A stretch of DNA of 64,000 nucleotides from Squalus acanthias (taxonomy: Eukaryota), in assembly GCA_030390025.1 (NCBI GenBank), contig CM059429.1, positions 143,096,001-143,160,000 of the forward strand. Reading direction: 5' to 3'. A program made the translations under genes and the position numbers. Of the stretch, positions 1 to 64,000 are shown in pieces. Numbering within the stretch: position 1 is the stretch's first letter; each line of letters starts with the position of its first letter. Under the pieces are notes generated by a model. It was not told the origin of the DNA. It did no database searches and saw nothing but the letters and a program-made list of their open reading frames with translations.

Positions 1-835
1 ACTAACAGACTTTTTAATAAAAACTGAAAGGTATTATGGATCCTCACATTGAGAAATGAGGTGTTAAACTGACCCACTTCTAACATGGAGTTAATTTCAA
101 CATAGAGGATTGATTTGAGGACTGAAGGGTTTTAAGGAGCAAATCTGAAATAAATAGTTTTACCGTGAAATTTCCCATCTCCCAAAATGATATTCTATAA
201 ACGCAAAACACAGAATAGTTTGAAAAATGCTATAGCACAATACTCTTGAACAAATGCTTTATTGGATAAAGAGAAAACTGTAGCCTTTTTATATAACAGG
301 CTCATGGGGTTCATTGCAAAATAGTTATTTTTATCAGTATTTCATCTTATCAAGGTTCTGCAGGACCAAGGAAACTTTGTTACAACAGAAAGGTTTTCAG
401 TAATTATCTATGTTACAAAAAGGCTTGATTTTATATTTTCTATGCTGGTGTTGAAATCCTCCTTAAAGGATTCAAACCAGTTTCTTTTAACAAACCCAAT
501 GGAAAGAAAAGAAGATATCATCAGTGTAGAGATTACTTTCATCAGTAGGTTTGACATTTCTGAAAAGAAAAGTTAGATTTAAAAATATCAGTGAAGCGTT
601 TAGTTATTTTCAGCTATAAAACACAGCTGCATTAGGGACAGTGTGCATATGTTTCTCACTGTGCACAGGGAAGGGTGAGGTCTGCGATATAGATCCACAT
701 AAGCTACAGTTGACGACCAAAGCAGAAATGTAGCTTTTGGACTTAAAAGAGAAATGAAGAAACAGACGCGTGCATTTCATTTAATTTCCTGTGATATTAT
801 AACAGCAATCTGGAATGTGTTGAAGAGAAAACACA

Positions 836-2421
836 GGCCTGGATTTTGCGGTCAGTGGCAAAGGAACGGCGCTCGCTGCTAACCTCAAAAAAAGCTGCCC
901 ACAAAGATTTAGCGAGCTCTAGAACGTCTGCTTTTTGATGTCAGTTTCAATTTGGCCTCCTTCTACAGGGAATCTGTGGCGTCCAGCAACAGGGCAGGCA
1001 GCAGGTAGGCTGATCAGCCTATCAGATTGAAGAATTCTCACAGACAGCAAAGCAGGAAGTAAAAAGTAGGGAATATGAATCACATTTAAATCAGTGTACA
1101 GAAGGCGATATAAAAATTGGGACATGCACATAGGGTTAAGGGAGAAACATAAATATCAGACCAAAAACTTAAAAAAATTAATTTTTATTTTATTAAAAAT
1201 CTACAAATTTTAAGGGGGAAAAATTCGGTTGGTTAGCGCCTCCCATTAGCACCATTGGGGGGCGCTAATGGGGCGGTAGGAACTTAGCGCCCGAGCGTGG
1301 TGAGTTTAGCGCCGCTCGCAAAATTGACGAGATGTTTTGCGGCGGCGCTAAACACTACCACCATGATCTCCCACGCCCACAGATCGTGACGTCAGTCGAG
1401 CGTGCAACGCCCTGGTAGCGCCCCGGACCGGATATTGAGTCGCGCCCTCTGCCTTAGCGCCTGCCACTAGGAACAACAGATAGAGGGGAACATTTTCAAG
1501 TCGGGAAGGGGCTGGGGGAGCACTATTTAAAGGCGGGCGCTTCCTGCCTTTTCTTGTCGGCAAAATTTTTGGTTTTAACGCCGTCCTAAGGAGTTTTGGC
1601 CCTCAGCACCATTTTTGAGGTTCCTAAGTGCAAGCTCTTTCCCTGAGCCTATCCATTCGTGCTTCCAACACAATTGCTTTTGAGGTCTCTCCAGGCTGAG
1701 ATTCAAGGCTGCAATGAGCAGGGTGTGGCTTGCCAGCAAGATGGCCCCTCCCCTTTAAGAACTGGATGGCGGCAGTCTGTCTGGCTTCCATAGTAACTGA
1801 CATCGCCTGAGCTTCAGTAGCGTTTTAAGGTAGTGCCTCGCTCACTGACGTTTGCGCCTTAAGAGAGGTGTGTAGCGCCTGATTTAGCGTTCAAACCACC
1901 TCCAGGGGAGATTGAGGTGAATTTTGCAGTCGGAGGCGATAATTAGTGCCGGGCGCTAAACTTTGCCCCCGGCCGATATTAGCGCCCCAAAATGGACGAT
2001 ACTGAATTTTTCCCCCTAAATGTTCTTCTGAGGGAATGAGAATCCACACTTGTAAAATTAGTTTTTCAGGGCCAGAGAGGTTGTTCAGCAGTAATTTAGT
2101 ATTACTGCTGAACAACTTAGTATGCCATTAAAAACTCATTTACTCCTGATTGAACAAGGCTTAACTTTATCATTGCTCCTTACAGCGGGAATAGCGTGTA
2201 AATAGTTGAAGTTCAAGTCAAATCAGTGATTTCTAAATGCTTCCATTTGCGAAGACTACAATAGCGCACCCTGTGGAGGAGCAGGGCATCACTGGCAGCA
2301 ACTTCCAGATTTCTGCGTTTAACTGCACATATGCGGACGCCAGAAGTTGCTGTCAGTTTTACACAGTAATAACAGCGAGTGCTGACAGCCTTGTCGTTAT
2401 TACTACCACAAATTCCGGGCC
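836..2421. mobile_element. Harbinger/PHIS-type MITE (family A), interrupted by a nested MITE
   Basis: Ends GGCCTGGATTTTGCGGT ... ACCACAAATTCCGGGCC are imperfect inverted repeats. The body is homologous to 39823-40901, 22358-22619 and (inverted) 46123-46840. Confidence 0.8.
1214..2016. mobile_element. Young CpG-rich Harbinger-type MITE with TAA target-site duplication
   Basis: Perfect 13-bp TIR GGGGGAAAAATTC/GAATTTTTCCCCC with TAA on both sides; many subterminal TAGCGCC/GGCGCTA motifs. Confidence 0.9.
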
Positions 2422-2499
2422 GCAGTGTTTATCTTTTTTTTAGTAAATGCATTATTTTCACTTGTTTGTGGGCATTTTTTTAATGAAATGTCTAACGTT

Positions 2500-2790
2500 A
2501 ATGTGAGATATGTTGAAAGGATAAATTAAAGGGGGGACCTCATTCAGGCTTATAAAATATTAAATACTATATGTAAAATGAACCCAGAATATTATTTTAT
2601 ATTCAAGTAAGTAAATACGACATAAATTAATATACTGAAAAATAAATTTAAAACAGAATAAATTCCATTACTCAAAGATTGAAATTTGAAATGATCTACC
2701 AGGTAAAGACTGGGGAGTTCAAGATACAATTGGATGCTAGCTTGGGCAAGTCAAAATATTAAAAGGGCAAACTTAAGAGGTTGAAGAGCC
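2500..2790 (+). mobile_element. Old, degraded CR1 LINE 3' fragment
   Basis: Weak similarity to the CR1 RT C-terminal/3' region (AAGGGGGGACCTCATTCAGGCTTATAAAAT, corresponding to RGDLIEVYKI). Confidence 0.5.
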
Positions 2791-5602
2791 ATTGTTTGAC
2801 ATCCACAGCAGACAGAATTGGACGTCAAAGAGGGTCTACATATTATTATTGATAATAGTTACAGAAAGAACCAGAATACACTTGTCAATAAGTTCAAGTT
2901 CAGAGAAGGACAGTAGAGAGAAAATACATTGAGGAAGAACAGACAAAATCATTGATAACAGGAGAGGACAAAAGAACATGTCCTTGATGTCCATTGCATG
3001 CTGGTCCTATTTCACGTTAACTGGAGAGTATCTAGGGGTGCATTTAGGACATAGGGATCTTGCAACCATACACCACTTACAGACCTCAAAACTGGGCGAT
3101 TAGGGTGGTGTAGTAGTTATGGTACTGGACTCACCCACTGTTCCGGTGAAAAACAGGCCCCGAAGGTTCCAATATGGCGAACACTCAGTCTGCACCGGAA
3201 GTGTGCCACACACCATATTGGTTAGGGCGCCCTGTAGTCATTAGTCTGAAACTGGCATTAGGCCCTTTGCCTGTGAAAATTGCTTAATGCCTATTTCAGA
3301 CCTCTTTGCCAAATTGGGTCTCAAATGAGTGTAGCATGAGCCATGCACGTTGCGGTTAGGTTTGTCTGGCACACAGCAGCCAAACCGCTAGAGGCTGCCA
3401 ACAAAAAGGCAAATCTTTTTTTTTATAATTACCTGAATGTGACGCCAGGAGGAGGAGTGCTCCCGCTGGCTCCACATTTAAACTGCGGGCCGCCCCTGGC
3501 ATGCGCTCACTACAAATATTTTAAAAGTGCATTTTCTTTCATTAGTGCATGCAGATTATGTTTTGCTCTCCACACTGTACCTTCATTTCACTTCTAACAT
3601 CACATTTGTTTTTCTCTCAACACACCTTGACATAAATCTGGCCATTTTCACAAACATAAGCAGGGATAAAAAAGAAACTCGTAGATGCTATTCAAAATAA
3701 TAGATGTTCAGGAGGTGAATTACAGACATTAATGAGGTCGCTTCTTAGTTTGGAACTTACATGTTGATTTGTAGCTGAACCATTCATATATGTACTGACT
3801 CCAACACACCTCAGGGTATTGTGCACTCAATAGTTCACCTAGATGTCTCCTCTAGATCTCCTTTTTAATGTGAACAAGCTATTGCAACTTTAGTAGCATT
3901 AACCCTTTATGGACCAGCTAAGCATTTCTGCACCAAAAAAAAAGATAAACCTTGATAAAAAAATCAAGTAACTCATTTATAGATTGTAGAGTACCTTTGT
4001 AACAAATGAAAGAAATGACTAACCTAAGGAGCAGTTATGCTGCAGATTTTAAGTCAATTTGGTATGATTTTAGCATTGTACTGACTGTGTGTAGTATAAC
4101 TATAATTTAAGTCATGTGATCTGGGTGCAAATCAATTAACCAGAAGTGGCCAGAGACCACCTTTGGGCTTAACCACTTTGCTTCACACTGTTTGCTGTTA
4201 GATTGCAACCCGTGCAAAGGAAAATGTAAAAATACCTAGTGATCTGTTGTATGGTTTCCGATATAAAAGAGCTGGCTATTGTGATGGTTCTTTTCTTATA
4301 GTATAAATTTCACCAACATTTAGACACCAGTGAGCAGAGCTATGTGCCTGTGTTTTAAGTATGCACACAGCTCTGGTTTACCTGAGCACAAAGTGATGCA
4401 CGTGGAGTAGCATAACATCAAACCAGTACCTCTAATACTACATATCGAACCAATACGACTGCAATAATTAACTAACGACTTGCTGGATTTTTCCAGTAAC
4501 AACACAGTAAAACACACTTTTTCTGAAGGAAGAACATGAAAACATATCAAAATGTGTTAAAAAGTGTGGCTTTTGTTTTGATCCCAAACTTTTATTGGCT
4601 TTAATTGGGTTGTAATCATAACTGTTACAATATTTATAACATTGCCATTTCCCTTTCTTCATGGAGCAAAATTGGGATTGATACCATACCAAGCACTGAT
4701 CAGAGCCAAAAAACATGAATAGGATGGTTATTAAGATGGAACGCAAACAATATCATGCTTGTAAAGGTTGTATAGTAGTTCTTTAATGAGTGACGGGCAC
4801 ATAACATATGCATTGCTAGCAAAGGTAAACTATGTTGTCCTTTTGCACATGTCAAATGCCTGGAACTCACTTCAACAGATGAAAAATGCTGTTTATTCCC
4901 TCTGCCTAATATCTCAAAGTGGATCCTAAAAGAATATTTTTCTATTTCTTCTATTGCTTCTCTATTTAGTCTATGATGGCCAGTTATACTATGTTCCAGT
5001 GTTAGTTTATTGATGTTATATATTCATAATCTTGTGTGTGTTATGAATGACTTTGAATGTTTAATGTTAGAATTCACATATAATTACATAAATAGCATTT
5101 GCTGTTTCTTTGTGAATTGACTAATTGTATGGGTGTTAAATGCCATTACAACTTTAAAGACATTTGCACTACCTTGGCTATTAGGAGAGCTGCTAATCTG
5201 ATTTTGACAAATGGGAATAAAGTAGTAAACATACTGTGAATCACTCAGTAGAAGTGTTTGATATGTTCGAAATCAGGAATGGGCAATTATTTGGGCTGGA
5301 GGGCCACTTAACAAATTTTGGTGAGCTGATGAGGGGCACACACACAAAATGAATTGTGTTAACAACAGCTGCCATTAAAATTTGTTACGGCATTTATTGT
5401 ATAAAGAACCCTTCATGTCATTTCCACACTTAATAAAAATAACAACACTTAGTAACATGCTAACGCACATGAAAATAGACAGAGTACACAAACACAATTC
5501 CCAGCCAAAGAAGGTTTAGAATACACAACAAATCTAATCTAATTATTTTCAGACTATTTGTTAAAAGCATCCTTTGTATTAGTCTGCCCATACTTATTTT
5601 TA

Positions 5603-5725
5603 AACATAGAAACATAGAAACATAGAATCTAGGAGCAGGAGTAGGCCATTCGGCCCGTCGAGCCTGCTCCGCCATTCAATACGATCATGGCTGATCATCC
5701 AAATCCAGTACCCTGTCCCTGCTTT
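5603..5725 (-). mobile_element. CR1-type LINE 3' end abutting an HE1 SINE
   Basis: (CATAGAAA)n tail followed by GGAGCAGGAGTAGGCCATTCGGCCC...GATCATGGCTGATC, as in other CR1 3' ends in the window. Confidence 0.75.
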
Positions 5726-6033
5726 AATCCCCACAGTACACATATCCCACCCTACCCCCGTAACCCCACGTATTTAATTCCCCCTAACATATCCCATCCT
5801 ATCCCCATAACCCCACATATTTAATCCCCCCTAACACTAAGGGTCAATTTATCATAGCCAAATCAACCTAACCCACACATTTTTGGACTGTGGGAGGAAA
5901 CCGGAGCACCCGGAGGAAACCCACGCAGACACGGGGAGAATGTGCAAACTCCACACAGACAGTCACCCGAGGTCAGATTCGAACCCGGGTCTCTGGCGCT
6001 GTGAGGCACCAGTGCTAACCACTATGCCACCGT
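5726..6033 (-). mobile_element. HE1-type tRNA-derived V-SINE
   Basis: Minus strand has A box TGGCATAGTGG, B box GGTTCGAATC and V-domain TGTGTGGAGTTTGCACATTCTCCCCGTGTCTGCGTGGGTTTCCTCCGGGTGCTCCGGTTTCCTCCCAC. Closely similar to 39894-40214. Confidence 0.9.
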
Positions 6034-6744
6034 TTAACCCATGCCTTTAAAAAAAACGAAGCTTTATTTTTTTAATGTTATTTTAAACCCATTAACTTGT
6101 ACCCGAGAGCTCAAAATTGGGCAGTGCACATCTTCAGGTGACTGAAAGCACACTGTTATTTCCAAAGTGAAGAGATGACACTTTGCTGTACCTACTATTT
6201 TAATCACCGAACAGATGATCTTAATTTAAAAATTGTTATTTTAGACATGTTGGCTGTTGACATCTGTACACAGCCGTTATGGAAATAAAAATTGAATTAT
6301 GTTCCTTCTGACTGCTTGTCCTTCTATATTAAATCAAACAAAAGGAGACGCAGCAGTGGTCAGTCAACGGTCAAACAGCTTCGAGCAACTGATGAGCAGG
6401 AAAACAGAAACTCAAACTACAACATTGGTAATAACGGTACCTCTTAAATTGGGAATCGTATTCGGGTTCTTGTTCGGCTTTGGTCACGTTTCTGCACTAA
6501 AGCTATCGGAAGGACCCTGCTGGTACTGATTGTAAAATACTCAACAATCTATCACCAGCTGCGAACGGCAGTCCTTTAATACAAATCGGATTTAAGTGGA
6601 ATGATTTGAAGGAGAAGTTTTTGTTTTCTCCTGTCTGACATGGTCCTGCAGACAAGGATAAGCACCGAGGGCCTGAGTCAGACAAAAGGCTCCCGAGTGC
6701 CCGATCACTCCGCACAAACCCAGCGCGCTCCCTTCAACACTTAC

Positions 6745-6830
6745 CCAAAACATTATGTTGAAGCCAAACAAAACATATTTAATGCTAAATAACAGCTAAC
6801 TTCAGGTTCTTTGAAATGTTTCCCGGACAT
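6745..6830 (-). pseudogene. Captured first coding exon of a TSPAN5/TSPAN17 (TspanC8) tetraspanin, with a 5-nt frameshift insertion
   Basis: CTCACC-ATG start. Removing the ATTTA insertion gives MSGKHFKEPEVSCCIKYVLFGFNIMFW, followed by donor GTAAGT. Recalled human TSPAN5 N-terminus is MSGKHYKGPEVSCCIKYFIFGFNVIFW. Confidence 0.88.
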
Positions 6831-8938
6831 GGTGAGCGGGGAGCGGGGGAGCGGGTCGTAAACAGTGAAACCAGGAGCCGGGCGGCCGCCTCTACTGAGG
6901 CTCAACACCAAACACGAGAAGTGAGGGACCGAGGCCCGCCCACCGCATCAGGACACCGAATGGACAAACATTGGGCTTCGGTCAGGCGGCAGTGAACCGA
7001 GGGGGGCGAGTCCGATCCGGCTCACAGCTCCACCCCGTTAGCCCCTGCTCACGGATCCATCGCCCTCGACCAGCGCCGACGCCATAGAGTCCAGTTTGAG
7101 AACCACTGTGCGGGCTGGATAGAAGCAATTGGCAGGTCGGATACGGCCCCTGGGCCGTATTTTGCCCACCACTGTTCTAAATGGTGTTGGGTACTGACAT
7201 ACTATATGACTGTGTCATATTTTGTAAGTTCAATCAGTGTTTGATATATGATTACCAAAAAAACTGCTGAAGTCTGCCTTGATGTATGGATCCTTCATCG
7301 TTTCTGAATCATCTGTCTTAATGTTCAAATTGAGCCCGTTATAGGCTGCAGTTTTATAGTCTTCTCATTTCTTCTAGTGAATTTCAGTTCTTTAGTTCTG
7401 GAAGAAACAAGTATAACTTTCTTCATAAGGACATCTTAGACAAATGTAACACTGATGTTTTAGCAGCACAGTTCCCACTATGCCCTCTCATTGTGAATAA
7501 AGCCTTTGTGTTGTAGATTTACTGACGAAAAAAACCAAATAATTGAGGGATGATCACTGTCTCTTTAAGCATTTACTTTCAGTGATTGGAACCTCCTGAA
7601 GATGTGCGTAATATGTTTAACTAAATCAAATATGATTTTACAATTCATGTAGCAGGTTTATAATAGCCACTTCCTGGGTTAGCAGGGCCTTTTCTCATTG
7701 TTCATTTTCAGGACTCAGAGGGAAGATTATTCTAAGTTTTAAACAATAATCAGCACTGATGACTTTCTTGTTTGAAGTCATTTTACTTCTGTTATTATAG
7801 TTCTTGGAGTTGGATCATCAGAAGTTTTGAATGTAGCAATGGCCATTGTTGATTTTTCAAAGATTTAGATAATGGGAAGAATTGCGATTATACAGCTTAT
7901 TGAATGTTTAACTTTGGGTGTGGCTGGTCAATATTATTATTACTACTATTATTATGGACGTGGCCGTTTTGAACGCCAAACTCACTGAAGAAATAAAATA
8001 GGGCAGGGTGGGAAATTGAAGAGTAGATCTAATTTTTTTCATTAAGGTTTTGTTGTTAAACTGAAGAAAATATGAAGAAACCATAGAATTGAAGAAAACC
8101 TCATAACAATAAATCAATTTATGTGAAGAAGGCATCTACAGTTTTTCACTGAATCAGCTCTCTTGTGACCATTTACCAGAATGACTTGAAAGCAGCCTAG
8201 AGTGGCATTGCGTCCCTCTGAGGAATGAGTTGCTCTCTATTTAGCATAAATCCCTGATGCAGCACATTGTCAATCTAGTGTGCTGCACCAATACATCATC
8301 TTAGTTATTGAAACTTAAACAAACATTAACAACTATCATAATGGCAATTGGAAGTGACTGTTAGAATTGAGAGCCCAATGATCTGGACATTGGAAAGATA
8401 ACGGATCCAGGCTCTTAGACAACCCGAAAGATAGGCATCTGCTGGAAATATTACAAGTGGTTGACCCCACCCTGGCTGTGGATACTCCAAGGGTGGAAAT
8501 CAGTGGTGTATCAGCAATCCTACTCCGCCACACCTACAGCAGTGGATCGGGTCTGAGGAAGTTCTGCTCCAAGGAGATGGAAGCTATGGCAATTCCACTG
8601 AGGAACATAATCCCACCTCCTTACAGGCATCATGGCCTTCTATGGGGCACAAGGAACTTCCACCTGCCCTAACCTTCAGCAGGAATTTTCCTTATGTGTC
8701 TTTGGAGCAGAGACCTGGCATTGCTGACTCTACCCGATATTCTTCCTCCTCTGCTGCTTTCTTGGCTGTTTTAAACCGGGAGTGTAGCCCAGGTCCCCAG
8801 GAAATTTAGGGCTATTCTGCAATTGCATTTCACCGTCACTCATTACTTTTGAATACTCATTAAAAGTATTTTCACAAAATGCTAGAAATACACAACAGGC
8901 TTTCAGCATCAAATGAGAAGAAATAAAGTTAACATTTT

Positions 8939-9579
8939 GGGTGGGTCACATATGCAACATCAACCCTCTTTTTGCTCTTTTTGTTGCTGACCGACCAAAT
9001 GGTCCAAAATGGGTGCAAAATCAGTGGTGCGCCCAATGTGGCCACACAAGGCCACAGCCGGAAGGTCCAAACCATTTCAGGTTTGACCTCATTCGAGTTT
9101 TACCAGCAACCTGCAGGCACCAAACAGCCACTCTGCTGCAGCTTACCGGCTTTCGACGGTGGGTATGGGGTGAGAACAGGCCGGCAGCAGGCCAGAAGAA
9201 TGCTCCTCCAGGCCCCACAAAAAATTTTTAAAAGCCAAAAACTTACCTTTTCCGAAGCGGCCTCCAACAATCCCTTTAAGGACCATTGGTTAGGCCGCTC
9301 AACATCCAGTCCAACTAGGACCAGCGTGCACGGTGCATGCTCCACCCATTTGTGCATTAAAATTGCAATTCCATCCTACATGTGGCATAGGACCCTGATA
9401 TGCATATTTAATCAGCCTCCTGCTTGTTTGGGTGGGAGTGCTGGGCACCCATTTAAAGGCCTGCTTGAAAATTGAATCAGGTGGGCAAATGGGTATCCAA
9501 GGTGCCCACCAGATTTTCCTCTGACCGTTCCCAGTTTTTCAGGCGAGAAACGGACGGCTGGCAGTTGAAAATCAATCCC
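8939..9579. mobile_element. Degenerate Harbinger-type MITE
   Basis: GC-richer island ending TTGAAAATCAATCCC, followed by ATT; left end degenerate. Confidence 0.55.
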
Positions 9580-12500
9580 ATTGTGTTTCCAGCGGGTTTT
9601 TTTGATTTACAGTATTCAGAGTTTTTGTTTTCATCAATAAAAGTATTTTGATGGCTTTATAGTCAATCACATAAGCTTTCTATTTTGGGTATTCAAGTAA
9701 AAAAAAACATTCGAGATATATTTCCAAATCAAGGACAAGGTACTCAAATGATCTTGTTCATGATACTTGACATATATTTGAAATGTTTTTGTATAATAAG
9801 AATTACCAAAGCAAACTAAAATTATACTTATACTGGTGTGATATTTCAATGAGGAAATAAATTCACTTACCTTTTTTGGTCTGAAAAAAGGGTGGATAAA
9901 CATCCTACATATGTTTTAAGTAGAAAATATCATGGGCAGCAGTGAGAGATCGCTATGGAGTAATTCTACTTGTGAAGTTGACCATAACCTACTTTTGAGT
10001 TAATTGTTTTGGTTAGTTTCATTGTGGACATATCCTCATTATGAAATATCCTTTGGCAGATTACCTAACTATAATGAGTATTTTTGACTGTAAATAGCAA
10101 CTATTTATAACTGAATGACCTTTGAAGCTTTTGAAATATTTGTTTTCTATCATATAAAACCTGGATTAACACGGCATTATAAATTAGAACTGGCAAAATG
10201 CACAAAAGCACTGAATCATTTTCTGAACAAAAAAATTAAATATTTCAATTTTGTTATAGTTAATTTTTGTTGGAGAGCAGTATTAGATTTAGAAAGCTAC
10301 TGTACAAATAAATCTTGTAACAGGCATACAAAGATTTTTCATAAGGCAAAAGATTCGGCTTAAGATACTGAACATGTTTCATTTGGATCAACCGAGGCTC
10401 TTTTACTCAGTGCAAGTCACCAGTGATTGAAGTGATGTAAATGTAAGAAGAATTTATAGCCAGCTTTTGAATGTAAAATGCCGGTGTCTTTACGATTCAG
10501 ACTATTTCCATTTATTCTTCTGCACAGTAACCTAGGTACAATGGAATGTGGACATCACAAACACACCTAATTTCTGTCAAAAGCCAATATATTTTACTGT
10601 GTCTTTTGAAGTAGTTATTTAATTAGCTTTACAACAGAAAATACACTTTTTTAAATTAGTATTAACTGATTTGCCATCAATTATTTAAGATTCTCAACTT
10701 AACCCATACATTACAAAGATTCATTGTCTATTCTTTTCGTATTGTTTTATCAAATTAAATGTTTGTTTAAACAACCTGTGATTTGAAATGAAAGCAAAAA
10801 GAAGAATAAAAATATATTTTATATAACAGTTTGATTAATGTAAGTTTAAGGTATTTAAACAATAAGACAGAGGGTGAGAAACAACAGTATGATTTATCAC
10901 CAAAATGGATTACATAGTAAAATATGGAAGAAATGAATGATAATAACAATAAATGCGATTGAGTTTCCATTCCATCTTTTCATTTCAAAAACTAGATTAT
11001 GTTTTTGGTAAATATCTTTAAATAGAAGGTGTAGATGTAAAATGCCATTTAGAGTTCAATTGATTGGAGATATTAAGGTTTAAATGATGTATGGGCATGG
11101 GTATTCTTTCCCCTTAAGCAGTTCCAGGAAAAAACCAAATTCAGTATTGTAATATTGAAGGAACACATTAATCATCATGTTTTGGAGTAGGGAATTTGGG
11201 AACATTTTAAGCTTCCAACAAAAATGATGTCTCAGAGTTGATTGGCTTGCCATTAATGTAACTCTTCATAGACATATGGTCAAATGTTTATGTGATAGAA
11301 CACAATGTTTTAATTTACATTAGACTTTAGGGCTGAAAGAATTTCATTATAAAACTGATTTTGTATCTGTATAATGCACAGTGCAGCTGGTGGGCCAGAC
11401 TCACCCTATCAGCTGCATTCTCTGCAGATTGTACTCAGCTCAGTGACACAGAAACAATGTGCCTGTGTCCAACCTCGCATCCAGAGCTGGTGCTCCCTGG
11501 GCAATGAATTTCTAATGTTATTAGTACACGAGCAGCAGCAATGTTTCCCTCAGTTCGCTGTTTAGAATTTAGTGTTTTTTACCTGGCCAGTTTGACTATC
11601 AGTGCAGTGTTTGCTGTCATACCTTTATTAAGAGTAACGCAAATTCCAAGGCGCAGATACTAGCTTTCAGGGCTGTTCATCGGGTGAATGCTGAAAACCA
11701 CTCTGTCTATTAGTCGGTCAGTCTAGGCTGTTTTTAGGTTGCCACTTTCATGTCAGTGCAAAGTGGTTTCACATGTGTATCGACACAAAAGTGGTTGCAT
11801 AATTTGGATCTGACTTCCACATACACTAAAGTAAGATGTGAGACTCCATCTACTAGGTAATCTTGTGCTGCTTGGATTTTGTACTGAGTGAATACAACTC
11901 CAACCCTGTGCAAAGGCACATTTTGCAAGTGCCCAGGCAATCTATGAGACTCCTGGAACTTTACAAGTTTACGTTAATGTAATTTGTTGATAATGAAATG
12001 TTGATAAGGTGAGATGAAGTAAGGTGAGAGGAGGCTTGTGTGTGGAGGATATACACCGGCACAGACCTGTTGGGAAAAAGGGCCTATTTTTGTGCTGTAA
12101 ATTCTATGTCATTACATAGAATGTTTCCACACTCTCAAAGTTTAAATGTAGCTGCCAGGGAAGCAGAATGGAGACCAGTGCCTATCGTATAACTGCAGCC
12201 CAATATGTTTGCCAGTCAATCTGTTTCAACCATGCCTGATACAGCCATGTTGGGAAACAGAAAAGTTGTTCTAAATTTGAACATGTAAATAATTATGACA
12301 AGCACAATGATAAAATAGTGATACTGCTGTATTGGGGATCGTTTTTGCATAGCTTTGTATGGGTGCCATTTAGGGAAGACCAATACAGTGTATGTGGGAG
12401 AAACGTTTTGATTTCATTTGTGACTCATATATGTACACATGGTAACCCAATGATATGCAGTCAGTGAAGAATATTTCCATGTGAAGTCTCCCACCACCTC

Positions 12501-15500
12501 CATCCCACCCCCATCCCATCCTACGGATTTCCTAATGTGACAGCCTGTTATGTTTCAGTAATTATATCACTCTTCAGAACTTAAAAATAACTGTCTATTT
12601 TAGATAGTTTCTTGATCGGACCAAACATGCCAGGTAAGCATTGGTCTGTAAAACCAATGGTATTTCTTTTTAACCATCTGTGTTCTTAGTGTTATTAGAA
12701 CATTGCTATAAGGTTTTAACACTTACCAAAAGATCTTAATGTCTCCTGAAGGGCATACATATAAAGGTTTAAAGCTTTTTAAATAACCTTTTTTTTAGAA
12801 AAAAAAGTATTTGTTGTAAATATGCTTATCTGATAGAATTGCAGCAGTTTATTTCATGCTACAATCCTAAGTATTGCACTTGCCTTAATTGTACAAATCT
12901 GACAATATTTTAGTAAACTAGTTTTTTCTTCAAAGTGATGAATCTTAAAGGATAATTTTCTTTTAAAGTCTTTAATTTCTTTGCAAAAGGATAAAAGTTC
13001 TCATCTTATTAGTTGAATATTGGCTGTTCTTTTTTAAATTGTGAGTTTATTTTAGCTCCAATATAAACAACCTCACTGGGTATATTTTCTCTTCCATCAC
13101 GTTAAAATAAAATGTAAACGAATGTATAATTAGTTAATTAGTACCTCGTAAAACATGTTAGAAACCTAATCTTCCAAAAGCTGCAGGGAAAGGAATCAGA
13201 AAGATACAAGATAGCTGAAAAAATCCTAATAATTTTAACAACTGAATCATAAGATAAGGAACTGTTTTATGAACAGAAATTGGTCATTGTGTATGATTTT
13301 ACAAAGTTCCTTGTGTTCTTTTAATGCCATCACATTTGTAGAACAGGTAGTTAAATGGCCTGAGCTACAAAGATATCAGTCGGTCTTATTTTAATTTACC
13401 GTAGTTTACAGTAATCTTTATACAACCAAAAATAAAATGTTGTGATTAAAAATGATTCAGAATCTTATCAATGTATAAAATATTAAAGATGAGATAAATA
13501 TATCAATAAGATGCAGTTAGTGTTTGTTTTGTCTTGTTTAAGTTTTAAGTACTTTTCCAACCACATTCTTTCCTTTCACACAACACCTGCAGAAATCATT
13601 TTCTGCCAGTATCTACACGTATTGTCTGAACACACCACATATCTGAGAAATTCAGATGGGCCAAAGAACATTTCTCAGTTATAATGTTTGTAAACGATGA
13701 AGTTTACACTGGTTATATTTTAGATTCTGGTGCAAAATCGCTGACCGGTTCCTAAATGGTTAAAATGGTTATTCGTCCACCTTATTTTTCTTACATTTTC
13801 CTGATGAAATACTTCGAATTCCATGTTCATTCACTATTTCTGATTCATATATATGTGTGTTACATCTTATCAGACGTGTTGCTCTTACAATATTGCTATT
13901 ACCAGATAAGTTTACATGTACTCATTCTTTATCAAATATTAAGCCTTTTCTATGTAAGTGATTGATACAGAATATTGATGTCCTAAATCTTATATGTTTA
14001 TGTTATAAATATAATCGTACCCAATGGAAATATTTTAAGTTGCATTGAAGTCTATTAAAATAACACAAAAATTTGGCATTATAGGAATGATACAGCTCTG
14101 TTTTAAGCCTTTGAAATAAAAACATAAAATGTTGGGAAAACACTGCAAGTCCATCAGCATCTGAAATGAGAAAAGACTAGTGATACATCACCAGAAAGTC
14201 CAAATTCCAGAATTTTCAGTTTTTTCTTTTTATCTCTAATGTTTTGAGCATCAATGAATCTTTGATATTTTAAACAAAATGATCGTAGTATCACACTTTT
14301 ATTGCATCAGAATTTAACGTAGAAATGCTGCCTACAATAAAGGGAGGGTACTAGATGATCAGCAATGTCATGCAAGTTTATCTGATCATAAAACAATCAG
14401 TTAGACAGCTTGGTAAGTGTATTGTATTACTGAATGAGAATGTCAATGAGAGATAAATGAGAAATAATCCAGAATTGTGTGTCTGAAATTACAAACAAAT
14501 TTGTAATGAGAAGTATTAGAAACGTGACAAGTAAATAATGTGAACTTATTTTAAGAAATCATGAGATATATGTCAATTTGATACAAGCTTTGGATATATT
14601 TTATAATAAACTAACACTTCTATCAATTTATTTTCTAGTGGTATGCTTATGTATATGATTTACAAAAGTAACTCAGGAACATTTAACAGCTTCATAATGA
14701 CAATGTTAACCAACTTTGAGGATTGCTTTCGCATTACTGCAGCAAGATCAAATAAATTATGATTTTTTAACTTAATTCCCAACATTTTTAAAATTCAAAT
14801 AAGTCAAATTCTTTGTTTCAGTGCATTTCTTTAATGTTATTTTGCATTATTCATCCTTGGAAATACACAAAAAATAATTTTCAGATGTTGTATGAAAGGA
14901 AAGAGAAGTGGATTTCAGAAGCTGAAAACGATCTTCAGAGTTTCCGTTTTATAACGAGAGTTACCTCTTGCGATCGTTAAAGTTTGTGATGTGTTAACAT
15001 GACAATAGCAAATTGCATCAAAAAAGGGCGGCTATAAAATGTTTCTAAAAAGGATATGTTGCATGCTTGTTTGTAACCTCTTGAAGTAATAATATGTACC
15101 AGCATACTAAATACATCACCTTGAAACATAACAGAAATCTGTTGGTTATCTTTGATATAGTGGTTTGCTTTTTGTAATGGAAAATTGAGTGTAGCGAAAT
15201 CGTTATGTGGCCAATATCTACATTTAAATATCTACACTTTGTATCCAAACCCAGTGATATCACTAAAGTGCATAAACCGCTATATGTGCTACAGCAGCAT
15301 GGTGTGTAACTTTTAACACACAATTTCTTCCTGTTAACAAAATAACCTTGATGGTTAATGTCTTTAATTTATTCCACTTAGTACTCCTGCCAGTGTTTTG
15401 ACTAAAATTATTAACAGGATAAGTTTTGTTTCCATACTCTGAACAAATTTCAAACCAAGATGTTTACACATTTTGCGACAAACAAAATCTATTAACTTAA

Positions 15501-15771
15501 GTTCATTATTTTAAAAACTACTAATATATATAGCTAATATTAAGTACAGTGATAACCGTACCCTTAACTTATATTTATAACTTAACTTACACTGAGTATA
15601 TTAATTTATATATACTATGCAATGACATAGAGGTAATTTTAACATAGACTTGTTTTACTTAGTGAACATGTTGTGAGAAATTGTTTCAAATACTTGCTTG
15701 AACATTTTTCAAATTAAATGAATGATGAGAATATGACAAAATGGTATCAAACTACAATTATTTCCTCTTCC

Positions 15772-17290
15772 CTCGGTAGTGGGGAAGCTTTTAGAAAAGA
15801 TAATCCGGGACAAAATTAACAGTCACTTGGACAAGTGTGGGTTAATGAAGGAAAGCCAGCACGGATTTGTTAAAGGCAAATTGTGTTTAACTAACTTGAT
15901 TGAGTTTTTTGATGAGGTAACAGAGAGGGTTGATGAGGGCAATGCGATTGATGTAGTATACATGGACTTCCAAAAGGCGTTTGATAAAGAGCCACATAAT
16001 AGGCTTGCCAGCAAAGTTGAAGCCCATTGAATAAAAGGGACAGTGCCAGCATGGATACGAAATTGACTAATTGACAGGAAACAGAGAGTAGTGGTAAACA
16101 GTTGTTTTTCGGACTGGAAGAAGGTACACAGTGGTGTTCCCCAGGAGTCGGTACTAGGATCACTGCTTTTCTTTATATATATTAATGACTTGAACTTGGG
16201 CGTACAGGGCACCATTTAAAAATTTGCAGATGACACAAAACTTGGAAGTATAGTGAACAGTGAGGAGGATAGCAATAGACTTCAAGAGGACATAGACAGG
16301 CTAGTGGAATGAGCGGACATGTGGCAGATGAAATTTAACGCAGAATAGTGCAAAGTGATATTTTTTGGTAGGAAGAACGAGGAGAAGCAATATAAACTAA
16401 AGGGTACATTTCTAAAGTGGGTGAATGAACAGAGAGACCTGGGGGTATATGTGCACAAATCTTTGAAGGTGGCAGGGCAGGTTGAGAAAATGCTTAAAAA
16501 AGCATACAGGATCCTGGGCTTCATAAATAGAAGTGAGAAGTCGCACAACACCAGGTTATAGTCCAACAGCTTTATATAAAGCTGTTGGACTATAACCTGG
16601 TGTTGTGCGACTTCTCACTTTTGTCCACCCCAGTCCAACACCGGCATCTCCGCATCATTCATAAATAGAGGCATAGAGTACAAAAGCAAGGAAGTTACGA
16701 CGAACCGTTAGAAAACACTGGTTCGGCCTCAACTGGAGTATTGTGTCCAATTCTGGGCACCGCACTTTAGGAAGGTTGTGAAGGCTTTAGAGACGGTGTA
16801 GAAAAGATTTACAAGAATGGTTCCAAGGATGAGGGACTTCAGTTACGTGGAAAGACTGGAGAAGCTGGGGTTGTTCTCCTTAGAGCAGAGAAGGTTGAGA
16901 GGAGATTTGATAGAGGTGTCAAAATCATGTTGGGTCTAGACAGAGTAGATAGAGAAAAACTGTTCCCATTGGCGGAAGAGTCGAGAACCAGAGGACACAG
17001 ATTTAAGGTGATTGACAGAAGAATCAAAGGCGACATGAGGAAAAACTTTTCTACGCAGCAAGTGGTTAGGATCTGGAATGCACTGCCTGAAAGGGTGGTG
17101 GAGGCAGACTCAATCGTGGCTTTCAAAAGGGAATTGGCTAAGTACCTGAAGGAAAAAGATTTGCCGGGCCAGGGGGACAGGGCGGGGAGTGGGACTAGCT
17201 GAAGTGCTCTTACAGAGAGCCGGCACGGGCTTGACGGGCCGAATGGCCTCCTTCTGTGCTGTAACCATTCTATGATTCTATGATTCTATC
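15772..17290 (+). mobile_element. CR1 LINE, 5'-truncated (RT domain to 3' tail)
   Basis: ORF pieces SQHGFVKGKLCLTNLIEFF, DFQKAFDK, WNALPERVVEA; (ATTCTATG)n 3' tail; several stops and frameshifts. Confidence 0.95.
16531..16658. mobile_element. Penelope-like terminal fragment with a perfect 90-bp palindrome, inserted in CR1
   Basis: 16531-16620 is its own reverse complement, followed by a 38-bp tail. TTCATAAATAG(A) is duplicated on both sides and CR1 resumes colinearly. Confidence 0.8.
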
Positions 17291-17319
17291 TATTCAACAA
17301 CAAAAACGATTTGCACATT

Positions 17320-17640
17320 TTTTTTTATTCGTCCGTGGGTTGTGGGTGTCGCTGGCATGGCCAGCATTTATTGCCCATCCCTAATTGCCCTTGAGAAGGT
17401 GGTGGTGAGCCACCTTCTTGAACCGCTGCAGTCCGTGTGGTGATGGTGATCCCATAGTGCTGTTTGGGAGGGGGTTCTAGGATTTTGACGCATCGATGAT
17501 GAAGGAACAACGATATATTTCCAAGTCAGGATGGTGTGTGACTTGGAGGGGAACTTGGAGGTGATGGTGTACCCATGCATCTGCTGCCGTTGTCCTTCTA
17601 GGTGGTAGAGGTCGCGGGTTTGGGAGGTGCTGCCGAAGTA
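17320..17640 (-). mobile_element. Non-LTR retrotransposon 3' end (CR1/L2 group, family B) inserted in an L2 tail
   Basis: Same family as 23790-24035 and 27076-27338 (RT C-terminus ...GLQRFKKxAHHHLLKGN*, A-rich tail). Confidence 0.8.
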
Positions 17641-18136
17641 GCAAAACATACTAAGATGGTTTTACAAAAGAGACCGCACACATGGATGTGTGGGGAGATG
17701 ACCAAAAGCATGGTTAAAGAGGTTGTTTGAGGAGGCTTTTGAAAGTGTGGAGAAATCTAGTAGAGCAGAGGACTTTGGGAATTGAATTTTCGAACGCTGG
17801 ATTCATCGCATGAATATTAACAGGTTAGCCCCAAAGTTAGTACCTGGAGCTAAAAGGGATCATCAAAATTAGAATTTCTTTTCAAGGTTAAAGTACTCTT
17901 CGATGAAAAGACCTTCTTTCCCCTCCATCTTTTGTATGATAAAGACTCTTATATACGTCGGGGTTGCAAGGACAGAGGACTGAATCTTCCAACCTGCACC
18001 CACCACCCACGAGGTTCCGCACTGTGGACAGAGCTTCAAACAATTGGAGCTTTAGTGTGAATGTGCACGGTGCAGCCAGGGTGAGCAATGGTGAGCTGAG
18101 TGGTATATTAATTTATGGGCTATATGAAAAGTTAAT

Positions 18137-18259
18137 GGGGTAATTATGAATTTGGGCAATATTGAAGTCAATGGAAATGAAAATCGGGAGAGCTATATAA
18201 CGAGCGACTGATCTGATAGTGCCCGTTTTACACCATCATCCAAAGTTAAAATTACCCCC
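18137..18259. mobile_element. Short MITE with AAT target-site duplication
   Basis: GGGGTAATT ... AATTACCCC(C) inverted ends with AAT on both sides. Confidence 0.7.
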
Positions 18260-18954
18260 AATATCTCAGGTTTAAATTGTCACGGGTATGGCACTGAGAA
18301 TGGGGGTTCACTGCACAATCTCCAAGGTGAATACAGCTTTTTACAGACTCGAGGGAAGCATGACTGCAGAGCCTGAGCATCAAACCTGTGAATTACGACT
18401 AAAAGGTTGTGATAAAAGCTGAAATATACATTTGTCCTTTAATTTGGATCTGCTGAGCAGAATTTCCACTTCCGCTCTCGGGTCTGCTCTCTGCCCAGGG
18501 GCAAAGCTGCACTGGCAACTATGAATAATTATTCAACTGAGCTGAAGCAGTATATTTGGCCTGCTTCACTAACACACATTGGGGGGAATTTTAATAGTTT
18601 GGGTTTGGGTTCGGGTTCGGGTTCGGGAGGGTTGTTAAAATTGGCGAAAATGTCAGCTTGTTCGGAAGCCGGCTCCAACGCCCCGACTTCCGGGTTTAAC
18701 TCAGTGGCCTTTCGATGCGTGTGTGTAACCCCCCCCCAGACAGGCAGGTTACTGCTTATAATATTTAAATGAGGCAATTTGAACGAGATTTTCACCGAGA
18801 TTTAAATTGAACATGAAACGGGTATATACCTGTGGTTATATACCACGGGTTTCCCAGGCTTCCTGAAACTCGCCATTGAAGCGAAGGCGAGAAGACTGAA
18901 CGACAATTCATGGCGCTCATTAAAAGTCAGGTATACAGACATCAATAATTACTC

Positions 18955-19054
18955 AGAAATAACAACAGAAAACGCTGGAAAAACTCAGCAGGCCAGGCAG
19001 CATCCGTGGAGAGAGAAACAGAGTTAACGTTTCAGGTCGAAGACCTTTCGTCAG
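18955..19054. mobile_element. Penelope-like terminal fragment inside the Harbinger element
   Basis: Homologous to the left arm of 55362-55545 (ACTCAGCAGGCCAGGCAGCATCCGTGGAGAGAGAAACAGAG). Confidence 0.7.
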
Positions 19055-19155
19055 CCGGCTTTTAAATAGAAAATCCGCGCATGCGCAGAATCTTTAACGA
19101 GCTGCGTGGGCCAAAAAAATATTAGAGGGAACATTGATTGAGACGCAAGATCAGG

Positions 19156-20321
19156 ATGGGTGACGGTGATGCCATGACTGCCTTAGATGGGACCTCGGAT
19201 GAGGAGCAAGGTGACCATCAGCAACAGCAGCAGCCTGCTGTGGAGAGACCTGCTGGTGGTCAGCACAGAGGGGAGCAGCAGAGGGGGCGAGCTTGCAGGA
19301 GACACTACCCACATAACAGTATGTACAGACAGAGGCTCAGCTTCCTTGGCCTCTTGGAAGAGCAGTGCTTCAGGAGGCTGAGGTTGTTGCTTCAGGTGGT
19401 GGCAGATATCTGCAGCCTCCTAGAAGAAGACCTGCTCCCTGCTGAACCTGTTTGCCATGCATTACCAGTGGCTGTGAAAGTGACCACCGTCTTCAACTGT
19501 TTTGCCTCTAGATCCTTCCAGGGCACTACCGGAGACATATCCAGGATCTCCCGGTTGACTGCACATAAATGCATAAGGCAGGTCACTGATGGGTTGTTTG
19601 CCAGGGCCGGCAATTATGTCAACTTCGCCTGTGATGACACCAGTCAGAATGAGCGGGCGCTCAGGTTTGCGTCTCTGGCTGGCTTCCCACAGGTACAGGG
19701 TGTCATCGACTGCACACATGTAGCAATCCACGCCCCTCCTGATCAACCAGGAGTGTTCATAAACAGCAAGGGATTCCATTCGATCGGTGTTCAGCTCGTA
19801 TGCAACCACAAGACAAGGTTCATGCAGGTGTGCGCCAGTTTCCTGGAGAGCTGCCATGATGCTTTCATCCTGCAGCCGTCCAAGCTCCCCGACCTCTTTA
19901 GACCTGCAAGCAGACTTAAGAGGTGGCTGCTAGGAGACCCTTCAAACTTGGCTGATGACACCCATGAGAAACCCCACCAATGAATCCCAAAAGTGGTACA
20001 ACAATAGCGATATGATCAACAGAGGTGTTATTGAGCAAGCGATCGGCATGGTCAGGTGCCTGGACAGATCTAACATGCTGCAATCCATCAGTACTCGCCA
20101 GCCAGGGTCTCCAGAATGATCGTGGTCTGCACAACATTGCGCAGCAGTGTGGATTGGAGCTGCAGGAGGAACAAGGCGCTGAACACACATCGTCTGCGGA
20201 TGAATCCAATGAAGAGGAGGAGGAGGAGGAGGAGGTGAAGATGGCAGCCCCAGTGCAGCACCAGCTGCTCACATTGCTGCCCGGATGCTCGGGATTCCCT
20301 TCTAGCTGTAGGTTCAGTTAG
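19156..20321 (+). pseudogene. Harbinger DDE transposase (HARBI1-like), frameshifted
   Basis: Motifs GFPQVQGVIDCTHVAI, HDAFIL and WLLGD; after a frameshift, WLMTP...VIEQAIGM...RCLDRS; then LHNIA and an acidic tail. Confidence 0.92.
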
Positions 20322-20635
20322 TCACCACCAGTTAGACTGATGTAACAATCACATCCAACGGCCAGTCTCTTCCCCCCCCACCCCCCCAATCCCACCCCCC
20401 TAATCTCACTGACATAAAGCAGTCCTGTAACCAACCATCCACCCATTGCACATCCCTCCATTGGTCCCCGTCAATTCACGTCTTCCCATGCATCAACAAG
20501 TAACTGAAAAGCTGAGTTGTCACCCAGCAGCCAAGGTTGCGCAAAGTAATAAACTACATGTGATTCTACTTTTAAACATCAGAAACTTAACAACGTAACA
20601 TTTTGCCAAACACCCATGTGCATACCCTTGTTGAA

Positions 20636-21356
20636 CTACAAATCTTTGCTCTTCCTTTTCCTACTGCTCCTACGTGGTGCAACCCCTGTAGCTTTAGCAG
20701 AGGTAGAGGCAGGCTGCTCAGCTCCCTGCTCTGACTGTTGAAATGCTCTTGGCTGATGACTTCTGGATGTTGGAGCCTGTAAGGGCCCCACAAAAGACTG
20801 CTCCACCTGCACCTGTGCAGGGGCCAACTCGGCCATCGGGAGAGGAGGCAGCATGTCTGGTACTGTCTGAGGGGGGGACATTGGGTGAGAAGTGGGAGCA
20901 CTTTGAGTGGAGTCCCCACTTCCATATTCCCTTTTGCCATCATCCCTCTCATGGGTCAGCCGCACTTCACTCCTACCACTCTGCTGGAGAGCAGCTTGGT
21001 GCAGATCAGTGACGTGTTGCAAGGTCAAGGCTAAGGTGTCTGTCATCCTATTTAAGGCGTCAGACATGTTGGCATCCAAAGTCTGCACGGCCGTGATCAA
21101 GACCTGCATGGACTCATGTGCAACTGTACTCACCTTTCCTGACCTGGTTTGGTCATTAAAGCGCTTGCTGCACTGAGGAGCGTGGCACAATGCTCCTGCT
21201 GCTGACCTCCTCGGCCACCTCCAACCACGCCTTCTTCATTGCAGTAGCAGGTTTCTTCTCCCCATTGCTGGGGAAGAGTATCTCTCTCCTACTCCTCACT
21301 GCACCAAGGGATGTGTCATTAAATCTTGATGCTGCCCGTGACCATCCTGAATCCAT
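20636..21356 (-). pseudogene. Harbinger Myb/SANT-like DNA-binding protein, frameshifted and internally deleted
   Basis: RREILFP...KKAWLEVAEEVSSRS...QCSKRFND; donor AAG|GTGAGT near 21133; basic C-terminus RRSSRKRKSK. Confidence 0.85.
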
Positions 21357-22357
21357 TACAGCACTTCTCCTTCACTTTGCTGCAACTCCCAACTCCTCCA
21401 AATTCCATCCTTGGATTGGGCTTTAAATGCTCCAGTTGAGATTGCGTCCTTTGGGTCCGCACCACGTCCGCTGTTATGAATTCAACATTGAAATACCAGA
21501 AGCCAACACGCTGAAACTTCTTCCAGGTTTTGCACCCGATATCGCACCGCCCTCCCCCCCGACCCCCACTCCGAACATGCCTCGGAGTTATTATCGGGGC
21601 CATTGTTCCAGCAAACTTGGCACAAAAACATCAGTTTCACAAGTAGCAGAATTTTAGGCCCAACATCTTTTCTACCTCAAACTCAAAAACCTGACGTAAT
21701 CTGGCGTGGTGGATCAGGATTTTAACTTTAGAAAGAGAAAAATAATTGCACATAAGTTATGCCTTATCACATCTCTCAGAAACATCTCAAATTGTTTTGT
21801 GTACAAAGAATTGCAGTGACTGTTATGTAGGCAAATCAGCACCTACCTTGCGTATAGCAAGATCCCACAAATGACTAAGTGAACAGTTAATTTGTTTTTG
21901 TTGGTGTTGGTTGAGCGAGCTTCCACTCCATTGGCTCAGTCAGGACCTGGTGTATCTGTGACTGCCAGTACACTGATCGTTGAGACCTCCAATTGGGCAA
22001 ACGTGGGCCCTAAGAGTGAGGTCGATTTCATAGAAGAACCTGGACCCCAAAGAGAGGAACAATTTTTTTTTTTATGCTGATTAGCCACCTTACTAAAGGT
22101 GCTGAAAAGGTCATGGGCGGAATTGGGAGGAGGAGGCAGAGGGGGGCTTCTTGGGCGACACTGTACCAAATTGTGGGCTCGTCCCATAGTGGTGCGTGCA
22201 CCCACCTACCACGTGCTAAATAGGTGCCCTCCCACTGAGCCCACACACTTTTACAGGATCAGCACTAGAGGGCACCAGCGAGCACAATCCCAGCATGCTG
22301 AGGAATTTCAGGGCCAAAGTGGTGATATCTTGGGACGAAGTAGTAACATTTCATAAT

Positions 22358-22619
22358 GGCCCGGAATTTGCGGTCAGCGGCGAAGCAAAGGCGTTCGCTG
22401 CTGACCCTGAAGTAAGTTTCGCGCAAAGATCTCGCGATCTCTGCGTCGAGAATTTTGGGTTTTCCGACGCTTAATGTTACACATGAATGACAGACCGTAA
22501 CTTCAGGATTTCCGCATTAGGCGCTGCAGGCGCTAAATCCTGACGTTGCGCCAGTTTCAAAGATGAAATGACGGCGAACGCTGCCAGTCCGCCGCCATCA
22601 GGACTGCAAATTCCGGGCC
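22358..22619. mobile_element. Short family-A MITE
   Basis: TIR GGCCCGGAATTTGC/GCAAATTCCGGGCC; looks like an internal-deletion derivative of the 46123-46840 type. Confidence 0.9.
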
Positions 22620-23789
22620 ATTGAGTTAATCTTGTTCATCTCGCCCAGCATCAGACTTGCAGAGCATTGACTACCAAAGTCAGCTGCTGATGGCAGTGAC
22701 TGGAGAATGTCCGTACTGGCAAGCAGTTATAAAACAGTTTCATTGCCTTCATTGTTGTGGCGAAAGCTACTGTTGCTCCAAATGCGAGCTGCTTTGTGTT
22801 TCTGTTTGTGTCAGAGGTGACGCTGGAATCTCTATTTTTTGATGGTGTGCACCTGCTCTGACGGCAGCAGGAGAGGCCTCTTTAGGTTTCTGGTTTGTCC
22901 CCAATGGCAGAGCTGTTATCAGCTACAAACCAGCAATATAATGCAGCACCAACGAGTTTTTAAATTAACTTTTGAATAACTTACTTTTGTTGAACTTAAG
23001 TGCTGCTTGATATGCATAAATCATTTTTAATCCCTGCGCATGCAAAACATTGATCTGGTGGGCAGTGACATCGCTCACACTCACAGAAGAGAAAGCAGGT
23101 TCCCTTCCAAATGTTAGAGTTCAGAACAGATGTGTTAATTGATCTAGACATGAAAGGAAGCATCGATTTCATTTCTAAATTCCTCCAGGGATTCCCCAGA
23201 TTGAGCCCTCATAAGTACAATTTCTGCTCAAGATCACTTTATTAATCAGAAACTTGAAGCTGCTTATCTGATGATACTGGATTTCCACACTCACAGTGTG
23301 TGTTTACAGTATCTTTGTATTGACTCTTGAGAGATGAGCTGTCACCCACCTACATCAGACTGTTTCCATTCAGTGTTTTTGTTTCAACCCCCACACAAGA
23401 CACGCACTGCAGAGATAAAAGAGAAGGGAGAAGATTGGGGCCACCGTTATGGAACAAACTTATAGACAGCAATGTAACATTAAAAAGTCCAGCTTTCTTG
23501 AAGATCATCTATAACCTTTCTCCTCAGTTACTGTAGAACAATGGTTAAACATGGGACCCACTGTAAACCTATACAAATGTGCCCATTTAAGTCAGATTGT
23601 ACCTATATCATGAAGTCAAATACAATTTTAATTTTCACTAATATATGTACCGACTTGGTAATTCTTTATTAAAGCTCAGGTGAGATAGGAACAGTGGCAA
23701 ATCTACATAGAAATTAAAATTCAAATGCAACATGGGATCTGATTTTTGTGTCCATTCTGCCTCGTACACAAGAGGTGTTTTGTGCCCAC

Positions 23790-24035
23790 CTGCTGATACC
23801 CTCAGACCCACATTATCCACCCCCTCCACCACCAACGCACTGTGGCTGCAGAATGTACAATCTACAGGAGGCACTGCAGCAACTCACCAAGGTTACTTCC
23901 CTCCCCTGCAAACTCTACCGCCAAGAGGTACAAAAGCAGCAATGCTGTGGGACCACCATCACGTCCAGGCTCCCCTCCAAGTTACACACCATCCGGACTT
24001 GGACATATCGCCGTTCCTTCATCGTCACTGAGCCA
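23790..24035 (+). mobile_element. Non-LTR retrotransposon fragment (family B)
   Basis: Similar to 27076-27338 and to the reverse complement of 17320-17640. Confidence 0.7.
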
Positions 24036-25382
24036 GTTCTTTGACTGCAATGTTATAAGGCTCGTTGGATCACATGTTTTCAGTGATTCTGCATGAAAGA
24101 AGGCATGCTAGAGTGATCAATACAGCAAAGCCTGATTGGCTGTACCCATCAAGATGGCACCAACCATAAGCATAGTCATCATTGCACTTACCTGGCATCA
24201 ACAGACTGACAGATGCACAGCTGTGCCGTCTGCTACCAGGACAAGTGTAGCTACCATGCAGCACAGGGCTGGCATAGCCAGTGATAGTACTGTTAGAGAT
24301 GGTTCTTGTGGCTGCTTCCCCCTCCTTCCAGGAATGCTGAAATGCTGGCTTCTGGGAATGGTTGCTGTGGAGTGGCAAGGAGGGCACTTTCCTTGCAGCT
24401 ACATCACGGAGGACCAACATTTGAACTGAGTGCTACTTGCCTGCAGATTCATGCTTGTATTTAGGGCTTTTGTTTGTGATTTGTGCAGTTATCAGTTTTA
24501 GAGGGTCAACAGTGCCTTGGTGCCCAAGGGAGAAAAGGTACAGCAGCTAGTGAGTTACCTCGCCTGCGTTTATCATGAAAATCCAGGGAACACACATATA
24601 TTCCAGACATGTGCTTCTGATGGGTGAGGCTCCCTGCATGACATGTGGTTTCATAAAATAGGGCCTAAAGTGTCCTCTTCTCAGGCTACATTTAACCATC
24701 AGTAACATGGTAACAAGGGCCAACAAAGGAACACCAATATCAAAAGATATCTCCTTTTGTAACATTAAGGATTATGGGCAATTTAGTAGACTATATTTTA
24801 CATTGAACTTTTCCTGGACTGAGTTACCTGACAGAACCACAGATATAATGGGAGTGAATGTCCATGGGGCTTCTCCTGCTGTTCCGCTGTAACTTCGACG
24901 GAAGAGCTACAGAAACTCAAGAAAAACAGTGTTAACAAGGTTTCCACCGCTCTTCCGCCAAAGTTCTGAGATCTGCTGAAGTAACTAGAAAACTAATGAT
25001 TTGAACAAAAGTTTAAAAATACTTAGTCATTACTGCAGTGGAGTTTACGTAGACTTCGCTTGTAAAAATGTGTAATCGTGGAAAATATTGTTCACTAAAA
25101 CCTTTGAGCGCTAAATGGCCTTTGTAACTTTCTCAATATACATATTTGCTATCATGCCAAAATTCTATCAATTTCTGTTACTGACAAGTGCTAAATAAAT
25201 TGACAAAGTAAGCATTTATTTCTGTCATACATTTTAAAAACATTTGGGAGTTGAGATTCCTTGTAGTGCCCTGCTTAATACAATGTTAGAATAGTACACA
25301 AGGGGATTTGATGCAACGTTATTAATCCATTTAAAATAAAGCATTAATGACTTTGTTCAAATAGTGCACAGGAATTTAATAT

Positions 25383-25790
25383 AAGAAAGAACTTGCATTT
25401 ATATAATGCCTTTCACATTCTCAGAAAGTGCTTTGCAGCCAATGATTGAATGACTTTTAAAGTCGCTTTTGTTATATAGGCAAATGCTGCAGCCAATTTG
25501 CATACAGCAAGTTCCCACAAACAGCAATGGGATAAAAGGCCAGATAATCCAGTTCTGCTGGTGTTGGTTGAGGGATACATGTTGGCTAGGACATTGGGAG
25601 AATTCCCTTCACTTCCTCAGATAGTGCCATAGGATCTTTTACATCCACCTGAACAGGCAGATGGGACCTTGGTTTAACATCTCATCTGAAAGATGGCACC
25701 TCCAGCGGTGCAGCACTTCATCAATACTACACTAAAGTGACAGCCTAGATTATGTGCTCAAATCCTGGAGTGGGACTTGAACCTTCTGGA
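25383..25790 (-). mobile_element. Deu-domain SINE (SacSINE1/AmnSINE1-like)
   Basis: GGATCTTTTACATCCACCTGA...GGTTTAACATCTCATCTGAAAGATGGCACCTCC core; L2-like tail AAGAAAGAACTTGCATTTATAT; inverted homologue at 47011-47367. Confidence 0.8.
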
Positions 25791-26123
25791 TGCACACAGA
25801 GTAATTTCAACCATTTTATGTACAACTTCCTATTAATAGTCTTTTGTATTTCATAATTATTTGGGCTACTTGATAATTGACCAGTTAGGTACTTGATTCT
25901 CAAACAAACCAATATGAAATCTAATCCCAAAGTTTCCTATTAATTGAATATGGTTGTCTGAATTGAATGAATTTGATCAAATTTTCTCAAAGACTCTATC
26001 ATTATATCCTGCAAAGTACCTGCACGTTCTGAGTCATGACAAATTGCGATTTGTCAAACCGAGTCCTTGACACTGTAAAAGGTAGTCAATTATGTCGGGT
26101 GGCACTCTGTGCCAATTCAAAGC

Positions 26124-26265
26124 ATACTTACCTGGCAGGGGAGAGACCATGATCAAGAAGGTGGTTCTCCCAGGACGAGGCTATCCCATTGCACTTTGGA
26201 TGTGCTGACGCCTGCGATGTCCCCAAATTTGTGGTAGTGGGGGACTGCGTTCGCGCTCTCCCCTG
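26124..26265 (+). ncRNA. RNU1: U1 snRNA copy (variant or pseudogene) with a 22-nt internal deletion
   Basis: ATACTTACCTGGCAGGGGAGA 5' end, ATTGCAC loop II, AATTTGTGG Sm site and GGGGGACTGCGTTCGCGCTCTCCCCTG 3' stem; 142 nt versus the canonical 164. Confidence 0.93.
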
Positions 26266-26296
26266 GTTTTCAACTCAATCTTAGAGTGTCTTGAAA

Positions 26297-26530
26297 AACA
26301 TAAGAGCAGGAGTAGCCCATAAGGCCCCTCAAGCCTGCTCCGCCATTCAATAAGATCATGGCTGATCATCGACCTCAACTCCACTTTCCCGCCCGATCTC
26401 CATGTCCTTTCATTCCCCTAGAGTCCAAAAATCTATCTATCTCAGCCTTGAATATACTCAAAGACGCAGCATTCACAGCCCTCTGGGGCAGAGAGTTCCA
26501 AAGATTCACAACCCTCTGAGTGAAGAAATT
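26297..26530 (-). mobile_element. CR1 LINE 3' end
   Basis: AACATAAGAGCAGGAGTAG...GATCATGGCTGATC...CACAACCCTCTGAGTGAAGAAATT. Confidence 0.85.
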
Positions 26531-26580
26531 ACTCTATCAAGCAGGAGAATGTACAAGCGCAGTATTTAAAAAAAAAACAC

Positions 26581-26885
26581 CAGTTCCTAGTGTGCATGGG
26601 CCTACAACACAAAACTCTTCCTGATTTGGCAATAATGAGCAATCAGAGAGGCCACAGGGTGGCTGGTGTCGGAAATGAACATAATGTCATCTTGTGGTAG
26701 GAGTTGCCCTTTTGAGATTGGGGCTGAGGCAAATTGCTGTGGCAGAGTAGAGGGGGTTTTATTCTGTATCTATCTGTGCTAAACCTGACCTGGGAGGGCT
26801 CCATACTGACACTGAACACTTGAAATAAGAAGAATTTCATTCTTCTGCATCAAGCCTCCCTTGCCTTGATGAGAACAAAACATCA
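26581..26885 (+). mobile_element. LF-SINE-related ancient SINE fragment
   Basis: Colinear blocks resembling the recalled LF-SINE consensus: CAGTTCCTAGTG, CACAAAAC, TTGGCAATAAT, CAGAGAGGCCA, GGGCTGAGGCAAATTG. Confidence 0.6.
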
Positions 26886-27075
26886 AAAATAATTGATTTA
26901 GTTAGTGATCTTAAGTCAGTGGCCCTGATGATACGTTGTTCGTCACTTGCCATAACTCCCCCACCCACCCTCCCCCGTCATAAAAGTGAATGCTCCAACT
27001 CGCCATGACCATTGCCACAGGCGATTAGGTAATCCATCTGTAATATATTAACAACAACCACCTCTGCTTATATAG

Positions 27076-27338
27076 CATCTGGGAACACCACCACCTCCAA
27101 GTTCCCCTCCAAGTCACACACCATCCTGACTTGGAAGTATATCACCGATCCTTCATCGTCACTGGGTCAAAATCGTGGAACTTCCTACCCAACAGCACTG
27201 TGGGAGTACCTTCACCACACGGACTGCAGCGGTTCAAGAAGGCGGCTCGCCACCACCTTCTCAAGGGCAACTAGAGATGGGCAATAAATGCTGACCTTGC
27301 CAGCAACGCCCACATCCCAGGAAGGAATTAAAAAAAAT
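27076..27338 (+). mobile_element. Non-LTR retrotransposon 3' end (family B) with A tail
   Basis: Encodes SWNFLPNSTVGVPSPHGLQRFKKAARHHLLKGN*; poly-A tail. Confidence 0.8.
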
Positions 27339-27876
27339 AAAGTAAGAAAACATCCCAAGGCGCTTCACAGAAAAGTCTGGTGTGCAGTCATACCAAACCT
27401 TTAATAAATTATAGACAGGCCAGCAGTACGTGTACACTTCCCATCAACTAACATTTACCATCAATGTCACATTGGGCCGAGTTGTGCCATAGTGGGTGGG
27501 GTGTGGGGGAGAACTTGGCTGAATCTCAGCATTTTAAATTGACTAGATTTCCTCACTGCTGGTTGTGGGGCTGGGTGGGGGTTATTACAAGTGTTTCTCC
27601 AGCAGTATATTATCAAAGAAACTGATTTAGTATCCACATAAATATGCACATAATCGGAGAATGCGAGCCCAAAATATTACTAACACTTCTACAATACTCT
27701 AATTAAAACACAATTTGAATGACTCATTCATCATAAATCAGTGACCTGATAATATATTGTACGTAAAATAGCATAAAACAATATATTCTCTGATGTACTG
27801 TGCGCATTGTGGTACTGAATGGTTTTTCATACTGGCTACAATTGCAAGGTCAGAAGCATCCAATACAAAATTAGAT

Positions 27877-30385
27877 GTAGAATCATAGAATAGAACCATA
27901 GAATCTTACAACACAGAAGGAGGCCATTCAGCCCGTTGTGCTGTGCCAGCACTTTGAAAGAGTTATCCAATTTAGTCCCAAATACCACCTTTTTCCCCTT
28001 AACCCTGCAAATTAGTCCTCTTCAAATACATGTCCAATTGCCTTTTGAATGTTCCTGTGGAATCTGCCTCCAACACCCTTTCAGGTAGTGCATTCCAGAT
28101 TTTAACAACTCTCTGTGTGAAGAAATTTCTCATCATTTCCCCTCTAGTTCTTTTGCCAATTATTTTAAATCTATGACCTCTGATTACCGATCCACTTGCC
28201 AGTGGAAACAGTTTCTCCCTATTTGCTCTATCAAAACCCCTCATAATTTTGAATACCTCTATTAGGTCTCCCATTACCCTTCTCTGCTCTAAGGGGAACA
28301 ATCCCAGCTTCTCCAATCTGTCCACATAACTGAAGGCCCTCATCCCTGGTATCATCCTGGTAAACCCCCTCTGTACCCTCTCAAGGCCTTGAAATCCTTC
28401 CTAATGTGTGGTGCCCAGAATTGTACACAATACTCAGCTGAGGCCTAACCAGAGATTTATAATGGTTTAGCATGACTTCCTTGTTTTTGCATCCAGTGCC
28501 CCTATTTACAAAACCAAGTATCCCATACGCTTTCTTAACTGCCTTATCAACTTGCCCTGCCACCTTCAAAGATTTGTGAATATACACCCCTAGGTTCCTC
28601 TGCTCTTGCCCCCCTGTCAAAATAGCACCATTTAGATTATACTGCCTCTCCATGTGGTTTCTCCCAAAGTGCATCACTTCTCATTTATCTGCATTAAGTT
28701 GGATCTGCCATGTGTCCGTCCATTTCATCAGTCTGTCTAGGTCCTCCTGAAGTCTGCTCCTATCCTGTTCACTATTTACTACATTGCCAAGTTTTGTATC
28801 ATCCACAAACTTCGAAATTGTACTCCCTATACCCAAGTCCAGGTCATTTATATATAACAAGAAAACCAATGGTCTTAATACTGATCATGATGCGGAGATG
28901 CCGGTGTTGGACTGACCCCTGGAGGACCCACTGCATACTTCTCTCCAGTCAGGAAAACATCCTTCCACCACTGCTCTCTACCACTTATCCCTTAGCCAAT
29001 TATGTACCCAAGTTACCACCGTCCCTTTAATACCACGTGCTTCTATTTTCTGAATAGCTTTGTTATGTGGTACTTTATCAAATGCTTTTTGAAAGTCCAT
29101 ATATACAACATTACTGCACTCCCTTCATCAACCCTTTCTGTTACTTCATCAAAGAACTCAATCAGGTTAGTCAGACACGATTTGCCTTTAACAAATCCAT
29201 GCTGGCTGTCCCTTATTAACCCATGCTTCTCTAAGTGAGAATTAATTTTGTCCTTGACAATGGTCTCTAGTAGTTTTCCCACCACTGACGTTAGAATGAC
29301 TGGCCTGTAGTTACCAGGTTTAGCCCTCTTCCCTTTTTTGAACAGGTGTGTAACATTTGCAATCCTTCAATACTCTGGCGCCACTCCAATATCCAAGGAG
29401 GATTGAAAGATTATGATCAGAGCTTCTGCTATCTCCACCCTAGCTTCCCCCAGCAACCTAGGATGCATCCCAACTGGACTGGGTGACTTGTTAACTTTGA
29501 GTGATGCTAACCTACTTAGCACCTCTTTTCTATCTATTTTTATCCTATCCAATATCTCTACTCCCCCCTCCTCTACTGTGACATTAACTTCATCCTATTT
29601 TGTGAAGACAGATGCACAGTACTCACTCAGTACCTCAGTCATGCCCTCTGCCTCCACAGGAAAGTTTCCATTTTTGTCCCTAATCGGCCCCACCACTCCT
29701 TTAACTATCCTTTCACTTTTTATATTTTTATAAAAGACTTTTGGCTTCCCTTTCATGTTATATGCTAATCTTTTCTCATACTCTCTCTTTGCCCTTCTTG
29801 TATCCTTTTTCACTCCTGCACTCTCTGTATACTGCCTGGTTTTCGATTTTATTCTATACCTGACATTTGTCATAAACCTCCTTATTCTGTTTTATTTTAA
29901 CCTCTATTTCCTTTGTCATCCAGGGAGCTCTAGCTTTGGATGCCCCATCTTTTCTCCGATGGGAATATGCCTGGTTTGTACCCAAACTACCTCTGCCTTG
30001 AAGGCCTGCCATTGCTCACTTGTTGTTTTCCTGACCAATCTTTGTTTCCAGTCCACCTGTGCTAAATCCCTTCTCAAATCACTGAAATTGGCTCTCTTCC
30101 AGTTGGGTATTTTCACCTTTGATTTTTCTTTGTCCCTTTCCATAACTACTTTAAACCTAATTATATTATGATCACTATTACCCAGATGTTCTCCCACTGA
30201 AATGCACTCCACTTGCCCTACTTCATTCCCCAGAGCTAGATCCAGCACTGCTTCCTTCCTCATTGGGCTAGAAACATACTGATTAAGAAAGTTCTCCTGC
30301 ACACATTTTAAGAATTATTTACCCTCCTTGCCCTTTACTCTGTTTTCCCCCCCCTCTATATTAGGGTAATCGAAGTCTACTCATT
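27877..30385 (-). mobile_element. CR1 LINE (late endonuclease region to 3' end), degenerate
   Basis: ORF pieces LDLALGNE...LGNSDHNII, SQHGFVKGKSCLTNL, ISKFVDDTKL, WNALPERV; tail (TAGAATCA)n. Confidence 0.95.
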
Positions 30386-33300
30386 GTAGATTGGTAAATT
30401 TAGGAACTTGTATTTACTTAAAGAGTGAGTCACTGTCAGGATCCCTTTTAATATGTAATTCCAAAGAGTTATGATTATCATTAGTATCCTATTGTTTTGT
30501 TCTGTCAATCACTCCAATATTTATGACTATATCTCTAATATTAATTTACTCCCCTCACGTTCAGCTCTCAATATCTCCATGTACTACTGAGAATGTCGTC
30601 AACATTCACTGTCTATGTAAATATTATTTTAAAACTATCAACAGAAATGAACAGAAAGAGCGTTAATGCTAATCATAGTTCCCTGTATCGGATTTTTAAA
30701 AAGGGATCTTGATGGTAAGATTGCCTCTTTAAGTTTACTAGATACAACTTATTTCCATTATTATTTAAAATTACATACTGCATAAATGTTAAAGAATATT
30801 CGGCCCTGTACAATGTGATGCTGATTCATTGTTTTAAGCAAATGGACGGCTCCACATAGAAAATAAAGGTAAACAGAGCTTCCGGGTCATGCTGACGCCT
30901 CAACGTGCACCTGCACCCCTACATATCCTGGTGTCGTTAACACAGATGCAGTGCCAGCCTAGGTTTTCACAAATGGTTTTACCCTTATAAATATTCATTT
31001 AAGAAGAATTTGTGCTGAAGTATTAACAGGTACGTTTGATGGAAAAATTGTACGGTATTTTTAACTATAATGTAAAATGGTTTTAAAATGGCACCTACCT
31101 GGGTGTTGCAAAATGGTTTTCAAATAGCAAGTAACAATGTACGGTTGTAATATTTCTGTGGAAACTTTTTCTAATGTTTATCGCTGTACTTGAAAAATAT
31201 GTAAGATGTGTCATTTGGTGCGCAAACAAGATAAAATGCGTATTGTAGACAAAATATTGTAATTTAACAGGAATTTACGGTACTCAGTTAACAGGAAACA
31301 ATACAGTGGGCGTTGACAGAAAATGTTTCAGGTTTTTTTAATTTCCATTCAACTCAACACAAATATTCATTTGTCATCTATTGATTTCAAAAAGTACTCA
31401 TGAATAAGATGCAAGTTCATAATATCCCATCACAATTACTTTGAGCACTGGATTGTAATTAGTTGGTGGTATTTCTTAGTTCACAACTGAAGGATAGTTT
31501 AGCCAAACTAAAGCTAGCCTAACAGCTGGTACATAAAAGGATCCTGTGAAAAGTATTATTCAGTCATTTCAGGTAAGCAAGAATTTTTTTTATTGGTAAC
31601 CGACGAAAAATTGTTTTAGCACGTGGTAACATCAAAATTTGAAAATTACTGAATGTTTATCCCAATGATGTGGGATTGTTCAGTATGTTGAATGTGTTTT
31701 ATATTATACTTTAGCTACTGAAACCTTATAATCAGAAATGGTGTATCCTTAGAAAACTCAGCTACAGATAATACTTGAATATAAGTTATTCATCTCCAAA
31801 TCTTTGACAGAAGTTAGAAGTAGCCTGGTAGCAACAGCCCTAGGTTGCTGGACTCTTAAAATATAAGGCCAGAGTTCAAAGCCCAGTTCTGACTCTGTTT
31901 AATTTAACTTGCTTTAGTGGATGAGTTTAGGAAGTAAATGAATTTCATAAGCCCTTGACTAAATCACTGGGGGATAGAAAGGGAAATATACCAGGACAAG
32001 TCCTGCCCAGTAGAAACAGACTCGAGTGAAATCCACGGTCTGTGCTCACAAAGCTGCTCCATCCACTCAAGAGTGGGGAAAGATGAACAATGTCAGGCTT
32101 TTTAACTCCAAATGAAGTGAAGCTTCCAAAAGTCACTATGCTAAGAAATCCAACTAAAGGATTGTGGAATTTGTCTCAACATTGGTAAGTGAATTAGGTG
32201 TTGGACGTGGACCTGCAATACATTTGTTAGAACCACAGGCTACGTTTAACCTGTTGAAGAATTCAGAATTTCTGCACCAAATTTTTCTTCAAAAATATGT
32301 GAGCAGACCCAGGCCATGGTGAAAAACAGATAGACAAATATCCAAGCCTCAAAATTCTGCTCAAGGTGGAGTATGGGCGGAATTCTGGTGGAGTTGTGGT
32401 GAGGGGTTGCAATTTGGGAATAACCCGGCTCCACCGAGTTTCCACTCCATCTAAACTATTGTGCTGGGGAGCGGAGAGATGCTGGCAGGGGCTTCTTCTG
32501 TCCACTCCACTCAACGTCAAGCTGAGAGGAGGTGTAGGTCCCATTCTGGGCCTAGTGAAGGCCCTGAGAGCGCAAAGTCCAATAATAGGGACGCAGACAC
32601 CTGCCCCTATTATTTAAATGACGCTGTTCCTGGGATTTGGGTCACTGCGGGAGCATAGTGGTAAGCAGAATTTCCATCCCGCCACACTTCTGGCAGTGTA
32701 AGTTTGCTGTGGGATTTCTGGGCTCCAGTTTTTAGAAATTATTTTAAATAGGATGACACAAGATTTGTGTAGTTGAATTCATTCTGATCTTCTTGCCACT
32801 GTAGGTAGTGTTTCACGTATTCCTGTCAAGGGTCCAACATCTTTACTCTTAGGATGGTACAGAAATACCGATACCATTAAGCAGACACATTTTCTGTTGA
32901 CTACTTGGAATGTTACTAATAGTCATTTAGTAAAATTGTTGCCATTGTAACACAGTTCCAAAAACAAGAATTAATCTGCCAAACTATTTTTTTCCCGATT
33001 GTATGCCGAGGTTCAAATTGGCTTCAACAAACAACAAGTATATATTTTGACATACCAATTAGAAAAGAATAATATTTTGCTCCTTAGTTTATGGTTATTT
33101 TAACAAGTGTTTTATTTTGTGTAAATGTTGGGCGTACTGCTGTTTTTAAGAATGTGAGTTTTTCTTTTCATCTTTCCACAGTGCCTCAATGCATGTTCTA
33201 GCTGTGTAAGCAAACTGGGTTGTTTTCTCTGTAGAAAATATCCTATTAAAAGCTCTCAAACATAACGCTAAAAGTCAAATTCTTATATACTAGTCTGATA

Positions 33301-34084
33301 TCAGCAGCTTTCTGATATAGGCACATTGGATTTGGTTCCAATTCATTCTTAGCTACAATCAAAATAATTTGAAGAGATTTCAGCAAATTCTTGTTATAGT
33401 TAGATATTGGCTTTTTTCTGACACATTGCATGCTGCAGGATTCAATTATAAGTAAACTGACTGCAATTGAGAATTCGATTTATAATCCAATCTGAATTGT
33501 GTCCATTTTTAAGCTTGGTCACCTCCACACCATTCTCAAGGGTCAAGCTGTCTGCACTGCTGAGAAAACAGATGTGTGGAATGGTTGCTCTGCAAACGAG
33601 ATGGGTGCCTCACGTTGTCAACCAGCTCTGCACTCGGATGGTAGATGAAACTATGATAAGGTGCAGAGCAGCATTACTACACAGGAAATCCACAAGCTTA
33701 GAGGTAGTTCCACTCATATAAACTCACCGCAATTAAGATGCTTTTGAAACATCTTATAAACCACACTGAAAACATACTGCAAACAGCGAGAAATGCGTTA
33801 TGCCACACGGAAGACAGAAGTTCACAGGGTTTTAAAGCAACGTCGCAATAAGTTTGAGCGAAATTCAGATGGAATAGACAGTTCTAAATATTGGAACCAG
33901 AATGTTGATAAGGGGGAGGGGTGACATATTGAATCGGTGAAGCCACATGTGGCTTGAAGGTACAACTGGAAATTAGCAGTTTGGGTCCAATACTAATATT
34001 CTGTTGACAGCACTTTAAGGACTGATTCTGGGGAAAAAATAGATGAGACTCAGCTCATCTAATTGAGAAATTGGGCTGAAAAAT

Positions 34085-34600
34085 TAATTAGAGAAGAAAG
34101 GGACATTGGCAATGGGGTGGTAGTTGACGAGGCAGATAGCTGAGGGTTACGTTTTTAAGAAAGTGGTTGATGGCAGCAATTTTCAAATGAACAGGAACCG
34201 TGCCTGAGTAAAGGGGAACCATTGACAATGCCACTAGCAAGGGGGCCAGGATGGGTAATTGAATCGTCACAAGCTGAGCGGGGAGAGGAATCAAGGGAGC
34301 AGGAAGTGGGTCTCATGGAAGAGATAAGCTTAGGGAGGGAGGGGAAGATGGAAGAGAAATTGGAGAGTGATGGGAGATTGGAACTAGAGTGGCTGGGAGA
34401 TTGGGGAGAGAGAGGGGAGGTCGAGGTGAGGGAATCAGCTGCACAGATGGTCTCATTTTTAGAGATGAAGAAATCCATAAGTACTTTAGACTTTGCACTG
34501 GAGTTGAGGGTGAAGGACGCAGGGTAAGGGATTTGAGGAGGTGGTTAGTCCTCAGGTTGTCCGTGCATTCAAGATGATCCTGGATTAGTAGGAGGATGCA
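34085..34600 (-). mobile_element. L2 LINE fragment
   Basis: ORF pieces FFISKNETI...MRPTSCSLD and GTVPVHLKIAAI, typical of L2 pre-RT sequence. Confidence 0.75.
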
Positions 34601-34885
34601 GCAGAAGGTTTTTACAGATAACGCCCTTATAAAACATTTAGGATTATATGATAATTCAGGATCATAGTGTTCCCTTTTAATATTTTGAAAAGCACAATTT
34701 CTGTATAATCACTTTTTGTAGCTGTTTCTCCCTACATAGACATGTCCTTAGTTTAGCCACACTTAGATCACTGTGAAATCGATTTCAACGCTCTGACTGA
34801 GTATCGCAATACTGAAAATTCCCTGATATATTCAATACTCACTCAGAAGAGTGATTTTAGAATTTTACCTGTTCCTTTCTCTCAT

Positions 34886-37636
34886 AGGAGGAGGTAGTAG
34901 AGAAATTAGATAAAATAAAAATAGATAAAGAGGAGGTACTTAAAAGTTTGACATTCCTCAAAGTAGAAAAGTCACCCGGTACAGATGGGATGCATCCTAG
35001 GTTGCTGAGGGAAGTAAGGGTGGAGATTGCGGAGGCTCTGGCCACAATCTTCCAATCCTCCTTGGATACGGGAGTTGTGCCAGAGGACTGGAGGATTGCA
35101 AATGTTACACCTGTTCAAAAAAGGGGAGATGGATAAACCTGGCAATTACAGGCCAGTTAGCCTAACATCGGTGGTGGGGAAACTTTTAGAAACAATAATC
35201 CGAGACAAAATTAATTGTCACTTGGAAAAATATGGGTGCATAAATGACAGCCAGCATGGATTTGTTAAAGGCAAATTGTGTTTGACTAACTTAATTGAGT
35301 TCTTTGATTACAGTAACGGAGAGGATTGAGGAGGGTAGTGCAGCTGGTGTTGTTGTGTATATGGACTTTCAAAAGGTGTTTGATAAAGTACCACTTAATA
35401 GACTTGTTCGAAGAATTGAAGCCCATAGGAATAAAGAGGCAGTGGCAGCGTGGATACGAAATTGGCTAAGAGACAGAAAGCAGAGAGTGCTGCTCTTTTT
35501 CATATATATTAATGTCCTGGATTTAGATTCATAGAATCATAGAAAGGTTACAGCATGGAAGGAGGCCATTTGGCCCATCAAACCCGTGCCGGCTCTCTGC
35601 AAGAGCACTTCAGCTTGTCCCCACCCACCCCTTTTCCCCGTAGCCCTGCAATTTTTTTTCCTTCAGGTACTTATCCAATTCCCTTTTGAAAGCCACGATT
35701 GAGTCTGCCGCCACCACCCTCTCTGGCAGTGCATTCAAGATCCTAACCACTCGCTGCGTAAAATAGTTTCTCCTCATGTCGCCTTTGGTTCTTCTGCCAA
35801 TCACCTTAAATCTGTGTCCTCCGGTTCTCGACCCTTCTGCCAATGGGAACAGTTTCTCTCTATCTACTCTGTCTAGACCCCTCATGATTTTGAACACCTC
35901 TATCAAATCTCCTCTCAACCTTCTCTGCTCTAAGGAGAACAATCCCAGCTTCTCCAGCCTGTCCACATAACTGAAGTCCCTCATTCCTGGGATCATTCTT
36001 GTAAATCTTTTCTGCATCCTCTCTAAGGCCTTCACATCCTTCCTAAAGTGCGGTGCCCAGAATTGGACACAATACTCCAGTTGAGGCTCAACCAGTGTTT
36101 TATAAAGGTTCATTGTAACTTCCTTGCTTTTGTACTCTATGCCTCTATTTATGAAGCCCAGTATCCCATATGCATTTTTACCCGCTTTCTCAACCTGCCC
36201 TGCCACCTTCAATGATTTGTGCACATATACCCCCAGGTCTCTCTCTTCATGCACCCCCTTTAGAATTGTACCCTTTAGTTTATATTGCCTTTCCTTGTTC
36301 TTCCTACCAAAATGTAACACTTCGGACTTTTCTGCGTTAAATTTCATCTGCCACGTGTCTGCCCATTCCACCAGCCTGTCTATGTCCTCTTGAAGTCTAT
36401 CACTATCCTTCTCACTGTTCACTATACTTCCAAGTTTTGTGTCATCTGCAAATTTTGAAATTGTGCCCTGTACACGCAAGTCCAAGTCATTGATATATAT
36501 CAAGAAAAGCAGTGGTCCTAGTACCGACCCCTGGGGAACACCACTGTGTACCTTCCTCCAGTCTGAAAAACAACCGTTCACCACTACTCTCTGCTTCCTA
36601 TCACTTAGCCAATTTCGTATCCATGTTGCCACTGTCCTTTTTATTCCATGGGCTTCAACTTTGCTGGCAAGCCTATTATGTGGCACTTTATTAAACGCCT
36701 TTTAGAAATCCATGTACACCACATAATTTCAAAGTTTGCAGATGAAATGAAACTTGGAAATGTAATAAACTGTGAGGGGGGATAGTAACAGACTTCAGGA
36801 GGACATAGACAGACTGGTGAAATGGGTAGACATATGGCAGATGCAATTTAATGCAGAAAAGTGTGAAGTGATGCATTTTGCTAGGAAGAATAAGGAGGCA
36901 ATTTAAACAAAATAGTACAATTTTAAAGGGGGTGCAGGAACAGAGAGACCTGGGGGTGTACGTACACAAGTCTTTCAAGGCGGCAGGACAAGTTGAGAAG
37001 GCTGTTAAAAAAGCTTATGGGATGTTTGGTTTTATAAACAGAGGCGTCGAGTTCAAAAGCAAGGAAGTTATGCTAAACTTTTATAAAACACTGGTTAGGC
37101 CCCAGCTGGACTATTGTGGTCAATTCTGGGCACCATAGTTTAGGAAAGATGTCAAGACCTTATAAAGGGTGCAGAGGAGATTTACTAGAATGATACCAGA
37201 GATGCAGAACTTCAGTTATGTGGAAAGACTAGAGAAGCTGGGATTATTCTCCTTAGAGCAGAGAAGGTTAAGGGGAGATTTAATAGAGGTGTTCAAAATC
37301 ATGAAGGGTTTTAATATAGTAAACAAGGAGAAACTGTTTCCGGTGCCAGAAGGGTCAGCAACCAGGGATACAGATTTAAGGTAACTGGCCAAAGAACCAA
37401 AGGCGACATGAGGAGAAATTTGTTTACACAGCGAATTGTTATGATCAGGAATGCAGGTGGTGGAAGCAGATTCAATAATAACTTTCAAAAGGGAATTGGA
37501 TAAATACTTGAAGGGGAAAAATTTGCAGGGCTATGGAGAAAGGGAAGGGGAGTGGAACTGATTGGCTAGCTCTTTCAAAGAGCCGGCACAGGCACAATGG
37601 GCTGACTGTGCTGTATCATTCTATGATTCTATGATG
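34886..37636 (+). mobile_element. CR1 LINE (host copy) split by an antisense CR1 insertion
   Basis: 34886-35527 and 36722-37636 are colinear CR1 pieces (…YINVLDL | IISKFAD…); ATTCTATG tail at the 3' end. Confidence 0.9.
35528..36723 (-). mobile_element. Young 5'-truncated CR1 with an uninterrupted 358-codon RT C-terminal ORF (35610-36686)
   Basis: GVPQGSVLGP, ISKFADDTKL, LEYCVQFWAP; no stops; CR1 3' UTR and tail. Confidence 0.95.
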
Positions 37637-37794
37637 ACAATTCTCCTTGTTTTTGGTATGAGCTCCCTGTTCTTCAAATAGATCTCATGGAATGTTTTAT
37701 GTTCACCTGATCAGGCAGACGTGGCCGAGAAGAATGAGACCCAATAGCACTTGTCCAGCCAAATCTGGTGATGGATGGCTAACCTAGTTGTGAG

Positions 37795-38565
37795 CCAGAT
37801 ATGCTAAAGATTGTACGCCTTCAACTTGAAGGAGCAAAACTTGGGGCCATTCCAGGAGAAACAATCAGGATGGGGACAAGAGCATCCAGGGTGAGGTGAA
37901 GGAGTGGTTGAGCAGATTGACAGCTGCAGAAATATCGTGTTGAATGCAGGCCAAAGCCTAGGCAGTTGGCGGCTTAAAAATGCAATTGTAAGTGACTTGG
38001 GAGAGAGCTTTTTCCAAAGGTGGATGCAGAAGGAAGTGGAGTTGGTAGGAGGTAGGAGGATGTTTCTAGTGAGGGAGAAAAAGAAAGGGTCAGAGATGGT
38101 CTTATCTATGATCAGAGACGCTACATGAGATTGCAAGGTCAATAGGTGGCTGTGAATAAGGGTAGGAGAGTTTATATGGAGGGAGAGGTTTAGCGGGCAC
38201 AAGAGGCCAGTGAAATCAGAGGAGAGAGAGCAAGGTACATTCAGATGGAGATTGAATTCACCAAGGATGAGAACTCGCTCAGTGCAGAGGCTGGGAGTAT
38301 ATCTCAGGGAAAAACTTGGGATGGGGCTTGGGGGGTAGTAGAGAATGAGGATTTTAAAGGAGAGGTGAGAGGAGTAGAACGTGGTGAGGAGCTGACAAGG
38401 AGGAGAAGCTGCCAGAGATGTAGGGTGAGAGGGCAAGATTTGATATCAATGGGTACACCATCACCATGACAGTTTGGCACATGGTGAAAAGTATAGTCCG
38501 GCACGGGAGGCTTCAGTTAAGGGAAAGATGTTGCATACACGAGCTAAGTTTCCATCAAAGCCATG
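37795..38565 (-). mobile_element. L2 LINE endonuclease-region fragment
   Basis: YTFHHVP...GDGV, LILYYPP, VLILGEFNLHLN, HINSPT, ISD motifs. Confidence 0.75.
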
Positions 38566-39469
38566 ATGTCAATTCATTCGTTAATGACAATGAAAAGTGA
38601 AGCAATTAAGGGATGGAAAATTGGAGGGCTCGCTCACTGGTGTATGGCCTTTCCCACACACTTTCTCTGTATCTACTGCACCCAGGCAATCCAAACTGCC
38701 CAGGCACAGGACCAAAAAAATCTACTCCAATATTGCCCACAAGAGATTAAACTACGATTTTTACAACATACTGCCTACACATTTTGATAAGCAACAAAAC
38801 TTTGAGACTTTCATGATGCAAAATCATATGTGAATAACATAAATTTTCAAAGCAGATCAGATCTCCAAACAGTACTAAAGTAACCAAAGTGCTGATTTAT
38901 TGTGATAGGAATACTTTGAAGTTACAACAAAACCTCTTACACCTAGTGAAGTGAAGTGTTAATGTCTAATTACTGCCATCTTCCTGCAGGCATCTCAATA
39001 ACGGTTCAGTAATTGGAGTCATCATTATAGTTTGTCACTCCAAAACCACAGCCAAGATCTGGTGTGATTTATCTGGAATACATTCCTGGAGTGCAGGATG
39101 TTGACAAGGGGGGAATGCAGCTTCAAGTGTTTGCCTAGACTCTCCACATTCACATTTGAGGTGGTTTCTCAGCTTCCACTTGGTCATATTATCACCAGTC
39201 TTTGCCACCCCAGCTCTCGCTTGACTCAGGGTACACCAATGTTATTGTTCAAGGTCAGTTCCTGGATGGAGTTCTAAGTAACCAAGTTCTCCAGATCATC
39301 GGCATTTCCCACCATTTTGTTACTCTGCAGGTACAGTGGCATTTTGGGGTAAGGGATTTTCAGAGGCAAACTTCTTTCTGGACTTCAACCTCTTGAACGG
39401 TGGAATATCGGTGGTGTCTAGGATCATACACCTGTTTTTGGGTCGAGTCATATACGTTCACGTCATGAC

Positions 39470-39770
39470 CCGATTAATCTCCTGTCAGGCCTCTGACTCT
39501 AACCTCCTGTGCAACACTCCCTCCTTCCACTCCACCCCTCCATTGGTGGCAGAGCCTTCATCCTGTTCCTGCTCTCTGAGGCTCCCTCCCTAAACCCCAA
39601 CATCTTGCTTCTTCACTCTCCTATTTTAAAAGTTTGCTCCTGATCTAGCTCTTCGACCACACTTTTGGTCATATCTCCTAACTCTTCTGCTACTGTTTGG
39701 CATCTGTTTCTTCTCTGAGAGGCATTTTGGGATGTTTACTAGTCTAAAGGCACTACAGAAATGCAGGCTG
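39470..39770 (+). mobile_element. Degraded L2 3' end
   Basis: CCATTGGTGGCAGAGCCTTCA...CTCCCTAAACC...GGCACTACAGAAATGCAGG, similar to the end of 63000-63945. Confidence 0.6.
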
Positions 39771-39822
39771 TTATGTGCCAGTTTTGCCTTTATAATTAAT
39801 GGCAGAGTGGATTGAACCTAAT

Positions 39823-40901
39823 GGCCCGGATTTTGCAGTCATTCGCGAACGAATGGCACTTGCTGTTCATTACGCTTAGAGTTGCCCACAGTTCACAGAA
39901 TCACAGAATCCCCACAGTACAGATAGAGACCATTTTCGGCCCATCAAGCCTGCACCGACACATATCCCACCCTATCCCCGTAACCCCACGTATTTAATCC
40001 CCCCCTAACACTAAGGGTCAATTTATCATAGCCAAATCAACCTAACCCGCACATCTTTGGACTGTGGGAGGAAACCGGAGCACCCGGAGGAAACCCACGC
40101 AGACACAGGGAGAATGTGCAAACTCCACACAGACAGTCACCCGAGGCCGGATTCGAACCTGGGTCCCTGGCGCTGTGAGGCAACAGTTCTAACCACTATG
40201 CCACCGTGCTGCCCAAGTTCTGTGGGCTTTTACACTCAGATTAGCGGTAATCAGACAGTCAAAACAGCGCGGCACCCTCTACAGGGGATCTGGGACCTGT
40301 GTGAATGGTCACGCAACAACCAATCAGATTGAAGAATCCTTACTGAGGCACGCAGAGTCTAAACCAGGAAATGTAAGTTTGAATATTTAATTCAATGTAA
40401 AATCATGTACAGAAAGCAAAATAAAGAGAGGGATAGAAAGATGGGATTAAGAGAGAGAGATAAAAGAGAAAGAAATAAAAAGTAAAATAAAATTTAATTT
40501 AATTTTTTTTAAATCTCCAACGATAATTAAAATCTGAAGGAATGAAACTCCACACTTGTAAAAGTTCATTTTCAGTGCCAGAGAGGTTGTTTGCCAGTAA
40601 TTAATCTTATCACGCCATTAAAAAATCACTTACACTTGAATGGACAAGCCCTAACCTTTCCTGGCGTGTTTAGTGGGTAAGTATCGCAACTTCATGCCCG
40701 TCATGTGTTTGAATGCGGAGTCTCTCGGCAAGGTACCGGTGTAGCGAAGCTTGTGGAGGAACAGGGCAACTTGGACAGCAACTTCCTGATTTCTACGTTT
40801 AACTGCGCATGTGCGGAAGCTGGAAGTTGCTGTCCGATTTACTCCTTAATAACGATGAGTGCTGATAGCCTCGCTGTTATTCTTACCGCAAAATCCGGGC
40901 C
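39823..40901. mobile_element. Family-A MITE containing an HE1 SINE
   Basis: TIR GGCCCGGATTTTGC/GCAAAATCCGGGCC; homologous to 836-2421. Confidence 0.88.
39894..40214 (-). mobile_element. HE1-type V-SINE, near full length
   Basis: Minus-strand head GGGCAGCACGGTGGCATAGTGG, B box GGTTCGAATCC, V-domain and CR1-like tail (CACAGAAT)n. Confidence 0.92.
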
Positions 40902-42592
40902 ATCGTCTTACTTGCTACATACTTGCTAGCATTTCTTTGCGTCAGTATGGCATTTTTTGCATATCTCTTTAACAGCTACTACTTTCCTTCTTGACCATAT
41001 ATGTCATATGCTGCTAGTTTACAGTAATATTCATGGTTTACCTTTGTGCTTTTCTTTAAGTCATCCAACTTGTTCCTGACCTACTGCCAGGCCCTCTACG
41101 TATGGAGGAGGCAATAAGCATGCCGATTTCTCACTGCGAGTAAACTCTATGTCAGCTAGTTAGAGGACTTGGCAGGAAGTCAGAAAGAAGCTGAATATCT
41201 TCACCCACCAGAATCTGATTGAGACTCTCCATTACAGAGGTCGCAACGCCAAGTCGATAAATTGCACTTTTCTCAATTGTCATTGAGCCATCCACAAATA
41301 TTCAACATTCCACAGCCGCATTAATGACGCTTTGGCGTTTATACTGGTTAAGTGACTTATTAGATGCTTCAGAAGAATTAAAGGACGAATATTGCAGATG
41401 TGCCAGGATTAGCTGCTATTATTTTGTTAGCAAAATAACATTTTCAGGAAGTGACGAGGAACAATGCCATGATTTTTTCTAGGTTATGATGGAAAGCGGG
41501 TATTTTGCCCGTTCTTTGAGAAATTAGGAAGATAGAGAATTTATAGCAATTAATGAAACTTTCATTAAGTAACAAATAATGAAAAAATCATGAAAACAAC
41601 ATATGGAAGATGTAGCCTGATGTAGACAGCTTTATACTCATAGGAAGTAAAGATAACATAGAATGCATCCATGTTACCACTGACTTCAAAGAAATCTTAA
41701 AAGGGGATTATATCCTTGGTGATCTTCTCAGTAGGCAACCTAAGCTCCAATGGTATACGTCGTATTTTGGAAGGAAGAATAATTTTATTTTAATGAATAT
41801 CACTTAAGGCTCAGTTCAGATGCTGCTTTTGTAATTAAGGTTGGATATACTTTTGTGAATATTCTTGAAATTAGTTCTTCTTTAGACCTCCTTCCCTTTC
41901 ACATATCATAAACGACTCTTAATGTTTTCAAAAATGGCAATAGTAAAAGATTCCTGCCATCAGCTTTATTTTTCAGATGTGAGATAAAAGCATCTTGACT
42001 AATATTATAATTAATTGGATTCTTTCTTGCTGGTCACATCATACAGAAGGTAAAAATTAGTTACTTAGGTGTCTGCCTTGGCTCCATAGTAGCACTTTTG
42101 CCTCTGAGTCAGAACATAGGAACAGGAGTAGGCTATTTGGCTTCTCAAGCCCGTTCCTCCTTTCAATTAGATCATGGCTGATCTGTAGCTCAAATCAATT
42201 TGCTCCATATCCCTTGATACCCTGACCTAACAAAAATCTATCGATCTCAGTCTTGAAAATTTGAATTGACCCCCAGCATCTACAACCTTTTGGATGAGGG
42301 GATTCCTGATTTCTACTATCTTTTGTGTGAAAAAGTGACTCCTGATTTCACTCCTTAATGGCCTAGCTCTAATCCTAAAATTGTGCCTCCTTATTCTGGA
42401 TTCCCCACCAGAGGAAAGAATTTCTCTATCAATCCTATTGAATGATTTTATCATTTTAAATACCTCAATTAGATCACCCCTCAACCTTCTGAACTGAAGG
42501 GAATACAAGCAAAGTTTATGTAACCTGTCTTCAGAAGTTAACCCTTTAAGTCCCTTCTGGTGAATCTGTGCTGTACCCCCTCCAAAGTCAAT

Positions 42593-43335
42593 GGCCCAAA
42601 AATTAGTGAGTGAGCCTTCGTGCGAGGGTAAGGCTTCCCCGCGATCTCTCACTGCGCGCTGGCTTTTTCATTCCCAGCTCGCACGAACTTGATGTTCTGG
42701 ACAGCAGCTGTGCAGGACTTCCGTATCCCACAGGCGCAGTTAATTCGTGCGAGCTGTGGGATCACGTGACTCAGTTAGAGCCAATGGCAGCACACCATCT
42801 TTCATTCATAGCTTTCCCAACAAGTGCTGTGAAAGCTATGAATCTATACCCCCCAAAAGAACAGCTAAACCTCAATTAAATTAAAAAAACAAACCATCAC
42901 ATTAATAAAATAAGTATAGTTAAATAAATTAACCATTTTAAACAAAACATTAAATTTTTGAAAAAATTTAAAATCTTTTAAAAAGTTATAAAAATAAACT
43001 TACCTTTCTTTAAAGTCTCTAAAAAAGATATACCTGTTGAAAAAAATTCAAAATAATACTTAATTAACTACTTACCTTGTTAAAAGAGGGTCTTACGCCT
43101 CCTTTCTTTATGTGCAAAATCTTCCATGCTTACCTGCGCGTTCAAAGCACTAAGTGCACTGCGTGCGCGCAGCCTGTAGCGCGCACGCGGTTCACCTAGG
43201 AACCGCCCCCTTTTGAAATCACCAAGTGCCGGTTTTCAGCGCATGCGCAGTGCATGCAGAAAACCGGCAATTGGAGACAGAATACGTGAGAGTACACAGT
43301 GCGTACTCTCGCGTAGCAACACTAATTTTTGGGCC
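42593..43335. mobile_element. MITE with perfect 16-bp TIR and AAT target-site duplication, inserted in CR1
   Basis: GGCCCAAAAATTAGTG/CACTAATTTTTGGGCC; the empty-site CR1 sequence (CCAATATATC near 58042) shows that AAT is duplicated. Confidence 0.93.
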
Positions 43336-46122
43336 AATATATCTTTGCTGATGTGTATTGTCCAAAACACAGTACTCTAGATGGGGTTTGACCAAGGCTC
43401 CGTACAACTGAAGCATAACTTCTGCCTCTGTGTACTCCAGCCCTGTTAGCCATTTTGATTACTTTCTGCACCTGTGCACTAGCTTTTAATGAGTTGTGTA
43501 CATGGACAGTCAAATTGCTTTGCTCCTCCACAGTATCTAGTCTCTTGCCATTTAGAAAATATTCCACGTCCAAGTGCTTAGTCACTCTGTCCCTGATGAT
43601 AGATACCAGTAACTTCCCCACAACTGACATTAAATTGACAGCTCTGTAGTTTCCTGGTTTGTCCCTCCCCCGTCTTAAATAATGAAGTAAAATTTGCAAT
43701 TTTCCAATCCAAAAGCATTGCGAAATCAGATACAGAATATTAGTTGAACAAGTCTGCCATTTCCTTGTGATCCATTCTTTCATGGGCCCACATTCCCCTT
43801 ACTACTCTCTTTCTCTTAATATATTTATTAAAACTTTTACTATTAGCTTGCAAGTTTTTTTTGATACTCCTTTTTGCACCTCATTACTTTCTTCCTATCC
43901 CTTTGTTGCTTTTATAGCTCTCTCAGTCTGATGGATTTCTGCTTTTCCTTGCATATGTGTAAGCCTTTTCTTTTTGTTTGATACTGTCTTGTACCTCGTT
44001 TTTTGACCATGGTTGCTTAACTGCACAATCAGAGAATCAGAGAATGATAAAATGATACAGCACAGAAGGGGGCCATTCGGAACGTGCCTGTGCCGGCTCT
44101 TTGAAAGAGCTATCCAATTAGTCCCTCTGCCCTGCTCTTTCCCCATAGTCCGACAGAGTTTTCCCCTTCAAGTATTTATCCAATTCCCTTTTGACAGTAG
44201 CTATTGAATCTGCTTCCACCGCCCTTTCGGACAGTGCATTCCAGATCATAATAATTTGCTGCGTATTTTTTTTCCTCATGTCGCCTCTGGTTCTTTTGGC
44301 AATTACCTTAAAACATGTGTCCACTGGTTACCAACCCTTCTGCCACTGGAAACAGTTTTTTCCTTATTTACTCGATCAAAACCCTTAATGATTTTGAACA
44401 CCTCTATCAAGTCTCTCCTTAACATTACATAGAATTATAAGCACAGAAACAGGCCATTCGGCCCAACTGGTCTATGCAAGTGTTAATGTTCCATACGAGC
44501 CATTTCCCACCCTAATTCATCGAACCTTAAATGCATATCCTTCTATTCCTCTCTGCCTCATGTACTTACCTAGATTTCCCTTAAATGTATCTATGCTATT
44601 TGCCTCAACCACTTCTTGTGGTAGTATGTTCCACATTCTCAACACTCTCTAAGTAATGATGTTTCTCCTGATCCTTATTGGATTTATTAGTGACTATCTT
44701 ATATTTATGGGCACTAGTTTTGGTCTCTCCAGATTTGGAAACATCCTCTCTATGTCCACCCTATCAAATCCTTTCACAACTCCAAAGACCTCTACCAGGT
44801 CACCCCTCAGCCCTCTTCCTTCTAGAGAAAAGAGCCCAACCCAGCCTGTTCAATTTTTCCTGCTAGTTAACTGGTTTTCTTTCTTAACAAGTTATATTTC
44901 TGTTGGGCTAATGAGAACCTTCTCTGCTCTAAGGAGAACAATCTAGCCTCTGCACATAACTGAAGTCCTGCATCCCTGGTACCATTCTAGTAAATCGCCT
45001 TTGCACCCTCTCCAAGGCCTTAACATCCTTCCTAAACTGTGGTGCCCAGAATTGGACACAATACTCCACCTGATGCTTAACCAGTGTTTTATAAAGTTTT
45101 AGCATATCTTCCTTGTTTTTGAGCTCTATGCCTCTGTTTATAAAACCAAGGATTTCGTATGCTTTTTTAACAGCCTTCTTAACTTGTCCTTCCACCTTCA
45201 AAGATTTGCATTTGTACAACCCAGCTGTTCTGGCACCCCCTTTAAAATTGTACCATTTTGTTTATATTGCCTCTCCTCATTCTTCCCACCAAAATGAATC
45301 ACTTCAAAATTCTCTGCATTAAATTTCATCTGCCACGTGTCTACCCATTTCACCAGTCTGTCTCTGTCCTCCTGAAGTCTATTAATATCCTCCTCACTGT
45401 TTACTACATTTCCAAGTTGCGTGACATCTGCATACTATGAAATTATGCCCTGTATACCCAAGTCCACGTCATTAATATATATCAAAAAGAGCAGCAGTCC
45501 TAATACCGACCCCTGGGGGACTCGACTGTATACTTCGTTCTAGTTTGAAAAACAACTGCTTACCACTACTCTCTGCTTTCTGTCCCTTATCCAATTTTGT
45601 ATTCACACAGCCATTGCCCCTATAATCCCATGGGCTTCAATTTTGCTAACAATTAATTACATGGCACTTTATCAAACGTCTTTTGGGAAAGTCCAAAACG
45701 CAACATCAACCACACTGCCCTCATCAACTCTCTCTGTTACTTCATCAAAGAACTCAATCAAGTTAGTCAAACATGATTTGCCTTTAACAAATGTTTCATT
45801 TATTAACCCATATTTTTCCAAGTGCCAATTAATTTTGCCCTAGATTATTGCCTCTAAAACTTTCTGCACCTCCGACGTTAGGCTGACTGGCCTGTAGTTG
45901 CCGGGTTTATCCCAAGTGGAGCTTCTGCCTTTAATTGGTATGCACTTTTTTTTATTGAATCAAAAACCTCTTTGAATACCTCCCACTGTTTGTCGGTGTA
46001 CTTATTTACAGCTTAGCCTAGTTTACTGTGGTCAATTTATTTCTCACCCTTTTTCACAGTTTACCTTACTTAAATTTAAAACTCTAGCGTGTGACTCTCG
46101 CTGCGCCCTCTCAAAACATATT

Positions 46123-46840
46123 GGCCCAGAATTTGCGGTCCTGATGACAGCGGACTGGCAGCGTTCGCAGTCATTTCGCCTTTGAAACTGATGGCAACTT
46201 CAGGATTTAGCGCACGTGCAGCCTAACACATAAATCCTGAAGTTGCGGACTGTTATTCACTGCTCCTCCATAAGCTGTGCTGTGCCCTGTGCCCGCCCCC
46301 AGCAATCAGTGTAATCTGTCAAATCATGAAAACTGACAGAAACTTCGGCTCTTCTGCGGTAATACCGCTGTTAAATACCCCATTAAAAGTTAGACCCAAG
46401 GGATCAGGTGTAACTGGGTTTTAACAGCGTAATGACTGCTAAACAAAGGTTTTGGCCCTGAAAAACTAATTTTAATTTTGTGGAGTGTCAAATTTATCCT
46501 TTTAAAAGTTTGTTCATCTTTATTTCAGGTTTGCCTTTTCCCCATGTGAGAGCCCCAAACTTTGTTTTGCTTTGTCTAACATTTAAAAAAAGTTAGAATT
46601 TTAGGAGCTTACCCACTTCCTGGTTCGGTGCCTGTGAGAATTCTGCGTTTTGATTGGCTGTTTAGACAGCTTGTTGATGTCACAGCAGCTCTTCACTGGG
46701 AATCCCCATTAACTTGCATTGATTTCAGTTCAGAAAAGCTGAACTTCTCGCCACAGAGATCGTGAGATCTTTGTGCGAAGCTTACTTCGGGGCCAATGGC
46801 GAAAGCCTTTGCTTCGCCGCTGACCGCAAGTTACAGGGCC
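46123..46840. mobile_element. Family-A MITE with ATT target-site duplication, inserted in CR1
   Basis: GGCCCAGAATTTGCGGTC ... GACCGCAAGTTACAGGGCC; ATT on both sides. Confidence 0.88.
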
Positions 46841-49779
46841 ATTATAAAATTCAACCATATTATGTCACTATTTACAAGATGTTCTCTTACAGTCAGATTG
46901 TTAACTAATTCTGGATTGTTACTCATTACTAAATCTACTATGGCCTTATCCCTTGATGGTTCTAAAACATTTTTCCAGAAAACTGTCCTGATTAAATACT
47001 AGAAATTCATTGCACGTAATCAAGGCTAACATTTCAGTGCAATACTGAGGGAGTGCCGCTCTATTGGAGGTGCTGTCTTTTAGATGAGATGTTAAACTGA
47101 GGCCCCGCCTTCCCTCTCAGGTGGATGTAAAAGATCCCATGACACTAGTCGAAGAAGGGGAAGTTTTCATGGTGTCTTAGCTAACATTTATACCTCAAAC
47201 AACACCTAAAAAACAGATTATCTGGTCATTTGTGGGACCTTGTTATGCATAAATAGGTTGCAGCATTTTCTATATTATAACAGTGACTACACATCAAAAG
47301 TTTATTGGCTGTAAAGCACATGTCCTGAAGTCATGAAAGGCACTATATAAATGCAAGTTTGTTCTTTCACTAGTCTTAGAGCCCAGCCCCAGCCCCCACC
47401 CCATCCCTGCCAGTGATCCCAGACCCTCAAATCCCCTTCAAATAATTGCTAAAACTTGAGACTGAATCCCAATACTTTCAGACCTTGGGTTCCCTTCCCA
47501 GTGCTCCCAAGTCCCAGAGTTGCCCTCAATGCTGTTAAATCATTTTTCCCGGTAATACATCTCAGCATAACTTCCCAGTTACATCAAACATAGATTATAA
47601 AAGGAAGGTATGAAGTTCCACAGTTTTGAGGTCCTACTAAAGATTGAGCTAGAGTAAGAGAATAAATGAAGAGCCTTGATTGCCATACAGTGAGGCTGCA
47701 GAGAGGAGGAAGAACATGTAAGTTAGGAGATAGGGTATTTGCATGTTAGGAGAAACAAGAGATTTGTACAAGGTCAAAGAACAATATGGTGGCTGATGGG
47801 GAGATAGGTCTCTGACAAGAAACGATGCCAGCATTCTACTTCACTAAATGCTGACCTAGTCAGTGCTACACATTTGTTTTACACAGATCCACCCATTAAA
47901 ACATTGCGTATGTTTGAGCTTCAGTTAGTTCAGTGTTATTGAAGGGTGAGGAATATCAGGGTGGATTACCCCTCGCTTGTGAGCAACAGGCTCCACTGAG
48001 GCCTGACATTTTGCCATTGGAGCAGAAGTCAGTACTTGAGAATAACATTGCTTTAGGGTTTATTCACTTTGATTGAGATCTGGGGGAACGCTTCACATTT
48101 TCCCTAACTCTCTTGGAGTTAGTGGATATACTTATACCCACTTTGACTACTTGAATTGCGACCGTGCACCACTGTTAACTCAGGGAGGCAGGATCTTATG
48201 GTTTGAGACTTTGCTTCTGTAAGTGAGTCCATCTGGATGATAACAAGCAACATTGATCTGATCCCTTAAGTATCAAAGATAAATCCTACTTTACTGTAGA
48301 GAGGGAGAGTTGGGACTCTGTGATCCCATTCAAGTCTATAGGATTTGGATGATCTTATTTGGAATAGAGAGAGGGAGACGAGACACTGCTGACCTAAATG
48401 AATCTTAAATTAAGGTATTTCATGCCTTCAATGCAAAAGAGGGCCACAGAATTTGTCTCTGAAGGATCGCCTCTGGTGTTGAGCCCCTCTTGAGAATCTC
48501 TTAAAAAGATAATTCCTTCATTGTTTGAATAATTTATGCTACCAATTTAGCTGCTTTTGGAGCACCCAAGGAAAATATATTTGAGTCCCAATTTACAGAT
48601 CCTTAAATAATTTAACACCAAAATATCTGACTGACTAATTAGAAGGAAAAATACCTTTCACATATTACAATTCTTGAAGTAGATAACTTTTGATATTTTG
48701 CAAAATAACTAGTGAGTGCATCTGTTCTTTTCAATTCACCTTTTTTACAAACTAGAAGGATAAATTCAATGAGCCTGTGACCCGAGTGTTGAGCTGTGCT
48801 TGAAGGGAGCATGGTTCAGGGATTGAGGACTACACTGTTACAGTTCTATCGCTGATTGACGCTCCCTTTGAGTGTGTAGCTCAATGCTAAGAGTGAAAAT
48901 TGCTGAATTTACCCGACAGGTTCCATGAAAATTAAATCTACTGGGACCTTCAAATATGGAACATATGCATAATTCTTGGGAAAATTAATCTCCATTTAAA
49001 TAACTCGAAGCAGTTTGTCTTTCAAACATTTTTATTTCTTATGCTTTATCTCTATTATATTAAATCTGAAGAGCCAAGCATTTTACATATCATATAATTG
49101 GATGTGTAGACAGACATTTCATAATATGAAATACCCAGCATACTAAGCACTAACTTGAGATAAATCTCCTTTCCCATTATAATTTTCAAATCCAGAGTTA
49201 GAATGTGTGCTAGAATTATTCCACGGTTTATTATTTATTGTAAGGTGATAAACGGCTCACTTTATCATTTAGAGTTGTAAACTTAGGGAACAAAATAAAT
49301 GGTGGTGAATGGAGAACTTGTGAAATTATTTAGGAAAAGGGTGATGGTAAAATCTGCAATCATGAATGTTGTGGGGAGGTGAATGGACAGGATAGCAGTA
49401 CAAGAAAGGGGAAGGGAGTGGATACATAGAGAATGGGCTGCTTAGAGCACTATAGCTCTCAAAAGGATGTACCAAACTGCTGGCTGTTGTCCAAGTGGAC
49501 AAGGAAAAGAAAAGCTGGCACAAATATATGAAAATGAAGTGATAGAATAAACTAGGCCCTTTTGCTCCATTTGTGTACATCAGGGACATTACTGCTGCTA
49601 CCTCAGGCCTGCCAGCACCTTCCACCAGGAGTAACAGAGGTGGGCAGGAGGGAAATAGGATGGGAGGCTAGGTTCTGTACCTCCGTTGGTCCTGGTAGGG
49701 GTGAAGGTAGGGAAACCAAGGTTGGGGCAGGGACGTGGCAAAAGGGCCCACTGCCCGATTTTCATGCCATTTCCGATGC

Positions 49780-50565
49780 CACCTTGCATTTGGGGAGGGC
49801 TAACAAAGAAAGGGAATACACATTAAATGGTAGGACACCGAGTAGTGTAGAGGAACAAAGGAACCTTGGAGTGCATGTCCACAGATCCCTGAAGGTAGCA
49901 GGCCAAGTAGATAAGGTGGTTAAGAAGGCATAGGGAATGCTTGCCTTTATTAGCCATGGCATAGAATACAAGAGCAGGGGGGTTATGCTTCAACTGTATA
50001 AAACACTAGTTAGGCCTCAGCTAGAGTACTGCGTGCAGTTCTGGTCACCACATTACAGGAAAGATGTGATTGCACTAGAGAGGGTACAGAGGAGATTTAC
50101 AAGGATGTTGCCAGGAGTAGAGAATCTTAGCTATGAGGAAAGATTGGATAGACTGGGTCTGCTTTCCTTGGAACAGAGGAGGCTGAGGGGAGACCTTATT
50201 GAGGTGTATAAAATTATGAGGGACATAGATAAAGTGGATAGAAAGGACCTATTTCCCTTAGCAGAGGGATTGAAAACCAGGGGGCACAGATTTATATTAA
50301 TTGGGGGAAGGTTTAGAGGGGATTTGAGGGAAAATTTCTTCACCCAGAGGGTTGTGGGGGTCTGGAACTCACGGCCTGAAAGGGTGGTAGAGGCAGGAAC
50401 CCTAACCACATTTAAAAAGTACTTGGATGTGCACTTGGGATGCTCTAACCTGCAGGGCTACGGACCAAGAGCTGGGAAGTGGGATTAGGCTGGATAGCTC
50501 TTTGTTGGCCGGCACGGACACGATGGGCCAAAATGGCCTCCTTCCGTGCTGTAACTTTCTATGAT
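49780..50565 (+). mobile_element. CR1 LINE 3' part
   Basis: ORF 49937-50488 (LEYCVQFWSPHYRKD...WNSRPERVVEA) followed by CR1 3' UTR. Confidence 0.93.
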
Positions 50566-50799
50566 TGCCAGATAATGGAGTAAAATTCAACCCATAAAGT
50601 TTGAGCACTTTTCCATAGCTTTTTACATGATTTCAGACCTGACCAGCAAAATATAAAAGTAAAATATCCTTTTGATGTTCAGAAGTGTGTTCTATTGCGT
50701 CTGAGAAACAACAGTTGAAAATATCGGGATTATTATTAGCAATAACAATAGCCAGTGAGAATTGTGTGGGGTAGAACAGCAAATCAAATCCACCATTTT

Positions 50800-52850
50800 G
50801 AGAAAATACTCAACTGGAGGGGGGCTAATTTCAGTGAGCTAAAAAGGAATCTCGCCCAGGTGGATTGGAAACAAAGATTAGTAGGTAAAACAGTAAATGA
50901 GCAATGGGAGGCCTGCAAAGAGGAGATGGTTCGGGTACAGACTAGACACATTCCTATGAGGGGGAAAGGAAGGGTATCCAAAGCTAGCACTCCCTGGATG
51001 ACTAAAATGAAACAGAAAAAGGAGGCTTATGTTAAATGTCAGATGCCTAATAGAATAGAGAATCAAGAAGAATACAGAAAGTTCAGATTAGTGGGTAACA
51101 TAAAAGGGAACCCAAACTCTTTTATAAAGATATAAATGGTAAAAGGATAGTCAAAGGATGGGTGGGGCCATATAGTGACCAAAAAGGAGATCTTCATGTG
51201 GAGACAGAGGGCATGGCTGAAGTACTAAATGAATAATTTGCTTCTGTCTTCACAAAATAAGAGGATGCTGCCAATGTCACAGTAAAGATAGTAGAAAAAT
51301 AGATAAAGAGGAGGTACTTAAAAGGTTGGCAGCGTTCAAAGTAGAAAAGTCACCCGGTCCAGATGGGATGCATCTTAGGTTGCTGAGGGAAGTAAGGGTG
51401 GAAATAGCATAGGCTCTAGCCACAATCTTCCAAACCTCCTTGAATATATAAGTGGTGCCAGAGACTGAAGGGTTGCAAATGTTACACCCCTGTTCAAAAA
51501 AGGGGAGACAAATAAACCCAGTAACTACAAGCCAGTCAGCCTAACGTCAGTGGTGGAGAAACATTTAGAGACAGTAGTCCAGGACAAAATAATTGTCACT
51601 TGAAAGACATGGGTTGATAAATGACAGCACGCACGGATTTGTTAAAGGCAAATCATATCTGACAAACTTGATTGAGTTCTTTGATGAAGTAATGGAGATG
51701 GTTGATGAGGATAGAGTGGTTGATGTTGTGTATCTGGACTTTCAAAAGGCATTTGATAAAGTACTACATAATAAACCGGTTAGAAAAATTGAAGCCCAAG
51801 TCAAAGAGGCAGTAGCAGCGTGGATATGAAATTGGTTAAGGGACAAAAAGCATTGAGTAGTGGAGAAAGGTTGTTTTTCAGACTGGAACAAAGTATACAG
51901 TGGAGTCCCCCAGGGGTCGGTGATATATATTAATGACCTGGACTTGGGTATACAGGGCATAATTTCAAAGTTTACAGATGACACCAAACTCGGAAATGTA
52001 GTAAACAGCGAGGAGGATAGTAACAGACTTCAGGAGGACACAGACAGACTGGTGAAATTGGCAGACACATGGCAGATTAAATTTAATGCAGAGAAGTGTG
52101 AAGTGATGCATTTTGGTAGGAAGAACGAGGAGTGGCAATATAAACAAAATGGTACAATTTTAAAGGGGGTGCAGGAACAGAGAGACCTGGAGGTGTATGT
52201 ACACAAGTCTTTGAAGGTGGTAAGACAAGTTGAGAGGGCTGTTAAAAAGCATATGGGATCCTTGACTTTATAAATTAAGGTACAGAGATCAAAAGCAAGG
52301 AAGTTATGCTAAACCTTTAGGTTAGGCCTCAGCTGGAGTATTGTGTCCAATTCTGGGCACCACACTTTAGGAAGGGTCTCAAGACCTTGGAGAAGGTGCA
52401 GAGGAGATTTACTAGAATTATCTCAGGAATGAGGGCCTTCAGTTATGTGGAGAAACTAGAGAAGCTGGGAGTGTTCTCTACAGAGCAGACTGAGGGAGAT
52501 TTAATATGTTAAGGGGTTTTGATAGAGTAGATAGAGAGAAACTGTTTCCACTGGCTGGAGGGTCGGTAACCAGAGGACACAGATTTAAGGTAATTGCCAA
52601 AAGAACCAGAAGGGAGTGGAGGAGAATTTTTTTTACACAGCGAATTGTTATGATCTGGAATGTATTGCCTGAAAGGGTGGTGGAAGCAGATTCAATAATA
52701 ACTTTCAAAAGGGAATTGGATAAATACTTGAAGGGGAAAACTCTGCAAGACTATAGGGAAAGAGCAGGGGAGTGGGACTAACTGGATAGCTCTACCAAAG
52801 AGCCAGCACAGGCACGAATGATCTCCTTCTGTGCTGTATGATTCTAAGTA
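50800..52850 (+). mobile_element. CR1 LINE, degenerate
   Basis: NWRGANFSEL, HGFVKGKSYLTNL, GVPQGSV, ISKFTDDTKL, WNVLPERVVEA. Confidence 0.93.
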
Positions 52851-53048
52851 TGAACATGTGCAGACGAAAGCTGTATATGCAGACCTACTGCTAGCATGGT
52901 CTATCCGTTAAAGAGCGCAACAGTCAGCTAAACATACTGACCCTGTATTTCCGGCCACTTTTATGTAAACCTGTCCATCAAGGACCACAAATTAAAAAGA
53001 CTAGCAGTTCAGGAGCCAATCAGAGACATAACGCTATTATTTTCTAAA

Positions 53049-53059
53049 AGGATGTGGTT
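53049..53059 (+). promoter_or_regulatory. ETS-RUNX composite motif in a candidate T-cell enhancer
   Basis: AGGATGTGGTT, with further RUNX-, ETS- and TCF-like motifs within about 400 bp of non-repeat DNA. Confidence 0.35.
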
Positions 53060-54569
53060 GGTTGAGTCTGAAAAACCTATTGTTCATGTTTCCTGAACAG
53101 CTTTGAAAGTATATGTTCCCCAATCATATAACCACTAGATATGTGTCTCATTTGTGCAATGTCAATTACCCTATATTTATATTGCTGACAGTATTTATTT
53201 AAAATGACTATTTGCCAAAGTTTTATATACAATAATAAATAGCTGACAGTGATTCAGAGCTTATTTAATTGAGGGATTTAGGTGATGTCATAAACTGTAA
53301 GAGGGAAGCACAATCCAACGCTAACTAGGTTGCAGTTTTGGAACTTGACTCTTTGCTTTAATAAGGTTGTTCTACAGAGGGTGAACTCACCACAAACACA
53401 CAGACACACTTTGTAGCTGGCTGAAGGGCAGATTGGCTCTATTGAAACATTTAGAACAAAGTTCATCCTGCCCTGACAGACAAGGAGCCAGTAACTAGCA
53501 GTACAGTGACATCCTGCAGCATTACAAAAACAACAATCAGCAAATTCAGATATGGCTAAATACATTTAAGGTTACATAATCATGTTTCTTTTAAGCAAAA
53601 GCATAAAAATCAACCGAATGGAAAACAACAATAAACATCTATCAGCGCATAGGACATTCTCAAATATGGTTCATATGGAAAGAAATAAGGCCAGAATCTC
53701 TCTGAATAGCTTCCCTTCTTAAAATGTGTCCCAAAGAATTTAAGCTTCCAGCTTAATCTCCTGATTCATATACTCTTATGAAAATCCTTCACATTACATT
53801 CAATTTGGCTCTTTCACAGCTATTGACCAAAATGATAATCTGTGATTTCTGGGCCCTAAGCTTTGGAGGCCTGGAATTTCCGCAGGAATTCTCCAGCAGA
53901 TCATCAGCGGACTCCCTCGGACAAATAGTGCAAACGACTAAAATTGGCTGTTTACGTGGTTTCTCCAGGGTTTCCACCAAAGTTACAGTGGGAGATCGGG
54001 AGAGCCGTGTGGAAATTCAGCGCTGTAGAATTACCTTTTTGTGGTTCAATAAACTCAGAGGCCATCTGAAATAAACAATCGTTCCAAATTATGACAGTAT
54101 CCATCAGCATCTCTTAATGTGTTTCTTAAGGACAATGTACTATTGATTCCAAGAATAGAAATACATTTCTGGCTTAATGTGCTTATTTAGTTAGTTGCTG
54201 AGCCAAATTTTTCTGAGTTAGCTGATCTCAGCTGGGGCAAAGGTAAGGGCGCTACCATTAGCTTCAGCACTCCTGGTTTAGGGAAGAGACAATCGGGCAA
54301 CGTTCCTGCTCCGCAGCAATATCCAGTGATTCCTGCTGGAATTCTTATGCGTGGACGGGCTTGGTCTTGGCTGTGATGACTCTGCAGTTGAATAGTCTGC
54401 TGGCACTCACTGCCAAGGTTCACACATGAATAATGGTCATTTGGTGAGGTACAGGAGGGCGACTGCTTGGTGTTGCCTTCGGTCAGAGGAGGAAAAGAAA
54501 GAGAAGTTAGTGGGGAGAGAGAAAGTTCAAGTGAACAACTATGTTTCTTACACTTCAATGTTTGTAGAG

Positions 54570-55268
54570 CACCGGTTCTCAAACTGGTGGGTCATGAAGC
54601 TCGTGCAGACAGAGCATGGCAACAGGCTGAAAACAGCAGAATCAATAGTCTAAAAATAAATGTAATTTGAATAATGCGGATACTGCAGTGGTTGTGTAGT
54701 TGTTCTTGTCATTTGGCTATAGTCCACATCAAAGCTCCTCTCCTCAGCAGAGACCCACACACATTTAGTTATCTTTTCACATTTTCTCCCCTTCTGAAGT
54801 TCAGATGACCCACTCTCTTTGCTTCCGTGGCTCAAAACCATTCATTCCCACTCTCTGCGAACTCTTTCGATCACTCAAACTTGCTCTTCCTGTTCTCTGC
54901 GCTTCTTCAGGGGCTCCAGTCTACTTCCTCTGCACTCCTGCAGTCTCCAGGCAGCAGAAAAGAGAAGGGATGGGAGCAAGAGAGAGAGAGAGAGAATCAG
55001 AAGTAAATGAGAGTGAGAGAGAAACAAGTGAAGGAGATAGAAATTGAAGAGAAAAGCAGAGGGAAGAAGGAAAGAGAGAAACAGGAAGAAAGTCAAAAGC
55101 AGAAGGAAAGGAGGAAGAGAGAGAGAATGAGAGACATGTTTGTAGACTTCCTGGTATCAGTATCCTTAGCTAGGTCGGCATGACAGGCTATGAGAATGTT
55201 TTGGTGTAGCCTACCTGGAAAAAGTTTGAAATGGTGGCGCCCAAATTAAAAATGTTTGAGAATCACTG
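54570..55268. mobile_element. hAT-type non-autonomous element
   Basis: Ends CACCGGTTCTCAAAC / GTTTGAGAATCACTG; TAGA-containing but poorly matching flanks. Confidence 0.65.
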
Positions 55269-55361
55269 TTTAGAAATAGAAAATGTAGAAATAATGTAGA
55301 AAAGGCAGAAAAGGAAACAAATGTGTGCAATTCAACCTAAAACAGGATTGTCTATATCAGA

Positions 55362-55545
55362 AATAAAAACAGAAAATGCGGGAAATACTCAGCAGGTCAG
55401 GCAGCATCTGTAGAGAGAGAAACAGAGTCAATGTTTCAGGTCGATGAACTCTGTTTCTCTCTCCACAGATGCTGCCTGACCTGCTGAGTATTTCCCGCAT
55501 TTTCTGTTTTTATTTCGGATTTCCAGCATCCGCAGTATTCTGCTT
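55362..55545. mobile_element. Penelope-like fold-back terminal fragment with 14-bp target-site duplication
   Basis: 69-bp inverted arms (55360-55428 and 55448-55516, one mismatch) plus a 3' tail; TTGTCTATATCAGA at 55348-55361 and 55546-55559. Confidence 0.82.
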
Positions 55546-56879
55546 TTGTCTATATCAGATCCTGTTGAAAGTTTAGAAAATACCACCAGAGGTTTGTACA
55601 TAGATAAATACCTAGAAATTCCAGCCCGTTTATGGAACGGAATAGACGTAATCTGGGCAGGGGAGAGGACTTTGGGACAGAACCCATTTCTGGTGTGTTT
55701 CTGCCCCTTCTTGGCCACTTAGAGAAATCTCAATTGGGGGATAGGCATTTTTTTTCACTGCCCCTCCTCCGTCGTAATCTCACTTTTGGAAGTAGCTCTG
55801 GCGGGATTGCAAGTCTCCACTGGAAATCCCATCAGTTCTGCTCAGCATACGGCCAACAGTAAGTATGCCTGCATGAAGCAGGCATATTTGCTGTACAACT
55901 GCTGTATGTGGGCCCCACAATGCCATACCCAAATGGCAAACAACCCGAGAGATTAATTGCTATTAGGAGAGCTGCACATCATCAATGGTGCAGCCAACAC
56001 TTTAAATCTTGGACCATGGTAACTTAGGCCAGACGAATATGTGCCCCTTTGATGGGACAGCAAGGTGCCATTCTGAAATCCCTGTGCCCTGTGGGACAGA
56101 CACCCCAGTAGTATTGTAAATAGCACGGGCACGTGCCCTTATTATACGAATGACCCCATCCTCAATTCCTTGGAATTTGGAGACAGGGTCAGGCTCAGGG
56201 CAGGTGACTGAGTAAAAGTCCCACCCCAACACGCTTCTGGTGGCAGAGCAGGGCTCTCGGGATTTCTAGCTTATATGACAGCAAGAGGCAACTGACACAA
56301 GGATCCTTGTAGTTGCTGGGAGCACAGAAAGGTTTCAGACAAATTGTACCATTGAGAAAATCAGTTTTTTCCCCATAACATAATAAACACTCCCAGCTTC
56401 TAGAAGTGATGGTTAACACTGCATTTGAATATCTGAATACAAAGCACAGAGTTGGAGATGATATTAGACCTGATTTTAAGTCATGACGCGTTTAGAGTGG
56501 GCGGTGTTTGCGGGCCAGGCGGGAGTCCCCCACCAACTCCTTGGCATGAGGCCAGGGCCATTTTAACTCCTGGGACTCCTTTGAATTGTTCAGGTATTCC
56601 TCCTGCCCGAAACCGGCGGGAGTGACAAGCTGGCGGGAGCAGGAATCGCGCCAGGAGCCGCATGCCACCGGAGGACCCAAGAGAACAGTCCCCGGCACAA
56701 GATCTGGCTCACTGTCTGCTCTCCCCATCTGCCCTCTCAGGTGGACATAAAATATCCCATTGTACAAACAGGGCGTTCTTCTCTAAAATATAGTTTTAGA
56801 TGAGCAATTTTGAAATTGAAACCATCAATAATTGAGAACACTGGCAAATATCTATATGAAGAAACCAAATAACTTTGCC

Positions 56880-57480
56880 AACAACAACTTGCGTACATAT
56901 AAGCACCTCTAATGTAGAAAAACATCCCAAAGTGTTTCACAGAGATGCAATCAGAAAAATGGACACCAAGCCAAAGAAGGCGATATTAGGAGGGGTGATA
57001 AAATCCTTGATCAGTGAGGTGGGTTTTAAGGAGTGAGTTAAAGGGGTAGAGGAAGAAGGAGAGGCAGAGGGGTTTAGGGAGTGAATTCCAGAGCATAGGG
57101 CCTAGGTAGCTGAAAACATGACCGCTAATTGTGAGGTGAAGTGGGGAGGGGTACATGAGAGGCCAGAGTCAGAGGAATGGAGAGTTCAGAGGAGGTTGGG
57201 TAAGGCCATGAAGGGATTTAAACATAAGGATGAAAATGTTAAATTTGAGGCATCGTGAAACTGGGAGCTCGAATAGGCCTGATGGACGAGTAAGATTGCT
57301 GCAGGATAGGATACAGGCAGAATTGTTTTGGATGAGCTTAAGTTTACAGAGGATTGGAGACTGGTCTGGAGAACATTGGAATAGTTGAGTTTGGTGATGA
57401 CAACAGCATGAATGAGGGTTTCAGTAGCAGACAGGCTGGCGTAGGGACAGAAGCAGACAATACTTCAGACATGGAAGTGC
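56880..57480 (-). mobile_element. L2 LINE 3' part
   Basis: (CAA)n tail, then the reverse complement of sequence similar to 63300-63945. Confidence 0.8.
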
Positions 57481-57546
57481 GAACATACAAAATTGACGGG
57501 CAGGAAAAGACTAGCTGGTCCATCAAGCCTGCCCTGCACCACGATA

Positions 57547-60063
57547 GGAACATAAGAACAGGAGTAGGCCATTGAGCCCCTCGAGCCTGTTCCACCGTTC
57601 AATGAGATCATGACTGATTTGCGACCTAACTCCATATACCTGCCTTTGGCCCATATCCCTCAATACCTTTGGTTAACAAAAAGCTATCAATCTCAGATTT
57701 AAAATTAACAATTGATCGGGCATCAATTGCCATTTGCGGAAGAGAGTTCCAAACTTCTACCACCCTTTGGGTGTAGAAATGTTTCTTAATTTCACTCCTG
57801 AAAGGTCTGGCTCTAATTTTTAGACTGTGCCCCCTAGTCCTAGAATCCCCAACCAGTGGAAATAGTTTCTCTCTATCTACCCTATCTGTTCCCCTTAATA
57901 TCCTGAAAACTTCGATCAGATCACCCCTTAACCTTCTAAATTCTAGGGAATACAACCCTAATCTGTGTAATCTCTCCTCGTAACTTAACCCTTGAAGTCC
58001 GGGTATCATTCTGGTAAACCTACGCTGCACTCCCTCCAAGGCCAATATATCCTTCCAAAGGTGTGGAGCCCAGAACTGCTCACAGTGCTCCAGGTGTGGT
58101 ATAACCAGGGTTTTGTATAGCTGCAGCATAACCTCTATCCCCTTGTATTCTAGTCCTCTAGATATAAAAGCCAGCATTCTATTAGCCTTTTTGATTATTT
58201 TCTGTATATGTTCATGACATTTTAATGATCTATGTACCTGGACCCCCCAAGTCTCTTTGGACCTCCACTGTTTTTAGCTTTTCACTATTTAGAAAGTACC
58301 CTCTTCTATCCTTTTTAGGTCCAAAGTGGATGACCTCACATTTGCCTACATTGAAATCCATTTGCCACAGTTTTGCCCATTCACTTAATCTATCGATATC
58401 CCTTTGTAATTTTATGCTTCCATCTACACTGCCTACAATTCCACCTATCTTTGTGTCATCAGCAAATTTGGATATCTGACTTTCTATGCCATCATCTAAG
58501 TCGCTAATAAACACTGTGAATAGTTAAGGCCCCAACACAGATCCCTGTGGGACGCCACTAGTCACATCCTGCCAATTTGAGTACCTACCCATTATCTCTA
58601 CTCTCTGATTCCTGCTGCTCAGCCAATTACCTAACCAGGTCAATAATTTGCCCTCAATTCCGTGGGCTTCTACCTTAATTAATAGTCTCTTATGTGGGAC
58701 TTTATCAAATGCCTTCTGGAAATCCATATAAATAACATCCATAGACATTCCCCTGTCCACTACTTCAGTCACCTCCTCAAAAAATTCATTCAGGTTTGTC
58801 AGGCATGACCTACCTTTCAAATTCATGCTGGCTCTCTCTGATCAACCAAAAATTTGAGAGGCGTTCAGACACCCTATCCTTAATGATAGACTCTAGCAAT
58901 TTCCTGACAACAGATGTTAGGCTAACTGATCTATAATTTCCTGGTTTCCCTCTCTCGCCATTCTTAAATAGTGGAGTGACATGCCCAAGTTTCTAATCTA
59001 AAGGAACGGTTTCTGAATCGAGAGAACTTTCAAAGATTATCGTTAGGGCATCTGCAATGTGCTCACCTACTTCCTTTAAAACCCTGGGATGGAAACCATC
59101 TGGTCCTGGGGATTTCTCACTCTTTAGTGCCATTATTTTCTTCATTACTGTTATTTTACTTACGTTAATTTTATTGAGTCCCTGTCCCAATATTAGTTTC
59201 CTTGGGATTTCTGGCATGCTATCTCTTCCTCTACTGTAAATACTGACGCAAAGTAATTATTCAACATGTCCACCATTTCCTTATCATTGACAATATCATC
59301 GTTTTCAGTTTTTAAGGGGCCAACATTGCTCGACTACCCTCTTTTTTCTAATATAATTGTAAAAATTCTGTGTGTTGATTTTGATATCTCTTGCAAGTTT
59401 CTTTTCATACTCCCTTTTTGTAGCTCTTACTATCTGTTTTGTGATCCTTTGCTGTTCTTTGTATCTTTCCCATTCGCCAGGATCTGTGCTATTTTTGTAT
59501 GCTTTTTCTCTTAGTTTTATGTTGTCCCTCACCTCTTTAGTCATCCATGGCTTTTTTTTTGGCAAGTAGAGCTCTTGCCCCCTCAGGGGTATAAACTGGT
59601 TCTGCATCACATTAATTTCTTTTTTGAACATCTCCCACTGATCATCTGTCATTTTACCCATTAACAGATTCGCCCAGTTTACTGTGGACAGTCTCTGTCT
59701 CATCCCGTTGAAGTCAGCCTTACCTAAATCTAGAATCTTAGTAGCTGTTTTGCGTTTCTCCCTTTCAAACACTATGTTGAACTCAATCATGTTATGATCG
59801 CTATTGGATAAATGTTCACGCACAGTTAGGCTGTTAACTAAATCTGGTTTATTAATAAATCTAATATGGCCTTGTTGCCCCTAGGACATACTGTTGTAGA
59901 AAACTATCCCGGACACACTCAAGAAATTCACTACTTTTCTGACAGGTGCTAGTCTGCTTATCCCAATCTATATGAAAGTTAAAATCCCCCCATTAAAACC
60001 ACTCTGCCTTTGTTACACGCTTGTCTAATCTCTGCATTTATACAATCCAGCACATCACAGCTG
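57547..60063 (-). mobile_element. CR1 LINE (endonuclease end to 3' tail), degenerate
   Basis: VVLMGGF, HLSNSDHNMIEF, KSPGPDGFHPRVL, GVPQGSVLGP, ISKFADDTKI, WNSLPQ. Confidence 0.95.
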
Positions 60064-60174
60064 CATGGACAGGATACCTGGGCATCATTAATGAAGAAGG
60101 ATCCAGATATCAACACATCAAACAAAACACTTGGAAAAATGGTTGACTGGGCTTTTTGTTTTCCATCTTGACAG

Positions 60175-60278
60175 ATGCTGACGGTATGAACCTGAATGAC
60201 CCTAAGTTGTGTTACATTCTGGATGGAATTCTCTTTGTGTATGGGATTATAATCACTGCTCTCTACCTTAAACTGAGG
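60175..60278 (+). CDS. CD247: CD3 zeta chain, transmembrane exon (exon 2), phase 1 to phase 0
   Basis: Acceptor TTTTGTTTTCCATCTTGACAG, donor GTAAGT. 104 bp encoding (D)ADGMNLNDPKLCYILDGILFVYGIIITALYLKLR with the DPKLCYxLDG dimerisation Cys and TM Asp; length and phases match the recalled mammalian CD247 exon 2. Confidence 0.92.
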
Positions 60279-61803
60279 GTAAGTCATTTACCATTATATT
60301 TAACTGTTAAGCTTCAAGGGAACCATAAATTGTATATTTGTTATAAATAGAGGGAGATAGTGTTATATTGCATAGGTCTCCAGGTTACTCCATACCATTA
60401 ATGTAATTCTTCAAAATGTACAGGTCTAAACTGTATGGGGAGCAAATCAGTCAACCTTATTCCAGTGATTCATGTGCAGTATGCTCGGAGTTTTAGTGTG
60501 TGCCACGATCTAGATGTAGATGTATCGATGTGCTGCAGCATCGAGTGGTAGGACACAGCACCCATGATTTCCCACCCAAGAAGTTTCCAGGTTCGGCCAA
60601 ATACCGTGTAGACTAGGAAGGGTGGATCTCAAGTTATTTTGGTAATGTTAATTTGGTAATCTAACTTTACACAGTCACAGCAAAAACATTTAAAATGGAA
60701 TAGTAACAAACTCCCCCATGGGAGTTGCATAGCTATGCACACAATGGGGACGTGCTCCTAGACAGATAAGGCATTATTTTTTAATGAGATACATTTTTCT
60801 TCTTTATTGCAGCATGAATTATTAGAGCTGGACATTTTTTCCCCTTAGCACGAGGCATCCATGGCCATTACTAGCATAGAAAGAACATTTATCCCAAGGT
60901 TTCAGTGCTTCACCTCTTTTCCAAACATTAAATTAATAAAACCACACAGATTAAAACTACATTTGTTTAAAAACAAATAGTGGGAAGATTGTCCATTCAC
61001 CTATGGGAACATTTTGTTCCCATTCCTGGTGCAGATCATAAAAATCTGACAAGTTAGCACACCAAGGACTCCATAATCATTTGACAACAATTACCACATT
61101 AATTTTACCATACACAAGGAAATACTTATTTCTTACCACAGTGTAACTGCCACCCTACTACAGAACAGAAATAGCACTAGTGTCAATGAAAAGAATATTT
61201 CGTCCTTAGCTCCATATGGTTTATCTTGCTTGCAAGTCCTATGATGGCATTTATTTAACATTACCATTCACAAATAAATTATTAAAGTTTGGAGATTTTT
61301 CTAATTTCACGTTACATTTTTGTAGAAAAGTGTCCTCTACACACAAGACATTGTTGATGCAGGATATTTGTGAATGCATGCACTTCTCTTTGTAATTTCC
61401 CAATTATTTTTTAATTATCCTTTCAGCACTCCATGGGCCACACATGAATTGGGGTTGAAAGGGCAAACAGGTGACCTGCTCTCTTGCCTCTTATGCTGGC
61501 TGCAAGGAGTAGCAGGAAAGTGGTCTGATTGAACCTCTCTCAGATTCCCTCCCTCCACCACCTTTTGGAAAAGTGCATGAGTAGCACCTCCCCCGAGCAT
61601 GGCTGAGATTGGTAACTATTGGTAACCCAGTAGTGTGGGAGACTGTGGGTGTCTTGATACAGGATTCTCATCACACAAAGGACAAATTGAAAAATCTTTA
61701 TAATTTCTTGTAGTATGAGAATATACAGTAATATGTTTGTAGCAGGATTGAAAAATGAAATTCATTTTTGCAAAATGTCCTTTTTTTAATTTTGTTTTCA
61801 AAG

Positions 61804-61872
61804 CTGACCAAGGTAAAAAGTAAACCAGAAGATAGTCCTGCTAACCAACCGAATCTAGATGACCCATATCAA
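61804..61872 (+). CDS. CD247: CD3 zeta chain exon 3 (membrane-proximal tail to first ITAM tyrosine), phase 0 to phase 0
   Basis: Acceptor TTTTGTTTTCAAAG, donor GTAAGT. In-frame LTKVKSKPEDSPANQPNLDDPYQ ends in Y-x like mammalian exon 3 (…QLYN). Confidence 0.8.
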
Positions 61873-62999
61873 GTAAGTAGCTGTTTACATTTTATTTAAT
61901 TGGTTACTTTTTAAACTGTTGCTGCGTTATCCAATTTATTAGTTCTGACACCCTGTGACGTACAGTGAAAACGTTGTTTGCCACCACTACTGAAGCTCGA
62001 GTGTACTGAGGTGTACATTGTACACTGAGGTGGCCAATGTTCAGTTGCTTGTCACCCACAAATCACTCACCTTTTCTGCAAATGGTACTCACTATTTTGG
62101 AGATGGGTCTAGATGAAAGTAGGACAAATGCATGTTCAGACCATTATTCACAATATTTGGCGCTGAAAATTAATTGGAGGAAGGGTAACACAAAAGTTGA
62201 CAAATACAAATCCATCTTCTTGGAGGAAGCCAGAAAAGAATCCGTATTTTTCACTGTTTTCCCTCTCTTTACCAATAAAAATCTCTTCACAAATCCCCAT
62301 CCCATTATTATACGAATCTCTGAAATGACTGAAGTGTTTTGGCAACACACTAATAACAGAGTGAAACTGCCCTTTCTCACTCCCGTAGGTGTGTGGTCTT
62401 TTATCCTTGGCGCCTGGGGGGGGGGAAATTCATACCAGAGATTTAAAACATTTTTTTAAAACTTTGAATACAGGCATTTGTGTGATTTAATAATTGTAAG
62501 TTGTTAAAGATCAGTCGCAGTTGAGACTGAAATGTTCTGAAAATCATATGTGATATAAAAGCTTAAGACTTAATGTGAAGGAATAGTTCAATGTTGTCAT
62601 TTAGTTTATTTGGAGAAGTACAAAAGTATTCTGTATATTTCTCTAATTCTTCAATGTGCTCGGCATTCAAATTTGACAGAAAATATAATTCTGTATGACA
62701 GAAAGCATTAGAACTTACAGAGGAGCTTCAGAACGGTTGAAACTATGGGGCCGTTTATTGTTTCGGGGGAATATCGAGCAGGATGTCCACCTCATGCAGT
62801 CACCGGGAGGCCTGATCAATTTTCGTGGTCGGGCATCATTAACAAGCAGTCAGTGAGCTGCCAGTGCTAATTGTGCTCCTTATAGGCAGCTCACCGATTG
62901 GGAGGTTGGGAAATCCAGCCGGGTAGCTGATTTTGATGAGCCTGTGGCAGCATCTTAAAGAGGAGGGTGGAAGCATCAGGAGTAGCAGTTTATATTCTC

Positions 63000-63945
63000 C
63001 TCTGCATGTTGCCCCTCAGCGATATCATTGGAAAACACAGCATCAGTTTCTACATGTACGCTGATGACACCCAGCTCTACCTCACCACCACCTCTCCCGA
63101 CCCCGCCATTGTCTCTAAATTGTCAGACCGCTAATCTGACATCCAGTACTGGATGAGCAGAAATTTCCTCCAAATAAATATTGGGAAACTGAAACCATTG
63201 TCTTCAGTCCCTGCCACTATCTCTGTTCCCAAGCCACCAACTCCATCCCTCTCCCTGGCAATTCAACCAGACTATTCACAACCTTGGTGTAGTATTTGAC
63301 CCTGAGATGAGCTTCCGACCACACATCCATGCCATCACTAAGACCACCTATTTCCACCTCCATAAAATCGTCCGACTCCACCCCTGCTTCAGCTCATCTG
63401 CTGCTGAATCCCTCATCCATGCCTTTATTACCACTGGACTTCACTATTTCAACCCACTCCTGGCTGGCCTCCCATCTTCCACCCTCCGTAAACTTGAGGT
63501 CATCCAAAACTCTGCTGCCCATGTCCTAATTCGCACCAAGTCCCATTCACCCATCACTCTTGTGCTCGCTGACCTACATTGGCTCCAGGTTAAGCAACGC
63601 CTCGATTTTAAAATTCTCATCGTTGTTTTCAAATCCCTCTATGGCCTGGCCCCTCCCTATCTCTGTAATCTCCTCCAACCCTACAACCCTCTGCGATATC
63701 GGCGCTCCTCCAATTCTGACCTCTTACGCATCCCCAATTTTAATCGCTCCATCATTGGTGGACGTATCTTCAGCTGCCAAGGCCCTAAGCTCTGGAATTC
63801 CCTCCCTAACCCTCTACCTCTCTTTCCTCCTTTAAGACGCTCCTTAAAACCCACCTCTTTGACCAAGCTTTTGGTCATCTGCCCTAATATCTCCTTATGT
63901 AGCTCAGTGTCAAATTTTGTTTGATAACGATCCTGTGAAGCATCT
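63000..63945 (+). mobile_element. L2 LINE RT C-terminal part
   Basis: FYMYADDTQLY; ORF 63307-63924 (LEVIQNSAAHVL, LADLHWL, GPKLWNSLP). Confidence 0.92.
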
Positions 63946-63946
63946 T

Positions 63947-64000
63947 AAGAACATAGGAACATAAGAAATAGGAGTAGGAATAGGCCATTCGGCCCCTTGA
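63947..64000 (-). mobile_element. CR1 3' tail (runs off the window)
   Basis: AAGAACATAGGAACATAAGAAATAGGAGTAGGAATAGGCCATTCGGCCC. Confidence 0.75.

What the first reader, a model, noticed from the sequence alone, without database searches (positions are those of the whole stretch)
5274..7174. Pack-type hAT transposon that captured the 5' end of a TSPAN5/TSPAN17 tetraspanin gene
Seen: hAT-like ends with a 7/8-matching 8-bp TSD enclose, on the minus strand, a CpG-rich leader (about 7090-6831) and CTCACC-ATG. Next come an 86-nt exon reading MSGKHFKEPEVSCCIKYVLFGFNIMFW once a 5-nt insertion is removed, a GTAAGT donor and intron-like DNA; no exon 2 follows. Known: this matches the N-terminus of TSPAN5/TSPAN17 (TspanC8 ADAM10 regulators); Pack-type gene capture is well described in plants (Pack-MULE, Pack-CACTA, Pack-hAT) and much less so in vertebrates. 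Inference: retention of the donor and intron means capture at the DNA level, not retrocopying. The element may be a multicopy family spreading a host CpG-island leader plus first exon through a shark genome, here antisense to CD247.
Basis: partly seen in the sequence, partly recalled or inferred. Interest (0 to 1): 0.85.

Follow-up and report, generated by a model that had tools for sequence, protein, structure and literature searches.

The report
Transposon carrying a tetraspanin gene start
A 1.9-kb relic of a cut-and-paste (hAT-type) transposon carries the CpG-rich leader, the now broken first exon and some intron of a tetraspanin gene, which is an example of a known but seldom documented way in which transposons copy pieces of host genes in vertebrates.

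Summary
Window 5274-7174 is bounded by true hAT-type MITE ends. A scan with the right-hand terminus found at least 120 metagenome contigs holding the same terminus. In those, 59 of 85 candidate elements have 8-bp target duplications (36 exact), mostly on 300-350-nt MITEs. TA sits at flank positions 4-5 in 106 of 121. The window's ATTTAGAA/ATTTCGAA duplication fits this pattern. Both window ends align to these MITEs above every shuffle.

Between the ends lie a CpG island (GC 0.66, CpG o/e 0.89) and an ATG exon broken by 5 extra bases. Its second piece hits only tetraspanins in the PDB (4 of 4). A GTAAGT donor, intron-like DNA and a nested SINE follow. No exon 2 was found downstream.

So a Pack-type hAT with a DNA-level copy of a tetraspanin 5' end is well supported. 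Three claims are not shown: the TSPAN5/17 assignment (recall only), copy number with parental locus, and any expression. CD3-zeta's TM exon lies 53 kb downstream on the other strand. Pack-TIRs, including Pack-hAT, are already described in vertebrates (PMC8277862). This is a new member of a known kind.

The parts
7175..7182 (-). Target-site duplication, copy next to the 5' end (ATTTAGAA on the minus strand)
   Evidence: T-A at positions 4-5, as in 106 of 121 flanks of the related MITE termini.
7109..7174 (-). 5' end of a hAT-type MITE (family A), starting CAGTGGTGGGCAAA
   Evidence: at least 120 metagenome contigs hold the terminus pattern; 91 blastn matches, all within 7198-7109; bases beyond the search pattern (7149-7106) align at score 31 against a shuffled maximum of 23.
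7091..7108 (-). 18-nt fragment identical to the terminus type of a second hAT-like MITE family (family B), same orientation, at the junction with the cargo
   Evidence: 0.05 matches expected by chance in the window; 7 such termini (2 mismatches or fewer) in the 745 kb of fetched loci, most preceded by TA-centred flanks.
6831..7090 (-). CpG-island-like leader (promoter / 5' UTR-like) ending in CTCACC before the ATG
   Evidence: 260 nt, GC 0.658, 25 CpG, o/e 0.89. for the sequence.
6745..6830 (-). Tetraspanin-type first exon, now a pseudo-exon: ATG at 6830, 5 extra bases at 6786-6790 break the frame
   Evidence: the second piece hits CD9, CD53 and CD81 (twice), which is 4 of 4 PDB hits, at the start of TM1. 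Atlas lead to short tetraspanin clusters (0.82, lead only).
6739..6744 (-). GTAAGT splice-donor consensus directly after the exon
6041..6738 (-). Intron-like DNA with raised CpG content (part of the CpG-island shore)
   Evidence: CpG o/e 0.75 over 6041-6743, and no other copy in the window; no Pfam family for its 76-aa stop-free segment.
5607..6040 (-). Nested SINE-like repeat, same orientation as the exon (boundaries approximate)
   Evidence: copy at 39958-40207 (94.9% over 117 nt, 90.8% over 65 nt). Its tail is shared with 6 other places in the window.
5322..5606 (-). AT-rich, CpG-poor internal DNA of unknown origin (further intron of the cargo, or the element's own interior)
   Evidence: CpG o/e 0.20 over 5274-5606, and no other copy in the window apart from a few bases at its SINE edge; no match to the fetched MITEs.
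5274..5321 (-). 3' end of the hAT-type MITE (family A), ending TTGCCCATTCCTG
   Evidence: the last 48 nt align to MITE 3' ends at score 39 against a shuffled maximum of 28 (30 shuffles). One search gives the 3' ends of the 59 bounded elements.
5266..5273 (-). Target-site duplication, copy next to the 3' end (ATTTCGAA on the minus strand; one change)

Best explanation
This is a Pack-type non-autonomous hAT element. It is a MITE whose two ends (66 nt and 48 nt) now enclose about 1.3 kb copied at the DNA level from the 5' end of a tetraspanin gene, plus a later SINE. The copied part comprises a CpG-island leader, the first coding exon with its splice donor, and the start of intron 1.

Shown:
- Both ends belong to a hAT-type MITE family that makes 8-bp, TA-centred target duplications.
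- The window element has such a duplication.
- The cargo has the anatomy of a gene start, and its exon encodes a tetraspanin TM1 start.
- The exon is dead, because 5 extra bases bring a stop.

Inferred:
- The cargo was written into the MITE by repair synthesis with template switching after a break in the element. This is the gap-filling / FoSTeS-type route described for animal Pack-TIRs. The 18-nt piece of a second MITE family at the junction would be a trace of a switch between templates.
- I lean to a single-copy event, possibly made in place in an older MITE, over a family that spread.
- The high CpG content of the cargo beside CpG-poor flanks means it is either young or still unmethylated.
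For: Ends:
- at least 120 contigs hold the terminus pattern.
- 59 of 85 candidate elements have a TSD of 7/8 or better, and 36 are exact.
- TA at flank positions 4-5 in 106 of 121. The subterminal alignment scores 31 against a shuffled maximum of 23.
- the 3' end scores 39 against a shuffled maximum of 28.
- the window TSD matches at 7 of 8, and this is the only CAG/CAG pair in the window.

Cargo:
- CpG o/e is 0.89 in the leader and 0.75 in the intron-like DNA, against 0.24-0.28 in the flanks.
- ATG, frame break and GTAAGT.
- 4 of 4 PDB hits are tetraspanins, at the start of TM1.
- no exon 2.

Mechanism and precedent: PMC8277862, abstract and passages.

Second-family terminus at the junction.
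Against:
- The related MITEs come from metagenome contigs of unknown, probably distant hosts. The shark's own family consensus is unknown, so part of what I call cargo (5322-5606) could be the element's own interior.
- The tetraspanin call rests on a 14-residue match with best E 0.075. Pfam gave no tetraspanin hit.
- A generic TIR+TSD pair of this quality is common by chance.
- The lean to single copy rests on priors from one paper and on CpG contrasts, not on a count.
Confidence: 0.7

Rival explanations
1. One reading: the composite is one member of a multicopy Pack-hAT family. It was built once, was then moved by a hAT transposase supplied in trans, and spreads a CpG-island leader and a spliceable first exon through the genome.
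For: - The 8-bp duplication brackets the whole composite, as expected if the composite itself was inserted here.
- PMC8277862 states that multicopy Pack-TIRs tend to capture GC-rich regions, and this cargo is GC-rich.
- An unchecked first-reader note reports a cargo-carrying hAT element elsewhere in this genome.
Against: - The window holds one copy only.
- The duplication is equally explained by insertion of the plain MITE before the cargo was added.
- No autonomous hAT was seen in the window.
Confidence: 0.25
2. The ends are not one element. A native or segmentally duplicated tetraspanin 5' end happens to be bracketed by the remains of two separate MITE insertions, one keeping its 5' end and the other its 3' end, and the 7/8 flank match is chance.
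For: - MITE ends are short and such elements are common.
- Flank pairs matching at 7/8 beside weak inverted repeats arise often by chance (29 observed, 25.9 expected).
- TA-centred targets make flank matches easier.
Against: - The two ends are the correct, complementary halves of one family, in the right inward orientation. They are the only exact CAGNNNTGGGCAA sites in 64 kb.
- The 8-mers match exactly at the element boundaries.
- The CpG-poor flanks change to cargo only inside the ends.
Confidence: 0.1
3. The exon is the live first exon of a real tetraspanin gene that continues to the left of the window, and the 5 extra bases are an assembly error.
For: - The CpG island is well kept (o/e 0.89).
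- The start context and donor are good.
- Only 6.7 kb of downstream sequence could be examined, and first introns can be far longer.
Against: - The exon, leader and intron start lie inside a transposon with a target duplication.
- The frame is broken.
- No further tetraspanin exon was found in the window.
- DNA runs of a second sample of the same organism hold 0.79 of the words of the stretch, though the insertion itself could not be inspected.
Confidence: 0.05

Closest known systems
Animal Pack-TIRs, e.g. Pack-hAT-N8_XT of the western clawed frog (Tan et al. 2021, PMC8277862; abstract and passages read)
   Same: A non-autonomous TIR element of the hAT superfamily whose ends enclose a DNA-level copy of host sequence, including exon plus neighbouring intron. 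The proposed origin is the same: gap filling or replication template switching. The paper also notes GC-rich cargo for multicopy cases.
   Different: - The host here is said to be a shark, and 'shark' does not occur in that paper's main text. Its species list is in supplements that I could not open.
- The cargo here is specifically a promoter-like CpG island plus a first exon.
- Copy number and parent are unknown here, whereas that study defined Pack-TIRs by finding the parent.
Plant Pack-MULE / Pack-CACTA / Pack-hAT ('Pack-TYPE') elements (PMC8903248; title and abstract seen in the listing only)
   Same: TIR ends plus captured gene fragments at the DNA level, with introns retained.
   Different: Those are in plants, are often multicopy and often hold fragments of several genes. 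Here there is one fragment in one known copy.
The hAT-type MITE family seen in JGI metagenome contigs (loci L001-L120)
   Same: - The same 5' terminus by the search pattern, with homology running on to about 65 nt.
- A similar 3' terminus.
- An 8-bp TA-centred target duplication.
   Different: - Those are mostly 300-350 nt without gene cargo, and the window element is 1901 nt.
- Their hosts are unknown.
- Identity outside the first 23 nt is only about 75-80%.
- I could not name the family, because no transposon library (Repbase, Dfam) was on hand.
Helitron gene capture in bats (PMC4224331, PMC4778049; titles and abstracts seen in the listing only)
   Same: A vertebrate DNA transposon carrying host promoter and exon fragments.
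   Different: Helitrons are rolling-circle elements without TIRs or target duplications. The ends and the duplication here are hAT-type.

Membership tests
hAT-superfamily non-autonomous element (MITE) | 8-bp target-site duplication | tested here: met
   7 of 8 bases match at the exact boundaries.
hAT-superfamily non-autonomous element (MITE) | Short terminal inverted repeats | tested here: met
   10 of the first 13 bases match, with CAG at both ends. These are the only two exact CAGNNNTGGGCAA sites in the window, and they face inward.
hAT-superfamily non-autonomous element (MITE) | Ends homologous to elements that are demonstrably mobile (many copies, each with its own duplication) | tested here: met
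   At least 120 contigs hold the terminus. 59 of 85 candidate elements are bounded by a TSD of 7/8 or better, and 36 are exact. Some loci are the same insertion seen in two samples. The alignments beat all shuffles.
hAT-superfamily non-autonomous element (MITE) | A hAT transposase that recognises these ends | not testable with these tools
   No autonomous partner is in the window. The superfamily call rests on the 8-bp duplication and the terminus type.
Pack-TIR (Pack-hAT) | Internal sequence is host gene DNA, not transposon DNA | tested here: inconclusive
   The gene-start anatomy and the tetraspanin TM1 match support it. The shark family's own interior is unknown. 5322-5606 is unassigned.
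Pack-TIR (Pack-hAT) | A parental locus elsewhere in the same genome whose homology stops at the transposon ends | not testable with these tools
No assembly of this genome was searchable. Protein look-ups were blank.
Pack-TIR (Pack-hAT) | Introns kept (DNA-level copy, not a retrocopy) | tested here: met
   GTAAGT and non-coding DNA follow the exon. There is no poly(A) and no further exon.
Tetraspanin (Pfam PF00335) | Match to the family profile above its cut-off | tested here: not met
   Neither piece gave a tetraspanin hit. A 27-residue fragment is too short to reach the cut-off. Only the TM1 start is matched: 4 of 4 PDB hits, best E 0.075.
TspanC8 subgroup (TSPAN5/TSPAN17) | Eight cysteines in the large extracellular loop | tested here: not met
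   Only a first exon is present and no later exon is in the window. The fragment can at most derive from such a gene. It is not a member gene.
TspanC8 subgroup (TSPAN5/TSPAN17) | N-terminal residues specific to TSPAN5/17 orthologues | not tested
No TSPAN5/17 sequence could be obtained. The first piece has no PDB match.
CpG island (usual criteria as I recall them: over 200 nt, GC over 0.5, o/e over 0.6) | Length, GC and CpG o/e | tested here: met
   260 nt, GC 0.658, o/e 0.89. Methylation state was not testable.

The most novel reading that the evidence does not exclude
The composite is a young, still mobile, multicopy Pack-hAT family of a cartilaginous fish. It scatters an unmethylated CpG-island promoter with a spliceable first exon, acting as a natural promoter and exon trap that creates chimeric or antisense transcripts at its landing sites, here upstream of the CD3-zeta TM exon.
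Probability: 0.1. Interest if true: 0.65.

Novelty: new member of a known kind. Interest (0 to 1): 0.35.

Why it matters
Capture of host gene pieces by TIR transposons is well studied in plants. In animals it rests largely on one survey (PMC8277862). A clear case from a cartilaginous fish, carrying a whole promoter-like CpG island plus a first exon and donor, would extend the phenomenon to the base of jawed vertebrates. It would also offer a natural test of whether a relocated CpG island stays unmethylated and drives new transcripts. As it stands it is one dead copy with unknown parent and copy number, so it is a tidy annotation and not a discovery.

Tried and rejected
1. Reads. One search listed 24 runs: 5 DNA runs of organism A with shares 0.79-0.88, other organisms at 0.31 or less, and possible RNA runs at 0.09-0.25. 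Depth, variants, empty sites and splicing were therefore not examined.

2. Protein route to other copies or to the parent.
- The search for homologous proteins with the 52-aa leader/exon ORF and with the 67-aa second-frame piece found no candidate. That tool sees only proteins of 0.55-1.75 times the query's length.
- The exact look-up of 10 ORFs of the element found 0 of 10 in the collection.

3. Family assignment of the exon.
- Pfam on the two pieces gave no tetraspanin, only a chance-level zinc-knuckle hit at E 0.18.
- The first piece against the PDB gave 0 hits at E up to 10.
- The 67-aa piece against the PDB was dominated by chance ClC matches, with 4 tetraspanin sequences among 42 hits.
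- Shortening to 20 aa left only the 4 tetraspanins.
- The Atlas gave a 0.82 lead only.
- A paper search for the first five residues found nothing relevant.

4. Earlier notes of this scan. Nothing lay near the place. The words tetraspanin, TSPAN5, TSPAN17 and CD247 were met in no finding. The sequence look-up was blank.

5. A paper search for the terminus string found 0 papers.

6. Rejected reading, retrocopy: the donor and intron-like DNA are kept.

7. Rejected reading, the ends as chance: they are homologous to a mobile family.

8. I did not use the search of protein representatives. My estimate was that 13-residue pieces cannot reach significance among 1.84 billion proteins.

9. I did not identify the hosts of the metagenome contigs.

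Full report
THE OBSERVATION

On the minus strand the stretch begins CAGTGGTGGGCAAA at 7174 and ends TTGCCCATTCCTG at 5274. The two ends match at 10 of their first 13 bases. The flanking 8-mers match at 7 of 8: + strand TTCGAAAT at 5266-5273 and TTCTAAAT at 7175-7182.

Inside, in order:
- A 260-nt leader (7090-6831) with GC 0.658 and CpG o/e 0.89.
- CTCACC-ATG, with the ATG at 6830.
- An 86-nt exon ending at 6745.
- GTAAGT.

From the ATG the frame reads MSGKHFKEPEVSC and stops 12 codons later. A second frame reads IKYVLFGFNIMFW up to the donor. The offset is the five bases 6786-6790.

ARE THE ENDS MORE THAN CHANCE?

Taken alone, no. Pairs with a flank match of 7/8 or better beside an inverted repeat of 10/13 or better, 300-5000 nt apart, number 29 in the window against a mean of 25.9 in 15 shuffles. 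Requiring CAG or TAG at both ends leaves only this pair, and 1 pair arose across all 15 shuffles. Each terminus is unique in the window. The two are the only exact CAGNNNTGGGCAA sites in the window.

The decisive evidence came from outside the window.
These hold 121 termini.
- 85 of the termini had a candidate opposite terminus within 8 kb. 59 of those have an 8-bp duplication matching at 7/8 or better, and 36 are exact. Most elements are 300-350 nt, with a range of 50-1667 nt.
- For each terminus I kept the candidate with the fewest flank mismatches, which flatters the count a little. Several loci are the same insertion seen in two samples.
- The outer 8-mer has T-A at positions 4-5 in 106 of 121. 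The window's ATTTAGAA fits this. Its partner ATTTCGAA has one change at the A.
- Beyond the 23 nt used for the scan, window 7149-7106 aligns to the subterminal part of one subfamily (L094, L027, L078) at score 31, against a maximum of 23 in 50 shuffles. 7 of 121 termini beat every shuffle.
- The last 48 nt of the window element align to the 3' ends of these MITEs at score 39, against a maximum of 28 in 30 shuffles.
- By blastn the only part of the element that matches the fetched loci is 7198-7109.

So 5274-7174 is bounded by the two proper ends of one hAT-type MITE family and carries about 1.8 kb that those MITEs lack.

WHAT IS INSIDE

*CpG content.* CpG o/e is 0.89 in the leader and 0.75 over the 703 nt after the exon. 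It is 0.20 over 5274-5606 (the AT-rich stretch 5322-5606 together with the 3' end) and 0.24-0.28 in the flanks. This is the profile of a CpG island with its shore.

*The exon.* Its second piece, sent as a 20-residue query, found four sequences in the whole PDB at E up to 10. All four are tetraspanins: CD9 at E 0.075, a CD53 chimera, and CD81 twice. Each aligns at the very start of TM1. The 67-residue version showed the same four among 42 weak hits. The Atlas gave short tetraspanin clusters as a lead at 0.82. Pfam gave no tetraspanin hit, and the first piece has no PDB match.

The exon is therefore a tetraspanin first exon. TspanC8 proteins as ADAM10 regulators: abstracts seen in the listing.

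*The SINE.* A SINE-like repeat occupies about 5607-6040, with a copy at 39958-40207.

*The junction.* Between MITE end and cargo lies an 18-nt string (7108-7091). It is the terminus type of a second hAT-like MITE family, with 0.05 matches expected by chance in the window. 7 such termini occur in the fetched loci.

*No second exon.* No tetraspanin TM2 motif occurs in any frame of the window. Of 21 stop-free minus-strand segments of 50 aa or more downstream, I scanned 10 and none hit tetraspanin. Only 6.7 kb lies downstream within the window.

SURROUNDINGS

A CD3-zeta TM exon is at 60168-60284 on the + strand (E 4.7e-12 to human CD3-zeta residues 18-56). It lies 53 kb downstream and on the opposite strand to the cargo. 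I did not find exon 1 of that gene, so 'inside CD247' is not shown. The rest of the window is largely LINE-type ORFs and other repeats.

HOW IT MOST LIKELY AROSE

*Shown.* There is a hAT-type MITE with a target duplication. It encloses a DNA-level copy of a gene start, with donor and intron kept, so it is not a retrocopy. The exon is dead.

*Inferred.* The cargo was copied into the MITE by repair synthesis with template switching. This is the route that Tan et al. propose for animal Pack-TIRs (PMC8277862; abstract and passages read). They describe gap filling without transposition for most single-copy cases, and template switching followed by transposition for multicopy ones. The fragment of a second MITE family at the junction fits a switch between templates.

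The duplication shows only that a hAT element was inserted here. It does not show whether the cargo was already on board. I lean to a single-copy origin, but no count supports this.

The high CpG content of the cargo means either youth or lasting protection from methylation.

WHAT COULD NOT BE DONE

I worked beside that stretch afterwards. Copy number, the parental locus, empty sites in relatives, confirmation of the five extra bases and any splicing from the donor therefore remain untested. Protein look-ups gave nothing.

COMPARISON AND NOVELTY

Pack-TIRs are described in animals. The survey found 370 in 100 genomes, with 8 in zebrafish, 25 in western clawed frog and 38 in American alligator. 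It includes a named Pack-hAT, and reports transcription and chimeras for a proportion. 'Shark' does not occur in that paper's main text. Its species list is in supplements that I could not open.

I found no paper with the terminus string. I made no search for shark Pack elements beyond, so I claim only that I did not meet one.

VERDICT

This is a new member of a known kind, of modest interest unless it proves to be multicopy and active.

Noticed in passing
window 7091-7108 (minus strand): An 18-nt string that is the terminus type of a second hAT-like MITE family sits 66 nt inside the first terminus, in the same orientation, exactly at the start of the CpG-rich cargo. No partner end is in the element. 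In locus L066 the two families are also nested, the other way round.
   Followed up: partly
window 60168-60284 (+ strand): Exon encoding the CD3-zeta transmembrane region (E 4.7e-12 to human CD3-zeta residues 18-56; Fc-epsilon-RI gamma is weaker at 1e-9). No ITAM exon or exon 1 was found by simple motif scans of the window.
   Followed up: partly
window 54570-54587 (+ strand): A second-family-type terminus with 2 mismatches (CACCGGTTCTCAAACTGG). It may be the end of another MITE. Its surroundings were read but not analysed.
   Followed up: no
window 39958-40207: Another copy of the SINE-like repeat nested in the element (91-98% identical over the aligned pieces). The SINE's 3' tail is shared with 6 other places, several beside LINE-type ORFs.
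   Followed up: no
window 19138-19983 (+ strand): A 281-aa ORF that looks by eye like a PIF/Harbinger-type transposase. Not scanned against any library.
   Followed up: no
loci L001-L120 (JGI metagenome contigs): Contigs from about 20 sample series hold many young copies of the MITE family with exact 8-bp duplications, so these 'metagenomes' contain much eukaryotic host DNA. One element (L029) is 1667 nt long with an exact duplication and may carry cargo of its own.
   Followed up: no
window 1200-2100 and 8400-9500: Two further stretches with G+C of about 0.5 or more, against a background of about 0.35. Not examined.
   Followed up: no
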